Assembly (NCBI GenBank): GCA_904063045.1
Contig: CAJFCJ010000006.1
Location: 558,001-622,000, forward strand
Direction: 5' to 3'
Length of the DNA stretch: 64,000 nt
Source: Dimorphilus gyrociliatus
Lineage: Eukaryota; Animalia; Annelida
The notes under the pieces were generated by a model. That model saw only the letters and a program-made list of their open reading frames with translations. It was not told where the DNA came from and searched no databases. Position numbers and translations under genes: made by a program. Within the stretch, counting starts at the first letter, position 1. The number at the start of each line of letters is the position of its first letter. Positions 1 through 64,000 of this stretch are shown here, piece after piece.

Positions 1-339
1 GATTTTACCGAAACTTACACGTGTATATGTAGCATTCTATAAGCTTACGACGAACTTTATGTAGCATTCCCCTACAAGCAAAGATTTGTAAAAGTGTGCT
101 TATGTAGGTATTGTGTATTTTAATACATATGGGGCCACTTAAGAAAAGTATAGTACATAATTGATGACTGGCAAGATTTCTAAATCTTCTATTTCGCCAT
201 TCTCAAAAGAAATATATGTATTAATTCCAACAGATTTCTTCAGTCATATCGTTTGAGGATTTACATTCCCGTCTCATATACGGGATCTTGCCGATTTCTG
301 ATACATATACACGTCGTAGTCAAACGTCAATATATAGAG

Positions 340-344
<5 letters not shown>

Positions 345-377
<33 letters not shown>
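345..377. repeat. (AT)n dinucleotide microsatellite
   Basis: Uninterrupted AT run of about 16 units, ending just before a strong donor (CAG|GTAAGT at 393). Confidence 0.95.
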
Positions 378-381
<4 letters not shown>

Positions 382-2061
382 CACCTTCTCAGGTAAGTCT
401 TATCTGATTTGACGGCTTCGTTGATTTACGATAGTTACATCAAACAATCGACGACGATACCGTCCACACGTCGACGCCATTAAATACTCGTCTCACCAAC
501 TAATGACCGCTACTGACCGACCGTTTACGATATGTTCTAAATCGTTAACGGCGTGGCGGCCATATGGATGCTGTGTTTTCACGTTTCCGGTCGCTTCTAC
601 TTTCATCTTTTCTAACGTAGCAGTAACTTAAAATCTAAAAGCCAGAATCGATGACGAATCGATTTCTCTAGTCTCTAAGAACTCATCGCAATCAGTCGAA
701 ATGTAATTGTAGCGTGCCGTTTGAAAACAACTCTCCGAAGATCGCGAATCTTTCGGATTGTCAGACACGCAATGAAATCATCAATATATTCAACGTCTTT
801 GTTTGTCTCATTGAACGCACTCGATTTACAAGGTAAACGAAAATTAAGACGGCATTAAAACGAGTGAATATCCCATATTGTGTCAAAGGTCGCGTCGTTG
901 TTTGTTCGGCGTCTCCAGATTGTCAAAAAACGTCTAACGCACCTGGTTCTTGCGCGCCATCTGCCGAGTTTCCGAATCGTTAATTGGACGCCGCCTCTTT
1001 CGCGTGTTGAGCGCACCAATTGCGTAATAGCGGCTTTGTCATCAGGCGTCATCAGCGAAACGTCACGACGTCGAGGTCATGCCCCGGGTATGAATAGAAC
1101 CGATTGTAAGTTAGCCTACAGACCTACGAGAAATTCGAATTTCATTGTAACAAAACGATTGAATACTGTTCAAACATGCGCTAAGGGATAATAAGCACAT
1201 TGAAAAACATCGACTCTCGTGCTTGCGTACGCTTGAATAGTCTGCGATATCGGTAACTTTGATGATGTGCCCCGTAGAATTGTAGCTGGGTCAAGCCGGG
1301 GGAGGGCTTTATTCAACGCTCTTCTCTCCTACGTGCCTTCATAATTCTTAAGTACTTGCGTTATACTGTCGTTATACAGTTATGTTGCATTGCCACCACC
1401 CCCAACGCTGTTTTTGCCATCATAGTTCCTCCTCATAATAGGAAATGCATGCTTGGGAAAAAATCAAAAGATGGTTGTAAATTATTTACAGGCAGTTCAA
1501 CTGTCTTCTTTTTCTAAACGCTTCGTCAGTTTTAACGCTAGCTTTTATAAAATAGTAACGGTATAGAATTGAAAAATATACGACGACGTTCTTCAAACGA
1601 AAACACAACACCTGCTGTTCGTTTATTTGCCTTTAATTAGAAAGAACGTTAAATAGTGGAGTGCTAGAAAAGAGCGTTCAAGCATCTCGTTAGCGAATCT
1701 CCCTGTGAGTGAAAATGACAGTTACAGATTGTAATCACATCAATCATGGCAATTTTAATACTGTAATTTTTCCCTTTCCTTGCCGCCGCGGGTCTCTCAA
1801 ATACTTTTATCGAATATTTCTTTTTCGCGTCGCGTTTATCATTAACGATCCATACGTGTTTTTTGCAACTTGACTTCCTACGGCAATTTCCGTATACTTT
1901 GTCTTATCTCTTATCACCGTGATGCAGCAGGACGAGATAAACAGTACTAGGATGATATAGAACAGACACGATAAGAAATAAATGATATAGCACTTTATTA
2001 GAAAATATATACATACCATACGGGTTTTATTGTTAACTTTCCATTCAGGAGTATCGAAGAA

Positions 2062-4291
2062 ATGACACCGGAAAGTCCGGTTAAAGAAGAAAAAAGTAAT
2101 TTAAACGTCGCACAACAACCGTCGTCGCCAGTTGATTCGGCCAACAACAACAACCCAAACAACGTAAGTTTAACATTTATACTCTAATTGCTTCGGTGCA
2201 GTTACAAAAGAATCAATTGAAATTATTAATTACGTAAAGGGTGACAAAGACAGCTAATCGCTACGTTTCTCGTTTACATCGCTAATGATAAGATTTATTT
2301 CTATTTAGTTAATTTTAGTTTTCGTATAAAAGGGGGTAGTAGTTCATTAAAGCGTTGTCTCTCGTTCGATAAGGTAATTTTTACATATCAGAAAGTACAG
2401 TGCTGTATATCGATAGTATGTTATCGTGTCGAGTATATCACTCTTACAATGTAGCGGTCGATTATTAAAACGTTCTTTTATGCACCGAATCGAACATTAT
2501 TGTTCGCGGCGTCATGATATGGACCTTGAGAAATGCCTCAAGATTTCATATAGCCAGAAAGCGTTCTATGTTATCGATATATAAAGTAAGTTTTTTCAGC
2601 GTTCCAAGTCAGCTTCATCTCGAACTCACGCCTGCTCGGAGTGTGGAAAGACCTTTGCGACATCTAGTGGCCTGAAGCAGCATCAACACATCCATTCCTC
2701 GGTCAAACCATTTCAGTGCGAAGTGTGCCTTAAGGCCTATACCCAATTCTCGAACCTCTGCAGGCACAAGAGGATGCACGCAGACTGTAGACAACAGATT
2801 AAATGCACCGATTGTGGTCAAGCTTTTTCCACTGTAACCTCACTATCTAAGCACAAGCGATTTTGTGAAGGTGTTACTGGAGCCAATCGGCCGTCTGTTG
2901 TTCCGTCCCAGTCTAATCAAGCCAGACTACCGTTTCCTCCTCCATCCGTGGACAGCAAGATAGGAGGCGTATCAGCTACAATCACTCAACAGCAAGCTTT
3001 GCATGCTGCTTACATGAACTTGTATGGAGCCCACCGATCCCCCTTTCCCTTTTATGCGCCACTAAACGCAACTCCTCCTTATCCACCTATTTTTCCATCT
3101 ACCCCTTTGCCTACGGCAGCTTTTAATGGTCTTCATGCAGCTTCTCTGCTTCAAAGACCCACGACCGGTCTGCTTCAAGATACCAATGGTTCTGATGATT
3201 CAGATATGTCGGAAGGAACACGCTCTGAGGACGGAGAGAATGTCGCCAAATCTTGTAGTTCGCCAGAGCCGCAAGAGGAAGAGTCACCAGGAAGAGAAGA
3301 TCAGCCTTTAGATTTGTCAACAAAAACCTCCCGTCCAGATTCAGTTGGAGAAACTAAGAAAGAGATGAAAGAAGAACGGGAAGAGTCACCTATAGCTAAA
3401 AAGAGTCCAACACCTGAGTTAAGTGTGAGCTCATCCCTTCATTGCGCTTATCCGCCGCAATTTCCTAATTCATTAGTTTTGGACCATTATCGGGCAATGG
3501 CTGCCGTTGTCGCACAACAGCAACAAGCAGCCTCTGAGAAGAAAAATCTCGCTTTTCAAGATGCAGCCTCAAGATTCATGTTTAGTCCAAGATTTCCACC
3601 AGCCTCTTTACCTAACAGTTTTGCCCATCCTCCCAAGTTCCTCAGCAACCCTGCATCTCCTCTGCTGAAACTACCGAAACCGGACTATGGCACAGCTTTT
3701 TCTCATGGAACGCCTGTTACAGCAAACCGCGTAAAAGAACGCTATGCCTGCAAATATTGTGGCAAAGTTTTCCCACGCAGCGCCAATTTGACCCGCCATC
3801 TTCGCACACATACTGGTGAACAGCCGTATAAATGTAAATATTGCGAACGTTCTTTTTCCATCAGTTCGAACCTGCAGAGGCACGTAAGGAACATTCACAA
3901 CAAGGAAAGACCGTTTCGATGTCCTCTGTGCGATAAGGCTTTTGGTCAGCAAACAAATTTGGATAGGCATCTAAAAAAGCATGATACGGAGGGGCCCAAT
4001 GTTTGTGATAGTCCCCCCACTCAAGTTCCACACTCCACAGCCCATGCCTTGGACGAGAAAGATGATAGTTATTTCTCAGAAATAAAAAATTTTCTTCAAC
4101 CCAGCAACGATAATTCAAGCGATAACATTGATGTTGAGGACGAATATCAAGATGAGGAATTCGAAGCGAAGAAATTCAAGTTGGAGAATAATAATTCACC
4201 ATCACCCGAAGATAAGCGTCTCTTTTGCGACAAGGACAAGGTGGTACTTAAGCGTCACCTAACTACCATCACAGCTCCACTCGCTTGTTAA
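2062..4291 (+). CDS. PRDM16/MECOM: PRDM3/16 (MECOM/EVI1, hamlet, egl-43 family) C2H2 zinc-finger transcription factor; exons 2062-2163 and 2600-4291
   Basis: The exon from 2600 encodes [46 protein letters not shown] and [23 protein letters not shown] (EVI1 fingers 5-7), a PLDLS CtBP motif, and three distal fingers ([23 protein letters not shown] etc.). The phase-0 donor GTAAGT at 2164 joins the phase-0 acceptor TTTCAG at 2599. The true start may lie further upstream. Confidence 0.93.
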
Positions 4292-5192
4292 CCTCTTATT
4301 ACTTTGTGTTTCGTTTTTTTCACTAGTCTCTTTGTCTCTCACCTTGCCAATTTTGTTAAGAAATATTATTAACGATAACCCTTATCCACCGTAAGCTATA
4401 TGCATGCGATTTTTGCTATTTATTATGAAAAATAAGATTTCTATAAATGAAAATATTATGCTCGGTCGTATTCCTATTAATATTGTTTTATCATTATTAT
4501 TATATGGTGTATATCACATGGGTGTTTATAATTATATATATATAATATGTCTCTATATAAAAACTTGTATTATGTATGTGTACGTATGACTAAATACAGA
4601 ATATTATACGTTCGACGAACATTTGTTGAACAGGCCAAAAAAGGTTGTTGAACGATCAAACGAATGAAAGCAATAAAGCAGTTCTTTATAAGTGTGTTGA
4701 TTGTAAACCACAATATACTTCATATCATAAAGCATCTGGCAGCCGTATGAACGAACTTGGAACGATATAGCCTAATTGCACGTTAGCTGTTCGATGTTCG
4801 ATAAATAGTGTAGAGTCGGATGACGAGAAAGAAAACACTTTCTCACTGTAGGCTGTGTCTTCTATCGATCTGGCGCGTTCAAGTCGAAGAGACCCTTTCG
4901 GTCGAGTTATAAGTGGTGCTTGGAATGCGACGAAGCTAATTTTCGGTCCTCCATTCCGACGCTCACGTTCTCTAAAACTTTTGGACGATTTTATAGTAAT
5001 TATAACTCAAGGTGACATCTATTGGCTTGTTTCTTGCTACTTTTCTCCTAAAACAAGTATCGCCATCTGTCTATTACATTTTGAAGATACCAGAGGGAAC
5101 TATAGTTTAATCACGTGGTATTTCTATTAATAGTATTGTCAACAACTGCGCCAAGTTCAGTAGACTGCTTTACGGACGTTGATGTCAATAGC

Positions 5193-6101
5193 ATGTTGTC
5201 GATTGGTAGAATGCCGCAAGTGGATGTAAGAAGTAATGTGGGCTATTTGGAAAAATGTGCATGTTGTCATGAAGCTTCTTCTCGTCTTTTTTCCTTATTG
5301 TCACAAGGAAAACAAGATAGGAAAAGGATCAATGTTGAACAAGATATTCCCATCGACTTGTCTTATAAAAGGAGACGCCTGGATACAGAAACAGATGGAT
5401 CGTCTATCTTAGAAGCACTCTTATCTGGAGAAAAACGTTCACCTTCACGAGATTCAACTGTCAGCATCTCATCTTTCTCGTCATCTTCGTCGTCATCATC
5501 ATCCTCATCCTCAGCGGATACGGAAATGTCGAAAAAAGTTCGATTGTCAAACAATACAGCCTCAGTTCTGTCTCCTCGAATATCTGAATTACTCGTTCAG
5601 GCGGCCAACTTCGCCAAATCATCCACCCACTTCGAATCTCTGTCGCGTAGCGACCAAATAGCCTTGATTCAGGACGCATGGTGCCGTCTCTTGATTATAT
5701 CTATCGCAGAGGAGAAACTTCATTTTGATGTAGTTGCCGTTACTCCTTATGAAGCTAACGACCATATGCCAAGTAATACTACAGTCGATACAATCATGGC
5801 CTTTATTCAAAAATGTCAAAGTTTAAAAGTTGATGACAGCGAATATACGTTAATGAAAAGTATTGCTTTATTCAAGTCTAGTGCCCAACTTCAAGATAGA
5901 GAAGCTGTAGAAGATGTAGAAAAGACAGCTATCGGACTACTGCAAAGGCAGCCTCTAAGGTTCACTAAACTTATAACGACCTTGCGTCGCCTATATAGTG
6001 TGGACCCAGAGCAAGTTGCTAATTTATTTTGTTCTCATATAGTAACAAGACTGAGTATGGACCGTCTTTGGCCCGAACTCTTAAACGTTCCGCTATGCTA
6101 A
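5193..6101 (+). CDS. NR0B: NR0B (DAX1/SHP-like) nuclear receptor: ligand-binding domain only, no zinc-finger DBD, intronless
   Basis: LBD signature FAKSSTHFESLSRSDQIALIQDAWCRLLIISIAEEKLHF, then FIQKCQSLKVDDSEYTLMKSIALF and a C-terminal LSMDRLWPELL. The N-terminus has two LxxLL-like boxes (RLFSLL, ILEALL) and no C4 fingers. The first ATG is at 5193; the ORF track starts at a GTG. Confidence 0.85.
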   Translation: MLSIGRMPQVDVRSNVGYLEKCACCHEASSRLFSLLSQGKQDRKRINVEQDIPIDLSYKRRRLDTETDGSSILEALLSGEKRSPSRDSTVSISSFSSSSSSSSSSSSADTEMSKKVRLSNNTASVLSPRISELLVQAANFAKSSTHFESLSRSDQIALIQDAWCRLLIISIAEEKLHFDVVAVTPYEANDHMPSNTTVDTIMAFIQKCQSLKVDDSEYTLMKSIALFKSSAQLQDREAVEDVEKTAIGLLQRQPLRFTKLITTLRRLYSVDPEQVANLFCSHIVTRLSMDRLWPELLNVPLC

Positions 6102-6178
6102 GTTGCTAACGTGTTATTTATAGTCTATATGTATATATAGCTAGTGTGTATACGTGTACAGGAATAAATCGAGTGCAG

Positions 6179-6764
6179 TGACCTCGCATATGAGTCAGAC
6201 GATTGAAATAGGTAAATTTTAGCTGATCGATCAACGGGCAACGAACTCTGATCAATTGCCAAGGTCGGTCGGCCTGTGTATGTGTACGAAAAATGGGCGA
6301 TGACGTCACAAAAGCGGTTGTGAGAATTCGAAAGAAGCGGGCGCGTTAGGGTGAACGGCTGAACGAACGTCCCATAAATAGTCCACATTAAGTAATAAAA
6401 AAATCAACAAATGCCGCATAAAATACAAAAAATATAGACGATTCGTTGCAGTTCAACATACTAGACTTGATTAGGCTGCCTGTGAGTTAAAAGAAAAACA
6501 AACAAAAGACGAAAATGGGCCTAGAGGCGAACTGCTGCGAAAATTTCCAAGGTCGCGTCCGCGCGCAAGCAGCAGGACAAACACCATTTTTGCCCAGAAT
6601 AAACCTACTTTAACTCTTTTGCAGCCGCGCGCCGTCAAAAAAAGACGCCGATCGATCGTATACCAAATATAGGACGTTCTCAGAGTGTAAACATGCTGAC
6701 CTTGGATAACGATAAAATACGCCTACTCGCTTCAGACAAATAATTCGAACAGGTTCAAAGTTCG
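6179..6764. promoter_or_regulatory. Cluster of nuclear-receptor half sites downstream of NR0B
   Basis: TGACCT 6179-6184; CCAAGGTCG 6259-6267 and 6547-6555; TGACCTTGG (=CCAAGGTCA) 6697-6705; DR1-like GGTTCAAAGTTCG 6752-6764. All lie in a CpG-rich non-coding patch. Confidence 0.5.
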
Positions 6765-7766
6765 ATTGAGAAATAAACACGAGTCTGCACGAGTTTAAAT
6801 CGTGGTTTTTTCCTGTTTTATTTTGTTTTTGACTATTTAACCTTCGGTTAATCTTTCAATAAGGAAATAGCAACGAACCTGATATAATCTATCCCGTATT
6901 ATTTAGGTTCATCTTTATGTTTGTAATACGAATCCTCAACTAAATATGAAGATTGAGTAATAATCATATTTACTTTGTATGTAATATTAAAAACATATTT
7001 GATAAAGACAAATATCATTCTAATATTATGCCTTTCCAGAATTTATTTCTCTATTAAAAGAGTTTTTCTTATCTTATCCGACTAGCTAGTGAGTAATTTC
7101 CAGTGAACAATAATTAATGGTTTATCTAAGTGTTTATGTAAACAGGAAATTTTTTTAAAATGTGGTTCAAAAGACTAAAAATTATGAAACCGGACTTGGT
7201 TTATTTCTATTGTATTTATTTCTTGCAAATTAAGTTGTAGATGGCGTAAGCCATCAAATATGGGATAACGGAAAAAACCGAATCGTCCAAAGTACAAAGT
7301 ATGCCTTCTTTACTTTGCTATCATCAAATGCCATTGGCTAGTGTTGATAAATTTTTTAGGTAGTACCAATTCCGTTGTCTGACTATTTATATAACAAAGG
7401 AAATTAGTGCAAATCAATGACGTACTTTGAGATAAAAATAAATGACAACTAAAGCAAAATCTAATAGTAAAACGTTTCAGCCGACAGATGGAATCATGGT
7501 AATCAGTGATTATAAATTCGGGCATAAGATCATTATCAAAGAACTATTCAAGTGTAATTTCAATAGTAGTAGAATATGTTGTAAAAAGTTTTTTTTACCT
7601 TGTTCTGAAATTAGACAACGAAAACGTAATCGAACATAAATACGTCGAACTATATTTTAGACAATTAGGCTAGTTACGACGGGTATGAATATTTTTTATT
7701 TCATTCAATGTTTTCAAAATATATTAATATAACTAGAAGTACTATATAATAATTTCATAATTAGAA

Positions 7767-10218
<2,452 letters not shown>

Positions 10219-10475
10219 TGTCCAATACTGAAGAATTAATCGAAGTTATAAACAACGAGAATATTATCAAATTGGTTAAGAAAGAAACATTTTTACGTGG
10301 ACACTAACCACAGACTAAATTCTTTAGATTGATCATTAAAAATTGCTGCAGAACTATAAAAATGAATGGGAAAAACCCTAGGATATTTATTTAAGAGAAC
10401 GGTAACTGAAAAATCTCTTTACCTGTTTTCGTCTGTGGTTAGGAAATGACGTCAAACTTCAACAACACTTTCAAA
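10219..10475. promoter_or_regulatory. Bidirectional promoter ARFGAP1/MAP7 with a palindromic CRE
   Basis: Head-to-head ATGs 258 bp apart; TGACGTCA at 10447-10454. Confidence 0.6.
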
Positions 10476-13442
10476 ATGGCTGCGACTACAGAAGATGCAT
10501 TTGTGTCCGAAGAAAAAGGTAAATTTAGTTTTTTCTGTAATTTTATTCGGAATAATGAGTCATAAAATAGTTCTTTATTGGAAGATTATCACCATACTCT
10601 TATTGCAATAATTGATCGCGGCATATTTGTTTAGTAATTTGTAAATTACAGATTACTCAAATTGTCAATTCATATAACACAGTACAATTGTCACATCAAA
10701 ATTCTTTTATCGCATCCTAAACACAAAAGCAAAATGTATTACTAGCATTAAAACAGAACGTGTTAAAAGATTTTCAGTAAATTTAACAAAATGAAGTAAA
10801 TGACAGTGAGTCAGTATGAAATACTCACCTTTTTCATAAATTTTAACCTTATTGTATTTTAATTCATAATCATGGACTTGCTTAACAATTAAATTTCCAA
10901 ACAAATTTTAGTCCAGGATGAAACCACAAATAAGAAGAGTCCTTGTCGAATTCTTGCTACCCAACCACCGAACAAAGCTGAAATATCTGCTAAACACAGG
11001 GAAAGAGAAGAAAAAGTTAAAGCTGCTCAAAGAAAAAAAGTTGAAGAGCGAAAGAAAAAATTAGAAGAATTAAGGGAAGCTCAAAAGCGTGCAGGTGAAT
11101 TTCGAGAAAAACAGCAAGAGGAGCGAAGGAAAAAACTTCTGGATATGAGAAATCGTGAAATCGCAAAAAGAGAAGCTGTGGAACAGAGACGGAAGCGCTT
11201 AGAAGAGGATGATAAAGTTACAATTCTAATAATCAGATTAATTAAAGATTTTTAAAGTATAAATTTGTACTTTTGATAGCAAAAAGTTTTGGAAAAAATC
11301 CGAAGACTGGAGGAGAGAGATGCGCGATTAGATGAAATAAGGCGATCTCGATATTCAGGTCAGCTGAACGCAGCATTCGGTTCCACTCCTAGTCGAGCTC
11401 AATCACACTGCTCTCTCAGACCTGCCGTATCTCCTCGTAGAGCCACATCGGCTTTCAGCCTTTCCTCGAATGGTAAATATCTTTTAACTTGAAAAAAAGA
11501 GCATAACGAAGGAAAATTACAAGGCAGGCCTCAGAGAGATAGTTCAATATGAATGACATTTTCTTAGCCTAATTTTATGTCGTATAATTTGCCTCATAAA
11601 TGATTATAAATTGCATGTTGCATGTTTACCTTTACATAATATATTACGAAATTACAGTGCTGAATTCTCCAAGCAACAACAAAAGTTTGTCATCGTCAGT
11701 GATGATCTTGACATCACCAAAAGCAAAATCAGTCTCTAGAATGACATCGAGTACGCTGAATCTAAGACGCTCCAAAGTCAATCTTTCATCAGAATCCCCG
11801 CGTTCAACCAAATCAGTGTCTGACGGTAAGGATAGCTTAACCTTTGTTATTAGCGAGCATTTTGCTGCATGGCCTTCACCCTCAGAAAATTCTTATATTT
11901 TCAATTCATTTCTCTGCGTCATTCCACAGCAAATGGATCACATAAAACAAGGTCATTGAGCGTACAGCCATTACCGCATTATGCTCGCCATACTTGCAGT
12001 TCTGCAATACGCTGTGGGCGCGAGAAAGAACTGTTAAGTTGTTGTTACGGTGTGTCGATAATATTTATTAAAATACCTCTATCTCACTGTATTAATCTCG
12101 AAATATGTTACTGAAACATTATATTTTTATTAAAATATACAAAGTTAATTTTTTTAATGTCAGTTCGATCAAGCTCCACGGATAGTTCGAATAGAAAATC
12201 AGTAAGAAGCAAACCGTGGTCAGAAGTTAGCCGAAACGTAGAAAGATTATCAACTCCAAAATCTTCGAAAAAAAATACAACTCCATCTCGTTCGTCTCAA
12301 AAAACTTCTCCTAGTGTACAGTCAATGAGTCCGCAGGTTGACAACAAACGAATTGAATTAAACTTATGTTAATGTTTTACCTATTTTACTTATATAAACT
12401 TTCACTTGTTTCAGACACAAAAATTTAGGCCTAAATCACCTAGCCCAGTTAATAGTACTGAGATTAACATAAAGACTGAAGAAGAATACAAAATTAGATT
12501 AGCTGAAAATAGGAGACGGGCTAGAGAGAAAGCCGACAAGGAAAAGGAAGAAGAGAGACTAAGAAAACTTGAACTAAAAGCGAAAGAAGAACAAGAAGAG
12601 AAGGACAGAATGGAAGAGCAGATACGCCTTGAAAAAGAGAGGGAAGAGCAAGAAAGAATTGAAAAAGAAAGAATAGTAGAAGAAGAGAAAAAGTATGAGA
12701 AATTTTCTCAAAGTACTTTTAAAGATCAATTTTTTTCGTTAGGCGGAAGAAAGAAGCAGAAATCATCAAATTAGAAGAAGAAAAGCTTAAGTATATTATT
12801 GAATTAAATTAATAAAAAAATTATTTGAATTAACGTCGACAAATACTTATTTCTTTTTTTAACGCATATTCTTATTTTTCTTGTAGAAAAGTGGAGGAAG
12901 AGGAGAGGTTAGAGAAAGAACGAAAGCTTAAGCAGGAAGCCGAACAACGTGAAAGGGAAAGGATAGAAAAACAAGCAAAAGAAGAGGAAGAAAGAATGGA
13001 AAGAAAGCGCAAGTTGGAAGGAATAATGAAAAGGTTTAAGACAGATCAATCAGCTTCAAATGAATCAACTCCAGCCTCATCTCCTCGCAGGGATGAAGCA
13101 CAGTCAGCGAGTGATAAAAAATCAGCTGTTCTCCAAAAAGTACTTAGAGAAAGAATGGAAAATGACGATAAAAAGTTTCAATCTCCTCTCTTGAAAGAAA
13201 TTATGGCAAAACGATCCACATCAAGTGCGAAACTAGACGAAGAATCGAATAATGACAGCCAGCACAACAATAATCAAGTGAATGGCACTTCTCCTAACCG
13301 CCGGGAGAGTGTAGAACAAGTGATAAATATAGAAGAAAAATCGAATGATGATATGCTCAACTCGAATGAAGCTGATCCGCCGCCTCCCTTTGTTGCTTTT
13401 GAAGAAAATGCAAATCTTAATCAAGTCGCAGGAAACGTTTAA
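10476..13442 (+). CDS. MAP7: MAP7/ensconsin family microtubule-associated protein (multi-exon)
   Basis: N-terminal coiled coil (ERRKKLLDMRNREIAKREAVEQRRKRLEEDDK), a Ser/Pro/Arg-rich linker, and the MAP7 domain (TEEEYKIRLAENRRRAREKA ... ERMERKRKLEGIMKR). Confidence 0.8.
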
Positions 13443-14203
13443 GATATAAAATGACTCTGAAGTCTTGATTAATAAACACTCTTATGAAATTTTCTTACTT
13501 TATCGGTGGCGGAATTTCATAATCTACCACTAAGTGATTTAATTCATACATATTATCTTTGTTTGTACAATTTAACTGCCTTGCAACTTTGTTGTTAATA
13601 TTTTTTTGCACAAGTCTTAAAATTTAGCAATAATAATCGTGTAAATGAATATACGAATCGTATATTTTTGAAAACATTAACGTATAACTAAGTTTCGGAA
13701 AAATTCAAAATATTTTTTGTATAATCAGCAACATTTTCTTTTTATCTTATATCATTAATATATATGACTGAGTTTGAAATTTTTTTTAAAATTACGACCA
13801 CCCAGTTAAATTAATCCAAAATTTACAATTTTCAGATTTTACAAATTGAAATAAAAATTAAGAGCTGGATCCTCGGAAATGAGAACACTAAAATTGCCCT
13901 GTCAATAACAAACGTTTATTCCAAGACTATAAACATTTTTTTTTGATTAATCAGTGCTCCAAAACAATAAATAAAAATAAAACAAAACCCCCAATATATA
14001 GTGGAATATCAACAGATATGATGTTAAGATATTATGAGAAGATCATATTGTCTAAAAATTCATTGAAAACCAATTAGCCACTAATCAAAACTTAAATATA
14101 CACTTATTGCAGTTTTTTTTCCCTATTTTCTTATACAAACCCTGTAAATTACAGTCATATGACCTAAATAAACAAGGTTATTTAGTTCAGCAAAAGTACC
14201 GTT

Positions 14204-14350
14204 GATGACTCATCGTATGAATTTCCTCTTCATCTAATCTCTACTCTGATTGGCTGTTTGTGACATCATATTCTAAGTAAAGCCATTGGGTTTCCGTTTG
14301 ACGTCACAACAAAACTCATATAAAACACAGCGGCTTTCCTGAATCAGTCA
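14204..14350 (+). promoter_or_regulatory. Fos proximal promoter: AP-1, CCAAT, CRE-like, CRE, TATA, initiator
   Basis: GATGACTCATC with TGACTCA at 14206-14212; ATTGG 14249-14253; TGACATCA 14261-14268; TGACGTCA 14299-14306; TATAAAA 14319-14325; TCAGT about 25 nt downstream of the TATA. Confidence 0.75.
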
Positions 14351-14466
14351 TTTAACTATTAGTCAACAAACAAACTCGTCGAAAAACTTACAGCTTTGAG
14401 GAAAATCCCTTACTCACGGTTTTAATTACTCATTTAAGAAGTTATCTACTACTAGAAGTAAGAAAG

Positions 14467-15753
14467 ATGTTCAAGCAGGAGCAAGATAGTCCCAACTCGG
14501 AGTCAAAAATTATTGTGGCGTCAATTTTGTCCTCCATGGCGTCAGGTGGAGTCCCTTCTACGTCATGTGTCGTAAGTTTTATTCTCAACATATTTATGAT
14601 ATAGTTAATATGTTACATGTTTTGTTTATAAACTATGTTTCATAAAACTTAAATGAGAATTGAACGATCAGTTTGTAGGAGTTGGAAAAAGACCAATCTA
14701 TTTTTCTCCCAATCAAAATTTCTTGTAAACTGGTAGTTATAAGCAAAAAATACCAGCCATTGATGTATACAAAAGCGATATGAAACATAGTACATTTTGA
14801 ATTATATTAATAAAGCAGCCCATAATTAATTTTTCTAAAATTCACAGACTCCAACGTCAAGCATAAGCAACCTGTTTCAGAGTAATATTCTGACAGGCAC
14901 AACCCCAACTCTCACCCCAACAACTCTGGCTTCAATAGAGCAAAGTTTTGTTGAACTCCAAAGTATTCCTCATTCAACAGAGGCCCAAGATTTGACAAAG
15001 CAAAGCGGTTTCGCACCCCCAATTGTAAACAGAGAACCTATGGTTGTCTCTCAACACATTCAAAATGGTATGGAAAGCGATGACAGCACAACCTATAGTG
15101 ATCCAGAGTGGGCCCCTTCATCAGCCAAACGATTGAGAACTAACAGATCAGGAGGTAGTAATGCATCGTCTATAACTTCTTCTCCTAATCCAAATATTAA
15201 TGAAGAAGACAGTACTCAATATCTATTGAGCGCTCGTGGTAAAGGTCCGAGAAGACACACAGGGCCAAGACCTAAACGCTTAGAGAAGCTAACTTCCGAA
15301 GAGGAAGAAAAAAGAAAAGTTAGAAGAGAGCGTAATAAATTGGCAGCTGCAAAATGTAGACAAAGGGTTGTTAAGATGACTAACGATCTAGTTGGCGAAA
15401 CAGAACAACTGGAAGAGCAGAATGCGACTTTAGAAAGTGAGATTGATAAATTAGAGCAACAAAAAGGGCAACTAGAATTCTTATTGGAACTACACGAAAA
15501 TTCTGAGGCCTGTTTGAAAAACAAAAGCGTTAAAATTGAAGCAAGTAACCGGCCATCATCCCTTCCACTACAAAACAACCCAGTTTCAACACATGACGTT
15601 ATAACGCCATCCCGTTACATTTTAAATACACCAAGTGGAATAGAAACTCTAGCCGATATACACACCGGCCTGACACCATGTTCAACGCAAGCTCAGAGGT
15701 CTGATAGTTCTGGCAGTCCTGAAGTAACTGGAACAATCTTAAACGGACATTAG
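14467..15753 (+). CDS. FOS: Fos-family bZIP transcription factor; exons 14467-14571 and 14848-15753
   Basis: [17 protein letters not shown] motif and b[26 protein letters not shown]...LEFLLELH. The phase-0 GTAAGT donor joins a phase-0 CACAG acceptor. Confidence 0.88.
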
Positions 15754-15971
15754 GATTACATTCTTAAATGTTAAAATTGATTATTTCTTTCTTTTTTCGA
15801 CTTAAGTTGAATTCGATTGTGTATCATTTGTAAATACATTTAATGAAAATAACTGAATTTGGTCTATTAAAAATATCAAAAACTATTTATTTTATTGTAT
15901 TCTGGGTTGTGTGGCAGCGCCATCTAACGTTGTTGTTTTACAAAAAGCTTCAGAGCGGAAGTTACATCAAG

Positions 15972-15985
15972 CCTTTTCCGTTTCC
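15972..15985 (+). promoter_or_regulatory. Probable 5' terminal oligopyrimidine (TOP) tract of RPS14
   Basis: CCTTTTCCGTTTCC, followed by a short non-coding exon and a GTAGGT donor near 16003. This is the layout expected for a ribosomal protein gene. Confidence 0.55.
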
Positions 15986-16424
15986 ACCATCTTGAAAATA
16001 CAGTAGGTTTTGCATTGAAATATTTATCTCAAAATATCAGCTAAATCAGTTTGTGTAGATTATTATACTCCTTTTGTAGTAACGAATTAGACTTTAACTT
16101 AACATTTTTGTGGGTTTTATTTCAAAAATTTTCGTTTATATTGCTGAATTTTTCAATTCATATTCGACATGTTGGAACTATCTCAAGTTAAGCATGCCAA
16201 GAACAACACGAGAACTAATGCATAGTTTTATAATATGTAAAAAAACAGAATATATTTTATTTTTAATTTTAGATAGTTTCAGAGATTCTACTCCTGTAGC
16301 ATACAGGAATTTGTACAGTCTTACCACAAACAACTAAACGCACGAAAGAAAACTTTAAATTTTACCATATTATCGATCAATATGAAATCTTAGCTAAATC
16401 AGACATATTTCTGAATTACAGAAA

Positions 16425-16953
<529 letters not shown>

Positions 16954-18149
16954 GAACATGTCAATAAAAGTTGAAAAAAACTTATTTTGTTCGGCATCAC
17001 GTTTTTCTTTGGAGATACTATGGCTGGAATAAAAGCAGTGCAAAATTGATATGAAAAGATATTTTGTAAATTATTTTTACTTAGTTATAAACTAGCTATT
17101 ACTCACTAATTAACATAAGATATATAGACTTAAGAGTATTGTCATTGGATCTGAGTCATTTTTTACAAGTCCTTATAGTGAATAACATTTTAGGTACCAG
17201 GAGTCTGATAACAATGAAACAAAATTTTAAGTTTATATCTATAGAACATTACACAAACTGTTTGTAACAATTTTCTACTAGGTGACTGAGATAATATTCT
17301 TGAATTGAATTAATGTTCATGGTTGATGAAGGTAATTGAAACCATCAGATCAACCTCATACTACTGATATTTTCCTTAAAATTTTCTTATTGGAGGTTTT
17401 ACCTTTTAAAATGTGTAACAAAATATTAGTCCAGCATGCATCTTTCAGTAATATCGTAACTGTGCTCGTTAGCTGTAAATAATTTATGATTCTAAAGACC
17501 TACCCGAGAAGTGAAATCGTTTTACACGGTTCACTTTTGTATGTAATATGATACGATTGTTGTATACTGAAAATTATGATTAGATGTAAATTATAAAGTT
17601 AAAATGTTATTCCACTGGCATTAACAGTACTTTTTAACTTTAATTTTAAGAACAAGTTTCAACTAAATTTCGTTGGTATACTAAGTTCACCCCTTTTTTA
17701 CTCATCCAGATAAAATAGCATTGTTTTAAATATGATGTATATTACAGTATAAACTTATACCTTTTTAAGATTTTTAAAACCTTCCTGATAGCAGATAAAG
17801 TCTATTTCTTATTCCTATAAAAAACACTTCAGTTACCGATGTGCTTGGACCAACTATACAGCTGAAAAAATAACTGGCAGGAATAATTTGCTGTAATAAA
17901 TTTCTTTTTTAATTACAAAATACCCTTCTCAAGACGATAAAAGTTATACGATAATATTGCCGGATATAAGGAGTAATAAAATAAATTGCTTTGTACTGAA
18001 AGCAGTGTAAAAAACTTTACATAAATATATTAATTTAATGCTGAAGTTAACCAATCAGCATCAACCTTTTGATTATAAAGGGAAGAAAACAGATAGCTAG
18101 GAACATTTCAAGAGTCGAATTATTAAGTTACGAATCTACATAAGAGAAA

Positions 18150-18919
18150 ATGAAATTTACTTCTCTTATAGTTTTTTATCTGCTCTTCGTGATAACGGAT
18201 CAATTTTCAGTGCGAAAGCTAGAATCTGAAGGTAATGGGCATATGTTTCAGAAAATGTGTAACTTTTAAGAGAGTATAAATAAGAAATCAGTGATTGACA
18301 TATATTAAGGAAAAAATTTTGGAAGTGAATGATCGTCTGCCTGAAGTAGTCATAAAATAAGAGAAAACACTTAAACATATTTATGGTATTTTAAGGTTAT
18401 AGCAAACAAAAGTTTAGTGCAAAATGAAGTTATATTACTTTTTATCTTATCGATCACAAACAAGTAAAAAGAAAAGTTATTTATAATTTGATACGTATTT
18501 CAGCTCAACTTGCCGATTAGTATTTCTATCATTCTTTACTCTCATCAAATAAATTAAAAAATTATTTTTTAGAAATATTATGCTCCTCACATCATAGGTG
18601 TCATTTCTAAATGAAGATTTGTTTACAAGATCTTATGGTTTGTTTCTCTCAACAGACAGTCCTTTAATCAGTATAATAAAAAGGTCTATCCGAGAAAACG
18701 ATGATAGAATGCTGAATAAAAGATTTGCTGAAGTTGTCCCAAGTGGTAAGAAACATTCATTCTATACCTTCTTTTAAAATTTTTTAACCAGAGATAGGAA
18801 GATATTATCAAGGCATCATATTTGGGTATAAAAGATCGTATGGCCACACTCCGGATATGTCTATGTGTTTATTTCTCGGTTTAGATGAATGTAAGGACAA
18901 GGATAACAATGCGGGATGA
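18150..18919 (+). CDS. Candidate secreted neuropeptide/prohormone precursor (99 aa), unclassified; exons 18150-18231, 18656-18745, 18792-18919
   Basis: Spliced translation MKFTSLIVFYLLFVITDQFSVRKLESEDSPLISIIKRSIRENDDRMLNKRFAEVVPSEIGRYYQGIIFGYKRSYGHTPDMSMCLFLGLDECKDKDNNAG*. It has a hydrophobic N-terminus, three KR sites, a GR site and a Cys pair. Both introns are phase 1 GT-AG. CCAAT (18051) and TATAAAG (18074) lie upstream. Confidence 0.65.
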
Positions 18920-19762
18920 AGATCGTTAAGTTTAGCATTCGATAAGCTTGTCTCTATTTTCCTTTCCTGATTTGACTTAATTACTTATGAAGCAAGAAAT
19001 TGCTTAACAAAAATTTGTATTAATATATTCCCCTTTGTGTTCTTAATTTAATTTTCATTATGGTATGAAAAATCGTAATCGAAAGAAACTGATGAAGAAT
19101 CAAAGATTATATAGTATAACGTATGTTATGCACCAACAAAGTTATTAGCTTTGGACAACCAAAGTATATACACCTAACAATACTAAATTAAAAATTCTTT
19201 AAAAAGAAAATGATTATGATTTTGATCGCTATATATATTAAATCTAAAAATAAATGAATCAATGCGATAGCCATTGATTATTTCATACTGTCAGTTAAGG
19301 ACAACTTGTATTGTTTCATAATTAGATATAATTATTAGACTATCAAGTAAATTAATTATAGATATAACTTATATATTTTATATTATCTCATCTACAAATG
19401 ATCTACATACAATAGTTTTTTAAGTTTTATGTTGTCAATATTGTGAACCGATTGCAGTATTTAATACTGTTACGGAGACATAGTGATATCATATCGAAAG
19501 TGATATTAAAGAGATAAACTTTCCGGAGCAAAAACATAGGTGTGAAAATCACTTCATTAATTCTGTAAAATTAAACACTCGGCGCAAAACATGTAGGGTG
19601 TACGTAGGCATATTTGAATTTCAGTGAAATAATTTATTCAAGTTAAGCTTTTTATCTGTGACAAACAAATGATAAAAAGGTTTGCTCATTTCTCCATGAT
19701 TCCAATTAGAAGATAAAGCAAGGCCTCTTCCCAGTGTTAATCATTCATATATCTTGAGGCGA

Positions 19763-20930
19763 ATGAGTTCTGAAATGACATTTTTGAAAAAAGAAGAAAG
19801 AATAAGAGCGTGTGCTGAGATAAATTCAACAGTTTTAAAATTTCTACATTTTCGAAATAGCGTCCATAGAAATCAGACTATACCTTATATTACATTTTTA
19901 TGTTTTATTATGGTAATTGGTATTTTTGGAAATTCTTCTGTAATTCTTGTCTACGTAAAAAAGCGCTTCAAAGCTAATGGAACTCATTTTGTTCTCTCTC
20001 TTGCCACAACCGATCTTCTTGCTTCCCTCGTGGTTTTACCATTTCTTTTACATGAAGCTTGGAGAGTGATTCAGAACAAATAAATAATTTTTACAACTCC
20101 CAAAATTAAAATGCGAATACATAGATATTCTGGTTTCCAATAACTAAAAGCAAAGTTTTAATCTCTGGGTTGGGTCTGCCTTTGCTAGTTAAAATGCTGA
20201 TACAAAAATTTGAATTGAATCACTCTTCAGGGCAAAATACACTTATACCAATGTTCTCATTTGCAAACTTTTGGAGTGGTTCAGACATTCTGTCATTTGT
20301 ATCTCTTGTTTAACTTTAGGTTACGTTGCAATTGATCGGTACTTCTGTATATGCAAACCTCTCACTTTTGTATTGTTTGGTTCAAAAGCTAAGAAAATGA
20401 TGTTTGGAGGTATAATTCTAAGTCCTATTCTAATGACTCCTGTACTGGTCGTGTACGGAACACTGACTAGGACTTTTTCAAATGGTATTATTGGTTGTAT
20501 GTGTGAAATAGATGATGCCTATGTTGGAACGTTAGTTCATGCATCCTTACGAGGAGTACATCTCATACTTTATCTTGGACTAACTGTTGTGATGATGGTA
20601 TGCTACTTCAAAGTATATCGCCAAGTTCGTAATCGTGTACTGCCACACTCTCAGAGAAATAACCGTTTAAGAGAAAAATATCAAATAGCGAAGACGCTGC
20701 TCTTAGTTAGTGTTGTATTTTTATCGACATGGATCCCTTTTTGGATTATTACAATTATTTTTATCATTCGAAAATCATTCTGGATTGAAGCAAGCTGGCC
20801 AGTTCAGAATATTGTAAAGATTGCTAAAACTTTTTATATGGTGAACTACGCCACAGATCCCTTGTTATATGCTTTTTCGTCTGCCATTTTCCGAGATGAG
20901 TTGATCCATATTTTTAAACGCAAATTTTAA
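19763..20930 (+). CDS. Orphan rhodopsin-like (class A) GPCR of the peptide-receptor type; two coding exons
   Basis: Seven hydrophobic segments with GN (TM1), LAxxD (TM2), C at the top of TM3, DRY, WxPF (TM6) and DPLLY (TM7). The intron phase reconciles only with a non-canonical donor (see findings). Confidence 0.85.
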
Positions 20931-21188
20931 TTTCATATTCTATAATTTCGCTTAAATTTTTATGGAACTAACAGTCGTGAATGTTTAAACTGTGAATGAA
21001 AAGCTATATCAAGTAGTAGCATTATCTGCTCTTGTTAACTCTAATCTTTACCATTAACTATCCTAATTTATGTAAGTCTTAAAATTGTAGACAAGATTTT
21101 AACTGTATTTTAAAATAGATATTTAAAAAGAAAAACCTAAATAAGACTTATTAAGCATTTTAAAAGTTCTTATTGATTTAGATAATAT

Positions 21189-22028
21189 TTATTCTGATTG
21201 ATCGTCTGTAGCTTTGTTTTCCTCGTTTCCATAAAAGAGTAAAGGAAACATGCCTATTAAACAACCTAAGGATATACCAAATGTACGACCAGCAAGTGTA
21301 GACATTCTTGCACCCCAAGTAGAGGATTGATAAACGCTTAGACGAGGTGTTTCTAACCCACATTTCGAAGCGAGCATTTCGACGTAGCCCGCAAGTCCTA
21401 AACCACCAATATCAGAGACTAAATTTCCAAGGGCTGCTGCAGCCATAGTTGATATTCCAAGTATAACACCCAATTTTAAATCAATATATTCCCCAGCAAT
21501 AATCATTACAAAATTGTCCAAAAATCCGAATCCAAGAAACGGTATGCAATTAGTAAAGAAAACTATTTATGGATATAAATTAATTGACAAATATAATGCA
21601 TTTATGTACAAAACCTTTCCAAAGTTGTGAATTTGATAGTGTAGATTGGCGGTCGTTCACTTGCTCTGAATTTTCAGTACTTTCTGTGATAAAAGTGTAA
21701 AACTATTTTATATCTGAAAGGATGCAAAGATCTTTAAATAGTAATTTATTCTATAAAAGCTTCAAATTTATTGAAGGTAAATTAAATTTTTAGAGCATCT
21801 ACTTATTTCATCTTGTAAATTTTTCAAACTCTTTTGATCCAATCTCATTAAAAAAGACCGAGTTGAGGCTTGATCATGAAATGATGGAGCTACATCTTGA
21901 TATGTGGAACGAATAGCTCTAAGTGGTTCTTGAGCTCTTATTATCGTTCTCCTCACTAGCCAAAATTGATTACAAATTAATTGAAATCGAGTATCCTTCA
22001 TAGTAAGAAATTTTCTAATAGGCAGCAT
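21189..22028 (-). CDS. TMEM65: Transmembrane protein 65 (multi-exon)
   Basis: FLGFGFLDNFVMIIAGEYID...STMAAAALGNLVSDIGGLGLAGYVE...GCLIGMFPLLF, with a basic transit-peptide-like N-terminus. Confidence 0.92.
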
Positions 22029-22194
22029 AAGTTCCTTTTACAGATTTTTAGAGAGAATGGAAAAATAAATTCTAATAATATTGTTTTTCAGCCAAAATCG
22101 AGCAGAAACTGGTAATCGGTAAAACACTCAGAAATCTATTTGATGGCGCAGACAACTGTAAATATTAGAAATTATTTGAAGCTTAGTTGGAGCT

Positions 22195-25100
22195 ATGGCT
22201 TATTTTTGTAGACAAGCTGAAGGGTTTGACATAAGAGAAAGCCTTAAAATTGTAGATGCTGAAATAGTAGATAAATATGTGGTTAGTATTTTATACAATG
22301 ACTTATTTTTTCCCATGGAAAAACTATAGGAGCAATCGTTAGGTTTATGTAATTCTGATAAAATCCGGTCGCCACTCATGGACTGTCCGGAGGAGATATA
22401 GCGAATTCCACAAATTACATGATGGACTCGGCTCAATTCTGCCCCATAGTGCTAAACTTCCTCCAAAGAGATTAGTAGGTGGGTGTTTGCTACTCCTTTA
22501 CAGGAATCTTTTCATTTTTATTCGCTTTTTTCAATTTAAGGTTCTGATGAAATATTTTCGAACAGGTAATCTATCAGATTCGGTGATTAGCGAAAGAAAG
22601 TTGCTGCTGGAGAACTACTTACACACGCTTCTTTTACATTTAGAAGATATTCCGAAAGACCTTAGTAACTTTTTATCTTTCGATCGATATGAAATTGAAG
22701 GTGTTACAAAAAAAGCATCGGAACAAATGTTTGATCTGGCTGAACAAATGCTAAGCTCTAACCAACCGTGGCAGATTTGCCCTCTCTTATTGCATTCCGT
22801 CTCGAGCAGGAGGCGGCTACCAGCTCCAAAATCCTTTGACAAGAGATCAGATATGGGTCATTTGATGGATTTTGCAAGTCAAGTGAAAAAAGTGCGAATA
22901 TTGGGCGGTTTGACTCCCATTGGTAAAAGTAATATCAAAGAAGAAGAGCTTAATGTTGACCTTTCCATCTTGCACAACCTAAAAGGGATTATCAGAAATT
23001 ATAAATATTTTTCTATCTGATTTCAGATTCCTTGAGTCAAAAAAATGATTAGTTTTTTTTGTAGTCTTAGGCAACAACTATTTACCTTATAAAGTTCATT
23101 AAAAGTGTAAAGAGAATATTTTTGATTTTCCCTTTTCAGCACTAGAATTAGATACTGTAAAAGGCAGAATTTCTGGTGTAGAGGTAATTAAACAATCTCT
23201 TGAAAGTGTAATTTGTAGACGTACAATTTCACATCTCTCTGATATATTTATTGCTGATGCAACTAACAAAAGCATTTGGAACAAATTGACAAGGTCGGAT
23301 TTAAGCTATAATGGATTAACTAGAATTGACGAGTCCACAAGTCTCTTACTATCTTTGCAAAAACTAAATCTGTCACACAACAGATTGACTTCGATAGATA
23401 ATCTTCATCACCTGAGCGCCCTTGACGAACTCAATCTTTCCCATAATCAAATTGCCGATCTGCCATCAGATATGAGAGCTAAAATTGGTAACGTTACAGT
23501 TCTTAATTTAGCGACTACAGGATTAAGGTGTTTGGCACCTTTGGCAAAGCTCTTTTCACTGAAGGACTTGAACGTTAGTGATAACTTAGTTGCAAGAGTA
23601 GATGATGTTCGTCCCATTGCTGGTATATTATTTACTATTTATTTACTCTATGAAGATGTCACATTATTTGCTCCATAGGGCTTCCTTGTCTTGAGAAGTT
23701 ACAATTAAAGCGAAATCCCCTCACTGCTGAACTTGATTACCGCTTCCGCCTCTTGGAATTACTTAGTCCAAGAGAAAGAGAAGTTCAAGTCGATGGAATT
23801 TTTCCGACTGTACAAGAGATTGATACAGTTGCAGTAAGATTGGCAATGACGAAAGCAAAAATTGCTAGACAAAGTAGTGAGATAAATTTAGTACAGAAAG
23901 AGAGGGGTATTCCTGATGGAGCTGATGCCTCCATTCCTCGTGAGTTTTGAATTGTGTTTAATCGGAATATTAATTAATATTTTATTAAAATAACTAAAGG
24001 TAACTTGCCTGATGTTTCGAATTCAAATTTTGTGGAGCTACTTTTAACTCGCATACCGAACCCAATTGCTGGAGAGAGTCTCGTGTCAGTAATCTGGACT
24101 CCTATTGTACTTCCAACGGCTCCACTGGATACTCTTCCGGCAGTGATTGCAGTTAGTACTCATTCCTTGCACATTCTTCGGGCAAGAGGCTCTCCCGGTC
24201 CATTATGTCATGTTGAACATTTACTGCACATTCCTTTAACAAAAGTTTCAATTACTTATCGTCACAAAGTGTGGGTTAGATTCGAAGATAATGGAATACC
24301 AACATCAGTAGCATTTCGAATGATAGAAGACTTAATTACAACTGTTCAGGCAGTAAATAGAGAATGTAAAGTAGTTTTGGTTCCTGATACAATGCTACTC
24401 AATTGCTTAAGTGAAGAAGGATCAACTTCCCCAGCAAACTTTAATTTCAAAGGAAATTGGAAATCAGTTTATAAAATTTACTTTTAAGAGATATTTTAGG
24501 GTATATAAAACTTTTATGCAAAATTTACTGAACTCCACTTTCCTAAGCAGCTACAGCCAAAGTGAATAACTCATCTGAAACTTCTACAATAATTGTAACG
24601 AAACAGAGAGTAATTTATACTCTAACGGAAAATTTATTTGCGCAAAAACTGAGTTGCAAAGTGAATTCTGTCTTCTCCTTCAAGGATAGCTATAAACTGT
24701 TTCTCTCAGAATCTGAAAGAGGCGATAATGTTTTAACTAATTTCTGTCTTCTTATAGACACGAATTCAGATGTTAATTTACATATTAGGTTTGTATCATA
24801 CCGTGATAGAAGGGATTTTTATCTAGCTTTAGCAAATGCTGAAAAGACCTCAAACGTGTATGAAATGGTCGATGACAAAGAAAGCGATGAAAGTGAGGAA
24901 GAAGAGAGTAATAGCGATATTGAAGGTAATGACATAGAATCAGCTGGAAAGAGGCAAATATCTCCAGTCGGTGGCTTTCAATTTAACTCTGTAGATGTTA
25001 ACAACACTTCAAACAATACTCAAAAGGATTATAATGAGAGCGAGGAAGGAGCGACATGCCCCTTGCAGGCCAATGAAGACACTTCTGTAGAAGAAAACAC

Positions 25101-25212
25101 TATGTCATCTAACTTAATCGTTCTGGATGATGATAAAGACGTCGAGTCAATAGAACATTCAAATTCTACTAGTTCAGAAGAATTCTCTATATATGATCAA
25201 TATAATAATTAA
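22195..25212 (+). CDS. NISCH: Nischarin-like PX + LRR protein (multi-exon)
   Basis: Start MAYFCRQ...KIVDAEIVDKYV; PX domain VYVILIKSGRHSWTVRRRYSEFHKLH...LPPKRLVG; SDMGHLMDF...SNIKEEELNVDLSI; LRRs (DLSYNGL, LNLSHNRL); acidic C-terminal region. Confidence 0.88.
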
Positions 25213-25330
25213 TCGCACTAATAAAAGCTTAAATTTTAAATATCAAAACTGTTATAAAATACTGTTAATCTAAGTTTGTTAAAGGAAGATTTGTTATGTA
25301 TAAGTGAAACATATACAAGAATGTTGTATA

Positions 25331-25387
<57 letters not shown>

Positions 25388-25404
25388 GAGCCCACCCGGG
25401 GACG
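25331..25404 (+). tRNA. tRNA-Asn (GTT)
   Basis: GTCTCCGTGGCGCAATCGGTTAGCGCGTTCGGCTGTTAACCGAAAGGTTGGTGGTTCGAGCCCACCCGGGGACG. The 7-bp acceptor stem pairs, the anticodon is GTT, A and B boxes are present, and an oligo-T terminator follows. Confidence 0.99.
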
Positions 25405-25824
25405 TGTTTTTTTTAAAGCCCTATATAAAAGCACTCTTTTCGCTAGTTGTTCGCAATTAAAACAATTTTTTTGTCTCAACCTTATAAAAAAATTTCATCG
25501 TAAAACGTTATATTCTCCTCAGGACCAGTCTTCATCAGGGACAAAAGATATTTGAATATCACTTAATGCAAAAAATTTATATAAGACATATAATCTCTAT
25601 TGTAATAGTTTATACTAAAATACCTAATCAAGTTATATGTAATATAAAAACAGCAAAAGTATAATAACGTTTACAGTATATACAAGAGGTCAAGGTGAAC
25701 ATGGCTGACATTACTCTCTCAATCAAAATATAGAATATATAATCTTAAATTTCCATCATAAATTGAAGTGATAACTCTTATAGCCAATGAATTAAACATA
25801 AATATTATACAAAAAATAACGAAA

Positions 25825-28651
25825 ATGTCAAAGTGTATTGACCATGTATGTACTTCACAAAATAATGGTGATTACTCTGCGACTAAAGAGAATGTAAATC
25901 AAGTTCCCAGTCTTCAAAAATCAGCTTTAAAATATATTTTAAATAATGTGGAAAATATTATTGGTCACCGGATGACATTTCTTCCTTGGAATGTAGCAGA
26001 ACTAATATTGGAAGGAATCGATCATGAAATTGACGGAATTCAAGAAAAGTATTTAACATACTTTACTTCTGACAGCTCTTGCTTGAGGACAGTTCGTTTA
26101 AACGGGACAAAAATTAGTCAAAATATCTCAATGAAATTTTTGAAGGGTCATCGAATAGATGTTTTGGAGGCAGTGAACATTCACTTGTTTTGCGTTGAAG
26201 AATGGCTATGCTACGTAGATAATATTCATTTAAAGCACTTAAACATTTCCAAATGCCTACTCAGTAGGCAGGATATAAACGTCATAGTATGTTTAACACG
26301 CTTTCACAACCTCATTACGTTAGACGTTAGCTCGACTGCTTTTAATAATCAAAATTTAAAGTTTGTAGTAGATCAGTTACCCTTACTCCAAGGATTGAAC
26401 TTATCGGAAACAAAAGTAACTGATTTAGAAACTTTGAATAAATTACGGGAATTAAAAATTTTCATGTTCAAAGATAATGATACAAATTCATATAAACATT
26501 TGAAAGATGTTATGAATTTAAAAATGATTGATTTATCTTCTGAATTATGGACAGAACCTCAGAAAAAGTCCCTAACGGATTTGTTACAAATTGCTAAATG
26601 GCCAGATATACGCTATCTCGATATTTCTGGTAATATGGAATGTAATGAGAATATATTGAGGTATGTATTATTTTTTATATACTTGAAAATATAGCCAGTC
26701 TATGAACAATCTTGAAAATCTTTTTAGAAATTTTCTCAAAGCTCATAAAAAGTTAACTTTTCTTGGAATCTTTAAGACAAACTGTGAAAGCCTCACGATT
26801 TTTGATCCAAAACACAAAGAACATTTTTTTGGTTTAAAGGTACGATATCATTATCATTAAATATTTCCGTCAACAAAATTATCATTCAGACTACTGGAAC
26901 GGAAAACCTTGGACAAATAATAACTTCATTGAAGACATATAAACATTATCACTCTTGGTGTTTTGAGTGTATTCGAAAATTTTTTCATTTGTCTCTCCCT
27001 CCGCTAGATTTCAGTACACTTAACATATACTGTGAAAGTATCAACGTAAGCATAATCAAACTTTTTACATTTAATAAGATTGTTTTAACATTTTAGACTT
27101 TGACTGATTTAATGAATCACTGGAAACCAACACGATACAAAAATAGTGAAAAACTAAATATCCACATGGGCGGTTTGGCTTGTCTTTATAATCTTACAAA
27201 AGATGAACCGTCATTATTGCCATTGGGTTTAATATCTGTAATTGTTAATTGCTGTCTGGACGCTGTGGAATGCGGCGTTCATCAAGAGCAACTTGTTAAA
27301 AACGGTCTAATGATTTTATGCTCTGATTACATTTTAAATAACGTTGTAAGTAAAAATACTTTAATCGAGTTATGCTTAATCTGCTTTTTCAGCGTTTTGA
27401 CAGGTATCGATGTTTAAAAACAGTTCTAGATGTCATGTTAGTAACAAACAATGAAGGAATAATTCGAATGTCCGTGGCCATTTGTTCAATATTAGCTTCT
27501 CAGGTAAAGTTTTTTCCAAAAAATTTAAACTAACAACTTTTTTTACAGTTAACAACAAAGCAAACTGCCAAATTATGTAAAAACTCAGAATATATTACAA
27601 AAATGATTGCTTTAGTAAAATCTAAAGTAGAGCCATATTTAAATGTGGACTATGTTTTACGATTTACATTGAGTGCTCTTTGGAATATTACTGATGAATG
27701 CTTACAAACTTGTAGAACATTTATCAAAAAAGGCGGTCTTGATGTTTTTAAACAGGCTTTAGAGGTAAAATGTAAAAGGGAAAATATTGAATATTGTTAA
27801 TAGTTTATTTTCCGTAAAGAAAGTAGATTCACTATCCGTTGATGACCCCTTTGTCAGCACCGAAACAAAACTTTTTGGATTGTTGGTAAGCAGTTATAAT
27901 TCATTTTATTATAATGAATATACTGAATTTCTATTTATTAAATAAAAAATGTTAGAACAATATAGCCGAAATTCCTGAACTAAGAATACACTTGTTAATT
28001 GATGAAGATTTGATGAATGCAATAATTCAAAGACTCAAAAAGTCGAATATTGTCTCAATTGCCTATTTCGCAGCCGGGATACTTGCAAATATAATTATCG
28101 GACGTATGCTAAAACAGTCTTCCTGTAAAGACCTCTATTTTCATCAAAGATATTTTTTTAGACGATTTTTCAGGAAATGAAAAGTTTACGACATTAGTGT
28201 TTGTGAAAAAAAGATCTGAATATGCTAAACTCCTTGTAAGTTTTAAATGTTTAAATACGAAAAGTATCATATCGCAAATTATACTTAAAGGCAGAGTCTG
28301 TTGAATCATGGCCGGAACAAGAAACCGAAGTCGTTGCTTATAGATCGTTCAAACCATTTATACCTCTTCTCCGAAATTCTGAATTTTATGGAGTACAGTT
28401 GTGGGCTTTATGGGCAATAGAACACGTTTGCAAGTTGAACAGTTAGACTAAATTTCATTGTTGACATGACACGATTATGATTCTTTAATGTTTTAGGCAA
28501 GAGATATCTTCCAATGTTTCAAAGAGACGGAATTCTCACAGTTTTAAAAAAAAGGCTTGAAAACTCATATCACATGTTTGGAAACGAAAGATTAAGAAAA
28601 AAAGCAAGAGACGTTATTATATTCTTTGAAGAAAATCGAAATACTTGTTAA
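25825..28651 (+). CDS. ZYG11: ZYG-11 family CRL2 substrate adaptor (LRR + ARM repeats, multi-exon)
   Basis: LRRs, then VLRFTLSALWNITDECLQTCRTF, YFAAGILAN and WPEQETEVVAYRSFKPFIPLL...VQLWALWAIEHVC. Confidence 0.9.
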
Positions 28652-29699
28652 ATATCTAATATATATACTTTTATTTATCTTGTTTCTGCAAAAATTCCTT
28701 CAAGGCGGGAAAGACAATTTTAAAGATATTTTTGAATCAAAAAAACATCTAAGTGACTTTTTACCAGCAATTTTAGGAACATTTTCAAAAGATCTATTGA
28801 ATACAATAAGCAGTATTTTATTCGTTTAATATAAAAGACATTTTTACAAAAAATGATAATAAAAAAACAGTAAAAGTAAAACGACTAGCTAGCTAAGCAT
28901 CAATTAGTTTTTATATAATGTGATGTATTTTTTAATATTATTCATATATAATTATTCATACTATAAAGTTCCATAGTTAAAAACTAAAGTTTCCAAACAC
29001 CGGAATTTTTAATGAGAAAAGGGGAACTGTAGTTCGATCAAACGGTAGAAAGAGTTATTCATGTTTAGCGAAATTTTACCAATCCTCCATGTTTTCTTCG
29101 TTTGAATTAGTTAAAAAACTCATCCAATTCCCTATATGAAATAGTAATAACTATAAAAATTTGTTTGGGGGCTTATGTTCCAATAATTCAGATCTACGGA
29201 TAAATCAGTCCTTTGATATTTGGTCTTCCAATTTATTTATTTATTGATCATTGAGTTGCGACAGTCATGATAATAAATAATTATGATAAGTTGCTAAAAA
29301 ATAAACTTCATTGGTTTAGATGTTTCTAAATCATGCTTGTGTTGGAAAAACTTTCATTGAAAGATGATTTTTGTAGAAGAAATTTCCATTTAAAGCATCA
29401 GTTTTTCAGTCTGTTTTTAATATGTAATTAGACAGCTTTCAAATAATTATGAAACACACCGAATGTTCAAAACCATGAAAACTTTTTGTTGAAAAATATT
29501 TGTTATCTAAAGAATTTAGAAAAAGATTTTTTTACAAATATATTTTTTTAGAAATTCAGACACAATTATTTAGACACGGATACATTTATTTTCGATTATT
29601 TGTAACAAAATTCAATTGTACATTGAACTTCAATCGAAGCCTAAAAAAGATCAATAACTTCAGAAATGTATATTTTGGAGAAAACATCAGAATTCTGAA

Positions 29700-30275
29700 A
29701 GTGATGTAACATAAATAATGATAAACTGAACATCTTTAAAAGAAGTAAGCCTTAGAACCATTTAGAGAAAGCTAAAAAGGCAATTTCAAATTCAAAAGAA
29801 TCAGGGAAAGAACAGTTGTCATCACTAAAGATTGAAAACAAAGTGATTAGGGAAAATCTAGACTGATTTAGTTAGCCAACTGGACCTGATGATTTTAGAA
29901 AATAGACTAACAATGATGAAAAACAGGTTAGGGTGACGCAAAATATGGGGAGAGCGGAGTATTGAAGTAGGTTTTGATATTCTCTGATGACATATTCGGA
30001 GTTTCGAGGAAAAGGAAAAAAAAATGCCGAAATTTCATTGTTGAAGATGTTTTTCCTGTTATAGAAAAGATTGAGACAAAAATGGGCGAGAAGTGCATCT
30101 TCCAGCCAGAAAATGCTAGATATCATTCAGAAAGAGCAACAGAAAGGGCCTTTAAAAAGAATGAAATCAAGACTACTGATTGGCCAACAAGGAGCCCTGA
30201 CCTAAGCCCAATCGAGAACATGTGGCACCTAACATAAATAATGGTCTATAAGGAGCCACAATTGAAGAATTTAGG
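29700..30275 (+). mobile_element. Decayed Tc1/Tc3-type DD34E transposase remnant
   Basis: IFSDD, IFQPENARYH and WPTRSPDLSPIENMW. There are exactly 34 residues between the second acidic position and the E of PIE. The segment between catalytic motifs 1 and 2 is shortened and stops flank it. The 5' boundary is approximate. Confidence 0.8.
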
Positions 30276-30489
30276 TAAGTTTTTACATAATTTTTTGTTT
30301 TTATAATATGTATTGTTCTGTTGATTTTTAATCTATTATTGATAATAATAATAATTGGAGCAGGCGGTATGATGTTCATTTTTTTAACTTCTTTTTATAA
30401 ACACTATGCCTCATTACCATGTAAGTTAGATAACAAGTAAGGTTGCCTTTTTACAATCTCGTAGGAACACTTTTGGATTTTCATCCAAA

Positions 30490-30925
30490 ATTCCTTCTCA
30501 GATTCGAAATGTGCACTCTCATAAACAAGTTTTTGGTGAGATGCCACATAGAGTGAATTTGGCTGAGATCAGGTCTCTTTGCAAGCCAATCAAGAGGGTG
30601 GATCCATTTATCTCAAAGTATTGGCCAATGCAGTTTTGCATTGTCTTGATAGAAGATGTTCTACCTCTCCGCTTTGACTGATATGTCTTTTATTATAGGC
30701 AGAACATCTTCCACAATAAAACTGCTATAGTATTCAGGTTTTTCTTCATCCTCCATTACACAAATATTCAATTAGATGTTATGCGTTTCTATCAATTACT
30801 CCATCTCTGCCGATATTTTTCATTGTGATCCCTGAAAAGACTTCACAATTTTCACAATCATTGGTTCTCAAGTTATCGGGGTCACTCAGTGAAAATCTAG
30901 CCCCGTCGGTGAAAATTATTTTAGA
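30490..30925 (-). mobile_element. Second decayed Tc1/Tc3-type transposase remnant, opposite orientation
   Basis: Minus-strand translation gives IIFTDGARFSLSDPDN, FIVEDVLPII, IFYQDNAKLH and DWLAKRPDLSQIHSMWHLT, with in-frame stops. Confidence 0.78.
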
Positions 30926-32421
30926 CTAGTCTAGATGTTGACCTCACTCGTTTATACTTGAAATTTTGTTTTTTACAGATCTTTCTGAAATGTTAGTTGT
31001 AGTAAAATTTATCAACCTTTTATCAATATAGAAAAAATTGATGTTTACGAAACATATGTTGCTGTTAATAATAACAAATATTATCTTTTTATCAATTATT
31101 TTTTTGATATTACTTTAAGTATATATAAATTTAAATAAAAAATACTTATTTCGGGGGAAAAAATATTTTGACCTTTTTTTTAAATTTGGCTTTTTAAGAT
31201 TTAGAGTGTTTATGCTGATTACTCTATATTTGAAAAGCCGAAAGTTTCTAACCGTATGGAGCGATCAAATATATAAAATCAGGAAAATTACATATTTACC
31301 CATAGAAATCAAATTGGTCAAAAATCTAGCAAGAAACCAAAATATTAACACTCACGTTCTTCTTTGTATTTTTTGTAAATACCTTCCATAGAAATATCAA
31401 TATAAAATCTAGATCGAAAAATATAAATAGATTTTAGCAAATTCTTAAAAAAGAAACATGTCTTAAGTTTTAAAACTAAAATGGTCTTTAAACGAAATTA
31501 GAATTTAGGCGTAAAACATTTTTAAAAAATATTTTTATTTCTGCTAATGTAAATTCAAATATTTTTTTCAAAATACTTGTTCTTTATGATATCTTAACTT
31601 GATCCTACACATTATTTGGAATAAGTGTAATACGGAGATTTTCAGACGATAAATCTGTTTTACTTACAATAGACTACCGTTGGGTAAAATTTCACAAGTC
31701 AATTTATTAAACAAAAGCAAAAAATGTATTTTTAACAGTTTAACCAAAATAATAAGCTTTTAACTTTTCCTACAAATTGTTATATTTACCAATTTAGTAT
31801 GTTTTTATAACAAAATATAATTTTTAACTATGTAGAATGTCGTTCCGTATGGGAAATTTGAAGGTGGGGAGAAACTATATTAAGATTAACCATTAAAATC
31901 TTTTTATACGAAGTTTTTGATTTAAAACAAGTATTTTCAATCCTTTCCTTCTGGAGAAATTTCTGTAAAAACTAATTGAATGGCTTTTTTTTTACATATT
32001 ATCAACATTTGTCATGTCTATTAAAAGGCAGCCTAGTAGTCTCTTTAAGAGATTAGAAAAAAAATTGACTTGATATATTGCACAATGATAAAAACATGCC
32101 AAAAATATCAGAAAACATGAAAAGTGACATCGAAAAGTGTTTGTTAAAAACTATTTCTAAATGCCCTTTTAGTAATAAGATACAATACAATTAAAGAGTT
32201 ATTATTACTATTGTATTATAATACAGTTAAATAAAAAGAAAATGTAGTTTATAACTTTATCTCTACGTAAAATAGGTGACATCCGAAAAATTGCTCGTAT
32301 CCTAAAATTCCTCAAACAAGCCGTTTAAAACTTTAGTAGTTTTTGTCTATAATTGTATTTTAAATTACTTTTTGATCATTCCGAACATACAACATTTAAA
32401 CATTCAACTTAGTTTTTCTTT

Positions 32422-32724
32422 TTAAACGTTTTTAACATCTCTTCCAAATCTTCCTCCAACTTGAAGTAGATCATGGGCGATTCTCTTTTTAAAATCAGCA
32501 TCACTGCTTCTCTTCTTTCCAAATCTACCACCTCCCCATCCATAATCTGCGTATGTTTTTTGTCGTTTATCTCTTCCAGAGCGAATGATTTCTAAAGCTT
32601 TATTGAAAAAAATTTTACATTGCTCCAAATCTGTGTTTTCATTAGCAGTCTCAGTAGCTGCACTGAAAACTAATGAACACACTAAGATAGCACCCAAAAC
32701 AGTGATAAGTTTAGAACTTAGCAT
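32422..32724 (-). CDS. Sulfakinin/cholecystokinin-gastrin-type neuropeptide precursor
   Basis: Signal peptide, then KR-QKTYADYGWGGGRFG-KKR and KKR-IAHDLLQVGGRFG-R. DYGxGGGRFamide is the spiralian sulfakinin/CCK motif. Confidence 0.9.
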   Translation of the reverse strand: MLSSKLITVLGAILVCSLVFSAATETANENTDLEQCKIFFNKALEIIRSGRDKRQKTYADYGWGGGRFGKKRSSDADFKKRIAHDLLQVGGRFGRDVKNV

Positions 32725-33160
32725 TTTAACTCTCTCACTTTGCTAAAAATGTTTACGAATGTTTTTTTTCAACATATTTATACTGTTACATTTATTGTTA
32801 TTCAAAAGAGGTTTATGTTAATTCTTCTACCAATAGGACTTTTCATTTAAAATACCAATAATACTTTTGCTTTGTAATTATGTCACTGTATGGTTTTCGC
32901 CTTTAATAACATCTCTAGCGTGAAAAGGAAAACCGTAAGAGTTTAAATTGTAAGGAGGTTTCTACGCTTTGCGTGACGCTTTTTTGGGTAGTCAGAAATA
33001 GGCGATAAAATGATAATCTGATGTGGCAGTCTCGTTAAACAGTTTGGCTTTTCTTTCTTTTTTTACACGATACCATTTTAACTCCCTCTTTAGTAGAATT
33101 TGCCAACTAATAACCAAGGAATAAAAAATGAATTTAAAGAATTTGTTCATTTGACCTAAA

Positions 33161-33914
33161 ATGTCCAGTCTGTCTACAACAGCCTGCTATCCAAAATTGT
33201 CAAAAAGTCGAGAATGGAAATATTCAATATGCCACTGTTTTAAATCTCCAAAAATTTGCTGTAAGAGTGTTTTCTGCCCGTGCTGGGTCTTCGGTAGGAC
33301 AGCTGAAAAAGTTGACGAAGACTGCTTTTGCTGTGGTTGTCTTTGGCTTCTTGCGTTTCCTGGTCTTTATGGTCATTTTCGTGTACGTGGACGAATTCGC
33401 GAATATCTTGATATTAATGTAAGTTATTTACGGTTTGTTTTTGCGCCATTTTCACAAAATATTGCCTACAATTGAATGCTCAGATCAGATTTGCTTTTCA
33501 CGCATAAAGCATGATTGAATGGAATAAGTCGATTGATAATGGCAATCGCTGGTTTCTTAATATTTTTGATATTTTTAAAAATTTTCAACTTTCTGTTTTC
33601 TCGTTCGTTTGTCCTTGTTTAGTTTTTGGATCAATAACAAAAACATTGGGAGAAAATTTTAAATTTTGTTCTTGTCTCTTTTGTCTATGCTGCTTTGGTT
33701 GCTATGCTCACTATCGTGTCCGAGGGGTTTTAAGACAAAAAATGAATATTATGGTAATTGTTCAATACTTTTAAGAATTAAACTATTCGAAATTTTTTAG
33801 GGAAGCTGGAAAACCGATTGTCTGTACGCCTATTTTTGTGGACCATGCGCATTGATTCAAGAAGCACAAGAGCTCGAACAAAACCTTAAAGAAAAAAAAA
33901 TCGAAAGATCATAA
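33161..33914 (+). CDS. PLAC8/cornifelin-family protein, form A (exon 33161-33418 + shared exon 33801-33914)
   Basis: EWKYSICHCF...CCKSVFCPCWVFGRTAEKV...RGRIRE, a phase-0 GTAAGT donor, and a terminal exon GSWKTDCLYAYFCGPCALIQEAQEL. Confidence 0.75.
33511..33914 (+). CDS. PLAC8/cornifelin-family protein, form B (exon 33511-33753 + shared exon 33801-33914)
   Basis: RWFLNIFDIF...SFVCPCLVFGSITKTL...RVRGVLRQK, and a phase-0 GTAATT donor at the homologous position. Confidence 0.75.
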
Positions 33915-34033
33915 CAATAAACTCTAAAAGTATAATTTCTAATAATCCGTAGTGTATACACATAAAATGCCTAATGCTAAGCCTTATATTAAATATTTTC
34001 AATAATAAACACTTCAGAAATATTTTTATATGA

Positions 34034-35350
34034 TCAAGCGTTTTTTACTCGATCCCAATGTAGAGGTCCTCTTTTTCGCCATGGTCCTACTTCGTTTTTT
34101 CGTGGACTTAATTCACATTGAAGTTGCTGCCATCGTTGATCATTTTCTATTACACCTTTGTTTAAAACATCTCTTTTACCTTAAACAAGAATATATTTCA
34201 ACTTACCTTCTTCACATTGTTGTTTACTTTTTGACAACATTTGTTGCTGTTGTTTCTCGATTTTATCAGCGTGGGTAAATTTCGATAAATGCTCATGTGC
34301 TTTTTCTTTCATGGGACCTGAAAACACAAATCAAGCCCAACATATAAAGCTAATGAATAATACCTGTTAAAGTCCCAGTAAGCTTAGTAATCAATTTAAC
34401 CCTGAGATCAGAAAGGGATTCGTTAGGTCTTCTGTTGTTATCGCTGTGTGCTGAAGTACTTCCTTCATTTTTCGCGCTAAAATCGTGCTGTTGTGGCGAA
34501 AGTCTTCCATGATATTCATCAACAAGCCTTTGTAGTTTTGGAAATAGAAGGTTACTATCGTGTCGAATTTTTGAAAGCCTTCTGTTTGTTTTATTTAAAA
34601 AAATAGGTATTGTATGTAAAGAGGACACTTCGTTTGTGTCACTCATTTTCTCGCTTGGTTCGCTGATTATTTCAGGTGGTGCAAAACCAGAAAAGCCAGG
34701 ATGTAGAAGCAAAGGCATTGTTTTAAAACAGTCGTTAGCGGGTTTGGGAATTTTGTCTATGACGGGAACCAGCAATGTTTTCGACCGATACACTCCTTCA
34801 ATTGACTCATCCGGATTTATTTTCAGAATGTCAGCCTGTTCATCTAAAGCTTGAGTTTTTATGTCACTAAATGTATGACCACGAAATATCTTTCTACTAT
34901 TTTGTGGTTTTACAGAATCAATTGTGTCTGAAGTCAATGGTCTTTTTGAGTTTTCCATCAGTGGCTTTTTCTTTATTTTTTTTTTCTGAACAGGCGGATT
35001 TGACCAAAGAGTTAGTTCTTTTTCAAGTACCTTTAAAAGCTTTTTTGAAGTTGCGGCTAAAATATTTATGCACTTACTTGATTTATGAAAAACATTCTCT
35101 GATTAAAATTCAGAACAACATTGCGTCGTCTCCTTTGACGATCAATTTTGGTTGAGTAAGCTTCTAGCTGCCTCTTTTCTCGAGGATTGGCGAAACATAG
35201 AGCTTCTCCCAAATCTGTTCCTTTAAAAGCCTTTGAGTAGTCTGGCATTTGTAGAGCATGAACGTTGTATTCATTTGGTTTCACAAAATCGACATTAGAT
35301 ATTGCTACATTTTTTGCACATTTTCTTTTTGCGAAGATTTTTTCAGACAT
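34034..35350 (-). CDS. Uncharacterized multi-exon protein
   Basis: Minus-strand ORFs (35066-35350, 34350-34958 and two small 3' exons) are joined by GT-AG junctions. No family motif was recognised, and the 3' end is uncertain. Confidence 0.55.
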
Positions 35351-35648
35351 GTTTCTCTTTTGTAGAATTTTTGATATTTAAGAGAAATTTAGTGGTGGAT
35401 TAGTAATTTTTTCGATTATGATTTACTTTATATTAAGATTATTGATAATATTTTATTTTAATAATCCTTTCTTTGAGTTTAGATTACTAAGACATAATTA
35501 ATATTCTTAAAGCCATTAAACTAAAGCCTATTTTTTTTTAGATCGAAATGTCTATTATACTTGTGTATTTATTGCAAAGAATATAGACATGATAATATTA
35601 AATATTTTAACGATAAAATATAGACAAATTTTATTTTTGTCAGTCATT

Positions 35649-36278
35649 TTAATTTTTTATAATAATATGACATCCAATCAAGCCTATTCCAGTCCATTCT
35701 TTAGGTTTTAGCTTCAGAATTTTAACCTCACTTCCACTCCGAACTCTCAAAAGAATAGTTTTGTTCTTACTGTGCTGAACAATTTGAGCCACAGATGATA
35801 AACCATCAAAATTATTTTTTGTCATCGATCCGAATTGTAAAATTTCGTCTCCTGGTTTTAAACCGGCAATAAAGGCCGGAGATTGTTTTTCAACTGAAGA
35901 TATTTTTAGAAAACCTTCTTTTGTAATAGAGTTATCTAGCTTTTCCATTTCCTTAGCGATTTCATGATTTTTATGTGAATGCAAATCATATAGAATGTTT
36001 TCAATGATTTTCATTAAATCCTTGTAATCATTTTGTAAACAATTAATTTTATTTCTGACAATTCTTGTTGATAAAATGTCAATGTCAGATCTTGGGAATC
36101 CCTCGTTGTCAATTAAATTTTCGGTTAAATTCGTTCCTATCTAAAAAAAAAATTATTGGAAAAATACAAAGTAGATAGATAGTCTTACCATTTTTAATTC
36201 GTTATGTAGAGTGTTTAATTCATCTTCCATTGAAGCCTTTTTCGACATTAAAGCAGAAATGTTTTGAAAATCAGACAT
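35649..36278 (-). CDS. PSMD9: 26S proteasome assembly chaperone PSMD9/Nas2 (coiled coil + PDZ), two exons
   Basis: LIDNEGFPRSDID...INCLQND; SPAFIAGLKPGDEILQFGS; KEWTGIGLIGCHI. Confidence 0.93.
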
Positions 36279-36425
36279 GGTCAATATTTGAACGAAATGT
36301 TTTCCACTTATTTAAAATTGTGATATCCATTCACCGCCATTTTGCTACCTTCAACATTAGTCTAATATACAGGACGAAAAGCTTTTAAAAAAACTGCTGT
36401 GATGTAAACAAGTTTTAAATGAAGT

Positions 36426-37531
36426 ATGTTTCCTAATATAAGAAAAATCTTTTTCTGTTCAATTTCAATAGTCTTGCTGTTATTTATTTGGAAAAATTAT
36501 GTGACATTGCATAGTGGGAAAACTACTAAAGTTGCTGTTACAGAAAAAACTGTAATTTCTACTCACAATTTAAAATTTCCAAGAAATGTGTCAACAGTAT
36601 CAGAATCAAACTTTGTGACAGACTCTATTCCCCTAAATGAAAATTCCTACTATACACTAGCTGATAAAGAGATAAACTCGTTTTATTTCAAATTTCTCTT
36701 TCCTCAAAAAGAGCTATGTTCAGATAAAACTGTATTCTTCATTGTTATTTTATCAGCAGGTATTATATCCATTTTCACGTTTTCCTTTTTTACCAGAAAT
36801 TTTTTTCTATAGTTATGAATACCGTCCAACGTGAAGCCATTCGTAAAACATGGGCCTCTAAAGAGTCGAGTCATATTAAAAGTGGAGCTTATAAAATTTT
36901 TTTTCTCTTGGGTAACGTTGAAGCCGAAGGAACAGATTTTTGGATTTTTAAAGAAACCGAAAAATATAGAGATATTATCCAAGTAAATATTACTGACACG
37001 ATGTCCAATCTTGTGTATAAATCTTTGGCATCTCTAAAGCTGAAGCGTGATCACTGCGGCACTGCATCCTTCTATGTAAAAGTGGATGATGATGTTCTAC
37101 TTAATCTTCACAATTTAGAAACTGCAATATCCAAAGCTAAAATGAAAAACTGGGGAATTATGGGGTCACTAAATATCCAAGATAAAGTCAAAAGAAAATA
37201 TTCTAGAGCCGTCAGTAAGAAAACTTATCCATTCACGTTTTACCCAAAGTACGAAACTGGTGCATGCTATGTCATTACTAAAGATCTAATTGAACCATTA
37301 ATATCAGCATCTAAAAAAATGAAAACAATAAAAAGTGAAGATGCATATATTACCGGTATATTGGGAAGAATGCTAAAAGTTAAACATTATAAACAGGAAG
37401 GGTTTTCTTTTTGGAAATCTTTGATTTCAAAAGATGAATGTGAATTCATTAAAGGAAAAATTTCCCTTACAAATTTTGAATCACCAAAAAAAATGGAAGA
37501 GTATTGGCACAAAGCCCAGATGTGTAGCTAA
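36426..37531 (+). CDS. GT31 beta-1,3-galactosyltransferase-like, copy A (one short intron near 36761-36812)
   Basis: Type II membrane anchor; REAIRKTW, DIIQVNITD, KVDDDV and EDAYITG motifs. Confidence 0.88.
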
Positions 37532-37660
37532 TACTTGAAAGAGTGTGCTATGTTGAAATTGGAAATTTTGTTATTTTTTTATGCTTGATAAATAATGCTT
37601 TATTGTCACTATTATGTTCATTTCTTGTAAGCTGGGCTTTTATTTTATAGGTTTCGCAAA

Positions 37661-38689
37661 ATGATTCGGAGCGATTGGTATTACCTTAAATGGATCTGTC
37701 TTTTAGCATTTACAACTTGGATACTTTTAGGATGGATTAAGAGAGACTCCAAGATCATTTTGCCTCATAATGGACAATTGATACATACCGACATTTTCAA
37801 TGAAACAAGGTTGAACATTTCTAAGCTGCTTGCTAAGAAAAAGTTTGAAAAGAATAACAAATACGTTATTGATAAGGATTACAAATTCGCAAAAACATTG
37901 AAAAGAGAAAATAAAGTACTTTTCTTCGAGTTTAAAATTCCGGAGACATCACTTATTTGTTCAAATGAAACAGAATATCTTATTTTGATCCATACGAATC
38001 TTAAACATTTTGAAAAAAGAAAAATTTTACGGAGTTCTTGGATTAAATTTGCTAATCAATCAAAAGTATATTTTTTCATTGGTACGCATTTAAACGAAAA
38101 ATTGAAGCTTGCTATTATAAAAGAAGCAGAGGAATTCAAAGATATTGTTCAAGTAAATATAATTGAGTCTTATAGTAATTTAGCTTTAAAATCAGTGGCA
38201 GCTTTGCACTTTAAAGATACATTTTGCCCTTCATCTAAATATCTGATCAAAATTGATGACGACGTTATTCTGAATTTTGAAAATTTAATTAAAGCTGTAG
38301 TTCAGTTAAAGTTTACACAGTGGGGAATACTAGGTAAAACAAATATTAAAAGCAGAGTACACCGAAATGGAAAATGGAAAAATACTAATTATCCATATAA
38401 CTTTTACCCCATTTATGAATCAGGCTTATTCTATATGATGACAGCTGATTTGATTCGACCAATGATTCAGGTTTCCGAAATAATTGAAATCATTCCGATT
38501 GAAGATGTTTTTATAACAGGTATTTTAGCCAATTGTTTAGGGGTTAGACATTATTTTGCAAGAGGATTTTGTTCTGCCGAAACTGAAGTTCAGGATCCAT
38601 GCTCATTCAAAAAAAGTGGAATCACACAAACAAACTTTAAAAATCTTTATCAGTTGAAAATTTTCTGGTTTAAAATTATGAATTGTTGA
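37661..38689 (+). CDS. GT31 beta-1,3-galactosyltransferase-like, copy B (intronless)
   Basis: N-terminal anchor; RKILRSSW, DIVQVNIIESYSNLALKS, KIDDDV and EDVFITG motifs. Confidence 0.9.
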   Translation: MIRSDWYYLKWICLLAFTTWILLGWIKRDSKIILPHNGQLIHTDIFNETRLNISKLLAKKKFEKNNKYVIDKDYKFAKTLKRENKVLFFEFKIPETSLICSNETEYLILIHTNLKHFEKRKILRSSWIKFANQSKVYFFIGTHLNEKLKLAIIKEAEEFKDIVQVNIIESYSNLALKSVAALHFKDTFCPSSKYLIKIDDDVILNFENLIKAVVQLKFTQWGILGKTNIKSRVHRNGKWKNTNYPYNFYPIYESGLFYMMTADLIRPMIQVSEIIEIIPIEDVFITGILANCLGVRHYFARGFCSAETEVQDPCSFKKSGITQTNFKNLYQLKIFWFKIMNC

Positions 38690-38902
38690 AACAAAATTTT
38701 TTAATACAATAAGTAATAACGATTCGCCACAGTTGTAATCGATAGATCAACATTAGGCCTACACGCCATTGGTCGATTTTTTCTTGATATCAAACACTGA
38801 TCCATAGCAACGGCCAACGCTTTATTATACCTTTTATATACTCCTTTAAAACAACCAGCCCAAAGTCATTAATTGTTGATTTAAAACTAGTTAAAATATA
38901 TT

Positions 38903-41900
38903 ATGTCTGCGCGAAAAATTAGCAAGAAAAGTTCTTTTAAATCTACTGTAAATGAATCAGAAAAAAACAAAGTTGTCAGTGTTGACTTATCTGGACAAGG
39001 ATTAACTGCAATTGCAAATTCTATATTAGAAAGAACCGAAATTGAAAGACTTAATTTGTCGTCTAATAATCTTCGAGCTTTAAACTCAGACGTCAAGAAA
39101 TTAGTAAACATTACTCATTTGGATTTGAGCCGAAACACTATTAAGTGTAGTCACGCTCATGATTATGGAGGGTTACCTGCAGAGCTTGCAAAGTTAGGTA
39201 ATATAATCATTTATACAAAAAAAAATTCTGTGGTATACTCTAATTTAATTTCAGCTCATTTGGAATATTTAAATATTGCTGAATGTAATTTCACAATTAT
39301 ACCTCCGACAATTTGGCTCCTTAGGCGATTAAAAAAACTAGATCTTAGTAGAAACAAAATAAATGTTCTTCCCCCCGATGTTGGACAGCTATCAGGTCTA
39401 CAATGGTTTGCAATACAACATGCCAACCTAAGCACCCTACCTCCGGAAATTGCTCTTTGTCAGAATTTGGAACATTTAATACTTTGGGGTAACGCTATTG
39501 ATTCTTTACCTGAAACATTAAAGCAAATGCGACGCCTTAAATGTCTGGAACTGAATTTACGATCTTGTGCAGCTGTAATAGATGATTATATGATGAAATT
39601 ATTGAAAGGTACATAATTGTGCCATGTGAACATGACGAATATTAGTATTTTTGTATATCTCTAAAATATCCCTTTTTCTTTCTCAAACAGATGGAAAATG
39701 TGAATCGACTCACATTCCAGCTGTTCTCTTTGACATTCCTGCTTTAGAGAGGCTTGATTTAGATGAATGTAAGTCAAACTCTCTTCCTGAGAGCAGCTCT
39801 GCAATGAAATTAAAATATTTATGCCTATCAAACAACCTATTTCAAAAAGTTCCACCTGTAATATGCACAATGAAGAATATACAGTCGCTAGATTTATCAA
39901 AAAATTTTTTGACTACTCTTCCTCCTGCCTTGACAGATTTATCCAACTTGAAATTGCTGAACGTTAATTCGAATGAATTAGAAAAACTCCCTACATCCAT
40001 ATGTAATCTGAGTCGTCTTAATAGTTTAGACATTTCGAACAATAAATTATCAATTTTACCTGAAAATATAGGAAATCTAAAACGTCTAAAGCAACTGTTA
40101 TGCAGCAAGAATCGACTGCAAAATTTGCCATTTTCAATTTGCAATTTATTCAAATTGCATACGCTTGATATAAGCAATAATGAGCTATCAAGCTTACCAA
40201 ACGATATGGCAAGTCTAATTGGAATAAAGTCTGCTCATTCATACAGAAAGCTACATATTGACGGTCTATGGCTTCATGGTAATCCTTTGACTCAGCCTCC
40301 TCCTCAGATATGGAAAACTGACGATATTCAATCTATTTTTGATTATATGAAACGATTAAAAGTAGATTATTGTGAAATTGAATTTTAATTATTAATTTGT
40401 ACCTAATTTGTTGCTATTTCCAGATAAGTGAAACGCCAAATTTGCAGCCTTTGAAGACTATCATTCTTGGCAATTACCAATGTGGGAAAACTTCTTTTCT
40501 AAATACAATGATCACAGGGAAAGGTTGCAAAACTACCTCAATCACGGACAGCACAGAAGTTCTTGAGAGAACTCTGTGGAGAACTTCAAACAACGTAGAT
40601 TTTCTTTTCATCGAATTTGGTGGTCATGATGTATATGAGACAGTTTTAAGACATTTTATGGACAAAAATGCGTTGTATATCATTCTCTACAATCATTCTA
40701 CATATCAAACTGAAAATCATTACGATCACATAGGTAAATATCTTGATTTAATACGTACTCATGCTCCAGGAGCTGTTGTCAAAATCATTGGTGCCAAGTC
40801 TGATGAATGGAGGGATATTAGCCGAATGCCTGAGATCGTTTTGAAAGAAGTTGAAATGAATTTACGAGACTATGAAGAAAAAGATAAACTAAGATATGAA
40901 GAAAACATTAAGAACTTAAAGTCACTTAATTGCGAGTATGTTCTTTTTCTTATATAGCAATTTTGTTCATATAATTTTTTAAACAATTGCTTATTCAGTA
41001 AAGAGTATGAAAAGTTGAGGGGAATCATCGAAAAGCCAGTGAACATCATTCCAGGAATAGTTTACACTTCTGTTATCGACAAAGTTCGAAACATATTAGA
41101 TTTTGTTAATGAATTGGAATTAATAGCTATTAATAAGGAGTTATTTCCACAAAACCAACGCTTTGTTCCTCAGTCCTGGAAATTATTTCGATCAGACTTA
41201 AGTCGAAAAGACAATTTGTTTATCGAGATAGACAATGCAAGAAAATTAGCTGAAAACAGGGGAATAAAAAAAGATGACTTTTCCTCAATGTTACAGCATA
41301 TGCAACTCTCAGGGGATCTTCTTTGGCCAAAAAAGATATCATCCTTGGAAAACTTTCTTTTTCATAAACCAACAGACTTAGTACAAAAAATGCGATTTTT
41401 ATTCCGATATAATTTGGATAAGTTTTTAGATTTAGGAGCGGAGTGCGTTTGGTCAGCCAAAGGGCTTTTTACGGAACAAACTATGGAGATAAGCAGAAGA
41501 GCAGTAAATTTTAGAAAACGTCTTTTGATTAAAATAACAACTATCAATATTTGTTTACAGATTTTGGAGGCAGGACAGCTGTCTTGGCGAGCTGCTCGTT
41601 GTTTTTTTTTTCACGATAAAAATCTAGACAGTGAAAGCGAGCTGAGAACCCTCTTGAACATTTTAGAAAATTTTGGTTTCTGCTATGTTATCCCACCTCC
41701 AAGAATTCCACCTCCTCTTTCTCATTTCGTTCCTGCTGTAGTTGTACCTTCATTAAATACAATACCGAATGGCAACAATCCTGATTGGTGGTGTCAAGGA
41801 GAGGATTTTAAGTGCATGAGAATAATTTTTCCGTTAAAACCTATACCTAGGTCTTTTTTTTATTTTTTGGCTTGCAAAGTTCAAGCGTTGGTTGAATTAC

Positions 41901-42094
41901 GATCGGATACATGTTTATGTATAAGAGCAAGAACAATTGATCAAACATTTATAAAACTTGAAATTCAAGAAGATAGAAAAGAGTTTTTTTTTAAGTTACA
42001 TGGCTCAGAAGACGTTTTCACTAATCTTCAGAGTTTGATTTTAGAAGCTGCAAATTACTATGAGGGAATTATTTACCTTGTAGACTACGATTAA
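38903..42094 (+). CDS. MFHAS1: MFHAS1/MASL1-like ROCO protein: LRRs + Roc GTPase + COR-like region (multi-exon)
   Basis: Many LRRs ending in WLHGNPLTQPP; P-loop GNYQCGKTS; EFGGHDVY; GAKSD; a helical insertion inside Roc; COR-like HMQLSGDLLW. There is no kinase domain. Confidence 0.75.
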
Positions 42095-42220
42095 TTATAG
42101 TATGTACGAGTAGTTTTAGACCTATTTGTTGTTTATTAAGCTCTGAAATTTACTTGCTAAGAAGTTCAACCCTTTCATAAATATGTATGCAATCAACAAT
42201 TGAAACTGCTATGTGAAAAG

Positions 42221-45071
42221 TTAATTTTTATCTTTCATCATTTCTCTGCACATATCATTATTTTTCTTTGGTAATGGATAAGAGACTCCAGGTGAAACTA
42301 ATTCTCTCTTCCTTCTGTGAGTGTATCCCTTTAAGCCTCTTATTTTTTCACGTGTGGTACTCACATGCTTAATATTAACTGTAGGTCTTGACATTTGCAA
42401 ACAACTTTTTAGTTTTTCATAAAAGTCAACATCTGAATTGAAATTGATAATGCCCGTAGCTTCTAATTTATGTTCAATCATGCTAAACACTGGAGAAGCT
42501 ATCTGAAAAGTTGAATGCAATGAATATGCACCAGTGTTCATGATTTCAGTATGGGCATTTTTGTTCCATAAAGAAATTGAAATTAGGCCAGATAAATCCA
42601 TAGATATTGACCCCATAACATCATAAATGACAACAATACCATTGCTTAGTTTTATAAATTCTCTCCTATCCTGCAAAAGCATGTTTGCTTGCAGAGCAGA
42701 AGTCATAGAAGATGGTGCGCTCCAAACAGCCGACATTAAACCACTCCGACCTGTAAAGAATGTGATTGGTCGAAAAGCAACTCCAAGCATATCAAGTGCC
42801 AATCCAGCGGTAACAACTGAGTCATCATCAGATTCTTCTCCTAACAAGCTTTCCACTCCAGCTGAAAATAAGCCAAAGGAATATATTGAGTTACCGTTCA
42901 AATCAACATCCATTCCTGATCTTTTCATCACGCCTGTTCTGGTATTTTCAACATACATATCATACACTGAATCAAATGTTTCGGATCTTGCTAAGAAATT
43001 ATGAAATGATAGAGACTTTCCTTTAGTAGCTAACCCATCGTAAGTATTTATTCGAGGGGAATTCTTCAAAGCTTTACTTATAAGTTTTCCTAAATTATCA
43101 TTGTTTGAACTTTTGTCAAACAGAAGTGCCTTTGTAAAAGTGGCCAATTCAGTGTTATATGGATCATTTAGACTTTGAATTATTTTTAGGACATCTTCAT
43201 ACGATATATTATTTTTAATCAAATACCGAAGAGCTTTTGATCTAACGGCTGTATCATAACCTCTTGATTGTTGATGGTAAATATCACTCAATATGCTCAA
43301 GTCCTTTTCGTTTAATTCTTTCATCTTCCTGAGAGCTTTTAAAGCAGCTTCATTTACATCTAGTGACTTATGGGAACTTGCTAGGTTCAATAAAACTGGA
43401 ATAGAAGATTTCTGGCCTGCATTTCCTAATGCTCTTATAATAATGAGTGTACATGAAACATCTTGACAATTCTTTAAACGATCTTCAAATATTTGTAAAA
43501 TTTCCCTCGTTTTTTTAGAGACTTTCTGTGAATTGCTACTGTATGTATATAACACAGCTCCTAAAGCCCCCGCAATACTTTCCTTAATTTTTTCATCTTG
43601 AACATTTGATAAAAAAAATTTTAGGAGAATATCTAAAAGGTCTTCACTAGGGTGTGTAGAAAATGCTATTGCTAAAAGAAAGCGCTCAGCTAAAATAGGA
43701 TCATTCAACTCAACAATTTGGAGTACGGCATTTAAGGATTCTTTAGTTTGAGCTGCTGAGCAAGCGTCCACTAAAATATCTCTAATATCTTTATGTTTTT
43801 CATTAGTAATTAAATTCGTGATCTCTTCCTGTGTTGAAAGTCTCAGTATTTGAACTAAAGTACCGAAAGCTGAAGCCGATTTTACCGTTGCCATATGCTT
43901 AAATTCTTGTTTTAGCTTTCCTACAACTTCAGATAGAGTCTCTGATTTTTCTACGTTTTCAATATCCGCTTCGATTGATTCTTCAGTTACTAGAAATTTC
44001 TTATTTAAGTGTTTTAAAGCCTCATTAATAGTCTTAACATTAATCTGCCCTCCAAAAGGTTTCTTATTGATTATTTTTAAATCTTGCTTAACAACGACTT
44101 GACTAGATACGCTAGATATCAAGTTTGTAAAAGATTCATAATTTTCATTAGAAGAAACTTGAATAAGTTCTTTTTCATTTGTAAATTTGAAAGCAGAGGA
44201 AAATTCTCTTTTTGTTGTAATATCAAACAACTAAAATTTTTAAAATAAATAAATTTTAAGTAATTGATAATAATAACCCACCTTATGAATATTCTTAAAT
44301 TCTTGTGCCTTGCTACCGGTGGTGCAGTTTTTTGACGTCTTAATAAGTTCTTCGCCTTTGTTCAAATAATCATAGAAACAAGAGCCACGCACATCAGTTA
44401 CACTTGAATCTGTTTGTTCTATGGTAAATAATTTTAATAGCTTCTTTGTTCAAATAGTCAAAAGTGGCGAAATTTAAATTTTTGAAATTGGAATAATATC
44501 TACTGTATAATTAAGATATTTTAATTTACAATTTGATCTAAGCAAAATAAATCCTATTGAAAATTCTTCTTACCTGTACTTTGAATTAAAGACAATATCC
44601 CTCTCTTTAAATTTAAGCTAAGTCTTGAATCCTCTTTTGCACCAAACAAGCGAGTCATCCTTCCGTGATGCCACAAGGAGAATACAGGATATTTTGTTAT
44701 CGAATTAAGCGATCTGCTTGAATCTGCTTTAGATAAACTGGATAATTTCGGGTTTGAAAGGGATATCTTCAAAAGTGTCGAATCAGCTGCTGTCCACAAA
44801 GGGCACATTTCAATCTGACATTGTAAACCGAATCCTATTACTGAATCAGAATTGGATGAAGGATCTTTCAAACTTGTTGTTGTTTGGTAGTCAAAAAAAT
44901 GAGAATTCTTGTCCATAGTCCATGGTAATCCTTGTGATTGGACCAGTGGAAAAGCTATTGCATCTGATGCAAGTAACAATTTTTATTACCCGTACTTTTC
45001 GAATACTAAAAAGAAAATTACTTACAAATTCTAAAAAATAAGGCTAAAACAACACAGTAATAGGTATCCAT
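42221..45071 (-). CDS. MTTP: Microsomal triglyceride transfer protein large subunit (4 exons)
   Basis: Signal peptide MDTYYCVVLALFFRIYAIA; TDVRGSC; ILVDACSAAQT; AERFLLAIAFSTHP; RALGNAG; FRPITFFTGRSGLMSAVW; DLSGLISISLWNK; CLQM. Confidence 0.93.
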
Positions 45072-45130
45072 GTTTGTGCCACGCACAAATTGTGTTACGC
45101 AAAAGCGGACCGACCGAACCACTGAAACAA

Positions 45131-45149
45131 AGTTCGAGTTCAAAGTTCA
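45131..45149. promoter_or_regulatory. DR1 nuclear-receptor element (HNF4/COUP/RXR type) upstream of MTTP
   Basis: AGTTCG AGTTCA A AGTTCA, with the DR1 at 45137-45149, 66-78 bp upstream of the MTTP ATG. Confidence 0.65.
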
Positions 45150-45811
45150 ATCGGCGTTAGCAGTATTAAACCGGGATATCGAGAGATAAATCGCTGTAGG
45201 TTAAAAATACAACTCTAATCAAGGAATATTTAAGTAAGTTTTATAACTAAAATGGTTAGCATTAAACTATTGTTAGCTTTTGACTTCAAGTTTCAAAACA
45301 TTGCTTTCGCTTAGTAGCTAACAGTATAACTGAAGTTAAAACCACAATGTAATGTACCATCCTTGACTGATACATATTTTGATGGAAACATAGTTTGAAT
45401 CACTTTTTGATCAAGATAGAGTATCAGATAAGGTTCTTAATTTAAGCAGTCCTCGATAATAGAAAAATTTAGGATAAATAACAAATTCTTCTACGTGTAA
45501 TAATTTTCTAATCATTTAACAGCAATTGATTTTTTTCGTCCTATAAATAATTGAGGTAATGATGGTATAGCAAATACTATATTCACTTTTTTGTATTATA
45601 GAAATACTTTTCTCACATTTGAATATTATTTTATTCCACGGGTATGTATTTATAAAGTCACAGAACATGCAATCTGTGAATCTTGCCAGTGATTGAAAAT
45701 AAAAAACCCAACCAAGCCAACCAACACCTAATATCAAGTCAGTCTGAGTTTTGTCTTGTAAGGTAAACAGTACGTGTTTCCGAGCTAGCATGTCAATGAG
45801 TAACTTATTAT

Positions 45812-46621
45812 TTAGTTTTTCAAAGACTGTGTATCACGTTCTTTCTTTTTTCTTATATAATGATAGTTGGGAAGCATTTTGTGAAGGAAATCCAACTGTA
45901 AACTCTGAGGTTGAGGTCTATCAAATTGAACTCGTCTTTCGCAATTCGATCCAGAAATTATTAAATTTTCTTGCAAAACTTCTCGATTAAAGATAGAACA
46001 GCCAGCACCAACTACACAACCATTAGTCAATTCTGTTTCTCTACCTAGTCTTGCTTTCGACTCGATAATGTTGTTATCACCAATTTTTAAAGCCTCAGAA
46101 TCTGTTTTTGATTTAAATTAATCAAAGAAAATAGTCTTCTATATACTTACAACATCCAACTTCAAATAAATTAGAATTCCCGATTATAACCACAGTCTGA
46201 TTTGGTGTTTCATCGATTTTTCTATCGAATATTTTTTAAAATAGATATATAACATTCTAAAAGTCATACCTATTATAAATTTCAGCTCTCTCTTCAATTA
46301 AATTGTTTTCTCCTATTATTATAGGGCCAGCATCAGCAATTATTCTTGCTTTTGGGTGAACTATGCTTCTGGCGCCTAAAAAAACGAATGTCAAATAATT
46401 TTTAATAAAACTTTATATATATATATTTACCGATAGTTACATCGCCTTGAATATCGCAATCCAAGCAAACTAAAGCTCCTGGGCCAAGTTTAATGCTGCA
46501 AATTGAAGGAGCGATAATAAGAGAAGTTGTGTCAAAATGGTTCTCAAGTTAGAATTTAGAAAGTCTCTTTACAAATTATTTTCGTGATAACTTTACACAA
46601 TTTATACCTGGGCTTAGTCAT
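45812..46621 (-). CDS. DCTN6: Dynactin subunit 6 (p27), 5 exons
   Basis: [22 protein letters not shown]|[28 protein letters not shown]...NLFEVGC|[17 protein letters not shown]...[19 protein letters not shown]. Confidence 0.95.
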
Positions 46622-47060
46622 CTTGCTACTCGATTATATTTCTCTTTATGAAAATATTGTAACGTTAATCTCTGTTTTCTAGTTTGCTGTTTTTAAAGAT
46701 GGCGCTAGTAGTATATCAATTAAATTATTTTAACCTAATGTTATAAAATTTGTCTTACATTTTAATACAACAGACTACTAACAGTTTTTATTTTTAAAAT
46801 TTAATTTTTACGAAAGATAGCCATTGAATTTAGCAAACGGGTAGTAATGTTAACCAATCGACATCCGATAATTTTTATTCATCTTACCAATTTACTAAAT
46901 TTAATAGATATTTTTATCTCTCATTTTACAGCAGAATTTATGAAATCCTATGAATTCCTTATCGTTTGCTCGATATATACAGATTTTCATTAACACTAAG
47001 ATCGATCTATACCCAGAAGTTAAAATCTCTCTTTTGTGACTTACATCAGGTACTAAAAGG

Positions 47061-50000
47061 ATGTCTTTACATTTGGAAACCAAGGAAGCAGTGGAAAGTT
47101 TAGAAAAATTATCCTTAAATGCTAATAATGAAATACCAGAATTAAGAAGCTTGATATGGCTTTTAGATAGTGTTTTATTTAAAAAAACTACACACATTCA
47201 AGATTCTTTGCAAGAACTTAAAAGGGTTTGCTTTGGCATTTTTTACATATTATTTTCTTCGTATTTACTTGTGGATTTTTGATTTACAGACTTCCATAGA
47301 AAACCATCATTTAACTGCAAATGACTTTGATATAAGCACTGATGGCAGCTATATTTCTCTTTTGAATGAAGAGAAAGATGATTTCCAAACGGTTAGTTAG
47401 AAATATACTTGTATACAAGAAACTTTTGACAATTTTTTTTGCAGAGAATACGAAAGTTAGCCGGCAATAGAGAAACGTATTCTGTAAAATTGTATAAGAA
47501 AGAGAATTCATCATTAGGGTTCAGTGTTATTGGACTCCAAGACCCTCAAACTCTAAACTTTGGTACATTTGTTCAAGATATCTCTCCTTTTGGCCCTGCT
47601 GCTCAGTGAGATTTTTATCATTTGAGGAAATTAGTTTTCTCAAATTCATTTTAAGCTTCGTTACAGAGAAGGAGGTCTGCAAGAGAATGATCAAATTCTA
47701 GCTATTAATGGAGAACTACTAACAAACAACCAAACTCATGCTCTGAATCTGCTCCACGCAGCTAATGGGGAAATAAACTTAGTTATTGCCAGAACAGTGT
47801 TAGTTACTAATTACTCTCCATCTCTCGATGCTCTGGTATGCAATTTCTTGCTAAGAAAAAACAGTTTCTTTTATTTTTTTGTTTCAATAGAATACATGCG
47901 AGCTTCTGGCAGTTGAAGTTGTTGATCTTGTAAATGACGGTAATGGTCTAGGGTTTGGTATTATGGGAGGCAAGTCAACAGGCGTTGTAGTAAAAACAGT
48001 TGTTGAAGGAGGGGTAGCAGATAGAGATGGACGATTAAAGTCAGGCGATCATCTTCTTCATGTTGGAGAGTGGTCTGTTAGAGGGATGAACTCTGATAAA
48101 GTTGCTGCTGTTCTGCGCAAAGCAGGCACTCACGTTCGTCTGGTTGTAGCAAGACCAGTCTTAGACACTTCTCAGGAAATTCAAACTCCCCCATATTCGG
48201 TTGTTATTTCTAATGATAAATTAGAGGAACATTTACAAGGGTTGTATCATCTGGGTTTGGCAGAAAATTCAGCTAATGACTTAGATCCTGACGAAGAAGT
48301 TCAGTCTGATGAAATATTTTTTGATGTAAATTTGTCAAAAGACAATTCTGGACTCGGTATTACTATCGCTGGTCTGATAGGATCATCCGCGAATGGAAAG
48401 CTATGTGGAATTTATGTAAGACATATAACTCCAAATAGTGCCGCCGAATTGGACGGTAGAATTCAGCCAAATGATCGAATTGTTGAAGTAAATGGCCGAA
48501 GTTTAGAAGGTTTTTCAAATGCCCAGGCTGTAGAAGTACTTAAAGCTACTGGGCAAACAGTTTCTCTAAAACTTGCTCGCCCACGCCATGGAGCAACTCA
48601 TTTAGCTGAATTGCAGCGTAGTTTAGCAGAAACGACTGATACGTGCTTAGAGTCATTTAAAACTCCCAATGAAGATGACTCATCTTTGAAAAGTTATTGG
48701 TGTCAGGCCTTGACTTTACAAGCTGATGAAGTTATCATAGCTCACGTTACAAAATTTAAAGAAGGTGGAGGATTGGGTGTAAGCCTTGAAGGAACTGTAG
48801 ATGTTGAAGATGATGGAAAGGAAGTGCGGCCACATCATTATATTCACAGCATACTTCCTGATGGACCAGTTGGAAAAAATGGTTGTATTGAAGAAGGAGA
48901 CGAATTGTTGGAAGTTAACGGCCAACGTCTTTTGGGATTAAATTACAAAGAAGTTGTGAACATCCTTAAAAGCTTGCCACAAAATGTTACTTTAGTGTGT
49001 TGTCGAAAAACTACCAGTTTACAAGGAAATATAAACCCAGGAAAAGTTGTTAAAGCTAAATCTGAAGATAATCTTTCAATTGAGAAACCGGGTGTGATAC
49101 TTAGATGGCGATCTGCCGAACCTTTAACGTCCATAGCATTGTGGAATGAGAACATAACAGAAGTTAAACTTGTAAAAGCAGAGAAAGGTTTAGGTTTCTC
49201 TGTTTTGGATTACCAAGATCCGTATAATTCTAACAGGCTAATTGTTGTTGTTCGATCGTTAGTTCCAGGAGGTGTTGCACAAAGCGATGGCAGAATAGTA
49301 CCAGGAGATCGACTAATGTATGTAAATGAAATTTCTCTTGAAAACGCTACTTTAGAGGATGCTGTAAATGCCTTGAAAGGTAGGTATACTAAAAAATGTA
49401 ATATTTTTTTGTTAACTTATCGGAGTTTGTTTTAGGGGCTCCGTCCGGCGAGGTAAAAATAGGCCTCGTAAAACCAATTTCTCCTGATGTGCCGGACTGT
49501 TCTTTAAGTGATATTCCTTTGATGGAAAATTACTTATCTTCAACACCCATTATAAATAATATGGAATCAGAGCCTAAATTAGATAGAGATCAGGATGATA
49601 GTTTTCATAATTCGACGTAGGTATTATGTATTAATTAACTTCATATTAACTTGTCGTAAAAATTAGGGGGAGTAACCAGAAAACGATTGAAATACACCCA
49701 AGTATTAGGGATACTACAATGGGTCTGTCCCCGTGAGTAAGCAATAATTTTAGGGAACTGGTCCATGTATTTATATTTCAAACAGAGTGTCTATTCATTC
49801 TGAAGCGGAAACTGGTTTTAGTAATAGTCCATCACCTAAGTTGCGATCAACACAAAACTTACTTTTTACACCTCCTAAAACCGTCGTTGTTCGTAGGTAA
49901 TTTCCAAATTTTAAATAAATCATTTTGATGCTACATTAAAAAAAATTTTTTTTCTTTTTTTTTCATAGGAAAATGAATGAATCATTGGGTATTAGCATAG

Positions 50001-52836
50001 TTGGAGGAAAACTGGAGTTTTTCTCAACGTCTAATATTTCTCCTCCTTCTTCACCTCAGTCACCAATTTCGGGAATTTTTGTTAAGCATGTTTTACATTC
50101 GGGACCAGCAGCAGGGCTTTTAAAAATGGGTGACCATATCTTGGAAGTAGACGGACGAGATATCCGTTATGCCTCTCATGATGAAGCTGTCGAAGCTATA
50201 AAATTATCTAAAACGCCAGTTACATTCCTTGTTCAAAGCATATCAGATCCATCTGATTCAAATCTAAATAGCTCACAAAAAATTGAGAAAGACGCTGAAA
50301 AAGGAAACACAATTGAGATGATTTCTGCGTCGAAACTATTTTCCAATCAACAAGATTCATCGTCTGTTGCACAGTACCCTTTACATCCAGCAAAAAATGA
50401 GACCAGCAGTAGTTCTTCAGAGAATGATTTAACAGCTGACTCTTACCAACTATATTCCATGGTTTCGGTTGATCAAACAAAGTAAGACTAACATTCTCAA
50501 TTTATGAAATATTGATTAACTTATTTTCCAGATGTAAAAAATCTGAAACAGTTCCTACAGCGATAGATACTCAAAATTCTGAAATAGATAGCATTGATTT
50601 AAGTCAGATTATAATTAAAAAGATTTGAGAATGGTATAATTAAGTAAACATTTTCAGATGGGTCAAAGCTGAAATATCAGAATCTCTCAGGTGAACTGCT
50701 AAGACTGTCATTTGAAAGAGACAATCCAAGAAGTGAATTCGGATTGAGCTTAGTCGGAAATAAACATCCTGATAAACAAGGTGTTTTCGTGTCAGAAATA
50801 GACCCAAATTCATGGCTGTTAAAAGACGGCGGCCTGAAAATTGGGGACGAGCTTTTGGAGGCAAGTTACTTTATCATTAACTTGTATTGCTTAACGTAAT
50901 AATTAGCAACTACTTGAATGATACAATTTTCAGATTAATGATAAGATACTATATGGTAAAAATCATTTGAATGCATCATCTATAGTGAAATCCATATCGA
51001 GTACAAATGTTAACATATTACTACTCCGGTAAATACGACAAAATAGTTTCTTTCACGTAATGTACCCTTTTTTACAGGCAATCTGATAATTTACCTGATC
51101 CTGGATTATCAAATACCTCAGAATTTTCAGTAAATGTTTAATTTCATTTCGTTTCATGTACTAAAATTAAGCTAATTTAAATATTTAGAACTCTCCTGAT
51201 AAAGCTGAGAAAGAAGCAAAATGTTCATCAATAGAAAAAGACTTACAGGTAATTATAAATTAATTTAGATTGATAGCAAACTTACTAATGTGTTTGTTGT
51301 AGGACATGGTCAATTTTAATAAAATTACGGATGAAAAAGTATTGTATAAGCTTTAATATATCTAAAAGTGATATTCTCATTGTGATGCTTTAATTGTAGA
51401 GAGTATTCCTAGAGAGTTATGTCGATATTAAGAAAGTTCACTTGAATAAGGTAAAATCAGTTGTATTTGTTTCAACTACAATAGAGGATTTCAATTATTA
51501 GGAAACACAAAGAGATTTGGAATTCTCGGTTAAGGATGATACAGTTCAAGGGGTCAAAGGCGTCTATATAGATAGAATTACACAAAATTCTACAGTTTGT
51601 GACGAAATCAGAATTGGGGATCACTTAATTGCCCTGGAACTACCTGAAGGGATAGCTAAGCTTGACGAATTGACCTCCCAAGAAGCTACAGAAGTGTTGA
51701 GAAATATACCAGACGGTCCATTTAACTTGTACCTCGTACCATCATTGAATTCTAATCAAGAAATAGAAAGCACAGAGCAAACTGATCAGAAATTTGAAGA
51801 AGTTGACTTAAGTACTGTTCCAATTGCTGTTGGTAAGAAGACAACCATTACTATAGCGAAAGGAAAGAGTGGATTAGGTTTAAGTATTGTTGGTGGTGCT
51901 GACACTATGATAGGAGAGATTTTAATTCACGAAGTTTATGCAGAAGGAGCGGCAGCTAAAGATGGAAGACTTTGCGCCAGTGATAAAATTTTGGAAGTTG
52001 ACGGGAAGAGTTTGAAGCACACAGACCATGATGAGGCTATTTCAATTCTTAGGCGAACTCAAGATGTTGTTACTATGGTTGTGTTTAGAGCAGATACATC
52101 TTTGTCACCGAGAAAATCCGATGATGAATCTTACACGACTTTCAACATTACATTGATAAAAAAACCTAACAAAGGACTTGGTTTAAGTATTGTTGGACGA
52201 CGAGGTCAAGGCGGAGTCTTCATCTCAGATATAGTTAAAGGTGGTGTGGCGGATACCAATGGTCACCTTTACCCTGGGGATCGTCTCATGAGTGTAAATG
52301 GTGAGGATCTAAGAGACTCAAGCCAAGAAGACGCTGCAGCAGTTTTAAAAACATTGATGGGAAAAGTAACTCTCACTATAGGCAGACTAAAGAAAGGAGG
52401 AAAAAGTGAGTGAATATAAGATTTAGCCCAACAAAATATAGTCGATTAATATTTTGATAGACGTGCTTGTATTTGTCTGTATATTGGAAGACGAATAATA
52501 AATAGTTAGTTTTTTAGAAACTGAATATAGATGGCGTTTTATTTTCTTTTTATAGGTGAAGGATCCATAGAAGAGGTTATTTTGGAACGAGGATCAAGGA
52601 GACTTGGATTTACAGTTGTTGGAGGAAGTGATAGTCCACAGGGCCGATTACCTATTTATGTTAAAACTGTGTCTGAGGATGGTAGCGCCGACAAAGTTCT
52701 CTTCCCAGGCTGTGAACTTTTGTCGGTTAATGATCATGAGTTGAATAATGTAACGCATGCTGAAGCAGTTACCCTTATAAAGCATGCCCGAGACCCCATT
52801 CGATTACTAGTACGTTACCCACAAGACCCAGAATAA
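47061..52836 (+). CDS. PATJ/MPDZ: PATJ/MPDZ multi-PDZ scaffold: L27 + about 11 PDZ domains (multi-exon)
   Basis: N-terminal L27 (LRSLIWLLDSVLFKKTTHIQDSLQEL) followed by repeated GLGF/GLGI/SLGI/GLGL PDZ units up to 52836. Confidence 0.92.
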
Positions 52837-53199
52837 TATAAGACGTTGCACAGTTGGCGCGCGTACCGCGTCAGCTAGAGCAGCTGCGAGCTGGGTCTTT
52901 GTCGTCCCGCTGCGCTTTGTGAGAATACAAGGGCCTGCCCTTGTTGCCCTTGTATTGTCGCAGTAAAAATCAGCAGTGCATATCGAACGCGATGCTTGTC
53001 GCGTGCGTCTGCACGCTTATACCACGAGAACTCTTTTGTATTTTTTATGTTTTGTATTTACTTTAAAAATAAATAGTCGAACAAAATTCACTAATAATAC
53101 CTTCGACAAAAATCGCTACTATCACTACCCGGCTAACACACAACGTAAAATAAATAATTGCAAAATTGTCATCACAGTTTGACAGAATATTAAAGTCTT

Positions 53200-54191
53200 T
53201 TAATAAACAATGTCCCGAATATCGGTTGGCGTTGTTGGACCTTCATCACTTTTAGGCGGTGGTGAGCTTTTATCTGAAGAGTTGAAAGTGAGGAATTGGA
53301 CGACTTCTGCTTCAATTTGTTCTTGGTGGTGGCGGAGGCAGTCCGCTTCAATGCCCGTTATTGATTGTAGTCTTGCAAAGACGGCCTCTGCGCTCCATTC
53401 CGTTTCAATGGCTCTTAAGGCTGTTGCTAAACTAGCTGAGCTGACCAGGGAGGGGGGCATACTGGCGAACTTGAATTCTACAAGTAAAACAGAAAATTTA
53501 GCAATTTCGAATGGAGCGTTTTGAACTGCCGACACCGCACCTGTCCAGAGGCGCTAAGGTGCATCTGGCTAGTTCGTTGTATTTAAATAAAGTACAAGAA
53601 TAACTAAATCTTACCGGTAGAGCAAAGGGCGATGTAAGTTTGAGCGTAACGTTTGATTCGTTTCAGGTCTCCTGGCTTCAGTCGATCAAGAATCTGGTCT
53701 AGAAAATCGTTTGGCGTAATAGCTGAAAGGTCCCATTTTAAACGGAAAAGGACCACCATCTCCATTTCTGTTATTTCTGCCAATTGGACAGAGTAATCAG
53801 TATACATAACAAGTTTTTCTGCTGAAAGAGGAGTTGTTTCTTTGAGCTTTGATGCTATAAAAAGGCACACAGCTCCAACTAGTTGAAGTTGCCTTCTAGG
53901 CACCTGCATAACAGCTAACACACGACACATATAGTTAGAAGCCAGCGGGAAAACATCATCTTCGCATTTTTGCTCCTCGCTTACTTCCAGCATCCAAGAT
54001 AAAACAATCTTGAGCATATACGGCTTTACGTCTTTTTGAAATTGAAATGGAGGATGAGAGGGAAGGTATCGATCTTCACTCTTTAATAATCGCTCCATGA
54101 CTCGCTCGTCCTTCAAAAGAACAGGATCTGGGAACGCTCTTCTCTCCTCCTCCGCCTCCATGCACATCAATTCGACACAGTCGATATCCAT
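53200..54191 (-). CDS. CCND: G1/S cyclin D, two exons
   Basis: LxCxE motif (LMCME), RAFPDPVLLKDERV, cyclin box KIVLSWMLEVSEEQKCEDDVFPLA, and the C-terminal degron PTTPTDIRD. Confidence 0.96.
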
Positions 54192-54287
54192 AGCTTGTAG
54201 GTGATTATAAGTTTTTTTGTCAAAATGGCGCGCTCAGCAGCTCGCCGCTTTATGAATGACCGACTTCAAGTGTCGCTTCCGACGCTG

Positions 54288-54303
54288 ATTGGACCACGTG
54301 ACC
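54288..54303 (-). promoter_or_regulatory. CCAAT box abutting a GGTCACGTGG E-box in the cyclin D promoter
   Basis: Plus strand ATTGGACCACGTGACC, about 100 bp upstream of the cyclin D ATG. Confidence 0.6.
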
Positions 54304-54670
54304 TCTTTTCAATACAGTATAGATTTCCTCTGTTCCTGTGTCAAGTTTCTCAATCCCAGCATTCTCTGTCTAAAACAGGATCGGTTAGTGGTTTATGTAG
54401 GCGAAAATAGGTCGCGTCAATAGAAAGCCGAAAGCGCGCTTCCCGTCGTCCTATACTTTGGAATGCATGAGAAAAATTGTTATCTACTTTTCCTACCAAT
54501 AAACTGATCACTAACAATAGTTTCTCGTTAAGTCAACAGTTCCCATTATTTTATTTTTATTGAATTATTACATTAGATTCTATCTATAAAATACTATACA
54601 ATAGATATATACATAAACTGTATATGCACATACAGCCAGTAAATATATTATTTCTATAAGAGTTCAGTCA

Positions 54671-57600
54671 TTAACTCAACGAATGTGGGGGGAAATGACC
54701 GGCGTGTGGTGGAATGCCGAAAGGAGCGGCAAACGTTGGAGCCATTCTTTCGCTCATATGCGATGCTCCGGGTGCAGAGGGATGTGCCATCTGCTGCCAT
54801 GCAAACATGTTCATGTTGTGAGCTGCCCAAGCAGTTGCTTGATCTTGTCCTTGATTAGAAACTTGCTGTCCTTGCTGAGTACCCTCAAGTCCACATGATG
54901 GCCAACCCATAAAAGAATGAGTATGAGCTGTTGGGGGTAGGAGAGTAGCCGCTTGGTCGAAAATAGAATTACCTAGATTAGTATCAACATGACCCTTACT
55001 ACCACTACTACTACTTTTGCCGTGTCTGCGACTCGAAGACGTATGTGGAGGGGGTGCAGTAACGTGATTTTCATATGGATCAAGAAGACTAAGTCCTGTA
55101 TAAGGATCACGTGAAGCAGTAGACGACCGGTGGGCAGCAGGCTGCTGCACAGCACTGTGGGACGATCTTACTTTTGAACAGGATTGCTGCGAAGGCATTA
55201 TAAAATTCGAATGAGTTGTAGTTGTCGTGGGGCCAGAAGTGAGTGAAAAAGAGAATGGGGGAGGAATTATCGGCTCATGAGTCCAACCCCTTTGAGACAA
55301 ACCATACTGGCCTCCATAGTGTTGCGACAAAAATGGCGGGGCAGCAGGTGCTACAGTTTGCTTTTGTTTTGTCGAAGATGTACTTGTTTCCATATGAGTT
55401 AAACGCATTGCGCTGCCGCTTTCCGATGACGGTTTTGTTGGGGTACTTTTGGCAATAGGTATAGAATTCGACGATGGAATTCCACATGCAGATGGAGATG
55501 GTTTGGATGCTGTCAAAGGGGTCCCTACTGCTTTACTGGGAGAGGATGTTGTTGAACGAACATTGCAGGATGATTTTTTTGCCTCATTTATTGGTTTATT
55601 TGGTTGGATAGATGGGTGCGGGGGTGCGTAGTGAGTTATTGGTTGAGCAAGGGGAGGCGGCACAACTGATCGACGCGGAGGATCTGTAAAGGCATCTGGA
55701 ATAACCAAACTGTCTTGTGTAGGCATATCATTGAGCAATTCGAGACCATTAGGTTCATCAGCTATTTTTGCAGGCATTGGCGTTCCTAAATTCGGTATAG
55801 GGCCATTGAACGATTCCAAATAGGACGGCATTGTTTCGTTTTTATCTTCATTTAAACATTTAACATCTTTAGTAATAACTTGCTTTTCCTTTTCATTTTT
55901 CTCTTTATCTTTGCTTTTATGCTTATGTTTGTGCTTCTTCTCCTTATCTTTGTGTTTCTTCTTCTTCTTGTGCTTTTCTTTATGCTTTTTGGAAGAACTA
56001 TTTGATTTATCAGGGGTAGTCTCTGATGTTGAAGTATCATGTGTTCTCGGAGTAGTCTCAGTAGCTGTTTCCTTTTCACTTCTATTTTTTTCATTTTTAT
56101 TTTTAAAACCCTCTTTAAGCGAAGACTGCGTGTCTTCGGTAACAACAGGAGTCACTTTCGGAGGAGTAACTTCTGATTTTTTTATAGGTGATCTTTCAGT
56201 AGATTTATCTTGTTTGTTTGAGTTATTAAGTGGAGATTCTTCAACAAGTTCTTTTGTTTCTGCTACCGCTTCATCCTCGTCAACGAAAGTATAGGGATCA
56301 CTTCCAAAGTTATTATTTTTCTTTGGAGTTTTCTTAGCAGGAGTAGTGTTGTTTCGTTTTGATGTATTAGCTTGTTTTTGATTCGCAGATTTTCCTCTCG
56401 TATTATTGTTATGGTTAATAGAAGTATCATTAAAGTTGGTTTGATTGCCATAGTCAGAATTAGTGGTTGAGGTGTTTGACTCTGTTTTGGCTTTTTTTGC
56501 TGAAGGAATCAGTAATGGATTAGCAGCTCGCTTTATCCCCTTCCGTTCAACAGCGTCTGCTGACACGGAAGAAGCATTCATATTTTCTATTCGATCCAAG
56601 ACGGATGGCAAATCTTTTGTTGCAAATTCAATAGTATCAGGGAGTATGTCCACCGTATTCAATGATTCTCCTTTTGCTTTCTTTGCTTTTTTGCTAAGAT
56701 TAGGAGAATTAGATGTATCTTTTTCGGACTTAACTCCTTCGTTACTTCCTACTTTTTTCTGCGGGGATGGAGTTGAACATTTTTTTTGTTTATCTTTTTT
56801 AGGTGAAGGTGACGCCTTAGCAGATTGCGTAGTATTTATACTCGGTGCCTCTACATCAGTAACTATTGATAAACATGGCATGTCAAGATAATCTATTTCA
56901 TTTTCTTCTGTTTCACTGTTTTCGACAATGTCGTCTTTTTGAGGTGAAAGATTTACGTCAACATCTGGGGACTTAAATATATGTTCAGCGGCTTTAGCCA
57001 GAATATCATCATCAGGTGAAGCCTTAATCTTTTTTCCTTTAGGTTTCTTTCCTTTTTCAAGCTTTTTTGAATTAGATGATTCGCTTTGAGTTGGTGTAAC
57101 AACTGGTGTACTTGTGGATTGTGTAGTTTGTGTAGAAAGAGCTGGGACAAATGTTGTAATTACATTTTGTTGTTGTAAAATTGGGCCATTGCCTGTGATT
57201 ATTTGTCCTAAATTAGGGGCTAAGACTGTTCCGTTTTGAAGAAGTTGCTGAGGAACTATGGTTCCTCCACCTATCAAAACACCGTTATTTGTTTGAATTG
57301 CTTGTGTGACTATGTTGGCACTGGTAGTTGCCGTGGGCTTGGGCATAATCATTCTTTGACCCTTCTTTTGCGGCGGTTGTTTACGAATAATTACTTGTCC
57401 TGTTGCACTTGGTACAACACCATGCAACAGAGGTAGACCATTCTGATCAAGTACCGGCTGCCCCCCTGGAGGAAGAGTTAGGACTAATGTTCCTGTTGAA
57501 GTTATCATCGCTTGAGGATCTTTTCCCCGATGTCCCTGTAGACGAACTTGAGTGGGTTTGATTACTTGTTGTGCTTGATTCATTAGAAAAGTCGGCTTGT

Positions 57601-59085
57601 TGTCCACAACTAGATGCGGTTGAGTTACCACTGGAACAACTGTTCCATTCGGTAAAAGTAAAGCTTGGGGTAAATTATTCCCTTGGCTGGGCACTGATAC
57701 AATTTGTTGGTTTGATGAATTTGCAGATAGTTGTTGAGAGGTGGATGATTCCTGGCCTGCTGTCGGACAAGACAGCCCTTCAACAGAACCAGTTTCATTC
57801 ACTTCGTTCGTCTGCTGGTTATTGCCATCGTTGACGAAGAAAACTTGGCCATTAGATTGAACTACTACCCTACCAGAGGGCTGACTCTCATCTATAAGTG
57901 ACGCGCTGTTCCCTAAAACCGTATTTTCTGTTGTTGTCAAAGTTGTTGAGAAAGAATTTTCCAAATTGACTGGAGCCATTTGTGTAAACATTGGTGTTTG
58001 CATGGGAACAGCAGGTTGTAGATTATTTGACATAACGTTATGTAGGGCACCCTGATTTAAAACTTTATTTCTGAGTGAATATTTAGATAATTTTATTTTA
58101 CCTGCGAAAGAACTATAGGCTGATGCATAAAAACATCTCCTGCATCCTGGGTTTGACTGTCTGGTGTTTGATCTGAGCATTCTTTGGCCGCAAGGTGTTC
58201 ACTGACGGTCATTAATCTGTAATTATTTTTCCAATATAAGAACCCAAAGAAAAAATTGTCTTTCTTACTTTCGCTTTTTTTGAATCGCACTTTCAGGTTC
58301 GGCTATATCCACACTCGAGTCCGCAGGTTGCTGGTTCGCAGATGATTCATTGTTAGGTTTAAAAGTCGTTGCAGGTGATTTTGGAGATTGTTGGCTTGTG
58401 GTTACAGTTTCCACTATTTTTTTGTCTAGTTTAAGAGCACTCAGTCTTGCGTTTTCTAATTCTAATTTCTTTACCCTTTCTTTTAGTTGAGCAACCTCAT
58501 CAGCTTTAAGAGAATTATGGTTATGACTGATTGATAAAAAGAGAAAAGAACTAACCTATTACATCCGAAACATTTTCAGTCAGTAGTCTATCATTTGCGA
58601 CAACGATCTCCTGGAAATAGTGTCTGGCAGATTCAAGAATATGCAGAGAACTCTGTAGAGATAATTGTAAGTCATTTCGTAAAACAAAACCACAAGTCTA
58701 CCTCTTTCTGGCCTGGAGTATGATACTTAAGGGGTAACATTTCTCCTATTTGATGTATCGCTTGCTTTATTTGGTCTTTTCTCTTTCTCTCTGAAGTGCA
58801 TCGGTGCAGTTTCTTTACCTGACTCTTTTCAGTGACAGCTCCACCGTTCTCTTCATCATCAGATAGTTCTTGTGGTTGAGAGGAAGCTTCTAGAGTTCAA
58901 TTATAAATGAGTTTAGATAATTTCATGAAGACAACGAGCTTTTATAGTTATGAATTTTTATATGCATTGTTGTCAACGTATTATAATTGATATAGGTAAG
59001 CAAACGCACCTTTCCGTTCATCTGCTCCGCAATCGGATGTGTTTTCAATAACTTTGTTATTCGATTTATCCCTTACTATCGACAT
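54671..59085 (-). CDS. USF3: USF3/KIAA2018-like bHLH-zipper protein with a long low-complexity C-terminus (multi-exon)
   Basis: Small 5' exons encode SERKRKDQIKQAIHQIGEMLP ... SSLHILESARHYFQEIVVANDRLL ... EVAQLKERVKKLELENARL, followed by a 3.4 kb exon rich in Q/T/S/P and K/H. Confidence 0.75.
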
Positions 59086-59334
59086 TATGTCGAATTAGAG
59101 TTGACTGACGTCGTACTTTTATTATGTTAGTACATGATCTCGAACCAAACAACTGGCGGCCATTTTGTTGTCTTATGCATATGCATTTTTGCGCGCGTCT
59201 CGTTTCTAACTAAGGTGAAACGCCATCTAGCGAACCATTTGGCAACGAAAATACTAATAACCTACTTTTCATAGTTTTTTATTACAACAATCACAGAATA
59301 AGCTTTGAAATCGAAATAAAATAAATTGATAACA

Positions 59335-62300
59335 TTAAAATGGTTGTGTCTTTTCCATGTGCTTTGCAATAGAACAGTCCAACTGTTGCTGAATGCTATT
59401 TATGACAGACTGATCAGTTCTAAATGATTCATTAATGTCTTTCATTTTGTCAGATGGATTCATTGACTCTAAACGGAATCTACTTCTTCCTGATAACCTG
59501 GAGAAAAATCATATGATAGAGATATAGTCTAAAATGTTTAGCAGGAGCTTACCCAAATTGTAAGTATTTCTCATGAGACAGCTGTAATTGTTTGGATAGC
59601 TCGGCACATTGCTTTACCTCATCGTCATAGAGTTCCCTGTATTTTTCGGAATTAACAAAAGCTTCAGTAGCATTTCATGTCTTAATACCTCAAGCGTTTA
59701 ATTTCCCTGTCTTTTGCATCTTTCTCCACGCGAACCTGTGAAGCTTGCTGTTTGGCAAGAATTACATCGTTTTTAACATGTTCCATTTCCCTAATGAGAT
59801 CAATTTCTCTTTTCTCTTTTAATAGAACATTCTGCTGTCGAACTTGAGATTCTTCTTCTAATCGTGCGTTCATCTGATCCATATTGTGGTAAGCAAATAA
59901 CTATTCTTAAATGTTAATTTTTACCTCTTTGAGCTGTCTATTTAGTTCATCTTTAGCCTTAATTTCCCATTCGTGCCTAGTTTGTTCCTTTCCACTTTCG
60001 AATACTTTGAAATCATTAAACTCTTCCAGAAGACGATCTCTAGATATTTCTAGATTTCGGTAATCCAATTGCAGTTGCTTTAGAGCAGATGATCGAGATT
60101 TATATTTTTCCATTAAGGATTTCAGTTTAGTTGAAGTTTGAACTTTCAGCGATTTACCATTCCCAGTTTCCTGTAAAATATTAAATTACTAGTATAGAAT
60201 TTCATAAGAAAATAGTTAACTTTCAAGCGCTTCTTTGCAATTTTTAGGTGTGTTTTAAGCAAGTTGACTTCTTTTTCCAGTTTGTCATTACTCTCCATCA
60301 GACCTTCCATTTTAGTTTCAGCAACTTTCTTCAACTCAAGAACTTTTCGCATTTTCTGCTTTTCCTGCAATATAAATCATTTTAGACCACACATGTCAAT
60401 AAAAAAGTATGCTAATTACAGCTTGGATTTGTAGTAAAGACTCTTGCTTTCCTCTTTCTAATTCTGCTATCTGCATTCAGTGTAAAATACATCAAGAGAA
60501 CTTAAAAAATATACAAGTTAACCCGAATTCCTAGGGCTGACTTCGATTTAACTTCAGTTTCCCACAGTGACTTTGAATCTTGAGCATGGTTTATTGCTTG
60601 ACTTTGAGCAACTTCTACTTCCTATTAAATTTTTTGTACAGTGACACAGAAAATCAAAGGGATTGGAGCTACTTACATTAATTCTGTATTCTAGTTTATT
60701 ATTGGCTATTTGTAATTTATCTGCTTTGTCACAGCTTTCTTTGTATAGCTGTCGTTGAACATAACATTAGGGCAAAATGAAGCAAGTTGATGCTTCATTA
60801 TATTTTTTGAAAGAAGTTCTTTCAATAACACTGAATGCAGCAATGTTAAAATTTCCAGGTTTAACATATCGTTTGATTGATATTAATTAAGTTAAATTAC
60901 AAGCATTTGTGCAAATTGTATCATGCATTGTGAGCATAATTCAATCATTACCTGATTTAATTCATCAACTTTGGCTTTAAGATTTTCAACTGTTATTATT
61001 TCAGTGTTTAAGGATTTGTTAGCCTCATTTAATTGTATCTGCAATTGTTTTGCTTCTATTTCCAGCTCATTCTGTTTTAGAAAAATTGTGAACTAGTTCA
61101 ATTAAAAGTAAAATAGTATACTTTTAGTTTTTCTAAATTTTTTATTATCTCTGTCTTGACTGCCAATTGCTGCTGAGATTCACTATAAATACGCTTGACG
61201 TTTTCCAGTTCAAGAACTGTTTCACTACTCTATATTTGAAAGCTTTTGTACTAATTAATAATAAATAAGTTTCTTTACTCTACCTTTTCTTTTGCTTCTG
61301 TGTAGTTTTTATAATTCTTATCTGCACTCTTTTGAGATGTTGTCAATTTTTCAGTGAGGTTCTTTACTTCGTTTTGTAATTCAGATATAATCTACAACAG
61401 TATAATTTAAAAAATTGCTTAGAGTTTCTTTTGTGTACCTGCTGGGAACTTGCACAAGTAGTCTTCATCTTATCTATTTCTATTTGCTGATTTTCAAAAT
61501 CAGTTTTCGATTTCGATATATCAACCTCTAAACGCTCATTTCGGCATTTCAAAATAGCTGCCTACAAAATATGAATATTAATACCATTGTGACAATCAGG
61601 CAACATTAAATAAAAGGAAAGTATTTGATAAGAAAATAACAATTACCTCCTCTCTATATTTATAGATACTTTCTTGAAGCTTGTCTTCAGTCTACGTAAA
61701 AAAAATTATATATAAAATGAAGTATAGCTTTATATTTATTAAGAATTAATCGAATGAATTTTGTAACATATTGACTCGGTTTCCGTTTATACCTCTTTGC
61801 GATCATTTTTTAAAATTTCTAGACTGTTTTCCAAAAGGGAGTGGGTTGTGACTGGCACAGTCCCTTTTTGCACACTCTCATTCTCTTTTCTTAATTCTGA
61901 GCACCTATATGTATATATACATATTCTTATATAAATATGTATATTATATATAATTATGCACATTTGAATATATTTAGAATTTTGCTACACATCATCTATC
62001 ACGGATAGGAGTGGAAGACTTTTATAGATGTCGTTGACAAAATATGGAATTGAACTATATTCCACTTGCCCGTGACATATGATGTAATTTGAAGAGTTTG
62101 AATTTATCAACTAGAACTTAAAATATAACTTTTGAAAGTGCATAGGTTGATTTTTGCAGTTCATAAGCATAATTTAAAGAACGCAAATTAGAAAAAAATG
62201 TGATAATGTTGGAGAAATAAAATAAAAAGCTAGGGGGACCAGAAGAACTCTTTCGTGCTGGGGTGATTGGTCTCTGATATTAAGCAGAGATTAACTTGAT

Positions 62301-64000
62301 GAAAACTGTGCATTCTGGTATAATAACCGATCACTAACCGTATTTGTAGTTCATTCAAATGAACTTGTAGTTGTATATTTGTTTCCTAATATAATACAAG
62401 CTTCTAATTGAAATTTCAGATCGCTTAATTATTTTCAAATTAATCCTAAAGTACTACAGTATTATAATAAATAAACTATTGTTATGATGTAATTATTTGT
62501 TACAACACTCGAATTCTCAATATTTAGATATATTTTCCTTTAATAAATTAATGTTGAGCATATATTACGTAAGAAATTTTCTATCTTACAACAATATAAC
62601 CTCAATGTTTAAGAGAATTATTTTTTGGACATAATTTACTAAGCATTAACAATTAAATCATTAAATACATATACTGACCTTCTCCGATTGGAATTTTTCA
62701 TTTAATTCGGATAAAGAATCTAATTCTTTTTTATACTTTTCGATTTCTAAACTTTTTTCCTTTATCTATCAATCATTTGAATTCTTATTACATAGTTTTG
62801 TCATTTGTTTCTTAACAATATACAGAACATCCAAAAGTATATACTTACTTCGGCTTTATATTCACAAACTTTCACTTTTAAATTTTCAAGATCCTTGTGT
62901 AGTTCCTATTTGAAATAAGTCTATAGGCATAAAAAAAATTCCTACAAATTTTACCTGATTATCTTGCTCCACATTAGACAATTTTTGGGTTGTTAAATCA
63001 CTCTCCTCCTGCTGTTGATCTCGCATATTCGATAAGGTACTATATATGTTTATTATCGATTTTTTATATTGTATTTTGTCTGGAAAGCAATTAAAATAAC
63101 CTGGCTAATTCATTCTTCTCGGTTTCCAAAAGCAACTTGAACTTTGCCATATTCTCAAAATTGCTCTGGAAATGTTCTTTTTCAGACTTTAAAATTGATA
63201 TATCCCCATTGAGCTTCGTCAATTCAACCTTATGCTTTAGAGATGTTCGTTCTAAGGCTTCAGTAACTAATGTCTGAAAATTTTTTTAAATTTACGAATT
63301 TCTGTTGTAATTATTACACACACTTTTTCCTTAATTTCTGCTTCATATTTTTGATACAGTATGGCATAGTCATCTTGGACTTGTTGAAGATCCTTTTCAC
63401 TTGACTTTATCTTACGCTCGTATTCCATCTGAAATACATTGTCTTATCTATCGTGTTTATCGATAAATATTCTTACTTTCATAGCTTCACATTCAATAAA
63501 TAAACGTTCTTCGTCATCTGATTTAAATGATTTAATATCCTAAAAATACAATCAGATATGAATTATGATCTTGAGGCATTAAAGTGCGTACTTTTGTACA
63601 ACTGTCTTGATTTATGTTCTCTGTCACCGCTTCTAGCCTGAAAACAGTAATCATCTATATAAATATTTTATATCCTCATATATAATCTTTTATAATCTTT
63701 AATATTAATAATTTGGAGGAATTTTGATTATATTTCAATAATTTTTCATTTGCATTTTAGATACTTTTTAGAGGGGGAGCTTAAAAGGTCAGCTATTTTT
63801 TTTTCCAAAACTGTTCGCTGGTCTTTTTCGTCTCTCAAGATATCTCTGTAAATATATGTGATCAGAAGTGTAAGAGTGGCATTCAAAAGTAAACATACTG
63901 TAAATTGTTTATTTGTCGTTCAAGGTCAGTCTTACTTCGACTAACTGTCTCCAACTCTTTTAAGAGTTGGCTATTTTCATTTTCAAGATTTTTTTTCTTA
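59335..64000 (-). CDS. ANKRD26: ANKRD26/CCDC144-like coiled-coil protein, 3' part (5' end outside the window)
   Basis: KMRKVLELKKVAETKMEGLMESNDKLEKEVNLLKTHLKIAKKRL, EWEIKAKDELNRQLKEV and EKYRELYDDEVK resemble the ANKRD26 C-terminal coiled coil. There are many short GT-AG introns. Confidence 0.72.

Follow-up and report, generated by a model that had tools for sequence, protein, structure and literature searches.

The annelid Dimorphilus gyrociliatus very probably possesses a small, so far unannotated protein-coding gene of three exons, located at 576150-576919 of contig CAJFCJ010000006.1, within a stretch of 64,000 nucleotides (558,001 to 622,000 of that contig) which is referred to here as the window and whose numbering is used below. 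Comparison with the syntenic locus of a related worm shows the candidate's reading frame, splice sites and stop to be conserved under strong purifying selection. The predicted product is likely to be secreted by way of an N-terminal signal peptide, and the chances appear about even that it is the precursor of processed signalling peptides. D. gyrociliatus is used as a model of how nervous system and genome can shrink while the canonical toolkit is kept, and its published set of neuropeptides was presented as complete and canonical. As this gene was missed by annotation, by the transcriptome-based precursor list and by homology searches, lineage-specific signalling peptides may still be overlooked, even in a 78-Mb genome.

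Gene model and genomic position

The candidate occupies a gap of 2.8 kb between two other genes, RPS14 (last exon up to 16953) and a rhodopsin-type GPCR (from about 19763 onwards), and all three are on the plus strand. An earlier reading of this DNA, made from its letters without database searches (the sequence-only reading), had proposed a three-exon model with two phase-1 introns, 424 nt and 46 nt long and bounded by GT and AG, and a product of 99 residues, and every one of these features is present at the coordinates given in Table 1. The CCAAT box, the TATA box and the ATG with a hydrophobic stretch behind it, which it had also claimed, were found on direct reading of the sequence. Exon 1 opens at ATG 18150 with the hydrophobic stretch MKFTSLIVFYLLFVI, intron 1 ends in a pyrimidine tract and the CAG at 18655, and the frame closes with TGA at 18917-18919, giving a spliced product of 99 aa. 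Exon 3 also holds a strong donor-like string, AAT|GTAAGG, at 18889-18897 across the codons of Cys91 and Lys92, which reads GTAAAG in the related worm. No coding-looking exon lies downstream of it, and it was therefore treated as coding sequence rather than as a splice site.

Table 1. Features of the candidate gene and its surroundings (window coordinates)
Feature	Position	Strand	Remarks
CCAAT (NF-Y-type) box, ACCAATCAGC	18049..18058	+	core CCAAT 18051-18055; putative promoter element
TATA box TATAAAG	18074..18080	+	TATAAA 18074-18079; 31 nt before initiator-like CA at ~18105
Exon 1, coding part	18150..18231	+	start codon, predicted signal peptide (~residues 1-16), start of propeptide; ends in phase 1
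Intron 1	18232..18655	+	424 nt, GT-AG, phase 1; donor AG|GTAATG, acceptor CAG|AC
Conserved non-coding block	18371..18655	.	3' two-thirds of intron 1; putative functional element
Exon 2	18656..18745	+	residues 28-58 in part; DSPLISIIKRS conserved, followed by a variable stretch
Intron 2	18746..18791	+	46 nt, GT-AG, phase 1; donor TG|GTAAGA, acceptor CAG|AG
Exon 3	18792..18919	+	EIGR, YYQGIIFGY, KR, Cys-x7-Cys C-terminal peptide ending in Gly, stop
Candidate polyadenylation signals	19187..19254	+	ATTAAA at 19187 and 19237, AATAAA at 19249; from a pattern scan

Conservation in a related worm

A word search with the open frame around exon 2 gave one match, an ORF of 58 aa within a Logan contig of 92 kb (run SRR23372228). 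The region 81470-91646 of this contig (contig 115887) is syntenic with positions 14000-24000 of the window, its gene order being bZIP, RPS14, the candidate, TMEM65 and nischarin. The locus is identical in a second Logan run, SRR23372229, while other Logan contigs were too short to give a third lineage. The exons of the neighbouring genes share 73-79% nucleotide identity between the two worms, which argues against mis-assembly or contamination with D. gyrociliatus DNA as the origin of the match. The proteins of these neighbours are 83-100% identical. Their synonymous sites are saturated (pS 0.62-0.96), so the conservation of the candidate is not simply a matter of recent divergence.

The related worm keeps the ATG, the three reading frames, both donors, the acceptor at 18655|18656 and the position of the stop. 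Exon 1 aligns with no indel up to its donor GT, directly after which the alignment breaks. The first eleven residues of exon 2 are identical with four synonymous changes, after which comes an in-frame indel of 6 nt, and the whole exon has 12.5 synonymous and 7.5 non-synonymous differences. Intron 2, of 50 nt in the related worm versus 46 nt, is 59% identical with both of its splice sites kept. Exon 3 is the most conserved part, with 40 of its 42 residues identical, about 15 synonymous against 2 non-synonymous differences, and 15 of its 18 mismatches at the third codon position, a third-position periodicity. The stop falls at the same codon (TGA versus TAA in the related worm), and downstream of it identity falls to 39%. 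By the Nei-Gojobori method omega was 0.33 for exon 1, 0.074 for exon 2 and 0.015 for exon 3, with a pooled value of 0.087 (pooled pS 0.565), and the synonymous excess over the pooled exons is significant (binomial p = 2e-11).

These observations bear on the possibility that there is no gene at this position, the model being a product of chance ORFs in AT-rich DNA, of a conserved non-coding element or of 5' exons belonging to the GPCR. AT-rich DNA easily gives pairs of K and R, hydrophobic runs and TATA strings, and part of intron 1 is itself conserved without coding. However, neither the synonymous excess nor the periodicity of exon 3 and the retained stop position would be expected of such DNA, the indel of exon 2 keeps the frame whereas indels of 1 nt occur in the intronic block, and the related worm keeps the candidate with no GPCR at the locus. 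The absence of a gene is thus strongly disfavoured and is regarded as very improbable. A synonymous/non-synonymous test of this kind between two genomes can validate tiny hidden genes without a transcript, and the contigs of SRR23372228 and SRR23372229 could usefully serve for comparison when further hidden D. gyrociliatus genes are to be validated.

Splice sites and coding potential

Splice sites were scored with a matrix derived from 86 introns inferred in the D. gyrociliatus genome, a crude and noisy measure, by which intron 2 is strong and intron 1 moderate to weak overall. Measured against inferred true sites, the donor of intron 2 ranks at the 77th percentile and its acceptor at the 55th; against background dinucleotides, the donor falls among the best 0.75% of GT and the acceptor among the best 4.6% of AG. 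The donor of intron 1 ranks at the 31st percentile of inferred true sites, and its acceptor is weak. Two in-frame rival acceptors for this intron, 18597|98 and 18616|17, are possible from the D. gyrociliatus letters, the former having the best matrix score. Both were rejected, as their AG is lost or shifted by one base in the related worm, with a 1-nt indel between them. The pyrimidine tract and acceptor at 18655|18656 are conserved there, which supports this position as the join of exons 1 and 2, a join that the sequence-only reading had considered the least certain part of its model and that is borne out by the comparison.

By hexamer coding score, exons 3 and 2 lead all plus-strand open frames in the 2.8-kb gap between the neighbouring genes. 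Per codon, exon 2 scored 0.19 and exon 3 scored 0.26, coming near the 0.29-0.30 of two known D. gyrociliatus precursors, and exon 1 was neutral. Null open frames equalled the score of exon 3 in 6.5% of cases and that of exon 2 in 10%.

To estimate how often such models arise by chance, a scan was made for sets of three exons that together encode a signal peptide and dibasic sites. When its thresholds matched the values of the candidate, it found no model in order-3 Markov sequence totalling 24 Mb, and the candidate locus was the sole model in 299 kb-strands of real non-coding DNA, although these figures are rough since the thresholds were chosen after the locus had been seen. Relaxed thresholds gave 2.8 chance models per Mb of random sequence, a rate which speaks in some measure for the absence of a gene. 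The relaxed scan of real non-coding DNA returned one other model, on the minus strand near 9769 of the segment that spans positions 120001-130000 of the contig. All of its open frames have a negative hexamer score and its translations are of low complexity, so that it looks like a chance model.

Predicted product and its processing

Judged by simple rules, the N-terminus resembles a signal peptide, with K2 followed by a hydrophobic core from F3 to I15 (13 residues; best 11-residue hydrophobicity window 2.95) and V-I-T before D17. The hydrophobic stretch is conserved, as are small residues at positions -3 and -1 before D17 in both worms (V-I-T versus A-I-T). The c-region is very short and the hydrophobic run ends at I15, features which would suit a membrane anchor or a mitochondrial-type leader on a coding gene whose product is not secreted. 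Such a product nevertheless appears improbable, as the core comes straight after MK with the small residues just mentioned in both worms, falls short of the usual length of a transmembrane span and is followed by a polar chain. Secretion is accordingly the more probable fate by these rules.

The sequence-only reading had listed RK, KR, KR, GR and KR sites and a Cys-x7-Cys loop, which are present as RK23, KR37, KR50, GR61, KR72 and Cys83-x7-Cys91. K36-R37, G60-R61, K71-R72, Cys83, Cys91 and a terminal Gly (G99) are conserved in both worms. This last residue had escaped the earlier reading and would allow amidation of the C-terminal Cys-loop peptide. K49-R50 is KG in the related worm and is not a conserved site, which means that SIRENDDRMLN and FAEVVPSEI are not conserved as separate peptides. 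Monobasic cleavage sites usually have an upstream basic residue; GR61 has none at P4, P6 or P8. Among the published precursors of D. gyrociliatus, some use GR sites and some end in Gly-stop (PMC7854359). The 99 residues contain no repeated peptide copies, and the Cys loop is unusually hydrophobic.

These features are shared between two possible products. One is a small secreted protein that is left whole, such as a mini-protein, a cofactor or a defence or reproductive factor, and this carries considerable weight at somewhat below even chances. Its identity with the related worm's protein (87%) is spread over nearly the whole chain and is not confined to peptides between cleavage sites, so that the retention of KR pairs does not in itself point to cleavage. 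The related worm has lost one KR site, repeated peptides are absent, and there is no transcript-derived record such as plentiful neuropeptide mRNAs tend to leave behind. Against this, the size of the product and its variable middle fit a precursor, as do the conservation of three basic sites and the Gly residues before R61 and at the C-terminus, and two Cys among 83 residues offer little to hold a fold. The best overall explanation is considered to be the other product, a secreted precursor of intercellular signals cut by convertases, which is given roughly the same weight as all other readings together.

If the product is such a precursor, the TATA/CCAAT promoter would drive a short mRNA, and the 99-aa product would enter the secretory pathway through a signal peptide of about 16 residues. 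Prohormone convertases would then cut at the conserved K36-R37 and K71-R72 and possibly after G60-R61. This would release an N-terminal propeptide and a variable middle peptide, the latter maybe ending in an Ile-amide (from the Gly before R61), together with the nonapeptide YYQGIIFGY and a C-terminal peptide of 26 residues. The 26-residue peptide would be closed into a loop by a Cys83-Cys91 disulfide and amidated at its C-terminus from the final Gly. The processed peptides would act as an intercellular signal, either as neuropeptides or as peptide hormones, and could be made synthetically as candidates for receptor deorphanisation.

Searches for homologues and records

Homology searches were run exon by exon, the exons being joined only for counts and for the pooled substitution statistics. 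No Pfam match was obtained for any of the exons singly (E <= 1). Searches of the D. gyrociliatus genome itself (77.9 Mb, 349 contigs) with the DNA and with exons 2 and 3 as protein gave only self matches and thus no paralogue. With phmmer, neither a homologue of exon 3 nor a protein containing it was found among 1.84 billion representative proteins, the single match being to a tandem-repeat protein and rejected as spurious. The best score in the ESM Atlas with exon 3 was 0.86, and recognition was low.

The candidate gene is in neither the public proteome nor the published D. gyrociliatus neuropeptide list, the latter having been derived from transcriptomes and a cleavage-pattern script (PMC7854359). 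None of six candidate motifs occurs in the supplements of that study, whose full precursor list (Supplementary Data 2) has no similar entry, and the peptide motifs were not found in the literature searched. The absence of any named neuropeptide family that fits, which had been the impression of the sequence-only reading, therefore holds across Pfam, phmmer, the published precursor list and the literature. Back-translated, species-specific pieces of the published DLamide and HFAamide precursors each match the genome at one place. The two loci encode these precursors, and the DLamide product equals CAD5114462.1 of D. gyrociliatus exactly, in agreement with the species named for this genome. The DLamide precursor has Logan-derived copies on short contigs, whereas the protein collection has no transcript-derived protein with exon 3. 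If the candidate is expressed, its expression may be low, sex-limited or stage-limited.

Relationship to known precursors

General features of prohormones are present in the candidate, namely conserved basic sites (KR37, GR61, KR72) and Gly residues suited to amidation (G60-R61, G99). It can plausibly be placed in the general class of prohormone-like secreted-peptide genes, without a family. The closest architecture is that of precursors with one cyclic peptide at the extreme C-terminus, and the orphan precursors of annelids are also close.

Like the allatostatin-C (AstC)/somatostatin-type precursors (D. gyrociliatus AstC 1 and 2; PMC7854359), the candidate is short, has a predicted signal peptide and ends, directly after KR, in one peptide whose hydrophobic loop would be closed by a disulfide. 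However, its loop has 7 residues where 6 are invariant in AstC, and on loop length it falls outside that family. There is also no sequence similarity to AstC and no Pfam or HMMER match, and the candidate has a long polar tail that ends in Gly.

A further likeness is to the orphan pro-neuropeptides of annelids (Platynereis/Dimorphilus MNC, QERAS, HIGA, GNXQN and Whitnin). These are small and secreted with dibasic sites, some have C-terminal Cys peptides, and no occurrence is known outside annelids or spiralians. The candidate has no motif in common with them; Whitnin of D. gyrociliatus has the spacing C-x11-C, and MNC contains four Cys. Transcripts support those families, as do antibodies or mass spectrometry for some of them, whereas the candidate is known from genomic sequence. 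The excitatory peptide/CCAP-type precursor of D. gyrociliatus shares with the candidate a C-x7-C loop (CPVWALHAC in that precursor) and an amidation Gly. There, however, the loop comes directly after the signal peptide and is followed by Gly-Lys-Arg, while that of the candidate is C-terminal, and the two sequences are unrelated.

To judge from the genomes compared, the family has so far been seen only in D. gyrociliatus and the related worm. It is tentatively suggested, at not much less than an even chance, that it represents a new neuropeptide family, restricted to dinophilids or very fast-evolving, with a cyclic amidated 26-mer and a Tyr-rich nonapeptide as its products and with a 285-nt intronic enhancer for cell-specific expression.

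Putative promoter, 3' end and conserved intronic block

The CCAAT box is identical at 10 of 10 positions in the related worm, while the upstream region around it is only 64% identical. At the aligned place of the TATA box the related worm has TATATAA. Transcription would be expected to start near the initiator-like CA at ~18105. A TATA box and/or a DPE has been reported for most D. gyrociliatus promoters (PMC7854359). With regard to the candidate polyadenylation motifs downstream of the gene, such motifs are common in AT-rich DNA.

The block at the 3' end of intron 1 is 84% identical over 285 nt to the related worm, with five indels of 1-2 nt. Its mismatches are distributed 15/13/16 across the three phases and so lack codon periodicity. 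Since neutral sites are saturated between the two genomes, the block can be taken as a constrained non-coding element, and it is probably an intronic cis-regulatory element. A structured RNA was considered and rejected, as no fold signal was seen on either strand (z -0.04, +1.18) and Rfam gave no match for the block (E <= 1, 16900-19800). In D. gyrociliatus, introns with ATAC peaks are reported to be larger than non-regulatory introns (PMC7854359). The compact promoter and the intronic element together are testable as a cell-type-specific driver.

Other genes in the window

The GPCR downstream of the candidate (19763-20930, plus strand) is a divergent rhodopsin-type receptor of two exons. The solved structures nearest to it are the orexin, neuromedin-U and NPY receptors (E ~5e-13), and a word search of the protein collection found neither a relative of it nor the protein itself. 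The syntenic locus of the related worm contains no such gene, which suggests a lineage-specific gain or loss at this site. A ligand-receptor pair formed by the candidate and this adjacent GPCR was considered and is unsupported, the related worm being without the GPCR at the locus.

Elsewhere in the window there is an ORF with no exact match in the protein collection; its public model, if any, must therefore differ from the plain ORF. It lies at 37661-38686 on the plus strand, is intronless-looking and codes for a galactosyltransferase of 342 aa with the Pfam domain Galactosyl_T.
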